The position numbers were made by a program, and so were the translations under genes. A DNA stretch of 63,638 nucleotides, counting the filler, from Folioceros fuciformis (Eukaryota), in assembly GCA_049999805.1 (NCBI GenBank). It is 9 parts of 9 records of this genome, joined end to end, with 100 filler letters (N's around TTAATTAATTAA, not from the genome) between each part and the next. Parts side by side here need not be neighbours in the genome. Positions count along the whole stretch, not along the records: positions 8,687 to 20,474 come from JBNGIO010004042.1; 8 more parts are not named here. One strand, written 5' to 3'. Shown here piece after piece: positions 1 through 63,638 of this stretch (position 1 is its first letter; every line of letters starts with the position of its first letter). Below the pieces are notes generated by a model. That model saw nothing but the letters and a program-made list of their open reading frames with translations, ran no database searches and was not told where the DNA came from.

Positions 1-2
1 GG

Positions 3-425
3 CGATGGGAGCTGCTTCAAGGGATGTGGCAGCTCGACATCCCGCCCAACCAGATCGTCAGTCTGGAGGGAAAATTCTACAGCTCCGGCGACCTGCTGCA
101 GCTCTGGAAGGGCCGCATCGAGATGTACGACGAGCGGATGAACATGTGGAAGGAAGTGAACGGCTCCCACCGTCGCATGCGGCAGAAGGAGGAGCTCCAG
201 GGCGCACACCGCTGCTTCCTTACCATGGCGGCCATCGCCTCCAACCTCTACTTCATCGGCGGCTACCGCATCCCTTCCGACCCCCTCGGCTGCCTCGACA
301 CCATCGACGTCTTCCACCTCGACTGCCCGCCCGGGTCCAAGTCCTGGACGTGCATCGACCCCGTCCGCCGCCCCTGCCACGAGGCCAAGGATCTCTGTAG
401 CCATTGCTGCGTGGTCGCCGTGTGA
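3..425 (+). CDS. F-box/kelch-repeat protein OR23-like, C-terminal part (5' partial)
   Basis: WQLDIPPNQIV..GKFYSSGD..WKGRIEMYD..NMW and LTMAAIASNLYFIGGYR resemble the C-terminus of Arabidopsis OR23 as recalled. Frame is open from the window start; TGA ends at 425. Confidence 0.8.
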   Translation, partial: RWELLQGMWQLDIPPNQIVSLEGKFYSSGDLLQLWKGRIEMYDERMNMWKEVNGSHRRMRQKEELQGAHRCFLTMAAIASNLYFIGGYRIPSDPLGCLDTIDVFHLDCPPGSKSWTCIDPVRRPCHEAKDLCSHCCVVAV

Positions 426-1065
426 TCATCACATCGGATCGTCACTCTCTCTATCGTCCACGAAACCAACCGCACCAACCGGGTAGGATCGTCGTCAAGT
501 CTTTCATGCCCACTTTCCGGACTGAAAGACGGACGGGGTGATGTACAGACACGAGAGTTAAAGTGAAGAGTAGAAAGAGAGTGTAGAGAGAGAGAGAGAG
601 ATAAAGAGCCCCAAGGACACCAGCTTCCTGCCCCTAGCAGGCGTGCCTGCTTATATGCTACCTACAGCTTGAGGCGGGGAACTGGAGCTTATCCGAAACG
701 AAGTGTCGGAGCTAGCGGCGAGACAGTTGGAGCATGGTCACGTCTGCCCGATTGTGGAAGGTAGGCCGAGGGACAGCCTCATTTTTGTGGGCTCCCAGTA
801 TGTACATTGTGTTGCTCTCAGTACATACAGATACATTTTGTGTATCTCAAGGAAGAGCCAGGGCAGGCCAGGATTCGCAGGGCAATGAAAGAATCTGAGG
901 GACAGACAGACCTCGGGTCGTCTTCGTTTCAGCTTCCCAGTCGTTTCGGTCACGCGCATTCCGATTTTCTAACCCACGGACGCGGGCAGTGCAGTAAAAT
1001 GCACTGCGCAGGAGGTTTGTGAAGTGGGTGGGCCGGTGGGTGTCATCGTGTGCATCCGCATCGAC

Positions 1066-3563
1066 ATGATGGTGTCGTCAGTGCTACCATTGTCGTCCCC
1101 GTTTTGCCCTGCCCTTTCCCTTGTCAACGGCCAGCGGAGAGCCTGCTTCAGAGAAGGAGTGCTCGAGGCGTTTGCAGCAGGGAATGCTGGATGCAAAATT
1201 GGATGCAGAGCTGTGACTCATAGGTGGAGGTGCTCAGCTGTTTCTCAGGTTCCTTCCTACCGGAGTGTGGATGCTGGGGTTGAGGCTGGAGCTGGAGCTG
1301 GGCCAGCCCTGTGCTTGTGGTGGTCCTTGCCTTCAGCTCATGTTGACGTGTTTTGTTGTATCGGTAGAGCGATGTTGCGGAAACGGAGGCATCGACCTCG
1401 TCTTTGGTGGAGAAGCCAGAGTCGTGGAGGAGGCAGGCCGTCGGGCGCGCTGTGGCAATTGTCGTGGCTTTGCTTCAAGCAACTGCACCGGTCCCGCTTG
1501 ACGGAATGATGGACGTCCTGACACCACCAGCTGCAGAAGCAATACTTTACTCTCCCGACACCAAGGTGCCGAGATCGCCAGAGGTCGCACTGCGGAGAGC
1601 GATTCCTGCCGTGAATTTGTCGATGAAGAAAATACAGGTTAGTGTGTGAAGTCATCCAACGTGCACAGCTGATGGCCATTAGCCATCTGAGGTTGACGAC
1701 TGATCAGCCTTGCGGACTGACAGGATTCTTTGGAAGATATTTTTTACCTGCTCCGTATACCTCAAAGAAAGCCCTATGGTAGTATGGAGTCGGATGTGAA
1801 AAAGGCTATCAAGGTAAACCGGTGTACACGCCTTGTTTGGACAACTCTGGGCACAATCTTGACTTCCATATACGCATTCATCTGTAACTTTGTGGCAGTT
1901 GGCAACAGATGAAAAAGGGGCAATTTTGGCTGCTGTACCTGCAGACCAGAAAGCCCGGGGTGCTGAGCTCTACAACAGTCTGATTGATGGAAAGGTAACA
2001 CAACTCACCATTGGACGTCACTGTTTCTGTATGATGCAAATGAAGAGCGGGTTGGGCACTCTGTATGCGTGTGAACAAACAGCCTGACTGACCATGTACG
2101 GAACTGGGGAAGTCTGATCAACATGTCAGTCCATGTTCCACTGGTAACTCTGCAGTGGGGCTTTGTCTACAGAATACAAGTCTCACAGATTTACTGCAAG
2201 CAATTGATGCCAAGGATCCTGACAAAGTATCGATCAGGCTTGCCAATGCACTGGAGATCATAGCTGAGTTAGAAACTCTTCAGGTAGCACCCTCTGCGTC
2301 ACGTGGTTTATCACTGACATGAGTAGTTGAACATCATGAAGGATTACCTGGCTGGCGGATTCCTGTGCAGGCACCAGGTTTACCCTTCTTATTACCAGCA
2401 CAATATCAGGAATTCCCAAGGTGAAGTGTGCTGCAGTTTTCTGTCAGCACCTGCAGGCTGATCAGCTGAAATATAGTTACTTCAAGAATTTGAATGCGCG
2501 CAGGTTGACAGGCAGGGCTACTGTCGCATTGACTGTGTCAAAAGGTGATGGATCGGGTTTCACCGTATCTGCTGGTGGCGGGCTCCAAAAAGAGGGAACT
2601 GTCGAGGTTGTGGCCAACCACTGTTCGTCTCCTTCGAGCTGCAGATGTCGTTTCTATATTGCTGCGAGCTCATTCGTTGTCACTTTATTTACCTTGAGGG
2701 ATACAGGTTGTCCTAGATGGGTACTCGGCTCCGCTGACTGCTGGCAACTTTGCAGAACTGGTAATGCAACTACCACCTGTTTGAATTCCTAAGAAAAATG
2801 TCTCTGAGGTAGGATTGCTGGCAAGGCCTTTCTGACGTGAACTTCTTGTGGAGTGTTCAGGTTCAAAAGGGTGCATACAATGGTATTAAGCTCAGGAGCA
2901 CGGAACAAGCTGTTCTGACAGACAACGAAGCTAACAACACGGTGGGCAGGTCTCTACCGATTGAGATACTGCCTGCTGGTGAATTCCAGCCATTGTACCG
3001 GACGACTCTAAGTGTGCAAGTAAGCTGCTGACTCAGGTACACGTTGTGCAGCTCTGGGTTGCAATTAACGTGGTACGCTGAAAAGTATGTGTGGATCGCT
3101 GTGAAGGACGGCGAACTGCCAGTGCTTCCCCTGTCAGTCTATGGTGCTGTAGCAATGGCGCACAGCCCTGAATCTGAGGATTTTTCTTCACCCTCTCAGT
3201 TCTTTTTCTACCTGTATGACAAGCGAAATGTGAGTAGAATCCAATCTGCCCTCTCGTTTCTTACTACCTTGAGCTTTTCTGACTCGGCTGGTTTATACTT
3301 TTCTTGGGACTTGGTAGGCTGGCTTGGGAGGGCTTTCATTTGACGAGGGCCAGTTCTCTGTTTTTGGGTAATTTCTCATCTTTCCATATCATCCCAGCGA
3401 CATTAAGATCGCGTCTGATCAGTTATCTGATAAGCTCCTGTCCCTGGGCAGGTACGTGACGAAGGGCAAAGAGCTTCTGTCACAGCTCAAAACGGGAGAT
3501 GTCATCACAGACGTCAAGATGGTCACAGGGTCAGACCGCCTCGTTTTTCCCTCCACCAGTTAA
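1066..3563 (+). CDS. CYP37: Chloroplast thylakoid cyclophilin CYP37 (multi-exon)
   Basis: Successive exons read AILYSPDTKVPRSPEVALRRAIP, LEDIFYLLRIPQRKPYGSMESDVKKA, DPDKVSIRLA, DGYSAPLTAGNF, DGELPVLPLSVYGAVAMAH, SQFFFYLYDKRN, GLGGLSFDEGQFSVFG and QLKTGDVI..GSDRLVFP* (TAA 3561-3563), separated by GT-AG introns. Start codon approximate. Confidence 0.93.
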
Positions 3564-3589
3564 AGTTTGTACATATATACCTAAAGCAA

Positions 3590-3731
3590 AGGGACTAAGA
3601 GGCTCACATTGAGTCCATCCGCACGTGTATGTATGTACTTCTTCTGCATGCGCGAAGCCAAGGGACTAAGAGGCTCACATTGAGTCCATCCGCACGTGTA
3701 TGTATGTACTTCTTCTGCATGCGCGAAGCCA
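3590..3731. repeat. Exact 71-bp tandem duplication downstream of the CYP37 stop
   Basis: agggactaagaggctcaca...gcgcgaagcca at 3590-3660 and 3661-3731. Confidence 0.9.
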
Positions 3732-3856
3732 ACCGAAAGGTCCAGGTTTATGATCCTGTCTGTTTGTGCCTCGCTCAGAAATGAGAAGCGCGTCCACGTC
3801 TGTTCCGCCTTTGAGGGTTGGCAACCATCCTGCACATACACAGCTTTTCGCTGGAC

Positions 3857-4806
<950 letters not shown>

Positions 4807-5182
4807 ATGGAATTGTCAACTTAGTCGGCTAATGCAATGGCTTGCTGGGGAAATAACACTTGTGCCAAAGTGGCCATAATGTGTGGAAGCTTGCGAACTG
4901 CCTGCTAACCCTTACTGCTGCTGAGTCTAGCGCATTTCTCTTCGTGTCAAGGCCTGAGACCTACCCACGTTCTGTAATTACGAACGAGTTATACAGGAAA
5001 GCGTTCTTAGACAAGACGGGACAAAGGATGTACTACGGGAATGCATACACGTAGTTTTCATGACCGATTCTTCATTGAAGAGACCCGACACACAATACAG
5101 GCAATATTTACATCCACACAGCTCGCCAAGACAAAGCCTACCACTTTGCAACTTACAGATGCTACAGTTACTCTAAGTACTC

Positions 5183-7183
5183 CTACATCCGTTCGAGATC
5201 AAACCGATAGAACTGAATCAGGAAATCAGCATCCTCCCATAGGAATGAAAAATTTCCAGAACGTTCAACCAGAAGTCGTCCAGGGACCCACTTTGGACTT
5301 TTGAAGTCGTGATCAGCTATCCTCCCGAAACCTTCGTATCTGCACGTAAGCAACGCATCATTTACGGTGTGTACCACTCCATCATAGTTTTAGAATCAAA
5401 TAATCTGAACATTCAAGAGTCCGGGAATACTTACATCTTCACAAACTCTGGACGTCTTGCTCCACGCATATGAGAAGCAGCCTTTGTCCGAATACTCGGT
5501 GGAATGTCTTCAGTCATCGTGCCGATCCGTACCTTGAACGTATCTTCCCCACAGGGTACGTTGGGATCGCCTGGCCAGCAGAAACGCCATCAAATCCCTG
5601 ATCATTGCAGACAGGGTGGCCACCAGGTCTAAACAACATGCACATTACTTCCTCATGAAATAACGTACCAAGAACCTTCGTCCCCACGATTTCATCATCC
5701 TTGTAAGCGACCCGCACAACCTCCAGCCCGTGTGGCCCATATACTCCGCTCCACAGGCCGTTGAGTTCCTGATCTGGCTTCGGCTTACTGACGCTGAGCC
5801 TGGAATATTTAGACTGCCAGACCCGCATGCAAGAAAACTGGAGTTCACCTGTAGCAGCAAACATAGAAGTAAGGTGATCCTTCACGTCCCCTAACATTCC
5901 CTTCACCTGCTAGCTACCCAAAAAAATGCCTAAAGAAATTCATGCTGCCACACTTATGATTTGTGACAATTGTGTGATACCTCGACTTGCCAGACGCATC
6001 ATATATCGCATCGCCCTGTTACCACCACTGCTCGGGGCACCCTGAGGACGCAAAGACGTTCTTGGTAAGATTTGACAACGATTTCGCTGTATTCGACAAG
6101 GACGTTGAACAAACTTGCCTCATTTTCCATCTGATGAGGGAGCTGAACGAGTTGATGCTCAGCTCCGTGAGCCATGTTATGCATCAGAAAACGTTGCTGC
6201 AATGAGTCGATGAGCCTCGGCTCTTCCCTAGTCAGTGCCCTAAAGCAGGTTCGTAGGTCAACGGCCTCATTACAGTACTGCCTGTCCACTGATGAGAGAG
6301 TATCATTTCCCGCAGACGGAAGAGCTTCCTGTGGCAACGGGGAACAAGGAGTAGTTATCACCACCAAACTCCAGAACACAAACAATTCCAACAGCAGCCG
6401 GGGGACTTACACTTACCCGATCTGGCTGAGAAACAGCGGTGCCTAGCGCATACATATCAAAATGGAAAGACTGTTTAGTGGCAGGTGAAGACCAAACCAA
6501 ACGACCAGGCATCCGGATCACTTCACTGCAAGCTTTGACAGAGAGGAGGAACATCTTTGAGCTGCCATCCGGCAAGCCAACCATCTCAAAAAGGCGTATG
6601 AACAAGGTCTCTTTGAACAACAATGAAACCCCTGAAAACCCACGCACATGACCAAAAGTCAATCTCGCCGCCACCAAGATATTGCCAGCAGATGGAACAA
6701 GTAGTGCCACAAAAAACACTCACGGGTATTCGACCCCTTCGGCAGAACGCGTGAAGCAACCAGCCTGTTCTTGCCCTGCGTCAAAGATCTTCAACTCTTG
6801 AGTCCGCCGCCCAGCCATGCATGGAAAGAGCAGAAAGGACTTACGGAGGAATGAGGACAGACCCAAGTTATGTACAGAATGCCACCGCGAGGGGACAGCT
6901 CCTGCGCACTCCATACTCCAACGATTTGGCTGAAATCGCGTAACAGCCGGTAGAGAGCCTTGGCGGTGTAAACAGTCCGGCGCCACTCTGCCAAATTCAG
7001 AAACTTCTCCCAGGGCTCGCATCGGGGCGACCACACCGAGTCGTCATTGCTCTGCTCACGCAGAGCCCGGCAGGTACTGGCCACCGAGCAGACATCCTCC
7101 ACGCTCAGTTTCAGCAGGATGCAGCGGAGGGCATCGTGCGGCAGATCGAGGAGCTGGCACACGATCCGGTCGCTAGAAACCAT
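5183..7183 (-). CDS. F-box protein with C-terminal DUF3506/Cyclin-D1-binding-like domain (multi-exon)
   Basis: N-terminal F-box LLDLPHDALRCILLKLSVEDVCSVASTCRALR. Later exons read GLWSGVYGPHGLEVV..EIVGTKVLG-DPNVPCG and YEGFGRIADHDFKSPKWVPGRL. Confidence 0.82.
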
Positions 7184-8586
7184 TTTCGCTAGCAACTATA
7201 ACCTCCCCGAACACACACACATACACTACAACCTCGCTAACACACTCACCTACGCTACAACCTCGCCTCACTGACACACCTACACGTGAATGTGCAAGCA
7301 ACCTGAAATCTGATCTTCAGCCCGAACATACCCCGAGACACAGAGGTGGGGGCTGGCAGGGGGGGCCTAGCGGGACTGGTCTCCTCGATTTAGGAGACCG
7401 TCACAGCCTCAGGTTCTCTGCATCCAGCGACCCAGACATCCCCCAAGAAGCCCAGCCGGAAGACACATTCGGCCCCGAGAGGAGCCCACACCACACACTG
7501 TCCCGGTAGATAGCCCCTTTTTTGTACCCTTGTCACTATTAGACGTCGTTGACATGAACTTATTCTGTCAAGTCTCACTAACTCCACGTAACAAGGTCAT
7601 CAGAGCCACGCTCAAGTCATGCGAAGCATCACCTCCTCTCCACTTTTTTTGGTGTGAGACTTTCGAATTGACCTCTTGTGGCGCGCACTGTGTCCAATGT
7701 CCATGTGCCGCCTGGCAGGATCAGAAGTGGGCAGGGTAGGTACGGATGTGCATGAATAACGAGAAACAAATCCAAAAAAACAAATCACGAAGGATTCCAC
7801 GGACAAACCTATACATGAGGACAAGGTCTTTCATCTTGAGAACTTGCATTGGACTTGGTAGCTAATGAAGGATTAACCTTCAAAACAGAGACCCACAATA
7901 ACTAATAGCAAAACTAAGATACTAGATTCATAACATGAAAGCTATGACCAAAGGAAGAAAGGAAAACGATAGATTTATAGACAAGACTCAATGAGAAAAG
8001 TTGAGTTAGAGTAAGAGGAAAAAAGAAATATTTTATCCTACATAGTCGTATTTAGTAAAAGAAGTCATCATTAACGTAAGCTACTTGTGAAAGCATACTT
8101 TGACAAGAGCGAGAGGTTCTAAAGTTTGAAGAAGTAAGTTGTCATGGCTTAGAAAGTCTGCTAGAGTGTTGCGTCTATGTGAACTTGTTGTGCACATCGA
8201 TATTGTACTAGTTGACAACTCATGGCAAATAAGTGCGTAGTGAAGGCAAATAAGTACGTAGTGAAGATAAATCCATTACGTTTGACTAAAGAGGCTGCCA
8301 GTCGATGAAAAGTTTTCACGAAAGTACAATTGGCGGGCACAGTTATTTTGGTAGTTAACTTTGTGAACAGTTTGTACCGGTTAAGAATGCTCCCCATGTA
8401 GTTGGCAATAGAATGTTACAAGTATATAGGGGTATGGAAAGAATGAATGAGCATTCTTTTGATAGTTCGCTTAAAAAGCTTAGAGTTAGTAAACAATGAC
8501 CACATCAATGAGTCCGTAGACAATGAACACAATGCTGATCCCATGTAGTTGGCAATAGAATGTTACAAGTATATAGGGGTATGGAA

Positions 8587-8686
8587 NNNNNNNNNNNNNN
8601 NNNNNNNNNNNNNNNNNNNNNNNNNNNNNNTTAATTAATTAANNNNNNNNNNNNNNNNNNNNNNNNNNNNNNNNNNNNNNNNNNNN
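8587..8686. other. Artificial scaffold linker N44-TTAATTAATTAA-N44
   Basis: Six-frame stop spacer; the identical 100-nt design recurs eight times in the window. Confidence 0.97.
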
Positions 8687-8861
8687 CTCCTACCCATTCA
8701 GAACATGCCTTCCAAGCCGGAGTCAACCCTGTCAATAAAACAGGTATATTTCTTTTCATGTACTTCCTCCAGAAATTTTCATAGCTCAGCTCCCGGCCAT
8801 TTATACGAGGGACGGTCTCAACCACTTCCAGATGACGTCTTGCACCTTGAGACGTGACCAT
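8687..8861 (-). CDS. JmjC-domain protein JMJ20/JMJD4-like, N-terminus (3' partial)
   Basis: VPRINGRELSYENFWRKYMKRNIPVLLTGLTPAWKACSEWV matches the JMJD4/JMJ20 N-terminal pattern; truncated by the scaffold end. Confidence 0.82.
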
Positions 8862-9097
8862 TAGAGCTTCTTAGAATATCGGGTCGGCAGTGAGCAGCAT
8901 CCGGTTCTAGTTCCAAGTAGCACACGCAGCAGAATCCTGATGACCAGCTCGGAACAAACCCAGATCCAAAGTCAGCAACACCCTGGACCAATCAGCAAAC
9001 ATGCCGGGCGCACCAAGAACTACCACCCTTCTTCACCACCACGGATAACCTGGCGACGTTCGTGTTACGGCCAACAAAGTTCAGAACTCCTGCCGCG

Positions 9098-9105
9098 TGC
9101 ATTTA
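9098..9105 (-). promoter_or_regulatory. L1 box (TAAATGCA) upstream of the HD-ZIP IV gene
   Basis: + strand TGCATTTA is the reverse complement of the L1 box TAAATG(C/T)A. A second copy lies at 9952-9959. Confidence 0.4.
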
Positions 9106-9712
9106 GTGAAACACCAGCAGTATTGTAGAGTATGAGCCATGTCGAGCGTTCTGCAGAAGACCGTCACAACTCACTTTCGAGCAGGAACCTTGCTAGCGAT
9201 ATTGGTCATTATCGCAAAAGACAACCCGCGCATTATCCAACCTAACTTATCCCAGCTAGGTTAGTGCCTGAGAGATAAGTGATAGGCAATATGAGGATAG
9301 GAGGAAGGGAATCTGAGGGCTCCCCCACTCTCTTCTGTGAGAGAAGTAATGAGAAGACTTGTGAGAGAAGACGACGTGTTCCCTCAGCATTAGTCTACAT
9401 GTTCACGAACTGGGGCCGAGCCGAGTGAAATGCTGGTCGTCGCCGACCAGATTTTGCTTTGCGCGGCCGGGATGTGGAGGTGTGGGGTGGAGTGGAGATG
9501 ATTGTATTTTCCCTTGTGGCGTTTGACTTGCGTGCATTTCCGTGGCCAGTTGTGTGAAACGGTGTAGGTTCATCACTTTAAAATCGCTGGCGGATTTATG
9601 TTATTTTCTTCACAGGTAAGCACTTGTGGAGTTAAGGAGCCCTACAGTCCCTCAGCGGTCTAGGAGCCCTGCAGTCCCGTGAGTGAGGTCTGTTGAGGTT
9701 CTATGTCCTTTC

Positions 9713-9773
9713 GGGCATTGGCGTTGGCATTGGCGTTGGCATTGGCGTTGGCATTGGCGTTGGCATTGGCGTT
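9713..9773. repeat. (GGCATTGGCGTT)n microsatellite, about 5 copies
   Basis: Read directly; lies 5' of the HD-ZIP IV start codon. Confidence 0.9.
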
Positions 9774-9797
9774 GTCTAAGCCGAGCGGACAAGCTCA

Positions 9798-12700
9798 ATG
9801 GGTCCTCCTAGACTTGGGCCACCTTCGTCACTACCACGTCCTCCGAAGAATGCGTACTCATCGCCGGGGCTGTCTCTTGCTCTGGTGGGTTTGCAGTTCT
9901 ATCGTTTCACTCCGTCGCGTGTATTGGGATTTTGCCCCATCAGCTAAGTAATGCATTTAAGCTGGGCTGCAGCCAAGTGGACCAGAGGGCCAACGGGAGG
10001 TGAGCCAAAGTGCTGAAAGTGAGCAAGCGAAGGCAAAGGAGGAAGAATATGAAAGTCGCTCAGGAAGCGACAACATGGATGGAGGCTCAGGTGACGACCA
10101 GGATATGGAACACCCACCTCGAAAAAAGCGCTACCACCGGCATACACCCCGTCAAATCCAAGAGATGGAAAGGTAAATATCTGGCTTTCTACACAATGTT
10201 GTTGTGTTTGGCTTGTTCGACACATGGGGTTGCTTCGATAAGCTGATGCCCTTTCTGTGCAGTCTTTTCAAAGAATGCCCCCATCCTGATGACAAACAGC
10301 GACAAGAACTGAGCAAAGAACTTGGTTTGGAGCCACGTCAAGTAAAATTCTGGTTTCAAAACCGCCGAACACAGATGAAGGTCAGCTAATGATCGGGTTT
10401 CTGGTCATCAGGACCTCGCAACTGCTTCCGTCCCTCGTGTTCATCAAGCAATATGAGTATGAATCTACGCGTTTTCTACTGCATCTCACTCGGATTTTGC
10501 ATGTAATGATCACAGACTCAACAGGAGCGGGCCGAAAATTCTGTACTGAGGTCAGAAAATGAGAAGTTGCGGTCAGAGAATGTGACATTGCGGGATGCAA
10601 TTAAGAATGCTGCTTGCCCGCATTGTGGTGGTCCCACAGCAATTGGTGAAATATCCCTTGATGAACAACAGCTTCGCATGGAGAATGTGAGGTTGAAGGA
10701 GGAGGTAAATGGTCTTCTGGACTACTGCTTAAAGTTTTATGTTGACGTGCTTCATGGGTGCAACTGTAGGAGAAGTTTCAGACGTGGGTATAATCTATTT
10801 GTGGTGGTATGTATTGGTATTGCAGCTTGACCGTGTATCAACTATTGCTGCCAAGGTTCTGGGGAGGCCCGTGGCTCCACTTGCACCCCCTCAACTAGGC
10901 TCATCCCTGGAACTTGCAATGGGTGGAAACTTCGGGATTGCGTCTGGGCCTTTACCTGGAAATGAATTCACACAGGGTCCTTCAGTGGTAGATGTGGCTA
11001 CTCGTCCTGGTGGCCTGACTGATGTTGAGAAGCCAATGGTTGTAGAACTTGCTGTCACTGCTATGGAAGAGCTTGTACAGGTAGCCCAAGGGGAAGAGCC
11101 GCTGTGGGTTCAGGGTAACGAAGGAACTTACAACAGAGAAACGCTGAATTATGACCAATACATTCATCAGTTTCCAAGAGGAATTGGACCACGGCCATTG
11201 GGTTTGAAGATGGAGGCAACTAGGGGGACAGGGATAGTTATGATCAATGGAATCAATCTTGTAGAAACACTCATGGATGCGGTATGTTAACAAGTTTCAG
11301 ATGATGGTGTTCTGAGCCGAGTATGTGGTGCGGTGCCAGTGACATTTGTCTCGTCTTTTGATGCAGGAACGTTGGATAGATATGTTTCCATGCATTGTAT
11401 CCAGAGCACTCACAGTTGACGTCATTGCGCATGGAGTTGCTGGCAGTTGCAATGGTGTGCTCCAGCTGGTCAGGTTTCCAGTCTCTGGGACCCTGTTTTT
11501 CAAGTCCCTGAGTTTCTAATTTTGCTGATGAATGTCTGTGGCCACTATCTCAGATGTATGCTGAGCTCCAGCTCTTGTCACCCTTAGTGCCCACACGTGA
11601 GATATTTTTTCTGAGGTTCTGCAAGCAACACGGGGAGGGTCTCTGGGCTGTTGTGGATGTATCTGTGGACAGTTTACGAGACAACCCGCCACCATCACTT
11701 ATGCGGTGTCGAAGGCGTCCATCTGGATTTCTTATTCAAGATATGCCAAATGGATGCTCCAAGGTACTTCTCAGGAAATTAGCTAATTTAGAAATGTGGG
11801 ATGCCTGACTTATACCATAACTAACTGAGAATTTCCAAATCCCTCCAGGTAACTGTTGTGGAGCACATGGAGTATGATGATAGGGGTGTGCACCAGATGT
11901 ATAAAGCTCTAGTGGGAAGTGGAATAGCTTTTGGAGCTCAGCGCTGGCTTGCTACGCTGCAGCGGCAGTGTGAGCGGTCAGCTAGCCTGTCAGCCTGCAC
12001 CATTTCATCTAGAGATCTTGGTGGTATGTCACCATCTAACCAGCCACTGCTATTCTGTCCTGCCTCTTCTTTGTGCTACTAGAATTTCTAGTTGGATAGG
12101 ACTTCTATGGTTGTTTGGGCCATGCATATGCCTGCAGTCTGGTCATTACAGTCTAGCCTTGCTGAAATTCGTGCTATCTGACTCTTTGTACCAATGGTGT
12201 AGGTATACCAACAATTGGACGACGCAGCATGTTGAAACTTGCGCAGCGCATGACAAACAACTTCTGCGCAGGTGTTGGTGCTTCTACAGTGCATACTTGG
12301 ACAACACTGTCAGGCAGTGGAGAGGATGATGTGCGTGTCATGACTCGGAAGAGTGTTGACAATCCTGGTGAGCCTCATGGTGTGGTCTTGAGTGCTGCAA
12401 CATCATTGTGGCTTCCAATTGCCCCACAAAGGGTGTTCGAATTTCTCCGCGACGAGCGTGTGAGGAGCGAGGTATCACTTTCGCTAGTCAGAAGCAGTTT
12501 GCTTACTTTAGGGACGTCTGATGGTCTTCTAAGTCTCTTTTTTTTCTGAAGTGTGTACAGTGTACAGCTGGAAATTTTTATTTTGCTGTTTGTCTCGCGC
12601 ATTGGGTTTTCTTGATGTCAAGTTAACGTGGAGAAACACTAACACGCCGTTGCTATATTATAATGTGTCTGTGTTGCAGTGGGATATTCTATCCAATGGT

Positions 12701-13264
12701 GGTGTAGTAGCTGAAATGGCACACATATCGAAAGGGCAGGACCCGGGGAATAGTGTGTCTTTACTTCGTGTAAATGTAGGTTCAATGCTGCAAGTGTGAT
12801 CTGGGATACTTTTTTGCCTGCCGTCATTGGTATTGTTGTTGATGGGATCCCTCATGCAGCTCCCACATGTGCAGCCTATGAATGCAGGTCAAAGCAACAT
12901 GCTTATACTTCAGGAAAGCTGTACGGACGTATCTGGATCTCTCGTGATCTATGCCCCTGTGGATATTCCGGCCATGCAAAATGTATTGCAGGGCGGTGAC
13001 CCTGCCTATGTTGCTCTTCTTCCATCTGGTTTTGCCATTCTTCCTGATGGGTCTGAGCCAAGGAGGCCGTTTGGATTCCAGCATGACAGTATGCATGCTG
13101 ACTGCTCGCCAACTGGAGGTTCTCTGTTAACTGTTGCTTTTCAAATTTTGGTGGGCAGTATTCCGTCGGCCAAATTACCATTGCAGTCGGTTGCTATTGT
13201 CAACGATCTGCTATCGTGCACAGTGCAGCGTATACGAGCTGCACTTCAGTGTCATGATCCTTAA
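9798..13264 (+). CDS. C4HDZ: Class IV homeodomain-leucine zipper (HD-ZIP IV, GL2/ATML1/HDG family) transcription factor
   Basis: Exon 1 (9798-9884) ends [10 protein letters not shown]. Then ESRSGSDN, homeodomain [47 protein letters not shown], zipper loop CPHCGGP, START domain ([21 protein letters not shown]) and SAD domain to TAA at 13264. Confidence 0.96.
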
Positions 13265-13373
13265 GTGGCTCCCAACACATGCCAGAGTTGCAGACCAGAT
13301 AGAGCTCGGTGAAGCTTCCAAGATTGAGCCAGGCAGCAAGTTGTGGCATGGGCCATGGAGGATGACTAGGTGA

Positions 13374-13532
13374 AAGTCAAGAACGCACCACATGCTCCTT
13401 GCGTTGTGGTAAAGTGGAAGAGAGGTCATGCACTCTAGTGTGCATGTGCACCACATGGTGTGGGTCATGTACACTAGGGCACCGTGCATGTGCTTCACCA
13501 CTTCGCAAGGGAAATGGTTCGGGCATTGACTT
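13374..13532 (+). promoter_or_regulatory. Structured 3'UTR element of the HD-ZIP IV mRNA (paired conserved motifs closing a long hairpin)
   Basis: AAGTCAAGAACGCACCA (13374-13390) and TGGTTCGGGCATTGACTT (13515-13532) resemble the two complementary 3'UTR motifs of seed-plant HD-ZIP IV genes. Nested complementary arms lie between them. Confidence 0.75.
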
Positions 13533-14589
13533 TTTTGGGGGTCCATGTTTTTTGTGAGAGACCTGAATCTAGTGATTTTCGCGTTTTCTGTTGTAGATCT
13601 TCATTGTAAGGATTAAAGACGTTACAAAAATACTTGAGACGTATGTACTCGTCCAAATTTGTGTGCTTTCTTCAGCGATGCCTTCAATTTTAGATTGGCA
13701 CTCCCATAACCATGAGGAATGAATGGTGTACTTCCGTGTGATATTTAAAATTGTTCTGAGTGAAAGTATAATCTAAGATTCGTATAATACGTTGTTAGCT
13801 TTGTGCTTTAGAAGTTTCGCCGGTCTACTTTGTGGTATAGGAGTTTTGCTCGTCAATAATTTCAGTGGACTAGCTTTTTGCCCAAATCTCGATTCTGCAG
13901 GGAGATCAAGGTTTGTGATTAAGGTTACATGAGTAAGAAGATAGGGTTTGTAATCAACATTACATGCACAAGATAGCATTTGTGATTATCCCACATGGGC
14001 TAAGGCTGTCCTGCGCTCTTTTGAGGGCTAGTAAGTTGCATTGTGGCTATAGAGATGCCACACCAAGGTCTACCCTATGGCAGAGGGGAGGGAATGTTAT
14101 GGTTGGTTGGATTATCTGGGGAGCAATTCCATGGGCACACCAATTAAAATTGCAAGTAATTTCATGGACACACCAAATCAATATTGCTAGTAATTCCATG
14201 AATACACCAATTCAATATTGCTACACTAGGGAGTTGTTAGAGGCTTTCAGAGTGAGGATGATTTTAGAGTCCATCCTAATTGGATCGCATTGCACAAGGA
14301 CGTTGGAGCTACCTATAAATCAATATCCACAAAGACTCTTTTCAACAAGCTCAGGGACATTCATAAATAGCTAGCTAGCGTTAATCCTTTTGTCGATTCC
14401 TTTTAAGGGTCTCTTTCCAACCTCAATGAGGTTTCAACGTTTGGCTTCGGCAAGTTTTCTTTCAACCTCAATGAGATTTCAATGTTGGGCTCCGCAAAGG
14501 ATGTAGCATGGACTCATGGCCAATGATGTTTCAGTGCTCATGGCCAATAAGGTTTCCATGTAAGGTTCCGTTAAGGATGCAACTTATTG

Positions 14590-15335
14590 AGTTTGATAAT
14601 TTAGAACTAAGCAACGTGTTTGATAATTTAGAACTAAGCAACACATTTGATAATTTAAAACTAAGCAACGGGTTTGATAATTTAGAACTAAGCAACGTGT
14701 TTGATGATTTAGAACTAAGCAACGCATTTGATAATTTAGAACTAAGCAACGTGTTTGATAATTTAGAACTAAGCAATGTGTTTGATAATTTAGAACTAAG
14801 CAACGTGTTTGATAATTAAGATAAGCAACGTGTTTGATAATTTAGATCTAAGCAACGCATTTGATAATTTAGAACTAAGCTACGTGTTTGATAATTTAGA
14901 ACTAAGCAACGTATTTGATAATTTAGAACCAAGCAACGTATTGAGATTGATTGTTGTAGGTAAAACATGTTGGGCTATGTTGAGGATGCGACTTTATTGA
15001 GTTTGATAATTTAGAACTAAGCAACGTATTGAGATTGATTGTTGTAGATAAAACATGTTGGGCTATGTTGAGGATGCAACTTTATTAAGTTTGATAATTT
15101 AGAACTAAGCAACATATTGAGATTGATCATTGTAGGTAAAACATGTTTAGGTTTTGTTGAGGATGCAACTTATTGAGTTTGATAATTTAGAACTAAGCAA
15201 CGTATTGAGATTGATCATTGTAGGTAAAACATGTTTANNNNNNNNNNGAGATTGATCATTGTAGGTAAAACATGTTTAGGCTTTGTTGAGAATGTAACTT
15301 ATTGCGTTTGATAATTTAGAACTAAGCAACGTTGG
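14590..15335. repeat. 27-bp minisatellite (TTTGATAATTTAGAACTAAGCAACGTG) grading into an ~88-bp higher-order unit
   Basis: About 13 tandem 27-mers, followed by ~88-bp units that each contain one 27-mer. Confidence 0.92.
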
Positions 15336-15699
15336 GCTCTGTTGAGGATGTAGCTTATGCAGTTTTATCATTTAGAAATAAACAACTTAGCAAGTATTCA
15401 AAATACCAAACTAAGGAAACTTAACAAGTACTTTGAATCCAAAAACTAAGAGCTAATTACTTAGAATCCAAAATACTAAGTACTCATAATCAAGATACTC
15501 ATCAAAAAAACTTAAAATGGCACTAAAAAAAACTAAGTACTAATAATTCAAATACTCATAATCCAAAAAAATACCTTAAAATGGGACTCCAAACTTAGCA
15601 ATTCATCTCTAAACGATACTTACTTAACACTTGACTTTATCTTAAGTGCTAATAGGACTCCAAACTTAGCAAGTGCTTGAAGTTAGGAAATTGAAAGCA

Positions 15700-16140
15700 C
15701 CTGAAAGGGACTCCAACATATGAAGGAAAAACAAGAAACCCAAAATAACACAAGTATTTACATGTCCAAACTTAGCTCATTCTAGTTAGCCCAAGTTTGC
15801 CTTATATAGACCTATATGGCAACTCATGTTCCCTACATAGACCTATATAGGGAATATTTTTCCTCATTTATATTAGCAATCTAATCATAAATTACGCTTA
15901 ATTATTAAACTTATCAACACTCCCATTAGGAGTCTCAATCCCACAAGTTCTCTACACTCATTAAATTTGAACTTGCTAACAATTTTGGTTAAGAAATTTG
16001 TGGCCACATCTTTTATAGTGTAGTACTTAAATGTAACCTCGCATTACTTCACTCTCTTATGCACGAAGCGATGTTGAATGCCAATGTGCTTCTTCTTTGA
16101 ATGATGTATAGGATTCTTCATCAATGTCATGCTTCTATGA
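15700..16140 (-). mobile_element. Degenerate Ty1/Copia 3' end (RNase H tail, PPT, start of 3' LTR)
   Basis: Minus strand reads NPIHHSKKKHIGIQHRFV..TNFLTK..KFNECRELVGL, then purine tract ATGGGAG followed by TGTTGA at 15919. LTR extent unknown. Confidence 0.65.
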
Positions 16141-17272
16141 GGCTTTAGGGTGTGGAGCATTGATGGTAGAGTGGTATGGAGTGAGAGCAATGATGGTAGA
16201 CTAGTGTGGGGCAATGGGCATAGGAGTGATGTAAGGACAATATGATTAAGCACTGTAGGAGGAATATGAGCAATGTAGGAGCGATATGATTATGTGGTGT
16301 AGGAGCAGTATAAATCAATAGTATGAGTGGTTTCGGATGAAAACAAGGAGTACCAGTTCTGTTTCGATTTTCTACTTTTTGAAACTTTGTTACCTATCAA
16401 TCCGCGTGATGAGGTTTTTTAGGGGTTTTTCACATATTTTATTTCTATTTAAGTATTTATTCTGCAAGGTCCCTATCCCTTTTTACAGGACTTTCTACGT
16501 GCCTCTATCATATGGCGCATAACACCCAACCTTTAGTTGTCAAGGACACCCCTTACTGGAGTGTGTTCATAACAAAATATTGGATTGGTATAGACCAATT
16601 GCTATATAAAACAATTACATTATTAATTCAATAATATTACAATAAAGAGCATCTACTAAGAAATGCCAACTATACTTAAGATATCATAAACAGACATGAC
16701 CTTTCACTATGGGACATAACCCTAAAGAAGGGGTAAGTAAACCAATTATGTCTTTGTACACACACATCATTAAATGTAGCTATTATTGAACCCTAATGAA
16801 TCAACACCTATTCTCATCACTCCCACTTGTTGATTATTACGGGTCGGTTAGTCTCCTCCTTCGTGAGTAGCATGTGGAGACTGTGAGCTGAACTGGGCTT
16901 CTTGCTAAAGTGTGTGTGTACTCTTGGTAGCGTAAGCTCCCGATGGAGCAGGATAGTGTGAAGGCAGCTTTGCGCAGGTTCACTATTTTAATAGCTCTCG
17001 TTTACGCCCATGCTAAAAAATGGTAAGGGTTTTTCAATATCGCTCATTTACGCATAGACGGAAGGAGTGCGCTGGTCTAACGGCGCACTCCTTCCGTCTG
17101 TGCGCTGAGTAGCTGGTGAACACCTAGATCGGGTCTGGGGAAAGTGCAATACAACTATTCAAAATGGTTTAGGGTTAGGTCGGCGCACACATAGGCCGAG
17201 TTTGGCGCTCTATATGAGCACCCCCACAAGGGTACTTATGAATAGCCAACCACAACTCTCTGCAAACAGTGC

Positions 17273-18999
17273 TCATTTATATGAAGTGTGGTATACAAAG
17301 CACTTAACCAGTATAGTCCAAGTTTCTACAAGTTGGTCATCGATTTCATCTGGACGATTTTCCTGATCCCACTTAAGCACATACAAGTTCTTTCTAATAA
17401 GGTTTTGAGTGCGAGCGTGCAGCTGTTTTTGACGAGTCAACTCAAATCCATACGCTAAGATAAAAGTGCTCGCGATAGATATTGTGTCAACATGCTTCTG
17501 AAGTCTTTTGCTTGGCCGTCGCTTACGTCCTCGTCTAGAACCCATAGGAGGTTCTTCATTCGGCAATATCATCTCCTCTTGATATCGTCCTTTAAATGCA
17601 TTTGAACATTTCGTGACCCACTAATGGACTGTGATACTATGAGGGTTATTTTTCTTCTGTGTGTCCAACACTTTGGCGATCCAAAAAGGCTTGTTGTCTT
17701 TGTCTGTCTCGCATGGGGCAGCAATTATGTGCCCTACTTCGATCTTTGATACATCTCCACTGAAGTTGTCAACATCATTGCGAATGTGTGCGTCTCTTCC
17801 ATAAGGTCCCACATACATATCTCTTCTAGGAACTTCTCGTATCCGTGGGTTTTCCAATACCATAGCATCTGGCACGAGTAACGGGGTATTCAACAACTCG
17901 GCCTCGTCGCGATTATACCATCGCCATGGCCAGTCAAGGTCTTGCTCCACACCCAAATTTATTATTTGAATGATGGCCTCTTGCTCGGCCCAAAATGAAT
18001 CCCACCAGATGTCCTCGCCCACACCTAAGTGCTGCCGTAATTTGCACTCCAATCTTGATCGAATCTGCGACAGATTATATCCTAGCATATTGTCAGTAAT
18101 AGTCTTCTGTTTCCTACTCCTCACCTGCAGATGCATAAGTGGAGCGGCTTTCATAACCCCATCCAGAACTACTTTAAGAAATTCTATACCGTCATCAGGC
18201 GACCAATATTGATCGGTGGAATATTGTTTGCCTCTCATAACTGAAACAGATCCACAATCTCCGCGGCTCTCTTTCGTGATCTTGAACTGGTGTTGAAACG
18301 ATATATTATGCAGCTGATAAACCGCTGCAATACTCTAATATCCTGCTTTCCCATACGGTATAGGCCACACAAACTTTCTGAAGTCCGCCACCTCTTTCAC
18401 CTCATGAACGTATGGCATGGGGGTATAGGCATTCTGCATAACTGCAATAAGTTTTGGTGAAGTCAAATCTTCCTTGTAACCGAGTGCCGTTGAAAACCTG
18501 GAAAACATTTGATCAACCTGGTCGTGCGTGTGGCCCACTAACAAGAACCCGACTTTTATCTTCACGGAAACCCGCATTTCCACTAACATATTCAAATAAG
18601 AAAAAAGCAACGCATTTTTGATCTTGCGTGCAGTGTTGTCTAGCTGCAAGTATAGAACTCCAAGTAGCAGGCCATCGTACTCGTGAATCACGCACCAGAT
18701 AATTGATATTGTTAGGTTTGCATCGTTCCAAATGTTGACGAACTCGATGAAGAGCTTCAATCTCATAGTCTTGTAGTATACCATACACCCTACCACATGC
18801 ACATCAAGGAGGCCAACATTCGCCAAATTTTTTGGTACTTGAACGAAATGGAGCTGAGTCTTTTGTTGATCCATTCCATCCACTGATATTCCAATGTACT
18901 TTTCGGGGTTGCCATAATATTTGACCCGATGTTCGATACTCTTCTCGCGCTCTGCTATCAATCTATTTCGATGTACCTTCAAGTCAGATTCGAAGCCCT
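17273..18999 (-). pseudogene. DNA-transposon transposase relic, Sola-like (LQLDN...GHTH...DQ.FS type)
   Basis: Motifs ISVDGMDQQKT, LYLQLDNTARKIKN and FLLVGHTHDQVDQMFSRFS. Three ORFs (18335-19015, 17621-18238, 17273-17572) share one frame and are separated only by single TAG stops. A splice acceptor lies at 19000-19001. Superfamily assignment is inferred. Confidence 0.7.
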
Positions 19000-19040
19000 C
19001 TACAAAAAAAAACATGGAACTTCAAATCAGAAAAAGAAAA

Positions 19041-20474
19041 TGTTGAAATAGCACCACAGGCCTAGAAGGACTCCACAGTTCCTTACTTATGGTGCACAGG
19101 ATGTTACATATATAGCCTTCAGGCGGGGCAACCCTCGATAAGGTAAGCCTTAGTCTCGAGGGTGCAATATCCTAGTATATCCTGATATATCCTGATAACA
19201 CTTAGGTGATAGATAACTACGAGTTCAATATGGGATAATCTACACTATCCTAAGTGTTGTATGCTCTTAATAACAATTCAGTTAGAGCTTGATTTCTAAC
19301 ACTCCCCCTCAAGCTCAGACTATTTGTAACACTCCAAGTAGTTCACGAAAGTGTAAGAACTTATCTCTACCTAGTGACTTAGTAAAGATATCTGCTACCT
19401 GGTCTTCGGTCTTCACGTGCCAAAGATCTATCTTCTCAGATAATACCGCTTCCCTGATGAAATGATAATGTACTTCTATGTGCTTCGAACGAGCATGAAA
19501 CATAGGATTAGTAGCCAACCTCATGCTACTCATGTTGTCACAGTAGATTGTAACCTTGATGTTCACTATATTTCCAAGATCATGTAGCAACTTTTGCAAC
19601 CAAGCTGCTTCATAGGCTGCCATTGTAGCTCCTCGATACTCTGCTTCTGTGCTTGACAAAGCAACTGTCGGTTGTTTCTTGCTTTGCCAGCTAATCATAC
19701 TACTTCCCAGACTGAATGCATATCCACTGGTTGATCTTCTGTCATACGCACAACCAGCCCAATCAGCATCTGTATATCCTGTCAGTTCAAGATGCTTCCT
19801 ATGCTCATAGAACAATCCAAACTCAGTAGTTCCTTTCACATATCTCATGATTCTTCTAACTGCATCCAAGTGCGGTTTCCTTGGGTTCTGCATGAATTGA
19901 CTAATCAGTCCCACTGCATAACTTAAGTCAGGACGTGTGATAGTTAAGTAGATCAAACTTCCGACCATCTGTCGATACATAGTCACATTTTCCAGCTCAG
20001 CTTCTACATCCATTTGCAACTTGACGTTTTGCTCCAATGGTGTATCCATCGCTTTGCAATCTGCCATGCCATACTTCTGCAACATATCCTTAGCATATTG
20101 TTTTTGGAATAGCCAGATTCCTTGAGGTGTAGACACAACCTCAATTCCTAAGAAGTACCTGAGTTCACCAAGATCCTTCACCTTAAACTCTTTTTGCAGA
20201 TTCGCCTTGACATCTGCAATACCATCTGCATCATCTCCTGTGATGTGATTATCAGGTCGTCAACATAAACGACAAGACACACTTGTCCTACCTTGGTCTG
20301 TTTTACAAACACGCTGTGATCTACGTCTCCAATCACAAACCCTCGCTCCTTCAAATAGCTTATGATACGAGCATTCCATGCTCTAGGTGCCTGTTTGAGT
20401 CCATACAATGCCTTCTTCAGTTTGCAGACGTATGTTGGAAACTTAGGATGAACATAGCCTTCAGGCTGTTCCAC
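19041..20474 (-). mobile_element. Ty1/Copia retrotransposon 3' half: RT/RNase H, PPT and 261-bp 3' LTR (19041-19301)
   Basis: LKKALYGLKQAPRAW, YVDD, DADWAG..DRRSTSG, SSTEAEY and ARSKHIEVHYHFIRE. PPT GAGGGGGAG precedes the TG..CA LTR. A 5-bp duplication near 20240 frameshifts the RT. Confidence 0.95.
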
Positions 20475-20574
20475 NNNNNNNNNNNNNNNNNNNNNNNNNN
20501 NNNNNNNNNNNNNNNNNNTTAATTAATTAANNNNNNNNNNNNNNNNNNNNNNNNNNNNNNNNNNNNNNNNNNNN
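20475..20574. other. Artificial scaffold linker
   Basis: N44-TTAATTAATTAA-N44. Confidence 0.97.
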
Positions 20575-21419
20575 CTCACTCACACAGCCTCCTCGTCCGC
20601 TAAACCCTCAAGAATACGTGAGAAAAAGCGCATTCTCCATTCGACCCGCCCGATGCTCTGCCCTTGGCCATAAATCAAACCATGACCACACGAGGCAGCA
20701 ATCACACCTCCCCGACACGGATGCCGCAAACCCTAGCTCACCGACATAGCGCAACAGCAGCAGCAGCAGAGAGGGAGCCCGCTCCTGCAGCGGCAACGGC
20801 CGCCACAGCCGTTTCCAGGAAGCCGCGCAAAGGCAGCGGCAGCCTCGAGCGCTCTAAGTACCCTAGCTCTCCGGGGCATCCAGAGCAGAGCAGACAAGAG
20901 CAGAGCGCGGAGAGCAGGAGGCAAGATGGCGGAAGAAGCAGGCCCCGGTCACCTGGGTGACAGGCGATGGCGGCTGCCTGTCCAGTCGCCCACGGCACGG
21001 AAGTGGCACGCGTTCCTGTCCGGCTTCCCCTTCCCACGGTGAAACGAAGGAGCATGGGGATCGCATGCCCCATGGCGTGCCATTACGCGGCTTTTCCGAG
21101 GCGGGACTTTTAATTGCATCATTTTAATGCGGCACCGTATCACAGGCTCCCCCGATATGGGTGGGCGTGCCTCATTGGCTGAAACCCGTCGAGGTTCTAT
21201 ATACATACATCCTGTATGTAGAATATACACGTAGATGTATGTATTATGGGAGCAGGCAGCGTACTTAGGGCAAAAGGGCGAGTGCAGTGCACCAAACCAC
21301 GGCCGAGTCACGGAGCTCCGAGGGCAGAGGCACTGAAGCTCGTGGGGGAATAGGCGGAGCCGCAGCCGCAGCCGCAGCCGGGACCGGGGCCGGGAGCCGG
21401 GCAAGCTCGTGCGGGCGCC

Positions 21420-22268
21420 ATGTTCTTGTTCGACTGGTTCTACAGCGTGCTCGCCACGCTCGGGCTATGGCAAAAGGAGGCTAAAATCCTCTTCCTGGGG
21501 TTGGACAACGCCGGCAAGACTACTTTGCTGCACATGCTCAAGGACGAGGTACGCGGGGCGGGTGCCGATGCGGGGCATGCCGCGGCTGCCGCTGGCCCCG
21601 GGGATGCTGGATGGATGCACTTGCGGGAGGGCTTGATTGACGACGCTGTGGCGGGTTGGTGTGTGTGCGTGTGTGTGGCAGAGGCTGGTGCAGCATCAGC
21701 CGACTCAGTATCCGACTTCGGAGGAGTTGAGCATAGGGAAAATCAAGTTCAAAGCGTTTGACCTGGGAGGGCATCAGATGGCGCGCCGGGTTTGGAAGGA
21801 CTACTACGCTAAGGTAGTGATTGTCTGATGTGTGTGTGTGTGGATGTTTACTAGACTGGCGGGTGCGAGAAGGTGCAGGCTTGGTGAGGAGGTGGATCCG
21901 TGGATTGTGCTCATGTCTGTGAGCCCGTATGGGGACTTGGATGGCAGGTGGACGCCATAGTGTATGTGGTCGATTCCGCGGACAGGGACAGGTTTGTGGA
22001 GTCCAAGAAAGAGCTGGTGGCTCTGCTCTCGGATGACTCGCTTGCTGAGGTGCCTTTTCTCATCCTCGGCAACAAGATCGATATTCCGACAGCAGCGTCT
22101 GAGGAGGAGCTCCGCTCAGCTCTGGGGTTGACAAGCTACACCACGGGGAAGGGGAAGGTTAATCTAGTAGATACTAGCATGCGGCCCATCGAGCTTTTTA
22201 TGTGCAGTATTGTGCGTAAGATGGGGTATGGTGATGGCTTTAAATGGGTGTCTCAGTACATCAAATGA
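21420..22268 (+). CDS. SAR1: SAR1 small GTPase (COPII), 193 aa; exons 21420-21548, 21682-21813, 21948-22268
   Basis: [65 protein letters not shown] and [23 protein letters not shown], with canonical introns. Confidence 0.98.
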
Positions 22269-23492
22269 GGAATTTGGACTTCGGTTTCGAGTCCTCTTCT
22301 CAAAAACGTGACATGTTTTTGCAAGAGATATGGATGAAGTTCTTGCTCATACTGCATGTTCTGTTTGCCAAGGCAAGGCCCCTAGATCTTGTTAGGCAGT
22401 AATCATGATTGTATATCACATCATTTTTGCAATTGACCTAGTTTCTCACCACTTCCACTTCGCTCGTTCTTCTGGCGGGTAGCTTCTCCCAAGCTCTCTT
22501 TGCCTACAGGCAGGATGAAGGAGGTGCGTAATTGTGTAGAAGCAGCTGGTTTGGAACGACAAGTGGTGACATGTGTGTGGCCTGGCTGCTGTATGATCCA
22601 GGTGTGAATCACTCGGGCGTTTGAAGTTGCCAGCAGCTAGTCTGTAACCGTTGTATCACGAAAAGAAGCCTTCACGTTTACAACCAATTCAAGACTTTCT
22701 CGCACACACAAAACCAGAGTCCCGGTGAACATGCCCATAGCCCTTGCGGAAGATCCACGTCAAGCAGAATCAATATAATTCGATATAATCCTTTTGCTTA
22801 ACTATATCAAGCAGAATAGATAGAACTCATGATCAGGTGGACAGTCTTTTCAGTCCTGCTTGTTATGAAAAGCGATAGTCCCTTCTTGGTATGGACACTC
22901 TTAGTCCCTCCTTCTTTGTGTGGACACTTGTTGTCCATTCTTCTCAAAAGTCCTTCCTAGTATGGACATTGGTTGTCCCTCTTTCTCAAAGACCCTTCTT
23001 AGTATGGACACTCCTAGTTCTTCTTCGATGAACACTTTAAGTTGTTTCTTCTCAAAGACATACTACTAAAGAACTTGTGTTTAAATAACACAGATGTGCA
23101 ATGAAAACTTACATCATGCGTATTAAAATCTGTTACTTCTAAAATAACCTTCTTTGAGCAAAGCATATGGACAGAGACCTTACTTCCTTTGCTTCCTTTG
23201 CTTACCTCTTAAGACAATACTATCCCAAATGATGTTAAGCTTGGCAATGTATGTTTAACCAAACGTACCAAGACCTCATTGTGGTAAACAAAAGTGTGAC
23301 ATCCTTATTGTGTATATATTGTTACATAGCTCTATAAAGAGTGAAGTGTTTGCTTCCTTCAGACACCATAAAATCTCCTCCACATGCATCCACACTTCTC
23401 ATAACTGTAACTTGGCTTCTCAAATCCTCAATCGAGTCACATGATCTTGCACACTGCACACATACACACCTCAATCGGATTTCTAACAAGAG

Positions 23493-23610
23493 AATGCTCC
23501 CTCAAGAGAAAGCCTATTCTCAAATGCTCCCTCAAGAGANNNNNNNNNNAATGCTCCCTCAAGAGAAAGCCTATTCTCAAATGCTCCCTCAAGAGAAAGC
23601 CTATTCTCAA
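23493..23610. repeat. 30-bp tandem repeat (AATGCTCCCTCAAGAGAAAGCCTATTCTCA) around a 10-N gap
   Basis: Read directly; copy number unreliable because of the gap. Confidence 0.8.
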
Positions 23611-24303
23611 AAAGCAAGAGAATACAAGCTTACAATTGTAGCGGACATCGTTGAGCTAGGCTTTTATGCTTGCTACCTCAGACCTGCTGCAGCCACATCC
23701 ACACATCTAATTGTGTGTCTATCTAGTTGACTTTATATTATATTATATTTTCTAATAATTTTCACTAAAAATTTATTAATTATTACTAATATCATTTATT
23801 AGCATTACTTAATTATTAACTAATTACTATTTGCATGTATCTAAGCAACAGCACACAATCATGCTTGACACAATCCAATATGCTACATACTAGTCTTAAT
23901 TTAATTAGCGAACACACCACTATTGTCCACTTAACTCAAAATCATGGTTGACACAGTCTAATATGCTACATACTAGTCTTAATTTAATTAGCAAGCACAC
24001 CACTATTTTCAAAATTCATATTCTCAAAATTCATTTTCAGCAAATGTTGCTGAAAATTTTCAGCAATTTTCAGTAATTTTCAACAACATTTCATTTTAGC
24101 TGACTAAATTTTAGGCATGGTACGAAAGAAGTTCAAAATTAAAAGTGTCCAGCATAGAAAAATTGTGAGAAAGTGCATACTCTTTGAATATGGTATATGC
24201 AAGAGATTCATAGTGATTTGCATCAAATGTGTTCATTGTTTGTATGATACATAAATCACTATGCACCTTTCATACATGAATCAAATAGATTGATCGATAT
24301 GTG

Positions 24304-24403
24304 NNNNNNNNNNNNNNNNNNNNNNNNNNNNNNNNNNNNNNNNNNNNTTAATTAATTAANNNNNNNNNNNNNNNNNNNNNNNNNNNNNNNNNNNNNNNNN
24401 NNN
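24304..24403. other. Artificial scaffold linker
   Basis: N44-TTAATTAATTAA-N44. Confidence 0.97.
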
Positions 24404-25466
24404 GTCCTAGGCATGGGGAAGACCTTAAAGGGGCACGATAACTAGACCGGGGGTGCCCTTTGCATGCCTTATATCCAGGCTGTCCGACACGAGCCTCTAC
24501 ACTACGAGGCTACGGCCTCAGCTGGTGAAAGATTGTAAGGGGACTTGTCTGACTTCTTTTGAATGGCCCCCATTTTCTAGCAGTAGCTTGATGTGGAAGC
24601 CCTCCTAGTCAGTGAGGGTGAAAATAGTGTGGATTCCGTAAAGTTCCGAGGATGGGGTTAAGCGGATGGATGCTTGTGAGGAGGTTGGGAAGGATCAAAG
24701 CCATGAGCGTGAGCAATGGGCAGTTGGTGGCGCATCCCTCTCCGAAGTATTATGGCTTGCCACAGGTTCTGCTAAACATCCTAAAGGATCTCTAAAAGTG
24801 CGGATTACGGGTATGGTATGCTGATGAGTTGCTGCACTCTGGCCTGAGCCCTGACGAGAAGGTTAAAGGGACTGGACGATTGCTCAATTGGGTTGTGACC
24901 AGTCTCAGGATCCATGTCCAGTTCAAGGGGATTATGGTGGCCTGGACAAGGGTCGGAGGAGGTGGCCTAGACAAGGGTCGAAGGAGAAGGCTGCCAGGAG
25001 GATGTGTGCGGACAAAGCTGAGGGATTGGCAAACTACCCCATCCAGACATAGGACATAAGTGGCATTCAGCTTTCCATCCACTAGCAGCAAGCCTGATTG
25101 CTTATAGGCTGATAACATAGGTGTGCTGCTAGTGGGTGACAAGCCCAGTGATGGATATGTTGGCAAGATTGGTGGGGTGTCATCTTCAGGGCCCAGCTTG
25201 GCAAGANNNNNNNNNNTTGGCAAGATTGGTGGGGTGTCATCTTCAGGGCCCAGCTTGGCAAGATTGGTGGGGTGTCATCTTCAGGGCCCAGCTTGCAAGG
25301 TGCTCATCCAGGGGCGCTAGGTGGGTAGTTTTGCCGGGACATGAGTCTTCCAGCAAAATGGAAGGAAGGACCTGAAGATGGAAGACTCTGAAGGGTGCAA
25401 GATGATAATTTTGGATAGAGGGCAACCAGCGGTGTCAAGGGGTAATGGGCAATTAGAAGCAAGGGT

Positions 25467-25770
25467 AGGTTAGAGTTAGGCTTCTTGGTTGGGATCAGAA
25501 CTAGGTCTGATTAGGGTTAGGTCAGACCTAGGCTAGGTTAGGTCAGACCTAGGTCAGGTTTAGTTTAGACCTGATTAGGTTAGGTTAGGTCAGACCTAGG
25601 TTAGGTTTAGTTTAGACCTGATTAGGTTAGGTCAAACCTAGGTTAGGTTAGGTCAGACTTAGGTTAGGTTTAGGTCAGACCGAGGTTAAGTTAGGTCATA
25701 CTTAGGTTAGGTTTAGGTCAGAACGAGGTGTAGGTGTGGCTTAGGTCAGAGAGAGATGGTTAGGTGGTTG
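25467..25770. repeat. TTAGG/TCAGACCTAGG low-complexity satellite
   Basis: Dense TTAGG pentamers interleaved with TCAGACC(T)AGG. Confidence 0.85.
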
Positions 25771-26182
25771 ATTCAGGTTAACCCTAGTAGACAGAGATGG
25801 AGGGTTAGGTAGTATAAGAAGGCAGACCTGCCATTGAGGAGGGGGTGGACTACGGTGTGATTTCCCTTGAACTTGTGTGCATACTCCCGGCCTAGAGTGC
25901 TGAGCCGGTTTGAGACTGAACCAAGGACTGGATCCCCCTTGCCACTAGGGGGACGTGGTAGGTCCCAAGATTGCTGAGATCCGTGTGGCCGGATCTGCAA
26001 TGGCTGAACATTTTGCAGGCTGGCTGAGGTGAAGTGACAGGGCCGTGAGCCAGGAGGGCTATCCAGTCCTAGTTCCCACACCCGTGCTTGAAGACTGCAA
26101 GAAGCGAGGCTGTTGTGTCTTAAATTCCAAGGGTGAGCTGAAGCAAAGTGGGGAAGTGTTGGAGTGAAGTGAAGTGAAGTGT

Positions 26183-26305
26183 GAGCTGCTGGAGTGTAAA
26201 AGTATGAGCTGTTGGAGTGCAAAAGTATGAGCTGTTGGAGTGCAAAAGTATGAACTGTTGGAGTGCAAAAGTATGAGCTGCTGGAGTGCAGAAGTGTGAG
26301 CTGAA
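26183..26305. repeat. 23-bp minisatellite (GAGCTGTTGGAGTGCAAAAGTAT) x~5
   Basis: Read directly. Confidence 0.85.
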
Positions 26306-27034
26306 GTGAAGAGGTGAATGACTGAATTAAAGAAGTGATGGAACGAAGTGGAGTCATGAAGGGCTGAAGAGCTGAAGTGCTGGAGCGTGGGATTAGTGGA
26401 TTGAGCTGAAGGTAAGCTAGGGATTTTAACCTTTTTGCTGGAGTGCGGCCAGGAGTAGGGACTGGCTGATAGGTAGAAGTGAGAGTAGATAATTGTAGGT
26501 GACCTTGACACTAGTTCACTCCCTTGGGAGCGAATCATAAGACTGCAACGATAATAAGGGGAAGTGTGGCCTTTTGGTGGTTCTTGGGTGCAAGAAATCA
26601 TTCCACAAAAATCCTAACCTATGATGCTTCCTAAATTAGCGTGCCCGCCTTCACTTTGGCCTCATAGCTTTAAAGTCTTTGGGCATTCCCCTTGCCCTCT
26701 TACCACATTGCTAATCCATAAGATTTCCCCATAGTACCTCCACCACGCTTCTAATCCATAAGATTTCCCCATAGTACCTCCACCACGCTTCCGATGTCCA
26801 ATGTTTCCTCTCTCCTCCTAGGAAATTCTCTCCGTACACGTCTTCTACTTGAATCCCCTCGCTCTTCATCACTAGACAACCATACCATATGCACCTCTAC
26901 CCATGTTCTCACCTCCTCTTTAGTCATTTCCTTTAGCACCACCTATGAAGGATATGCTCCAGCTCCCATTTGCAGAAACCATTGATAATAGCCAGTGGTT
27001 GTTAGGATGTGCAGCCAATAATTCCTACCCCCTA

Positions 27035-28045
27035 CTCTTCCAACCACCACATACATATTTAGAGTGAGCACTCGCTCACCATGCAGGTAGAAGTTAGGAA
27101 CATGAGCACCTTCATCCCCATGTCACAGCACCAGACACCCTTTTGCGAAAGAGGTCCTTACCCTCTCCCTCGCTGACCATCCTAAGATAGCTGCCTCCTA
27201 AATTCCAAGGAGGTTGTACTCCCCTCTGCCGTGCTTCCGCCGGTGGGTGGTTCCACCACTTTCGTTCCTCCTTCCGCCATGATGCCTAATTTTGCCATTG
27301 CGGTTTCTTCTTCAGCAACTGTGGCCAACACCACCACCCCGATAGCTGGTTCCACTACAGTGGCTGTTTCAACCTTTGCGGTGGCTGATCCCTTGCCCCT
27401 CTGTGGCCTACATGTTTCTCTCATGACCGTGGCCCTAGCCTCATCCCTCACTCGTTTATACACCTCCGCCAACTTCCTGAACTTCTCCAACATGCAAGCA
27501 CGCGCTACTCCTCCCAACTGCCACAATGGTCAAACCCAATTGCCAAATCTCCACTTACCCTAGAATCACACAAGCTCACGATGCTAGATGGTAGTCTTCC
27601 TCCAGTTGTGCTCCGTCTTCGTTAGTGTTCCTCTGCTCATTGTCCATCCAGACTCCACAACTTGGGTTACTATTTCCACCTGACCCATGCCTGTACATTC
27701 CATATTCAGCAACTGTTGTGGAATGGGCCACCTACCCGCTACTTTGCAGAACTGTTGTTGAATGAAGGAACCCTCCCTTCCTTATATAGACAATTTCTAT
27801 TCCAAAATCCCAAGGCCCAAGGGCCTTTTAGCCTGGCTTGACATTTACGGTTCATGGCCCAAGGGCTACTTATTTGCAAAAGGAAAAGCAAACCAAATGC
27901 TAAGGAGTGGTGCTACCATAAGCCAAGGACACTTTTCATATAAAAGGCCTTGCCTCGACAGTATTTGAAAACACACACCCAAACAAAAAAAATCATTCAA
28001 ACCAACAGTCCAGAGGGAGGGTTCTTGCACATGTGCTCTTCCACA
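27035..28045 (-). mobile_element. Interspersed repeat, probable degenerate LTR-element segment; related copy at 43445-43800
   Basis: Three collinear blocks are shared with 43445-43800. Inverted termini TGTGGAA (27717) and TTCCACA (28039-28045). Confidence 0.5.
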
Positions 28046-29407
28046 CATGGGCAAGGACTTTTCAAGGTTCATTAAGGAGTGCACAAAGGTTTATTAGAGT
28101 AATAGGAATAGTGTTCTCACTCTTTTCTTGGTGGTGGTCTTCTTTCGTCAATGTGTATCCATTGCTTTGCAAACAACATTGGCTAATGCAATTTTTCGAA
28201 CAACAACAAGCGTAGGTCAAGCGTCTTCTTCGGCATCGGTGGTAGTAGGCCTTTTGTTATTCCACATCATGACATTTTGGGAGCAGTAGATAGTTTTTGA
28301 AAATGTTGTTTGAAGGGCCTAGTACCCCTTTTGGCATTTGATCTTGCTTGGATTGGTCCTCCAATCTTTGGAGTGGATGGACTTTCTATCTCTTTCTCAA
28401 TAATAGAAAACAATATTAAGTATAGTGATGAGATTAAAAACCCATAATAGAAACCTATTTTTCCTATCAAATAATTAAGTCCAAGAGCCAATCTAAAGTA
28501 AGTTGAGCAACTGTATATTTTATATAACATAAAGATGTTTATGTACAAATTGTAGAGTTCTTAGTTTGGATGTAGTTATGAAGGAAGTTATATAATTTAA
28601 TATGTCTTGATATCATGGTTGTTGAGGCTAGGATTTTGGGTAGTGCACAATCACTTAAGCATGAAAACAAAAGTCATTTATCATAGTTTGCAATAACCTT
28701 TATGATGATAAAAAAATTGGATAAACTTCAATAATAAGAATGTATTTTATTACTAAAAAAACAAGAGTACATCTCTTGTGTAAATTTCTTGAACATCTTT
28801 TTTTAGCAATAAGTACATTAAATACTAATACCCTATGAAGCCTCATTATCGTCCTCAATGGTTTGTCTAGTACGTGGCTCGAATGGGAAAGCTAGGGAGG
28901 CTGATTATTGGATTGGGATGCAACCATCTATCAAGTCTTAGGATGTATCATTCTCAATCCTAAGATGATGAGTTTTGAAATAAAAATGGTCAATGATCAT
29001 CCATAGCTTAAAAGAAAAATAGACGCTTAGTGAAAAAGGAAGGCTAATTTCCCTTGATTGGACAAAATAGGAAGGATTGTTTAAAGATCTCAAGCTTAGT
29101 AGATAAGAAAAGGACGCGAGACTTGATGTTTAATTTACCCAAACCCTAGTTGTGACAAATTTGGCAGAAGTGTTACAAAACCATACATATAGATTACACA
29201 AAATCATTACATGAGGCCTATATTTGTATTAGGGAACGATCCACTGTCATTCCAAGAAGCCATGCTCATGATGCACCCACATTGGGCCTTGTGAGCCACA
29301 AATCCTTATAAGGGTAAAATGTTATCTTAAACTCACGACACGCCCTTCTTGATTGCAAGACAATCCTCATAGAAAAATACAATGTTCCTTGCTCCTTGGG
29401 CTTCTTT

Positions 29408-29672
29408 GACGGTAGGCATCTAGGCTTGTTAGTTAAATATAGCTTGTTTACATCATTCACTTTGTAGACATCTATGACGGTAGGCATCTAGGCTTGCTAG
29501 TTAAATGTAGCTTGTTTACATCATTCACTTTGTAGACATCTATGAAGGTAGGCATCTAGGCTTGCTAGTTAAATGTAGCTTGTTTACATCATTCACTTTG
29601 TAGACTTCTCTGACCACATGCATCTAGGCTGCGGAGTTAAATGTGGCTTGTTTACATCATTCACATTGTAGA
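29408..29672. repeat. 68-bp tandem repeat x~4
   Basis: ggtaggcatctaggcttg..gttaaatgtagcttgtttacatcattcactttgtagac with period 68. Confidence 0.9.
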
Positions 29673-30753
29673 TATTTTAACCCTCAAGATAAGTATGAGC
29701 ATATAAGAGTTGCAACCTACCATCAATAAAGTGGAAACAAATGAGGAAAATAGTTGAGCTATTCTTGTTTCACAACCAGCCAAGCATTTTAGAAGGATAT
29801 ACTAGGTAGCCAAAGCTAAGTGGCTAAGAACTCAAGCACTACCTCATAACTAGTTCTAGAATTTTGTGGGTCTTGCAGCAAAACTTGAGCTTAGAGCACA
29901 TAATCCATTCAAACTTGAGATTCTAGAATAGTCGCATTAATGGCATCTAACAAAAGTTGCAAGCCTTGTGGAGATTAGGGGTTGCACCACACTACTAATC
30001 AAAATCTCAACCTCTTGTTGCACAAATTGCTTAGTGACTAAAATGTGGTCCACAACTTCAAGTTCGGATGTTGACAGTTTACTAAAGAGGATATGCAATT
30101 CTTCTTACAAAAAGTGTTTTGATTCTAAACCATTTGGCATATATGGAAGTGGAGGCTCGCTATAGGATATCTTTTATGACATGCAACATATTCTTATTCT
30201 ACGTACAAGTCATAGAAAATTCATAATTGAAGGAGTCTAATTGCCACTAGTGATGACTATGGACACAAAATTTGATGTAAGGAACATTTGTCTTATGCAA
30301 GTAAGCAGACATCTCCTTATTGAGGGATGCTATTTGATGCTAGTTTTGGAGAAGGTCTACTCAACTCTTTGGAAATTTGAGAGTCAATTTCTTTTGAATT
30401 GTAGTAATATCTGATTTTCAACATTAGATTTTATCTTCATATTGCTCCTTCAAGACATGAGTTATTGATCTTAGCTCTTATGACTCATTCTGGAATTGAG
30501 AAGATTGTACGACAGCTTCTCGATCTCCCCCTTAGATGGACCTCAACATTTTCTCAACCTTACCCTTACATCTTGCTAACCTCGAAGATGTTGGAGCATG
30601 TGACTCTAAAATCTCTTAAGAGTCCATCGGTGATATTTTGGCTAAGGTGTATCCTTCAGCATGCCTCGGCAAAGAAACCAGACTGCCAGAAACGGGAGAC
30701 ACTTCGAAATCCAAAATCCGAGTGGGTCGATCAGGAATGCCACGAAGTATGAT

Positions 30754-30853
30754 NNNNNNNNNNNNNNNNNNNNNNNNNNNNNNNNNNNNNNNNNNNNTTA
30801 ATTAATTAANNNNNNNNNNNNNNNNNNNNNNNNNNNNNNNNNNNNNNNNNNNN
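30754..30853. other. Artificial scaffold linker
   Basis: N44-TTAATTAATTAA-N44. Confidence 0.97.
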
Positions 30854-32104
30854 GTCTATCATGATTTATCTCCCTTCTAGTTGGGGTGCATTTCATAAAC
30901 TATGATTCTTTTGCTAAAAAAAATATTTTCATTACAAATTCCATATTTTTTCCCTTCCTTGTTTCCATTGTAATAAATGATGATGTAAAACATAAACACA
31001 CGAGATCATCAAGTGGCCTCATATATGCGTACAACATCGTCCATAGATAGTGAACCTAAGTCATTTAATCGTCTATAGATAATGAACCTCAGTTATTTAA
31101 TATCTTGTATCCTTGGATACAAGCTTTAGTACCTTTTCCAATTACACATCTTGTATCCTTGGATACAAGCTTTAGTACCTTTTCCAATTACACATAAAAC
31201 TTAAACCCCTTACACGAGGATGCTCTTGCTCTCGTCACACCCACTACCTCTCCATTTCTTCTATTCTTGCTCGACTTGCTCTACCTCTCCATTCCTTCTA
31301 TTCTTGCTCGACTTACTCGATATGAACGTTGTATATCTATATATGTGTTATGTGCTTACTTCACTATAGGGGTATTATTCCTACCTACCTATGCATTATG
31401 TGCCTACTTCACTAGAGGTATTATAAACCTACTTACAATATATACTAGTCTAATATATCTACTCCATTACATTTCATCAAGTGATTGCTAATTCTTTCAG
31501 TAAACTTTGAGTTTTTATCAAAGAAATACATAAAATATATATTTTTCTAACACTTGTACAATTTCCTAAATTTCCAAGTCTACATCAAGAAACTCCCAAT
31601 AGTACTATGTTTAGCGACATTTTCACAATGTTTGCTCCATTTCTGTAGCTTCAAATCTGCATAAACTAACTCTTAATTGTCAAGTAATCAGAATCTGAAA
31701 ACAATTAGTTTTGTTGAAGAAAACTTGGTTTATGCTTATGATGTTGTAGAGCGACTTGAAACCGCAATATAAAGGCATGTAGCAATTGTCTGAACTCATC
31801 TAGATGCAAGTTAGAAAATGTGGATGACGACGAAAACAAGAGGTGATGACTTTTACCTTTTACATTCACAAATCAAGACACTTGATAAAGCACATGTAAA
31901 TAAGAGAGAGTTTCCTCCTCATTAAACAAATCCTCCTCCTCCTCCTCTTCGGATGTGACATTTAGCAAACTTGTAATGGGCATAGCTTTCTTCAACTCCA
32001 ACAAAAATTGCTTTTGGAGTGAGTGATACGGCATGGTGATGGGCCATGACACTCAAAGTAATTGGCACCAAGGCCTTGGTTAGCCATTCAGTTTTGCACT
32101 AGAG

Positions 32105-32535
32105 AGTGTGCAAGAGGACGACCTAGGGGTCCGAGTAAGAGCGATTAAGAGGGAGAGCAGCTCGGAGGAGTCCGAGCAAGAGCGATTAAGAAGGAGAGTA
32201 GCTCGAAGGGGTTCGAGCAAGAGCGATTAAAAAGGAAGAGCAACTTGGAGGGGTCCAAATAGGAGTGATTAGGAGAGAGCTAGAAGGCGGGTAAGAGGAT
32301 AACCTAGAGGTGTCCGAGCAAGAGCAATTAGGAGGGAGAGTTAGAAGACGGGGCAAGAGGGCAACCCAAAGGTGTTTGTGCAGGAGTAATTAAGAGGGAG
32401 AGCTGCCCAAAGGAGTCAAAGCAAGGGTGATTAGGAGGAAGTGCTAGAAGGCGGGCAAGAGAGCAACCTAGAAGGGGCCGAGCGTAAGTGATTAAGAGGT
32501 AGTGCAGCCCGAGGGCGATGAGCTAGGGCGATTAG
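32105..32535. repeat. Degenerate purine-rich tandem repeat (GTCCGAGCAAGAGCGATTAAGAGGGAGAGC core)
   Basis: About 8 diverged copies with 40-60 bp spacing. Confidence 0.7.
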
Positions 32536-33958
32536 ATAGCCTATTAGTCGTTTTAGTGTCTAAGCGAACCCTAAACTCTAATAAAATTCTTGTGCTTCAT
32601 TTCAGGTATAGCTATCTTTTATATAAAATCTCGATTCTCGGTGCATGTACAATATCTCCCTATGAATGTATGAGTAGGTCCGCCTAAGGCAAGGTCGTAG
32701 AGATCGCAAGCCGATCTGGGTGAGCTACCTCGGGAAGAGCGAAAAGTAGAAGGCGCAGTTAATGTTTGGAAAAGCGAAGCGCCGTACACGAAGTCCCGTT
32801 CGGCGCACAGCAAGTCTGGGACGACGAGCAGCCCAAGGCTGATAAATCATGGTAGGGTTAGGAAGGGGTGGCGTGATGTTCACTGTTTGTTTTGGCCCCA
32901 CTAGGGGNNNNNNNNNNNNNNNNNNNNNNNNNNNNNNNNNNNNNNNNNNNNNNNNNNNNNNNNNNNNNNNNNNNNNNNNNNNNNNNNNNNNNNNNNNNNN
33001 NNNNNNNGGGAGAAAGATGTTCGTAAGAGACAGCCGTTGTGACGCCACGTAGCTGGTCGCAGTTAGGGTTTGGGTGGGTGCTGAGTATGTATTGTATGCA
33101 GAAGCGGCAAGTGCAGTGTGCAGTGCAGTAGCAGAAAGAAGTGAGAATTTCCCGCTTATCTTTGGTTTGCTCTGCTTTCCGTTGGGGCGCAACATCTGGA
33201 TCCCCCATCTCCTGGTCCCGGTCCGTTGCCGGTCCCGGTCTCAGCCCTGGCCCCAGATCCATTGCATGGCTGCATAACCTGCAGGAGGGTGGGAGTGCGA
33301 AAGAGTGGGTGGCCCGGCCCATTTGCTGGCCCCTCCCGGCCCCGGGTGCTCGCCGCCTCCTCGTCCTGGACCCTGGTCCCTTGTCCTGCCAAGCCAAGCA
33401 AGCGGACAAACGGACCAGCAAGGCACAGCAGCCAGCAGCCAGAAGTGGCTGCAAAGGGAAGAGAAGAGAAGTCGGAAGGAGAGAGAGAAGGAAAGGCAGG
33501 CCAGGCCAGGCCAGGCGTGCATGCGTGCTGCGCGGCCCTGCCCCTGCTTGCGGACTGACTGGATACTGGGCACTGGACTGAAGGACTATGTAGACTAGGC
33601 TTCTACTGACTGGCTGCCGTGGCCGGCTGGCTGGTTGTCTGTGAGCCCGGAGGACCTAGGACCAGGCCCGGGCTCCGGCGCGGGGGCCGATGATGCAGGC
33701 CCCAGGTCCCAAGCCCCTCCCTGCCCGCTGCAATGCAGCCCAGGGCCCGGGAGGGCCACTGCTACGCACGAGAGAGATTAGGCTAGGATAGTGGGTAACG
33801 GGTCTGCGCAGAGGAGGAAGAGGGGGAGGAAGGAAGATATTCGGGTCCCGGGTCCCCCGATCGCTGATCCCGGACGGAGGGAGCCGCTGCCAGTCCCGTT
33901 CCGCAAGTGGTGGCAGGAGGGGCAGAGGCAGGCAGGTAGCAGTAGGCGGGCGGGGTGC

Positions 33959-35163
33959 ATGCAGCAGCAGGGGCAGGGCCAGCAGGAGGTGCCGGCCAGG
34001 AGCCGGGCCCCCTCCTCCACGCCCGTGCCCTTTCCCGTGCCTGTGCCTGCGCCCTCTCCCTCGCCCTCCGCCTCCACGCCCTCGCCTTCCACCTCGCCTC
34101 TTCCCCCCATCGCCAACCCTACGGCTGCTCCGCTCTCTCCCTCCCGGAGCCACCAGAGTGAGGGGGCTCTCAGTGTGTCCGCAGCTGGGCCCGCCTCCGC
34201 GGCGGCTGCTGCCGCCGCCACCTCCTTCGTCGTCTCTGCTCCTGCTGCTCTTGTGGCGGCAGGAGCGTCCAGTTCTGGGGTCCCCGGGGGTGTGGATGAT
34301 GCGGCGAGCAGAGGGGCGCAGCTGCCCCCTCCCTTTGCTCAGTTCCAGCAGGTGAGATCACCAGCAGGTTTCTGCAGTTTCGGTCCGGTCGGGTCGGGTC
34401 GGGGCTGGTGGGCTGGATCTGGTAATGCGCGGGGGAAATTTGGGATCTGGAAGGCATGGACATGGTTGTGTATTGGTGGCGGAAGCAGCAGGAGCATGTC
34501 GCGCCACGCCTATGGCTGGAGCTGCCGTCTCCGCATTACCCCCGCTTGGCCGATCTCATGCTTGCGCTTAGGGTTCTGTCGGGTCTTGCCGTGCAGTTGT
34601 TGGCCTGCCCTTTGTCGCTCGAGCTTATCTTGTGTTTTCGTGCGGGCGCATGTGTGTAGGTTCTGCAAGGGCTCTGGGACAGCGGCCGGAAGTTTGATTT
34701 CAACAAATTGGTAGCTCTCATTCAGCAAAAGTCTTCGGCAGTGTCTTCTGCGGGAAGTGGGGATGGGGGTTTGGGTTCGTCGTCGTTTTCTTCAAGATCT
34801 GGGCTTGATGTGCCACAGCAGCAGCTCTCGTCTGGTCAGGGGAGCGAGTCGCAATTTATGCTGCACCCCAACGCGGGATCCAGCGTGGGTCATCTAGATG
34901 CTCAGCAGTTCTACCTGCAGCGCTCCCTCCTCGGCGCCCAGCAGAAGGTGGCGTCGGGTTCTCTGCAGCCGCAGTTTCCGCAGCAGCACCAGCAGTTGTC
35001 GAGACCAGGTGTGCACCTATCGGGGTCTGAAGGCAATGTCAATATCCCGGTACCTGATCAGCTGCAGCAGCGGTGGAAGCAGCAACAGCAGGCTCAGCAT
35101 CAGGTGTTGAAGATGCAGCAGCAGCAGCAGCAAAAGGCGCAGCAACAGCAGTACCTGCAGGAG
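33959..35163 (+). CDS. Gln/Ser/Pro-rich N-terminus of a large protein, possibly BRAHMA-like SNF2 ATPase (3' partial); exons 33959-34351 and 34660 to scaffold end
   Basis: In-frame phase-0 splice (CAG|GTGAGA ... GTAG|GTT). QQFYLQRSLLGAQQK and poly-Q loosely recall the BRM N-terminus; no diagnostic domain is visible. Confidence 0.5.
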
Positions 35164-35263
35164 NNNNNNNNNNNNNNNNNNNNNNNNNNNNNNNNNNNNN
35201 NNNNNNNTTAATTAATTAANNNNNNNNNNNNNNNNNNNNNNNNNNNNNNNNNNNNNNNNNNNN
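35164..35263. other. Artificial scaffold linker
   Basis: N44-TTAATTAATTAA-N44. Confidence 0.97.
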
Positions 35264-35656
35264 ATCCCCGTGCTCCTCGTGCTCGAAACTCGAAGCTTCT
35301 TGTGTCGCGCCGCTGTCCCCACAGCATTGTTGCTCTCGGCCGGCCGCCCCGGCTGCACCTTCACCGGTCTTGCCCGCGCCGGCCCGATTCGGACTCGGCG
35401 TCGCAACCGGCGCCCCTTGGGATCCCTGGCCGCCAGCGGAGGATGGCCCGAGACCTCCCGCCTCGGCAACTGATGCCGTAAGGTGCAGTGGGCCGTACAA
35501 GTAGCTTTCCGAGACGAGGTAATCCTTGATGCTCCTCACCACCTCCCCCATTCGCGTCTTCATTCCTCGCTTCGTCTTTCTCCCCCGCTTCCTCTCTGCA
35601 ATCCTGGCCGCGGATTTCCTTCCTGGTTTGCTGAGCGCCGGCCGTGCACTTCCCAT
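35264..35656 (-). CDS. Uncharacterized plant protein with basic N-terminus (3' partial)
   Basis: GC-rich ORF with an Arg/Lys tract followed by IKDYLVSESYLYGPL, recalling a YLxSDSYMYAPL-type motif of plant unknown proteins (from memory). Confidence 0.45.
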
Positions 35657-37019
35657 GGCTGGTGCCCGGCGCGAGGTGCAGGAGCTTCACGCTTTCTCCG
35701 ACCCTGGGGTTTGCCGGCTCGATTTGGTCGCCACCCGTGACAGGCAGTGTGTGGGGAACTCCGGAGACACCTGTCACCGCCGCTGTCGGGGGCGCAGACG
35801 GAACTTCAGCTAAGTGTGTCACGCCTGGCGCGTCATGCACCTACGCAGATTGCGGCGCATCACAACTAGGAGTGCTAACGACCTGGCACATCATCCAGGA
35901 ACGGGAGATCTTCGTGTGCAGGTTTGTGCTGCAACTGCAAGCAGCGGCGAGACTGGTTTCCGCTTCCGAGCCGGGCCCTCGGATCAATCTCTCCCGCCGA
36001 CTTAGGTCCGTCATGGCAGCTACCTTGTATGAGGAGCCTAGCTAGATGCACACATTCCCTCGACAAAGGGAGCCTCCAGGAGGGATGAGGAAGCTGGCTG
36101 CGCATTTCTCGGTGCCGATCTCGTGTGTGGTACCGAAATAGGGCTAGCAACTTTGCAACTGCGACAAGCAGCATTGCCCAATCGAATTCCTCATCGGAGG
36201 AGGAATCGCAGCCTGCAGGCATTTTCAAGGCGGTGCTACCTGAGCTACAAGGCTGTTACGAAACGTTGAGCATTCCGACGCTCTCATGCTAGAATGCCAT
36301 CAATCCACTCGCTTAACACACGAGATGCCACCCACTCTGTCACTCGTCAACCATCCTGTCTTCCTCTCAAATCTTGAATTGAACGGTATACGTCCAAGCA
36401 GTCCCCACATAGCTACAGAAATATACGAAACGAGCAAGGTGTGGTTCTTCTTGGCGCTGGGCTTTGTGGTCCCTTGGTTCCTCGTTTTGCAATCCCCGTT
36501 GGAGCAAGGTGTGGTTCCTCTTTGCGCCGGCTCTTTTGTCCCCTGTTCCCTACTTGTGCACTACACAATGATCACTACACCGTTGTTTCCCCTTCTACAA
36601 ATGTTCATTATTTTATTTTATTTATCATAAACAATAATAACCGTAAAGGACGTATACCTCAAATCCTAATTCCTGTAAGAAAAAGGAACAAATCCCATAT
36701 TTCTTGGAAACTCTTATCCACATATTTAGACGGTTCGGCCATCTTAAGGTTACATCTTTAGCACCCTCTACATTAAGTGGGCAGTATTGGTGGACAACAA
36801 GAGAGCAAAAACGATGCATATCGGGGGGTAGTGGAGAAGTTTGGGCACCCTCAACGAATCTGGTCTGACTAGTGGAGAAGTTTGGGCACCTTCAACGAAT
36901 CTAGTCGTGGAGAAGTGTGGGCACCCTCAACGAATCTGGTTTGACTTTGCCACACAGCATGTGAGACCCAAGGGAGAACAGTAGCAACATCATAAGAGAG
37001 CGTGGGAGCAAGATGTTGT

Positions 37020-38270
37020 AGTTGTGCACGCAATGGTGGTGTGGGTGTGCAAGCTACGTGTGCTGAAGTCAGCAATGGTGCAATCATGTCACAACCTCCT
37101 TGGGGTGGTGCTCACTGAAGGAGAAGTGGGGGTTCTTGCTCAAGGGGTACATGTTGGATCTACAAGCGAGGAAGGAGCTGGACACGACGAACCCATGGCA
37201 TGGACATGATGAACCCATGGCATGGACACGATGAACCCATGACATGGACACGATGAACCCATGGCATGGACACGACGAACCCATGGCATGGACATGACGA
37301 ACCCATGGCATGGACACGACAAACCCATGGCATGGACACGACGAACTCGTGGCATGGACACGACGAACTCGTGGCATGGACACGACGAACCCATGGCATG
37401 GACACGACGAACCTGTGGCATGGACATGACCAACCCATGGCATGCACACGATGAACCCGTGTCATGGACACCATGAACCCATGGCATGGACACAACGAAC
37501 CCATGGCATGGACATGACGAACCTGTGACATGGACACGATGAACTTGTGGCATGGACACTACAAACCTGTAGCATGGACACGACGAACCCACGGCATGGA
37601 CACAACGAACCCATGGCATGTGCACTCGCTGCACACAGCCTTCACGCCAACCATGATAAAGGAGCTCGCCTTGTTCATCCGTGTGTGGAATCTGCACAAG
37701 GTAAGGAAAATGGTCTCTGCAGACAAGGACGTACTTTGTGGTGGCTTTCCAAGAGGCAAAGCAGCTATTGGGGGCAGTTAAGCCACCTACATACGGGGTG
37801 GACGAGAAGAACGATGGTGATGAGTACATGATTTCGGGACCGCAGTTTGCACGGAACAATGCCTCGGAGGAGCCACACTTGCAAAGCATCACATTGTTGA
37901 CCGGGGTTAAGCGACCATAGTGTGTGAGGGTGAGGTAGAGGCAAATTGGCACTTGATGGCTGACATGGTGGGCGTGTCGCTGCAAGAGCTGGAAGACGCA
38001 AGGAACAAGGCATATCGTGCAGGATTGGAGTGTGTTGACTACTTGCCAGATGCATCATGGTTGCATCGAACATTGATGGTAGTGTGCTTGTACTATAGGC
38101 ACAAGGGGCTGCACCTTCATGTTGTGGATGGAGGACAAGTGTACACTCTGAACATGGTGGATGATAAACGTTCTACGAGAACTTTTTGTGGATGGAGGAG
38201 CACATGCGTAGCCATGGAGAGAGGCGAATATGGGGACACTACGTATGTGCCCTCCATCATTCTATGAAGG
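37020..38270 (+). mobile_element. Degenerate integrase-core (IS3EU-like) transposase relic, copy 1
   Basis: MLDLQA..ELDTTNPWHVHSLH.AF.P.M.KELA.FI.VWNLHKVRK matches the LD..N..H...LH..F.P....L..F...WN.H..R pattern. A homologous copy lies at 47480-48340. Confidence 0.5.
37179..37621. repeat. 22-bp minisatellite (GGACACGACGAACCCATGGCAT) x~20
   Basis: Read directly; embedded in the integrase relic. Confidence 0.93.
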
Positions 38271-38553
38271 CATGGGGGCTATAGGTAGATTGTGAGGAGA
38301 GCAACATGTGTGTCTGATTGTGTTTGAAACATTTTGTGGCTAATTGAGGGCCAGAAGCTGCAACCCAAAATTAGCCAATGCTTGCGATTAGCAACAGTGG
38401 CCACTATGTTTGGTCCAGGAATGCACGGTCTCAATGGGAATGCTTGGACAGAGTTTTTATTGCATGGAATCGTAGAGCCAAGGACTTGGTTGAAAGCCGT
38501 GGAAACATAACCTTCAAGCAAAGTAGTCACCTTTCTTCTTTACTCGAGACACC

Positions 38554-39555
38554 TTTTTTTTTTTCGCGAAGAAAAAAAATCTGATTACTCGCAGCTTAGG
38601 TTGCATGAAGGGTACAATAGTTACGTATGCAACTGAATGAGGAGTAGCTTACCAACTAACTCTAAGTTGCAAAAACGAGCACATCTGATCTACCCTGCGG
38701 CCGAGGAATACCCGGCCTTATGGGTCTTGCCTGCCCCACGGACAGGAGTGGTCCCACTTACCATTGTGCCAGAGGAAACCTATTAATTTCCACTCTTTCT
38801 GTCGGAACTTAGTGGGAGCCGAAGTTCGAATGCTTTCTGCGACCATAAGGACCTGTTCCCAAATGTGCCATAACAAAGCTTTCCAAGAAACTGGATCACT
38901 CCCGCCATAGACCATTGCTGTCCAATTTTGCCATAGAGAGAAAAGAGATAAGGACCACATCCCATCTAACACCACTTGGCAAAAACCTAGCCGAATCAAG
39001 AGGGCGGGCAAAACCTTGAACGATATGTTGCTAAGTTAAAAGCAATGGCATCTGAGCTACGAGTAGGTCATTTCTAGTTGTTTGCGCCCGTGACAACAAG
39101 CTTTAGGGTGAGCAAGATCAGGCGAAGGTAGAAGTAATGGCTTCAAGGCCACAAGCAGCAGATTTTGGGTTGTTTGCGTTGGCAATGGAGTAGGAGGCTC
39201 TAACGAGTCGATGCGGAGAAAATGGAGGCCGATACGGCCTGGATGTTAGGTGCCCTTAGGACAGAAAGCCTAAACACACAGGAGGCCAGTAACCGTGGAT
39301 GGGGGGCGAGCAAGAGCTTAAGAAAGGATAAGGTTCCCTGACAGGGAATAAAGTTGCAAGGGGGGAATATGCATGCAGGGTACCAAATGTACGATATTCT
39401 TGTATTGAGGTCGATGAGGGGGTCAAATTTGGCTTTTTTCCACCTTTGTTCGAAAGGGAGGCCGGAAAACAAGGTCAACCTGTTGGCTAGGACACCTAAT
39501 TTCATCACATATGAAGTTCACACATGGTCGGTGATTTGTGAGCAATGCCTAGGAA
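38554..39555 (-). mobile_element. 3' end of a LINE with poly(A) tail, degenerate
   Basis: 38870-38980 (minus) aligns by eye with 42598-42704 (plus) of the neighbouring LINE. The T-run at 38554-38564 is a minus-strand poly(A). Confidence 0.6.
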
Positions 39556-39559
39556 TGCT

Positions 39560-42500
39560 TATTTAAAGCCCATGTGGCAGCGAGAGTGCTCACTGGGAAG
39601 GAGGAAAGTCGGCTTCGGGAAATTCAATGTGACCTTGCAAAGCTTGAAGAGGATAGGGCCAGGGGATGGTACAAACGGGCTAAAGTGAAATGGGTGCAAA
39701 AAGAAGACTGCCCCTCTAAGTTCTTCTTCGACAAGGTGGCAGTGAATCATCATAAGTCAAGAATTCCCTCTCTCCCCGACGCGCAAGGCATCAGGCAAGA
39801 TTCCCTTAGTGGTTTGAAAAATTCTGATCATCGTCTTTTATGTAGGGATTTTTGCAAGTCTCAGAAAGTTGACAGGTTGGGAGGATCTTTGGAGCTCATC
39901 CTATGGGCAGTTTCCTGCTAAAGTGATAGAGGCGCAACGCAGTGTTCTTGACAAGCCTATCACAGCTGCTGAGGTGGCTCAAGCGCTGAAGGAGATGCCA
40001 AGGAACAAATCTCCAGGGCATGACGGAATTCCCCCCGAATTTCTTCATGGAGGCAATCAACATGATCTGGGAGGAAGGTAGTATGGGCCCATGGTTTAAC
40101 CTGGGCCTCATCTCCCTTTTACCCAAACAGGATGGTAGTCTCTCTATTGCTAATTGGCAACCTATCACCCTACTTACAACAACTTACAAAGTGATTGCTA
40201 AAGTCTTAGCAAACAAGCTCAAGCCCTTTCTGGACGAGTGGTTGGAGGTGGAGCAACATGGTTTCATCCAGAACAGGTGTATTCTAGACAACCTGCTGCT
40301 TTTGCGTGAGGCTAAGTATAACGCTCTGTCTCATCACAAACCGACAGTGTTCATTTCCTTAGATTTCTACAAGGCATAAGTTATGACTCTGTTGAATGGC
40401 ACTTCCTCTGGAGATGTCTGCAAAGCTTTGGGCTTGGTAACAACTTCTGCAGATGGATTGCAATACTTTGTGAGGATGCGGACGGAATGGTCTGTGTCAA
40501 CTGCAACGATGAACGGCAAGGATGCCCGCTGGCCCCATTCCTGTTCATCATTGTCACTGACTTTCTCTTGCGAGCAGTGAAGCATGACTCAAGGATAGAA
40601 GGCATTCAGAATCCCGATGGCTCACAGCTACGTATCTCAGCATTTGCTGATGACACCATGCTATTCTCACCGGCAGATACGACTTCCTTAACAGCCCTAC
40701 TCTCTCAGGTACAGATTTTTGGGCAGCTATCAGGATGCAATGTGAATTGGAGTAAGCTAAGATGATGTGCATCAACATGTAGGGGGAGCCACCCGCATGC
40801 ATCAAGCACATAGTGCGGGTCCAGCCCGGCTCGTCACACAATTACCTGGGCTTGCCTTTCCAGGAAGAGGATGAGAATGCGGAGATTGATAAATATGTTT
40901 GCCTCCAGTTCATCCGGAAAGCAACCAGCTTACGTCTTTTAGATCTTAGTCTGGCATGCAGAATTGTGGTCATAAACCATATTTTGATCGCTTCCCTGTG
41001 GTACTACCTGCTCTTGTGGGCTCCTAGCAAGGTGGATCTAAGGAGATTGCAACAGATTATTTCTAACTTCTTATGGAGCAAGTCTAAGGAGTTGCTCTCT
41101 TCTTCCCATAAGGTGGCGTGATAATTCAGAGCATGCGCTTGGGTGGGCTTGGGTTGGTTGACCCCACGAGCAAAAATGAAGATCCTACATGCGCAATGGG
41201 TTCTGAAGGCAGCTGGCCCAATGGGATACCCTTGGAAAAGTTGGTTAACCCAAACTTACAGCAAACTCAAGCAGTTGCCCAGGGGCAGAGGTCTCTGGAC
41301 AACCTACTGGCAGATAGGCCCTTGTTGGACACCAGGGATTGCTCCCCTCTCTTTGCCTCAATCTAGCGCAGCTTCTTGGAGGTGAAAACCTTCTTTATCT
41401 TAGCCAAGCCTAGGAATAGCTTCTTGGAGGTGAAAACCTTCTTTATCTTAGCCAAGCCTAGGAATAGGGATGATGTGCAGGGCCTTCCTATGAAGGCTTT
41501 AAGGGGCTGTGGTCACAGGACTTCCTTTCCCGGGTGTACTGATCCCGGATCTTTGGTTTTGCTAGTAGAAGAGGCATTGTGCAACCCGGACACTTGTGGA
41601 ACTAAAAAGAGGACGGGTGGAAAACAGCGGAGGAGACGCGAGAAGAGTTTGGGGTTCCTATCCGACATGTGAGACTAATGCTTTCTTGGCTTCAGGAAGG
41701 GATGGCAGAGGAGGTGAAGCAAGTTCTACTACAGAAGGCCCAGGTGGGCATCAATATGTGGGGAGCTTATCCCATGGAAGATAGGTCATGTGGCTCTGAC
41801 CAGGAGGTGGATGTGCCCCTCCCAGACTTTGACAAAGCGGTGCTCGTGTCATCACTGACAAATGATAAAAGGAACCTCTCTTACAGGACGCTGAACACAG
41901 AGGGACTTCTAGAGAAGAGAGGTAGAGAGGAAGGTGCGATCGGTGGAGTAGCCCTGAGAGGGATTACTACGCTCTACAGGGCTAGGCGGGCGGGTCACTG
42001 GCTTACCTAGGAAGAACAAGGCAACAGGAAACAGGCCCTGCAACAAAGTCCAGTAAGATGTTGGTTTCGCTTGAAGGAGAATTGGGAGCTAGTGATGTGT
42101 CCCGACCTTCATACGTGGTTAGGGAGCGCATGAAGTAAGCAGGCAATTGTGAAATCACTCTTCAACTTTCTGTCGGCAGTCATTTACCTCCGATTGGTGC
42201 GCACACAAAAATCTCTTCGGTGAAGTCGGCTAGCTCCTAAGTTGAGGCTTTCCCAGCTTCGGCAAAGGACAACGATCAAACTCTTGTGGTCGACCTTAGG
42301 GATCCCCCCCAAGGTGAGGGTAACCATCTTGTGTTTCTTCCACGCTTGCTTGCCTAATGCAGATTGTTGGGACGGGTTGTTGGTGGCCACGGGGGAGAAA
42401 TGTTGTAGGCTATGCAGCATTGGCGTCCCTCATAAAAGCCAACATATTTTCTTTCAATGCGAGTTTGCGCTAGGTATCTGGAACAAAATTGGTTGGTGGT

Positions 42501-42710
42501 TACAGAGACTTCTCCTAGAGAGAATCATCTTGGTTACCGAGCAAACTGCCTTATTCGGGCTTGATGGGCAGTCGGGAGGGCCACTACTTTAGTACCAATG
42601 GTGGGGAGTGGTATGGTCCTTGTCCCATTTCTCTTTGTGGCAAAACTAGATAGCAATGGTCCATGGCGGGAGCGATCTGGTATCTAGAAAAGCTCTGCTA
42701 TGGGTCTATG
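39560..42710 (+). mobile_element. L1/Tx1-type LINE ORF2 pseudogene (RT and zf-RVT), multiply frameshifted
   Basis: RAKVKW..EDCPSKFFF, KSPGHDGIPPEF, NWQPITLLTTTYKVIAKVLA, LDFYKAYD, RQGCPLAPFLF, AFADDT, YLGLP, GGLGL and CRLC..HIFFQC. Confidence 0.93.
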
Positions 42711-43444
42711 TTTAAAGAACAGGAAACTATCTATCTACATCCCATGGATTGAAAAACGACATAGTCAAATATGTTCATAATTATAATATACTATCCACTT
42801 CCACTACTCTCAACATCACCTTTAAACAAAAACATGAATCTCTTGATTGGCCTCGGAATCGACAACAACATCTACGTCTTTAAGTCGCTGGCCGTCTATG
42901 TCTCCGAAGTTGTCCCCCTCGACATGTAGAACAGAGAAATGTGGGTTGTCTACAGCCTGAGGCGGAATTGTTCCATCCTCATCCCATATAGTCATAGCAT
43001 AAAGGTCTTCCGCTGGTCTGTCATNNNNNNNNNNNNNNNNNNNNNNNNNNNNNNNNNNNNNNNNNNNNNNNNNNNNNNNNNNNNNNNNNNNNNNNNNNNN
43101 NNNNNNNNNNNNNNNNNNNNNNNNGGTCCTTATGGTCGCGGAAAGCATTCGAACTTCCGCTCACACTAAGTTCGGATGGAAAGAGTGGAAATTAGCTGGT
43201 TCTCCGGCACAATGGCTAGTGGGACCACTCCTGTACGTGGGGCAGGTAAGCCACATAAGGACCGGGTAGCTCCCGCCTGCAGGATGGTTCAGTTTTGCTT
43301 GCTTCTGCAGCTTAGAATTAGCTTGCATGCTAACTCCTCATTTAGTTGCATACGCAATTGCTGTGCCTTTGTTGTAGCCTAAATTGCGATTAATCAAATT
43401 TTTTTCTTCACGAAAAAATAAAAGAAAATTCAAGCTCCCTACTA

Positions 43445-44138
43445 TCCCAACCACCACATACATATTTGGAGTGAGCATCCGCTCACCAAGTAGGTCAAAG
43501 TTGGTGGTCTTCCTCCAATTGCACTTCGTCTCTGTTAGTGTTCCTCTGCTAAAAAACTAAGGTTACTATTTCCACATGGCCTATGCTTCACAATTCATGG
43601 CCCAAGGACTACTTATTTGCAAAAGGAGAAGAAAACCAAATGCTAAGGAGTGGTGCTAACATAAGCCAAGGACACTTGTAGTATAAAAGGCCTTGCCTCG
43701 GCAATACCTAAACACTTCATCACTCAAAACACACACCTACACAAAAAAATCATTCAAACCAACAATCCAGGGAGGGTTATTGCACATGTGGTCTTCCACA
43801 GGGGGTGAGTGCACTAGCACTGCTCTCCAAGCCTTCTGCAGATCCAAAGGTATTCTACGGCAACTCATTGTCCCTTACACCCCCTCTCAAAATCCTTTTG
43901 CCGAACGCCTTAACCGCTCCTTGCTAGCCGCTTTTTCAGAGGCCTTATTCGCTAGGCCTCCAACAAGCGCTTCGCTAGCCGCTTTTTCATAGGCCCCATT
44001 CGCTAGGCCCCCAACAAGCGCTTCGCTAGCCACTTTTTCGTAGGCCCCATTCGCTAGGCCTCCAACAAGCGCTGTGCTAACCCCCGTTCGCCCCCCATTC
44101 TTGGCTTTTTCGTAAGCCCCATTCGCTAATCCTCCAAT
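43445..44138 (+). mobile_element. Deleted copy of the 27-28 kb repeat fused to a Copia integrase fragment and ~50-bp tandem repeats
   Basis: GGECTSTALQAFCRSKGILRQLIVPYTPSQNPFAERLNRSL (43801-43925) is a Copia integrase core. Repeats of ccattcgctaggcctccaacaagcgct follow. Confidence 0.7.
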
Positions 44139-44238
44139 NNNNNNNNNNNNNNNNNNNNNNNNNNNNNNNNNNNNNNNNNNNNTTAATTAATTAANNNNNN
44201 NNNNNNNNNNNNNNNNNNNNNNNNNNNNNNNNNNNNNN
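44139..44238. other. Artificial scaffold linker
   Basis: N44-TTAATTAATTAA-N44. Confidence 0.97.
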
Positions 44239-44506
44239 CCTAGAGAGAGGGGGCGTGTCCCCTTTGGTACGTGAGTTTGAGGGCCAAAACCAAATCGAAC
44301 AATTGACAGATGCATGTGAAAGAACTTGTGTGGAGGCCACTTGAAAGACGTTTCCTCGAATCAAAAAAAACCTGCCACCACCCTAACTAAATCTCTCGCC
44401 CATTCTCTGCCTTTCCTGCTCGGGGTTTAGGGTTTTGCATGCCTTCTACCTCTGTACGCACACACCGAACCACTATGAAAGGACAAGTGCTTCCCCCATC
44501 AGCCTA

Positions 44507-45285
44507 TGGCATGCCAAAGCGGACACTCTCTCACTATACATTTTTTAATGCTTTCCCATGGGGTATCTACCTGAATATTCCCTTTTGATGCCTATATATT
44601 TCGTGTTCGTTTTGGTAACCTGACCAAACCGAACTCCGCACCAAAGGGGACATGGCTCAACGATTTGAACCAGGTTATAGCCCGTTTTGGGCTGGATGCC
44701 GGGCGGCCTTAGGACAGAAAGCCCAAACACCGCCTGTAACCATGGGTGGGGGCGCGCCCTTGCTTGGGCAAGGTTTGCTTGCAAAGTGCAAGCATGTCCT
44801 GTTTGGTTTTGGCTCGCGTACGTGCCAAAGGGGACAAATAAACACTATGTTTGTAAAAAAGTTAGAGAGAGAGGACGCGTCCCCTTAGGCATGCCATATC
44901 CGCCAGGCATCTGCCGCTATATGCTCATGCAAGTTCAGGCGCTCAGCCCCCCTCCTCCCCCCTTCCCTACCATCCAGCCCCATGCCATACCTATGCCCTT
45001 CAAAACGGGAGTATCCTGTATAGATCCAGTTGGGTGTTACTTTATGGTAAACCCTAAAAAGAGAATATTCTGTGAAGATCCAACCCTAGGGAATAGAAAA
45101 CCTCTATGACAAGTTTACAGAGTGTGAACATGAAAACGAAGAGTTGTGGTGTTTTTTGTATGTCCCCTTTGGTGCAGAGTCCGGTTTGGTCAGTCTACCA
45201 AAATGGACAGGAAAAAATATAGGCATCAAAAAGGAATATTCTGGTAGATAATATATAGTGAGAGAGTGTCCGCTTTGGCATGCCA
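44507..45285. mobile_element. Non-autonomous DNA transposon (MITE-like), ~130-145-bp imperfect TIRs, TA flanks
   Basis: TGGCATGCCAAAGCGGACACTCTCTCACTATA at 44507 is the exact reverse complement of the end at 45285. Inner arms 44574-44653 and 45160-45242 also pair. TA lies on both sides. Confidence 0.78.
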
Positions 45286-47479
45286 TACTGCACTGTTGTT
45301 GCCACTATTTTATTTAGCCCACTATTTTAGCCTGCCGACCTACGAATCCCGTCTTAGGGGGATTGCTTTGCAAACAAACCCGGGTGCTTGTAGCAGGCAT
45401 ACATAATCCGTCGGAATGGATCTCCAAGCATGGGCGGGTAGTTCTTGGTCCCGACCATCAGCATCTTATGGAATACCGATACAGACACCACCGTATACTA
45501 TATGGTCTCATTTTTTTAATGTAGTAGGCCTGGCTATTTCGTTAGTGGGTGTCTTTCGGGGCGTCCCGATCCAGCCACCCCAATCTGGCCATCAGAGACA
45601 CATAAGTTTTTTTTTTCCTCTCACCCCTCGCACACAAGAGATCAATGCTTCCTTTACACATCTCCTAAGGGATTCAAGGTTCCATGGCATCACGCGGAGG
45701 GCATCACATTGAAGGCAGCATGCTCTCCGTCTCCTCCTTCACCCGAACCCAAGCCATTCTTTCTTCGGAGAAGGCTCATCGCTAGCCATGTCTTTCTCTT
45801 TCCATGCACCACAATGATGTGATGCAACACCATATGTAGAGGGGCAACGAACCATACGATAGGGGTAATGGGTTTAGACAGTCTTGATTCCAAGCTTTTG
45901 AGGGGTACAATCATTTTCCAAGGGCTTCTCTGGTTTTCTACATCCTATCATCTACAACATAGTGTCCAAGGGGTCTACAAGCCCTCTACTTAGGATATCC
46001 TCAACCTACGCCCACAAGGTTGTGTCCAGCATCGAATCCGTAATGCATACAGCAACGCAAACCACTGCCACACCCTTCAGGACAACCTGCATTTGCAATC
46101 GTCACATTTAGCTTCCACCTCTAACTTACAGCTATACAGTGCAAGTTGCGACACACACTACACCTGCATCTGCAATGACATCTATAATCACAATCACCAC
46201 TTGTACACTACTCTTCCAACCCCTTGCAACAATTCAAGCCCCACTGCACTCTACATGTGCCATTTGCAACATAGTGTGCCATCCACTTTGCAATGACAAT
46301 TCCCATGGTCAGTACAATTCACAGGGACAATCTATAAAAGGTCCGTTTGCAAGTGCGACACAATCTGCAAGGTCTACGTACAAGAGCATCGCATCTTGCC
46401 ACCGCCATCTACAAGTTCCACTCTACGTGCAAGGGTTTAGGGTGCTTTCAACCTTGAATGCTACTACCTCGCCATCCTCAAAGATCTCCTACACCTCTTG
46501 CCTCCCTGTTTAACTAGGAACACCAGGTGCCAAGCAATCTCGTTCCTCCACTGAGCAAGTGCAGACCAATACCCGTACGCGCTCACTGAGGTGTAGGGTG
46601 AAGTGTGAAAGAATGGCGGTGCATGCAAAAACATTGTGATTCGTCCGATTCATGCAAAAACATTGTGAATGGTGAAGAAAGAAAGTAGAAACCCCAAGAA
46701 GATTCTTTTAGTTTCTTAATTGGTCCACTATGGAATTCTGATACGGTCACACTAGCTTTCATACAAAGTTTTGTGCGGCAGTATACGGTCCAAACTTTTG
46801 GACGTAACACATCTACCCCCTTCGGTCGTAGAGCACTATCTAGGCGTCCCGATCAAAACAAACCTTAGGGTGTCATAATATTTTCTCCCTCACACGTCTG
46901 AATTAGTCTCTCACTCACAGTCATTCACTTTCTTTTTTGTTAGGGATTAGGGTTTGTGGGTCAGCATCCATCCTCCAAATATGAGGTTCACAGCGAACCT
47001 CGCCATTCAGCATTCAACATTCTGTCTTGTGTGCACACATCTCTCTCGCCTCCATCCACACTCCTAATAAGCCTCAGGTTCATTTCTGGGTATTCGCCAC
47101 TCCACTCCACAACCTGCTTAAGGGGACATCCCTTCCGTGCCTTCCTTGCTATGCAATTACGTGGATGTGAGGAGGACATGGTGGAGAAACAAACGTAAGG
47201 AGGTATGCACAACCTTAGTGGGGAATGAAATGTCCACCTTTATTTCACAGCCCATGAGGGCAAGTCAAAGCTACATAGGGTCTCACCTCATAGCACACAC
47301 GCCCCTAAGGCACTTGACAGATCCCCCCTCCCCCCATTACTACAGAGAGAGATTTGACCTGGAGGCTCCTCATGCATCCAAGCATGTAGGCAGGCATCCA
47401 AGGGCTCCATTTTGCTTTTGCACTCTCTACACAAATGTGGTAAAGGCCAAGCGCAAGCGGTACCTATCAGTCAAATAGT

Positions 47480-48340
47480 TCATACCCTCTATGCCTTTCA
47501 CATGGGCGTTGTCGCGGGTGACTTGCAATGCTTGCATAAAGCACAAAAGGGGGTGTGGGTAATAATTACCACCACTTGCAATCAGCACAACGCACAACAA
47601 GCTACTACAGTGTGGAGGGTAGGGTTGCTTGCAAGGTGCAACACTATAAGGCAATTGCAGATTGCATGCCCAAACCCCACTGCAATATGCTGCTTGGCCA
47701 AGGCCATCCACAGCAATTTTTGTACAAGGGATGTATGCTGGATTTGCAAGCAATCAACGAGCTAGACACAACAAATCCATGGCATGTTCACTCACTACAT
47801 GCGACATTCATGCCAACCATGAAGAAGGAGCTGGCCACCTTCATTTGCGTGTGAAATTTGCATAAGGTGAGGAAAATGGTTTTTGCAGATGGGGACATAC
47901 CAAGCCATGTTCCAGCCGAAGCTGTTCGAGAAGCGTAGCGACTTGCTGGGGTGGTCATGCAGCCGCCATATGGAATAGACAATGACAACGATGGTGACTA
48001 CATGATTCCAGGGCCACAGTTTGCACAGAACAATGCACCTGAAGAGGCAGCCTTGCAGGAGGTTGCATTGTTGATAGGGTAAGGCAATTGCAATATGTGT
48101 GGATCTCTATTTCAATTGCATGTTCTTATGTACGAGTTGCCTTTGTAGGAGCTAGAAAACACAAGAGATCAGGCATATCGTATTGGTCTGAAGAGTATGG
48201 AGAATCTGCCAGATGCATATTGACTGCATCGGGCCTTGACATCAGTGTGCCTGTATTGTAGGCGAAGGGGTGTGCGCCTTGAAGTCCAAGTGTGGACATG
48301 GATCGAGGAGGAGTGCAATCTTTGGACATGGAGGGCTATC
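47480..48340 (+). mobile_element. Degenerate integrase-core (IS3EU-like) transposase relic, copy 2
   Basis: YKGCMLDLQAINELDTTNPWHVHSLHATFMPTMKKELATFICV*NLHKVRKMV and downstream YMIPGPQFAQNNA are collinear with copy 1. Confidence 0.5.
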
Positions 48341-48654
48341 AAGCTTTTCCGTGGCTTGTTTATCGAAAGAGAGTAGAGTGGTAAGAGATCAGCAGTAGAA
48401 CTTTTTCCTTGGCCCGTTTGTGGAAGGAGAGTAGAGGGGTACGAAGGTAGTAGTAGACCCAATGTGGATCTTGCACAATGCTTAAGTGATAAGTAGATAG
48501 TGGACGTTGCACAATGGGTAAGTGACAAATAAATATAGAGCAAATGGAACATAGTAAAAATATGGTTGACGATGAGAACCCTAAAAACCCTTAAACCTGA
48601 GGAAGTTTTTTGCAAACTATGAGGTGTCAGCTAGAGGAGGCTGGACAGATTGGT

Positions 48655-49110
48655 GGATTCGCTGCATTGAAGGTTATGGCCGATTCGCTGCACTGAAAGT
48701 TATGGCCGATTTGCTGCACTGAAAGTTATGGCCGATTTGCTGCACTGAAAGTTATGGCCGATTCGCTGCACTGAAAGTTATGGCCGATTCGCTGCACTGA
48801 AGGTTATGGCCGATTCGCAGAACCTCCTTGACAAATGGGTGGATTAGCAGCACTGATGGTTATGTACGATTCGCAGCACCTCCTGGACAAAAAGGTGGAT
48901 TAGCAGCACTGATGGTCATGGCCGATTCACAGCACCTCCTTGACAAATGGGTGGATTAGCAGCACTGATGGTTATGGACGATTCGCAGCACCTCCTAGAC
49001 AGAAAGGTGGATTAGCAGCACTGATGGTCATGGCCGATTCGCAGCACCTCCTGGATAGAAAGGTGGATTAGCAGCACTGATGGTTATGGCCGATTTGCAG
49101 CACCTCCTGA
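48655..49110. repeat. Compound minisatellite: 26-bp unit x~6 then ~56-bp unit x~5
   Basis: CCGATTCGCTGCACTGAAAGTTATGG units, then longer units that keep the same core. Confidence 0.9.
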
Positions 49111-50169
49111 TGGGCAATCCTATGTAGGCAGATGGGCAATGTAATGTAGGCAGAGAACCATTACCAGCGGACTCTGCATCCGGTGAGATTGTCTAGCAGA
49201 GTTACGGGTTGGTAGGCGAGGCTGGGCTATGATCGGTGTGGAGGATCTTCTAGGGGTTGTGTTACGGGGGCCGCTGGGAGCCGGAGTGGGTGAGAGGGCG
49301 GGATGTTTGAAAAAATTGGCCGAGGGGGAGGGACCCGGTGCGCATTGAGGCCGCAGGGATGCCTAGCTAGCGATGCCCCGCATATCCGAGAGCTGTTGAG
49401 ATCCTTGCAGCAGGCGCCTTGCAGCATGGAGCCTGCAGGAAGACTGGGGCTGGAGGGGCGCCTCGCATCCTAGAGCCTGTAGGAAGACTGGGGCTGGAGG
49501 GGTGCCTTGCAGCGTGAGCCTGCAGCAAGACTGGGGCTGGAGGGGCGCCTCGTAGCCTAGAGCATGTCCGAAGACTCGGGCTGGANNNNNNNNNNCCTAG
49601 AGCATGTCCGAAGACTCGGGCTGGAGGGGCAGCTGGAGGAGCCCCTCCAGCCCTTGTGTTCTTGTAGGCTCGCAGGCCTGAAGCCTTAAGCCTACAGGAA
49701 CACGCCTCCAGCCCTTTTGTTCGTGTAGGCTCCAGGCTGCGAGCCCCTCCAGCCAGAGTATTCCTGCAGGCTTAAGGTTGCAGGCCTGCGAGCCTACACA
49801 ACAGAAGGGCAGGCCTCCAGCCCTTGTGCTGCTTGATGCCCCGCAGGCAGTTGCCAACGCGTGTGCCTTGAGCCTACACGGGGGCTGAAGGGGCTGAAGG
49901 GGCTGAAGGCGGGGTGAGGGTGAGGCACCAACCCTGCAGCCCAAGCCTGCTTACAATTCTGCAAGCAGGTGGAAATAACGGGAACCATAAATGGCGTTCG
50001 GAGTTCACTTGAACCTCCCGTGTGTGTGAACACCCTAGGGTATGGCACGCCGCGTGAGGCCGTAAATTCGGGAGGTGCAGAGCCGTGAAGCAGGACCGAT
50101 AACATGACCAGCAAGTGAGCTGAGTGCAATGACTAAAGAAGAAATGAGCTAAGTGCTGTCGAGTGCTTT

Positions 50170-50540
50170 GCAGAGCCCCGTGTTGGCAACAAGATTCTTG
50201 TATGAGTCATCATAATGGTCGAAGCTGGTGCCCGAATCCTCGCCAATGTACAGGACGGGAGTAATGCCGTCTCCAGCTGTAGGAGATAGGGCCTGCAGCT
50301 CCATGGTGAAGGACAAGTCCAAGTTCGGGTTTACGGTAGACTGGACCAGGATGCTGCGGGCATGTCCGATGGTATGGGCTCAGGAGAGCGCAACTATGTC
50401 GTTCTGGCTCAGCCCCATGCTGGAGAAGCTGTCGGTGAGCTGCTACTGGGCTGGACAGGTAACTGGTCTCCGACGCTAGCACCACTCCACGGTCCCTTCT
50501 CTCCGCCGCAACGCTGTACCACGGTCCTCGGGTTTGCAGC
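50170..50540 (-). pseudogene. Class III peroxidase pseudogene fragment (last exon)
   Basis: GPWYSVAAERRD, QLTDSFSSMGLSQNDIVALS*AHTIGHAR and EDSGTSFD..YKNLVA, with stops and frameshifts; paralog of 54155-55270. Confidence 0.8.
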
Positions 50541-52275
50541 TGCACCTACCCAATCAGTCGTTCAGGATCCGTACTGTTCCGTGCAACATTGCACTATCCA
50601 TCAGCCATTCATGGCTTGGACGCATGAATGCAATCGTCCAATAGGTACGGATGAACTCGTGGAAGCACAGCACTGCACCAGGTGGCATCGAGTCTGTGGT
50701 TTGCGTGCACTTCGCATGTTGTTCGCAATCTCATCCTGCACATGGTCCTAGAGTTGCTTAGGCTCGTAAGGCAATGCTCTGGTTCAGTGATTTTCTTAAG
50801 ACTCTGCGTGTCTCCCGAATGTTTTTGTCCCTATGAGTGTCGCCCAATGGATGCAATGTTCAACGGTTCGTGTGCTTGCAGTGGCCCTGTACTTTTGCCA
50901 ATCTTTCCAATCACAGTGCGCACTACTGCCAGCCAATGACTTATCATGCCCAGTCTCTTTCTCGGTGCAGTTTACAATGTGGCTTGTCCTTCCCAGTCTT
51001 TCCTGCAGCTGCCCCACTGACAATAGCATGTTGTTGTGTTATGGCCTTTTGGCCAATGAAAGGATCTCTGCCGTTTGCAGTCCTGTAGTTCAGAAAGCTG
51101 GAATTCTCCTCTCCCTGTAGAGTAATACGACAAAGCCATGGTAATGCGCCCAGCCAGCTTCTGTATGTGTATTTCTCTACTAGCTTGGCCGCCTCCTCCC
51201 TTGGGCCTGGTCAGCTGTGGTGGCTCATCCACATTGAGCTATTCTGGAAACAGATAGTGACCAGTGTTGCAGGGCCTGCAGTGTTAAGTGAAATGGCTGC
51301 TGATCATAATGCTGGAAGTACAGGGCTGGATGGTTGGAAGTTTTGCGACGAGTCAGATTCGTAGAAGGCCATCGGGTCTTCCCGTCTATGCTGTCTTGAC
51401 AAGTCGAGAGCAGGAGAACAAGAAGACACCCTACAGACGGGTCCTAAACTGGAATGTCGGTCTTTTGAGTTCAAAAGCAACAACAGCAGGTTGTGCTTTG
51501 GAAGTAATCCGAACCTGTGACAGCTTGGATTTCTGCTGATTGGGTGTTGGATCTTGACCTGCCTCAATAGGAAGGAGGCACAAGCCATCACTAAAATGTT
51601 AGGACTGTGCACCTAGAGCAGATCCTGGTGGGGTGCCAAGGTGTTAATAAATCTCAGAAGTCTCAAGTAACACAATTTCTCACATGACTTGACAAAGCAC
51701 AGACAGGTTAGTATCTTGCATTCAGAAGCTCTCAGTGGGAGTAATGGGAAATTTCTCAGGTCTCGGATGTCGTGACAGGCAGCAGATAAGCATTCGGCAC
51801 TCTAGAGGTGCTGCTCATTTCACAGGTCTGGACTGACATGTTCCATGTCCTGACGAGCTTGAGTGAGAAACTTGATTGAACCCACCTGGATTCACGATGT
51901 GTTACGGAGGCCAGGAGTTGCTGCACAGGATGGGAAGTCACGATGGTCAGACACACTGATCAATCCTAGTTTGTGAGCATATAGGGACATGACATATCAA
52001 CGCCAGTAACGGTACGACAACAAACAGCATCGAAGCCGGCCAGCCAGTACTCAGAAACTAGCAAATTTTAAATAGATTCTGTTCTTGGAGCCATGCTGCT
52101 GTAGTGGCCCTGTTCTCCTTCCCATTCGTCTTTCTTACAGCTCGAGTGATCAATTCTCTATGCCTGTCCTTCAGAGTGCCAGGAAGTATTTTCGCTGAGA
52201 TCCTTTCAATCTCATTCTTCTGATCCGCAGGCAGCCGGGTACACAAGGAAATTGTGGGATGAAAGTGTAAAACGA

Positions 52276-52433
52276 ATGCAATATTTCTAGGCGGACGACG
52301 AGCCTGGACTGGCGGGCGGCCTGCTCCGCCTCCCCTTCCATGATTACTTCGTCCATGCAATATTTCTAGGCGGACGACGAGCCTGGACTGGCGGGCGGCC
52401 TGCTCCGCCTCCCCTTCCATGATTGCTTCGTCC
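52276..52433 (+). pseudogene. Tandemly duplicated (79 bp) peroxidase exon-1 fragment
   Basis: [14 protein letters not shown](Y/C)FV occurs twice and is nearly identical to 54332-54385. Confidence 0.78.
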
Positions 52434-54154
52434 GGGCATGTACAGCTCGAGGCACGGAGACGTACAGTTCAGATGACATGGTATCAATCAAGAATTGAAT
52501 TCAACGGTGTGTCAAGACACTACTGATGGCAGAAACAGGCATTGAGTACAAACAGTGAAACACCTGGTGGAGGAAGACCCTGATTTTCTGCACCTATTCA
52601 TAAAACAGATGTTTGTTACAAGTCTCTAAAGCTAAGTGCTTGTGCAACGCAGAGCAATGAGGCCGACTTGCTTACAGTGTCTGATCAAGTACCGATTGGC
52701 AGCTCTCTCCACAGCCGTGCTTGGCCCTGAAAGGTTCCATGTCAGACCAACCTGCAGTTTGCATCGGCACCCTGATGACTGAGCTATGCATAGTCCGGGA
52801 TGGCATGAGATAAATATGGAATGTAATGGAACATTACTCAACATCAATCTAAGGCATGAATGGACATCTGCAGCACACTCAGTCTGGGTGACTTTCACTT
52901 CTAGAGCTCAAGGTGGTGTGGAGCCTTGATTCTGCAACAACGTCAAGACGAAGTTGCAGGACAACGACGGACACAAATGAAAGTATGCCAACTTGGATGC
53001 AGAAAACTTGGCTGCCATAAACTCCTGGACCTGTCCATGCGTGTGCGGACAGAGTCTTAGTACGTGAAGCTCAGCGGCTGAGGCTTCGTCCTGAGATGCA
53101 AGAATGAGAGCTTGACTAAGAAGGTAGCATGAGCACACTCTTTGTCTGATTTTGCGGGGTGACAGTAAATCTTGTTGGGAAGCACGCCTTACTTTGTCCA
53201 ATATAAAGCAAAATATTGCAAGCCTTGCCTCTAGGCAGCAATAACTCACTATTAAAGTGAAAGATAACGCTGATCGAAAAATCGGAAATGGGGCCGAAGG
53301 ACTCTACTCTAGCCCGGTCGGCCACAGCATCTGCCAGGGACTGCTCCTCGGGGACAAGGTGCCAGCACTCACAGTGGCGGATGTTTGAACACGGCCAGGC
53401 AGAAGTTTGACGTCCCACATCCTCAAGCGCTGTGAGCCACGCTCGGCCCGGTGGCAGGCACCGTTTGCGTCGTGTGATCAGGGACGTTGACGTCTGACAC
53501 ACACGATCCGAGGCACTCCTGGACCACTACAGGTCTACGAGCAGTTGCCCATGCGCACGTTTTGCAAATGCGGGCGCAGCCTTTCCTGGAGCCAGATGGA
53601 ACGTTCTGGAGGCATTGCGTGGCGAGGATCACCGACGTTGCCGCCCCAAGTGACTGTGTTCCATGTACCTGGAATAAACCAAGAGGGAAATTAGAGGGAT
53701 GAAATCGTGAAGGAAAGCAGATTCCAGCGCTGCACTGCTGTGCTAGCGCTGGTGCGTACACCAGTTCGTCCGGTACCGGTTCCAAGTCCGGTCAATCCGG
53801 TGCGAAGGTGCTGCGGTCGTGCAGTCTCGGTTCTCGTGACTCTCTCGGAGCTTCGCTGGCTCGCGATGGCGGCGAGACACAGCGTTGCTGTGTGCAGAAA
53901 ATGTCAAACTTTCCTTCCAGGCACCACCAAATCGCGTTTATAAGCGTGTTCAGGGTGCCGTCATTTGAGAGACAAACTGGGGAATGCAGGTAAGCTGGTG
54001 TGAAGCACATTTGCTCGACTTCCCAACCAGCAGCTTTCTAAGACTCGCGCAGCTCTCCCGGGCCCGGCCTGATTGTTTGTGAAATCTGCGTCCGTGTGAG
54101 TACTGCGTGTGAGAAACGAGTGACAAACACAATCCTCGGCTACGCCAAGATTCA

Positions 54155-55270
54155 ATGGCCAGTCTGAGAGCACTACTGGTTCTTGCTCTGGCAGTACATG
54201 CCGTCTGCTACGGCATCCTGGCTGCCGCAGCCAACAGGGACGCGGGATTGCGGACGGGATTCTACAGCAGGAGCTGCCCGAAGGCGGAGTCCATAGTGCA
54301 CGATGTGGTGAAGAGCGCCGTCGGCGAGAACCCTGGACTGGCGGGCGGCTTGCTCCGCCTCATCTTCCATGATTGCTTCGTTCGGGTACGTTCAGACCGT
54401 GAGACGTAGACGTAAGGGTTGGGACCAGGACGGCCTTCGATTCTGACGCATTGTGATTCGGCGGTGCAGGGATGTGACGCCTCGGTGCTCATCGATTCCA
54501 CAGCCACCAACACAGCAGAGAAAGACGGACTGCCGAACGCCGGCAGCCTGCGAGGCTTCGACGTCGTGGACAACGCGAAGAAATTAGTCGAAGCCGCATG
54601 CCCCGGCACCGTCTCCTGCGCGGACATCATCGCCTTCGCGGCCCGGGACAGCGTCGCTCTCGTAAGGCCCTGGAATGCTTGTGCTCGTGGATGAGACGAC
54701 GCAGATGCTGACTCCGGAACCGATCGAGCGTGAATGGCTGATCCGTGCGTGTAACTGCAGAGCGGAGGACCGTGGTACAGCGTTGAGGGTGGGAGAAGGG
54801 ATGGGAAAGTGTCGCTGGCCGCAGAAACCAGTGTGCTGCCGGGCTCAGGACTGAACGCGCAACAGCTCATCGACAATTTCGCCAGCAAGGGGCTGAGCAA
54901 GGACGACATGGTGACGCTCTCAGGAGCCCACACCATCGGCGAGGCCCGCTGCAGCGTCGTTCGGACGTCTGGACTCGAGGTGCGGCAGGCCGAATGTGGA
55001 GACGGCATCGCTCGTATCTTCATGGACGAGGATTCGGGCGAGCAGTTCGACAATGACTATTACAAGAACCTGGTCGCCAGCAAGGGCCTCTTCCCCTCGG
55101 ACCAGACTCTGTACGATGATCCCGACACTCGCGACGCCGTGGTCTCCTACAGCAGGGATTCCAACTCCTTTAACGCCAATTTCGCAGAAGCCATGCGCAA
55201 GCTGGCGGCCATTGACGTCCTCACTGGAAATACCGGAGAAGTCCGGCTCAACTGTCATCGCATCAACTAG
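54155..55270 (+). CDS. Secreted class III peroxidase, 310 aa; exons 54155-54385, 54470-54661, 54761-55270
   Basis: Signal peptide, [52 protein letters not shown] and GEVRLNC; all 8 conserved Cys present. Confidence 0.95.
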
Positions 55271-56274
55271 GCAGCCAGTTTGTGTGATGACGCCGGTTGC
55301 AGTCTCTGCAACACCTGACTAGACCAGCCCCAACTTTGGTTATGTCTTTCTTTCAACTTGCCAAAAATCTGTACCCCTTCACACGATATGTATATACAGT
55401 ATGAGACGAAGAAGCGTTGTCTTCTCGACTTATCGTTTTGTGCTTCGACACGCGCGCGCCCGCGTGCGTGCTGCAGAGGCAGGCATGGATTCCAACATTC
55501 TTGACTGTTTGTTGTGTATTTGCTTCAGCAGTTGTGAGTTGTGAGTGTGGTGCGGTGTGGTGGAGGAGGAAATAGCTTTTCAGCAAAGGACTGGTTTGTA
55601 ATGGCTGGAAAGCCATGGCCAGAGACAGCAAGCGGCCATCTTACAACCTTTGTAGCTATTATCGACACAGACAGGCGCACACATACATACTTGCCTTGAT
55701 GAAGCTCCATGCATGCGACACCGATAAAGAAGATTCAGCTACGAGAACAGGCAGCAGATTGGACGCTTCAGGTACATCAGGAAGAAGGAATCGCAGAGCT
55801 CGCGAACAGCAACAGAATTCCGTCGCCTGCCAAAGTCGCCACCTTTACGAGGGAGGGCGGAACCCTAAGAGGGATGAGCGGCTCTCGATCCTCTGGTGTG
55901 CGTTCAGCCAACGCCAGAGCTCAGGGCGTGTGCACCGAAGGCAAGCTTCTGGAAGGCTCGCGGCGTGAGCGAGCCCTAATATGATCCACAATTCCCGCCC
56001 TAGCGCCAAGATTACACGCGTAGCTGCAAAAGATAAGCTCCCGGCTTGGTTGCATGGAGCAGGATGGATAGTGAAGAAGAGGAGGAGGGTTGTCTGCAAA
56101 TGGTGAGATATTTGAGGCCGGCGGCGGCTAGTGACACCAGACAGAAAAAATAAAAATAAAAATGGGAGGATGTTTTAAAATTTTTGCAGCGAAAATGGAA
56201 GGAAAGTAGGGCACCCATAGTGGGTACATGACGGCAAATATGGGTGCGGAGCCGCCCCAGCCCTCTCCCCCGCC

Positions 56275-56374
56275 NNNNNNNNNNNNNNNNNNNNNNNNNN
56301 NNNNNNNNNNNNNNNNNNTTAATTAATTAANNNNNNNNNNNNNNNNNNNNNNNNNNNNNNNNNNNNNNNNNNNN
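56275..56374. other. Artificial scaffold linker
   Basis: N44-TTAATTAATTAA-N44. Confidence 0.97.
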
Positions 56375-56580
56375 GCACGAAGAGCTCAGAACGCAGCCAC
56401 AACCCATCACGTGATCTTTCCAGAACTATTTCAAAACCCCTGCTAAACTGCCATCCTCCTTTCCAGCCCGCCAGCAACTTTCGCAATCCCTGCCAAACTG
56501 TAAAACCTCCGCTTTCTAGCAGCCATACATAAACAAGCAGCAAATGAAGGCAATCTCCAAATGGGACGGTGCGGACTCAC

Positions 56581-56631
56581 CACCGGTCGGTAGATGCGAT
56601 CTAAGCGGGTTAACTTGACATCGACAGCCAT
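56581..56631 (-). CDS. VPS26C: VPS26C/DSCR3 first coding exon (3' partial)
   Basis: MAVDVKLTRLDRIYRPV followed by a GTGAGT donor; matches the VPS26C N-terminal pattern VKLxRxxRIYR. Confidence 0.7.
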
Positions 56632-57302
56632 GGCTCGGGGCAACGAATCCCTGGAGAAAAGCTGGCAGCCGGGCAAAAGCCAGGCAGCCAACCACCCATC
56701 TGATCAGAGACTCAATTATGGTTAGCTGTAAGAAGAGCAAGTGAATTTTATTACCGCGAGTCAAAGGTTGAAGCAAAGACACGGAGAGAGAAGTTGGCAG
56801 GGGCTGGATGACAAGCCTTACGAGATGTGAATTGCTCCAAAAATCTTGCATTTTCCCTGAACTGGGTCCCTCGGATCCCCTCCGATTCCACACATTCTCA
56901 GTTTGATCCAAGGCTCGCGATACGCTTCCCTCTATCACTTGCGTCCTTCCTGTGGCTCTGCTTAATTGCTTGGTCCCGGGTATTGTTGCGTGTGGGTGAG
57001 GATGTTTGTAAGATGTGACCAAGATCCAGCCAAGTTGCTTGCCCGAGAACGGTTCCGTGCAAGACCGTACTTGGGGAAGTAGCTCGTCAAGCTTTGAAGT
57101 TGGGGATGTTTATGCAGTATAGCTTGTCATGGATGTACCTTTCATGAATTCTGTTGATCTTAGTCTCAAGCTAGGGTACTTTCGGAGGTTTGTGCGATGA
57201 GGATGAATTTCCAAGGAGTGTTCGACTCTCATGAGTCACTCCCAGGAAGTACATAGCTTTGTCTCGTGAAGGTGTCCAAGGAAGCAGTTTTGCTTTCGCG
57301 AC

Positions 57303-59417
57303 ATGGGAGTTTTTAGTCATGGGCTGTGGTCGGGTAGCCTGCCTGTGCGGAGCGCAGGAAACCAGGGAGATGCTCGAGCAAAAGTTAGAACATGTCTCAA
57401 GGCTGGAACGCTCTGTAGTGGAAGGTGTGTGCGTGGCGAACCCTTGTCTTGCAGCGTTACCTTTTCATGGCTCGAACTGGGGTAAATACCTCCTTGTTGT
57501 TGTAGTTGTTGCTGCATGATTGTGGAGATGGAGAAAGCAGAGAAGTTGTACGGATTCTGAAGAGCTGACAGTGATAAGGACTTGGCAGGATTTCGAAGGT
57601 TCATGACAGAAAAGCCGTTTCTTCTCCTGGTTTGTGTGTCTCCGAACGCAGTATCGAGAGGGCAAAACAATGGCGTCTTCCCGTCTTGGGATCAGCTCAG
57701 ACAGAGCTTCGTCACGAAGTAAATAGTGTAGCAAAAGCTTCGGAGACAATGCAAGTATTACAAAATGGAGGAGTAATTTACAAGGAGCATACGATAACAC
57801 GGGGGTCACTGCTGAACAGGCTGAAAGAAGATGCTTGTGTGGCTTTCTCTGGGTTGCAGGTTGCTGCTGTTGCCTCAGCTACTGTCCTGCTATTGCAACA
57901 GGGCCCTGCTTTTGCTGCAAATGGCCCTGTGCTGACGAGATATGCGCCTGTTGGGTTGGAGAGAACTCTGGTGGAGGCTTGGAATCTGGTTCGGGAAACA
58001 TATGTTGATCCCACTTTCAACCAACAGGATTGGGATACTAAACTGCAGGAGACACTCTCTCAGCTCACAGCCGCAAGTGAGGTGGAGGAAACCACGTCTC
58101 TGACGTCAACAGATTCTCAAGTTCTGCAGGTGAAGTCGGAGGACGATGACCAATCTGCAGGTGGAAAGCCATCCTTGAAAGAAATATCCAATGTTGATGA
58201 GGATGCAGGATACAAGAAGATCAGTGGCATGCTATCTAGCCTTGGAGATCCCTTCACTCGCATTGTGAATCCCAAAGAGTATCAAAACTTTCGGGTTAAA
58301 AACGATGGCACATTGCAGGGAGTGGGCTTAATGATTGCCATGCAGCAGGACTCTGGTAGGGTGCTCGTTCTGTACACAATAGAAGGGAGCCCAGCCGCCC
58401 GTGCTGGTATCCTCCCTGGTGATGAGCTGGTGCAGATAAATGACGAAGAGTTGACTGGGGTGAAAACCGATGAGGCTGCCATGAAACTCAGAGGAAAGGC
58501 TGGAACCACTGTGACTTTGAAATTTTCTCGGAAAAGCACTGAAGATGTTGCAGGTATGATCAGTCCTGCGTGTTTAACTTCTGTTGTAGTTTGACGTTCC
58601 CCTTTCTGATTGCCTGAGTTTTGGTTGTCCAGGTAGCGGAGAAGTGACCTCCCTGGTGACATTGCAACGTGAGCAGATCCACATAACTCCTGTGACTACT
58701 GTGGTGCTGAGTTATGCACCCGAGGGCCAGGAAATCAAGAAGGTGGGTTACATTCGCCTCAGCTCCTTCTCTCAAACTGCAGCTACTGACATGGAAGCAG
58801 CAATTCGCTCACTGGAGAAGAGAGAAGGCGTGGAAGGCTTTATATTAGATCTGCGGGACAACCCTGGGGGCCTAGTCAAAGCTGGGCTGGATGTTGCCGA
58901 AATGTGGCTGGAAGGAGATGATGTGCTTGTGAACACTATCGATCGGGAAGGCACTATCAGGCCTATCAGCATGGTACACAACCATGCCTTGACCAAAGAT
59001 CCCATGGTTGTGCTCGTGAATGAGAACAGTGCTAGTGCAAGCGAGATCCTGGCTGCTGCTCTACATGACAATGGACGGGCTGTGCTAGTAGGAACCAAAA
59101 CATACGGGAAGGGTAAAATTCAGAGTGTTACGCAGCTCTCCGATGGTTCAGCTTTGTTTGTCACAGTTGCCAAGTATGTGTCCCCTGCCCTCCATCCTAT
59201 AGACCAGGTTGGGATTGTTCCTGACGTCATGTGCACTCCAGAGAAGCTCCAGACCGAGCCTCCGCCGGATTCCCAGGAGTTAAAGGCTCAGGTGCTGAAG
59301 AGAATCATGATGATGAATAGCAAGGACAAGTTGCCCGGCTTGCTCGAGACTGATTCATGTGTCCTGTTAGCAGAACACCAACTAGGTGAGCAGCTTGCGA
59401 TTCTGAAGAATTCGTAG
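57303..59417 (+). CDS. CTPA1: Chloroplast C-terminal processing peptidase CTPA1 (S41A); exons ~57303-57481, 57652-58553, 58633-59417
   Basis: RTLVEAWNLVRETYVDPTFNQQDWD, LGDPFTRI, PDZ GVGL..GSPAARAG, GYIRLSSFSQ, LDLRDNPGG, catalytic SASASE and TYGKGKIQ. First exon inferred from splice phase. Confidence 0.93.
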
Positions 59418-59727
59418 GATTTTCCTCTAACCGTGCCTTAGATACGAATACAGATTTTACCATTCTTTGCCATCTGGGATTCGTTTACCGTAATGGGGAA
59501 TGCACCTGGTGGCCAGTATTCTTTTATGTGATGCTCGTTCTCACTAAGTCTTCTATGCCCTACGCCATTGTCGTGGTTTGGAGATGTGACAGGTTTCATA
59601 GATGTCGCCCTTATTTACTCTTTACAATGCTTTCCATTGATCGTTCTTGTAAAATAGTCACATGAATAGATTGTACATTGTTGTAACAATAAAGGGCTCA
59701 GGTATCGCTATGGTAGTTTAGGACACT

Positions 59728-60050
59728 ATTACCTGGTTTGTATCATGGATCTCTGGCACTTGTTGAGGAGTCTATTACCTGATTTGTATCATGGATCTCT
59801 GGCACTTGTTGAGGAGTCTATTACCTGATTTGTATCATGGATCTCTGGCACTTGTTGAGGACACTATCACCTGGTTTGTATTATGGATCTCTGGCACTTG
59901 TTGAGGACTCTAGTACCTGATTTGTATATGTATCCCTGGCACTTCTTGAGGATTCTCTTACCTGATTTGTATTATGGATCTCTGGTACTTCTTGAGGATT
60001 CCTTTACCTGATTTGTATTATGGATCTTTGGCACTTGTTGAGGACACTAA
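59728..60050. repeat. 46-bp tandem repeat x~7
   Basis: ATTACCTGATTTGTATCATGGATCTCTGGCACTTGTTGAGGAGTCT. Confidence 0.9.
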
Positions 60051-60088
60051 TTACGTGCAGAGAGACTGCGGAGGACACTAGGCCTATA

Positions 60089-60432
60089 CCATGGATCTCT
60101 ACCATGTGTACTATGTGTCTGCCATGGATCTCTACCATGTGTACTATGTGTCGGCCATGGATCTCTACCATGTGTACTATGTGTCGGCCATGGATCTCTA
60201 CCATGTGTACTCTGTGTCGGCCATGGATCTCTACCATGTGTACTATGTGTCGGCCATGGNNNNNNNNNNNNNNNNNNNNNNNNNNNNNNNNNNNNNNNNN
60301 NNNNNNNNNNNNNNNNNNNNNNNNNNNNNNNNNNNNNNNNNNNNNNNNNNNNNNNNNNNTGTGTCGGCCATGGATCTCTACCATGTGTACTATGTGTCGG
60401 CCATGGATCTCTACCATGTGCACTATGGATCT
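60089..60432. repeat. 33-bp tandem repeat spanning a 100-N gap
   Basis: CCATGGATCTCTACCATGTGTACTATGTGTCGG. Confidence 0.9.
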
Positions 60433-61724
60433 TCGCGATGCACCTGCACTATGGATCTTTGTCCTGGAGTGATATTGAAGGAGGTGAGATAGGTGATGGA
60501 AGGGAGATGGTAATGTGAGTGATGGAAGACAGTTGCTGCTATGGCTCGTGATGGCTGTTGAGGTAGATTAGTCATTGTGGTTGTTATTGAAAATGATCTC
60601 ATTGCTGATTTTATTAATGCCTAGCAATTGCCAATTTAGTAGTGGATCTTATTGCCCTAGAGGATTAGTGGATGCTCATGTTCAGTTCCACACATGCTCA
60701 TGGAACAAGCATTAAAGTGGAATAAAATATAAATAATAAACAAAATTAGACATGGAATAAGATTAAATATCCTCAATATCTTAAATAAATAGAAAAAAAA
60801 TTAAGTCCTTTAACATAATAAATAATTAAAAATATGAGTGTGTTTAGTGTGAATGTGAGAAACAAGGTAATATAATAGGGGAGTAATAAGACATCATTGA
60901 TTCTTCTCTCCACATAAATAAGCCTCAAAAGATATGGTGCACTAAGATAAGAAAAATAAGAAAACTTTATTAAAATTAAAATATTGGAAATAGATGTTCG
61001 CACTAAACATAAGAATTTCTCCCTTAGAATGCCTATACAAGATTGAAGATATGACTTAAGCTCAGAGAGGGAAAAAAATGGTTATATCCAATTGGCCAAG
61101 TCAAGTTTATTTATGTCTAATAGACAAATGGAAGGACCATCATCAACAAAGATTCTATAGGATAAAAGGATGCATAAAGTGTGAACATAGGGATGTTCAA
61201 ACTATGAGTAATTTGAAATGAAAGAAGTGCAATGCAAGAAAAGAAGGTAGAGAACTTATGGGCATTCTAACCCAAACTATCCATTATCGAGAAGAACATA
61301 GGGCAATGAGCTTTTAGGACATGGAGCTTTTAGAGGCATAATTAGAGCAAAACAAGAGAAAGTAAGATTTGGATTCAATATAAGGAACACAACTTGGGAC
61401 TGGCTATTCATTGGGGATAAGAGAAGTAAGGCACAAGTCTACCATCGTCCATAACTAAGAGGTGGAGAGGTACTAGATCACTAACCAATAAGTGTCTCAC
61501 CATCTAGTTTGAATTGATGAAAAGTATAAAACCATCATAGTAGGTACTAACCTCCACATGGAATTGAAATTACAAAGGGAGATTGATTGAAAGTCTAAAT
61601 GTGATTATTTTCATTATTAAAAAAGAGATGGAAAAGTCCCATCTACTCCATAGAATAGATTGGAGGAACAACCCGAACACAACCAAAAGGGTACTAAGCC
61701 CTTTCAAACATCATTCTCAAAACC

Positions 61725-61996
61725 TACCTACTCCCAAAATGTCATGACTACTACTCCCAAAATGTCATGATGTGGAATAACAAACTACTACTCCCAAAAT
61801 GTTATGACTACTACTCCCCAAAATGTCATGACTACTACTCCCAAAATGTCATGATTGGAATAACAAACTACTACTCCCAAAATGTTTACGACTACTACTC
61901 CCAAAATGTGGGATAACAAACTACTACTCCCAAAATGTCATGATGTAGAATAACAAACTACTACTCCCAAAATGTCATGATGTGGAATAACAAACT
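61725..61996. repeat. Minisatellite with core ACTACTACTCCCAAAATGTCATG
   Basis: About 8 copies with variable GATGTGGAATAACAA linkers. Confidence 0.88.
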
Positions 61997-62096
61997 NNNN
62001 NNNNNNNNNNNNNNNNNNNNNNNNNNNNNNNNNNNNNNNNTTAATTAATTAANNNNNNNNNNNNNNNNNNNNNNNNNNNNNNNNNNNNNNNNNNNN
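61997..62096. other. Artificial scaffold linker
   Basis: N44-TTAATTAATTAA-N44. Confidence 0.97.
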
Positions 62097-63638
62097 CTAT
62101 CTATCTTCTCTAATATATTCTAGCTATATATACTTACTTCTAGTTTAATCTTCTTATTTCTTCTTTATTAATTTTAACGTACTTTCTACTTAAGCTTAGT
62201 TAAGATAGATATCTATATCTAATTTTATAAAAAATAGATACTAGATTTAATCTCTAGTATTTATATAGTAATAAATTTATTTTCTTTAACTACTATCTAA
62301 AGTTTAATTCTCTTTTAAGCTACTTAAAATTAAAGAAAGGTTACTTTCTTAATTATATTCTATAGGTTAGTATTATAACTCTATAACTCTAGTATAAGGC
62401 TAATAGCCTTTATACTTATATACTATAAGAGTATAGTATAGATAGTTACGTAATATACTTAGTAGAGTACGTAAGTAATAAAATACTAAGTAGAATAGCT
62501 CTTATAGAGTATATAACACTAAGTACTTAGTAATTAGTAGTACTTAGTACTACTAAGTATACTAAGTAAACTAAGTAGAATATATAAGAAATATATATAT
62601 AGATCTTATAATTTAATATTATTAGAATAGTATAATTAACTTAGTTATCTAACTTAGGTACTATACTTAAAACTACTTAGTTATCTTAACTTAGTCTATT
62701 AAACTTACTCTATCTACGAAACTTAACCTAAGTACTACTATACTTAATACCTATATTTATCGTATATCTCGAGTACTTCGTATACTCTTAGATATAGCCT
62801 ATAATAGTTAGTATTCTACTTCTATATATTACTAATAAGTAAGTCTTTAATAATAGAATAGANNNNNNNNNNCTATCTATCTTCTCTAATATATTCTAGC
62901 TATATATACTTACTTCTAGTTTAATCTTCTTATTTCTTCTTTATTAATTTTAACGTACTTTCTACTTAAGCTTAGTTAAGATAGATATCTATATCTAATT
63001 TTATAAAAAATAGATACTAGATTTAATCTCTAGTATTTATATAGTAATAAATTTATTTTCTTTAACTACTATCTAAAGTTTAATTCTCTTTTAAGCTACT
63101 TAAAATTAAAGAAAGGTTACTTTCTTAATTATATTCTATAGGTTAGTATTATAACTCTATAACTCTAGTATAAGGCTAATAGCCTTTATACTTATATACT
63201 ATAAGAGTATAGTATAGATAGTTACGTAATATACTTAGTAGAGTACGTAAGTAATAAAATACTAAGTAGAATAGCTCTTATAGAGTATATAACACTAAGT
63301 ACTTAGTAATTAGTAGTACTTAGTACTACTAAGTATACTAAGTAAACTAAGTAGAATATATAAGAAATATATATATAGATCTTATAATTTAATATTATTA
63401 GAATAGTATAATTAACTTAGTTATCTAACTTAGGTACTATACTTAAAACTACTTAGTTATCTTAACTTAGTCTATTAAACTTACTCTATCTACGAAACTT
63501 AACCTAAGTACTACTATACTTAATACCTATATTTATCGTATATCTCGAGTACTTCGTATACTCTTAGATATAGCCTATAATAGTTAGTATTCTACTTCTA
63601 TATATTACTAATAAGTAAGTCTTTAATAATAGAATAGA
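62097..63638. other. Extremely AT-rich, RIP-signature scaffold (probable ascomycete DNA); one 766-bp sequence duplicated across 10 N
   Basis: 62097-62862 reads the same as 62873-63638. TpA is very abundant, while CpA and TpG are nearly absent. Confidence 0.8.

Follow-up and report, generated by a model that had tools for sequence, protein, structure and literature searches.

A conserved hairpin in the 3'UTR of a hornwort class IV HD-ZIP gene: a further copy of a land-plant regulatory RNA element

The window, by which we mean the whole stretch of 63,638 nucleotides from Folioceros fuciformis that was analysed, carries a gene of the class IV HD-ZIP (C4HDZ) type, and a long hairpin lies within its 3'UTR. 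The features of both are listed in Table 1. The Pfam domains Homeodomain, START and PDF2_C were detected on three of the four host-gene exons scanned. A contig from a public sequencing run (X1), identical to the window, skips the ten GT..AG introns of the gene, which is therefore transcribed. The same contig spans positions 12875-13719 of the last exon unbroken and without a single difference, so that the hairpin belongs to the spliced RNA, whose 3' end lies 187 nt or more past it. Spliced contigs from three related organisms (X2, X3 and X12) cross the hairpin as well and reach positions 13670, 13616 and 13687; they carry 28-38 substitutions over the last exon, and among the differences listed for them there is no indel within 13374-13532. 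Past their matching part, the X2 and X12 contigs continue for 95 diverged letters. An earlier note on this DNA had counted a poly(A) site upstream of 13532 as evidence against its reading of the hairpin. For the assembled isoform, which extends to at least 13719, this objection does not apply; poly(A) sites and minor isoforms are invisible in assembled contigs.

Table 1. Features of the C4HDZ gene and of the hairpin in its 3'UTR (positions in the window)
Feature	Position	Strand	Basis
C4HDZ (class IV HD-ZIP) coding region, 11 exons, 763 aa	9798..13264	+	Pfam, splice joints, translation
3'UTR, minimum extent; true end probably somewhat further	13265..13719	+	public run contigs
Conserved motif 1 (CNS1), H1 5' strand	13374..13390	+	string match, fold, published alignment
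GAA side of conserved internal loop, opposite GGCA 13522-13525; candidate recognition site	13381..13383	+	function inferred
Helix H2 5' strand, pairs with 13504-13510	13397..13403	+	pair probability 0.99-1.0
Helix H3 5' strand, pairs with 13497-13501	13406..13410	+	pair probability 0.97-1.0
Purine-rich 5' bulge	13411..13421	+	predicted fold
Helix H4 5' strand (core CATGCAC), pairs with 13484-13496	13422..13433	+	fold; like sequences in published copies, by eye
Apical helix H5 (13434-13455 with 13459-13478), 3-nt loop	13434..13479	+	fold; like helix in published copies, by eye
5-nt 3'-side bulge between H5 and H4	about 13480..13484	+	predicted fold
Conserved motif 2 (CNS2), H1 3' strand	13515..13532	+	string match, fold, published alignment

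The number of exons equals that described for liverwort, hornwort and lycophyte C4HDZ genes, moss genes being intronless (PMC3773374). Exon 4 has its closest matches in Marchantia (65%) and mosses, the best relatives being C4HDZ proteins, and in a quick tree of 36 proteins, none of them from a named hornwort, the host protein branches outside the liverwort pair and outside the moss clade. One C4HDZ locus was found in the genome; PF25797, START and motif searches of the assembly, which may be incomplete, revealed no second C4HDZ gene with the element. Two pieces of an LCIB-like gene, consistent with introns, were also detected in the genome (E 2.6e-5 and 1.9e-4), and LCIB is reported from hornworts and from no other land plants (PMC8075897). 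By these sequence data alone, a hornwort origin is likely. In hornworts, C4HDZ is described as an old sex-chromosome gametolog (PMC12409103), a status which may explain why the host protein differs from the published PcC4HDZ1. Run X3 yielded, besides the window-like contig, a second, diverged C4HDZ transcript (also at 10267-10381 and 11889-12298), which departs from the window after motif 1 (13391) and whose next 30 letters match PcC4HDZ1 at 29 by eye. This transcript may represent the other sex-chromosome gametolog, or equally a mixed sample.

Several further observations concern the surroundings of the hairpin. An ATG at 9703 opens a 70-codon frame which runs to 9884 and into exon 2 and overlaps the main start at 9798 out of frame; judged from the sequence, it is a possible repressive upstream ORF. 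It includes a hexamer repeat at 9714-9774, for which the relatives show a length difference of 18 nt. A stop in the main frame at 9777 removes the N-terminal extension annotated in liverwort and moss proteins. The 5' leader also holds an exact 11-nt copy of the motif-2 core at 9710-9720, which is rare by chance (one in 222 stretches, namely this one) and is altered by C>T at 9712 in two relatives; on this change and on duplex energy (-8.7 vs. -17.4 kcal/mol) it was set aside as a long-range partner of motif 1. Downstream of the gene, 13 copies of a 27-nt unit form a tandem array (14591-15386), followed by a near-perfect inverted repeat of ~35 bp at 17040-17120, which belongs to a repeat family with 50 genome matches and lies upstream of DUF7869 and reverse-transcriptase fragments. 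A TTAGG-rich fold-back array occupies 25511-25735. The window strings together short contigs rich in repeats, and this would be compatible with an accessory or a sex chromosome. At 57578-59414, PDZ and S41 peptidase domains occur on two adjoining open frames in which no intron is evident; they make up a CtpA-like gene, which may have been transferred or may be bacterial DNA that entered the assembly.

Secondary-structure prediction folds the 159 nt at 13374-13532 into one unbranched hairpin of -74.7 kcal/mol, starting 110 nt past the stop codon TAA (13262-13264). None of 200 dinucleotide shuffles was as stable (z -6.6), and the single hairpin of ~160 nt about 110 nt after the stop that the earlier note had proposed is thus borne out. 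Folding the complete 3'UTR or the complete last exon yields the same structure, with pairing probabilities of 0.89-1.0 in the fold of the whole 3'UTR, and the 15 best structures, all within 0.9 kcal/mol, are near-identical, i.e., there is one dominant fold. Of 650 sampled 159-nt stretches with a GC content of 47-57%, only one folds at least as well, and it belongs to a repeat that the genome matches 50 times; without regard to GC content, 10 of 1487 sampled stretches equal or surpass the hairpin.

From the base upwards, H1, H2 and H3 are followed by a purine bulge of 11 nt, then by H4, a bulge of 5 nt on the 3' side, H5 and a terminal loop of 3 nt. H1 is formed by motif 1 with motif 2 and is broken at a C-U mismatch and at the GAA/GGCA loop. 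An alternative fold, less stable than the optimum by 1.9 kcal/mol, lets part of the purine bulge pair with 13491-13495. All ten arm strings listed in the earlier note are present, beginning at 13374, 13515, 13397, 13504, 13412, 13498, 13427, 13484, 13433 and 13466, and four of the five pairings it had drawn between them appear in the predicted structure. The fifth, AAGTGG (13412-17) with CCACTT (13498-503), was rejected: its register has a pair probability of ~0.005, and forcing it raises the energy by 3.3 kcal/mol. Its competitor is GTGGT (13406-10)/ACCAC (13497-501), which is the register of the published folds too. The hairpin is a real, transcribed and conserved structure.

Motif 1 and motif 2 each occur exactly once in the genome, and they occur together; matches with one mismatch (4 and 2, respectively) stay at the level of reversed-pattern controls. 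A scan of metagenome contigs with a 16-mer of motif 1 gave at least 117 loci. Among the loci listed, 16 have a PDF2_C exon upstream of motif 1, and for 13 of these 16 the listed matches include motif 2 (up to three mismatches) 23-133 nt downstream, while the remaining three end 26-197 nt after motif 1. Among the listed loci without a PDF2_C exon, motif 2 was present in six and absent in 95 of 101, and all six have less than 600 nt of upstream sequence. The resulting 19 loci (13 + 6) comprise, among the matches listed, 15 distinct elements of 57-167 nt in six gene groups, and all 15 fold with z-values of -2.8 to -6.6. A covariance model built from ten of the 15 elements, with the window excluded, found 13372-13534 as its sole match in 81,950 bases (E 1.3e-13), motif 1 being common to the model's members by construction, as they had been selected with the 16-mer. 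Gapped motif scans of prokaryote genomes and of viral contigs gave no match each, as expected. With the host gene, both motifs in order and the covariance-model match, the assignment to an ancient element of HD-ZIP IV 3'UTRs made in the earlier note holds.

The two inner helices can be followed in the same set. Anchors for H2 and H3 were located in 13 of 16 elements (window included) and were lacking in three. Within the 13 anchored elements, all six H2 positions and four H3 positions are paired throughout, and the fifth H3 position is paired in nine. The outer pair of H2 is C-G in nine and U-A in four elements and that of H3 is G-C in nine, A-U in three and G-U in one, changes which come mostly from one gene group. 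In the Folioceros copy, CCTTG/CAAGG and GTGGT/ACCAC are present and predicted to be paired; from our reading of the aligned columns, these would be the four 5-nt motifs of PMC3773374. Among the seed-plant-like metagenome elements, L024 and L048 with their groups keep the inner CCTTGC/GCAAGG and GTGGTG/CACCAC helices, which have been described mainly for non-angiosperms (PMC3773374). On a further contig, L016 (G+C 0.44), motif 1 and the words CCTTGC and GTGGT accompany a PDF2_C exon that is diverged (42% identity); the contig ends 197 nt after motif 1 without motif 2 and may hold a long-loop copy from a non-flowering plant.

Within H1, the pairing is partly a matter of construction because the elements were selected on the motifs. 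Over 16 elements its top pair is A-U in three, U-A in seven and U-U in six, and the loop strand opposite GAA reads GGTA in eight, GGCA in four and GGAA in four. In the published alignment, read by eye over 32 rows (four degenerate rows of 36, HDG7, FWA, HDG8 and Coleochaete, being left out), the outermost H1 pair is A-U in nine, G-C in seven, G-U in nine, U-A in one and broken in six, and the GAA of the loop is GAG in eight published rows. RNAalifold predicted 16 pairs on a 10-sequence MAFFT alignment in which one group was out of register, and none of them showed a two-sided change; in MAFFT alignments the inner helices fall out of register owing to variable loop lengths. By the earlier note, a lack of covariation together with a lack of reporter effect would weigh against its reading; pair-preserving changes do occur at the outer pairs of H1, H2 and H3. 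Judged by these sequences, covariation is present at the helix edges. The core of H1 is too invariant for covariation, which points to sequence-specific recognition.

Earlier papers on the HD-ZIP IV 3'UTR element reportedly include those of Ingouff (2003), Nakamura and Javelle (2011), as cited by Zalewski et al. in 2013. The latter reported the stem-loop, with its two motifs, from liverwort, hornwort, moss, lycophyte and fern genes (Zalewski et al., 2013, PMC3773374). As bryophyte copies including one from a hornwort have been in print since then, the notion of a seed-plant element newly met in an uncharacterised lineage falls, and a stem extended locally in Folioceros is not supported, the published folds of Psilotum, Cycas, Phaeoceros and Marchantia already measuring ~119-183 nt (PMC3773374). 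The Folioceros hairpin is a further copy of an already described element. Outside the two motifs and the four 5-nt motifs, most of the element's sequence is said not to be conserved (PMC3773374). In the open-access literature, no covariation study and no study of bryophyte C4HDZ UTRs was found beyond PMC3773374 and two papers on rice, and the element is not among the 16 motifs of a plant structured-RNA screen according to the accessible part of PMC12218528.

An effect of the element has been measured in rice. In the ROC8/URL1 gene, a C-to-T change in motif 2 slows mRNA decay, raises reporter output and causes a dominant phenotype, nascent transcription being unchanged, and 5' RACE placed cleavage on both arms, namely within or close to CNS1 and at the 5' edge of CNS2 (PMC8133684). 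A 50-bp deletion in the same ROC8 UTR raised the protein about sevenfold and left the mRNA unchanged (PMC7680540), so that the two studies disagree on the level of control, decay or translation. As neither of them, in the accessible text, used compensatory mutants, structure and linear sequence have not been separated in rice (PMC8133684, PMC7680540). The accessible sections of PMC3773374, PMC8133684 and PMC7680540 report no protein binding to the element. Given that the element is in print for all land-plant lineages and its effect measured in rice, the finding as first stated adds little. Its use may lie elsewhere: a single-copy hornwort C4HDZ gene with a compact, apparently complete element is a convenient object for finding the trans-acting factor.

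We consider it probable, at roughly 0.65, that in this hornwort the hairpin represents the C4HDZ 3'UTR element of land plants, a rod closed by motifs 1 and 2 which lowers the output of its own mRNA in cis and is most likely bound by a protein. Its presence in the mRNA, a predicted fold far better than chance and H1-H3 common to distant plants are what the sequences show. A protein would recognise the GAA/GG(U,C,A)A loop and the nearly invariant basal stem around it, as is suggested by a sequence held far more tightly than pairing alone needs, and the bound protein would recruit decay or translational repression. The upper helices would set the register and may carry a second site, and a dosage-sensitive transcription factor would be kept low as a result. 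Repression in hornworts is extrapolated from rice.

For the upper stem, comparisons were read by eye from the dot-coded alignment in the supplement of PMC3773374. By this reading the upper stem, against our expectation, is not lineage-specific. The 5' apical arm (13428-13453) matches Marchantia at 22 of 26 positions, 13426-13442 agrees with the conifer row PmC3HDZ4 at 16 of 17, and the stretch 13484-13501 recurs without a difference both in PmC3HDZ4 and in moss PpC4HDZ3; identities of this kind have chance values of 1e-3 to 1e-7 even when 22,500 offsets are allowed for. Sequences like H4 were seen by eye in published liverwort, moss, lycophyte and conifer copies and a helix like H5 in MpC4HDZ1, SmC4HDZ4 and PmC3HDZ4, with two pairs changed on both sides in SmC4HDZ4. 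The published Marchantia fold shows a 1x5 loop where the Folioceros copy has its 5-nt 3' bulge. Many other published rows are without an upper-stem match, and the authors' alignment does not line up those stretches; the H4 words are absent from all 15 seed-plant-like metagenome elements. Descriptions of H4 and H5 were found neither in the accessible text of PMC3773374 nor in other open-access literature.

As apical helices and 3' bulge match liverwort, lycophyte and conifer copies, the ancestral element may have been a five-helix rod. We advance only tentatively, and regard as more doubtful than not, the full version of this idea: an ancestral land-plant element of five RNA helices whose H4, H5 and 3' bulge persisted from hornworts and liverworts through to certain paralogues of lycophytes, mosses and conifers and disappeared from flowering-plant copies. 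In it, the basal loop would fold into a 3D module of non-canonical kind, and the upper stem would provide another input (a protein, small-RNA release or a ligand) of a plant-wide structured cis-regulator absent from Rfam, with the Folioceros copy near the ancestral state. Should the conservation of the upper helices over more than 400 million years prove genuine, the element would surpass its published description in complexity and merit an Rfam model.

Plant miRNA duplexes are expected to measure 20-24 nt with at most 5 mismatches and at most 3 nt of asymmetry, and the usual MFEI threshold for a pre-miRNA is ~0.85. The hairpin has an MFEI of 0.91, and 42 of 466 candidate duplexes passed a miRNA-type test with the same limits (20-24 nt, ≤5 mismatches, ≤3 nt asymmetry), 38 of them apical and four, all of 20 nt, in the lower stem. 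These values, the rice cuts on both arms (PMC8133684) and the likeness of the 5' apical arm to Marchantia noted above by eye would suit cleavage by DCL1 or another double-strand RNase, by which the mRNA would be destroyed in cis or a small RNA freed from the apical stem. We nevertheless judge this improbable: the conserved basal motifs give no passing duplex of 21, 22 or 24 nt, those that pass in the apical stem extend nearly into the 3-nt loop, and the 5-nt bulge falls within the best-conserved apical stretch. Lengths of 57 to 167 nt occur among the elements, with H4 words in none of the 15 seed-plant-like ones, no Rfam family reached the gathering score in the window (a mir-297 match, 21.7 of 90 bits, was discarded as chance), and no small RNAs were found from the Arabidopsis loci in section 29 of PMC3773374, where a role of small RNAs is argued against.

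Distinctly less probable is that a small RNA from another locus targets the motifs and that the stem modulates its access, in the way proposed for OCL1 of maize. PMC7680540 cites a 24-nt RNA with complementarity to the 3'UTR of OCL1, but the same paper, as far as accessible, found no matching small RNA for rice Roc8, and in the Folioceros genome there is no second exact copy of a motif and the one-mismatch matches do not exceed the controls. Moreover, such a target site leaves the two complementary motifs and the inner helices unexplained. About as improbable, and marginally below it in our estimate, is a riboswitch-like sensor whose conserved loops and bulges bind a metabolite. The internal loop is conserved in sequence and, by eye, the upper helices and bulges are conserved in non-flowering plants; the possibility was raised in PMC3773374, which itself goes on to argue against it. 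An unbranched rod with one dominant fold, a highly variable length and the lack of any expression platform that we could find speak against a switch. Very remote, finally, and the least probable of all is conservation for a role at the DNA level, or an upper stem that is a neutral fold-back such as a transposon remnant. The neighbourhood is rich in repeats, with a transposon-like hairpin at about 17040-17120, but the 3'UTR hairpin has one match in the genome, on which ground a transposon origin was rejected, and its sense strand folds 13.5 kcal/mol better than the antisense strand (-74.7 vs. -61.2 kcal/mol), with G-U pairs. Pair-preserving changes exist, and in rice the motif-2 mutation left nascent transcription unchanged (PMC8133684). 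The cis-acting, probably protein-bound element is thus the reading we prefer.

Compared with known systems, plant pre-miRNA hairpins are alike in size and folding energy; unlike them, the element lies in the 3'UTR of a coding gene, has a conserved base that is too interrupted, a 3-nt apical loop and no Rfam match. In the sarcin-ricin, loop E or bulged-G motif the order is sheared A-G, U-A, bulged G, purine-purine (PMC8450098, PMC6633198), with which the 3x4 purine loop between helices, GAA facing GG(U)A, agrees. The U of the motif's G-U-A triple, however, is a C in Folioceros (U 8, C 4, A 4 over 16 elements), and the Hoogsteen pair, A-A or A-C in sarcin-ricin, would be G-A or G-G in the element. 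For the bulged-G motif there is a single record, noted as unusual, of G-A pairing at the last position, and U-A is given as isosteric with C-C, the accessible text making no such statement for C-A (PMC8450098, PMC6633198). With the central U varying and GAA replaced by GAG in the eight published rows, the element was not filed under sarcin-ricin, the conserved U and the Hoogsteen pair of that class being absent. The C or U of the loop could equally pair with the G of GAA, and the likeness of the basal loop to the bulged-G motif, seen in sequence, is a lead only.

The rice ROC8/URL1 element has the same motif pair, and there genetic and reporter evidence of repression is available; it lies ~650-700 nt after the stop, compared with 110 nt in Folioceros (PMC8133684, PMC7680540). 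The closest counterpart is the CNS1-CNS2 stem-loop of C4HDZ genes (PMC3773374), which is alike in host gene, intron count, position in the 3'UTR, both motifs and basal pairing, and likewise in the inner CCTTG/CAAGG and GTGGT/ACCAC helices and the size range. The published hornwort copy, PcC4HDZ1, differs from that of Folioceros in protein and upper stem and, unlike in the published account, the likeness of the Folioceros copy to those of liverworts, lycophytes, mosses and conifers extends, by eye, into the upper stem.
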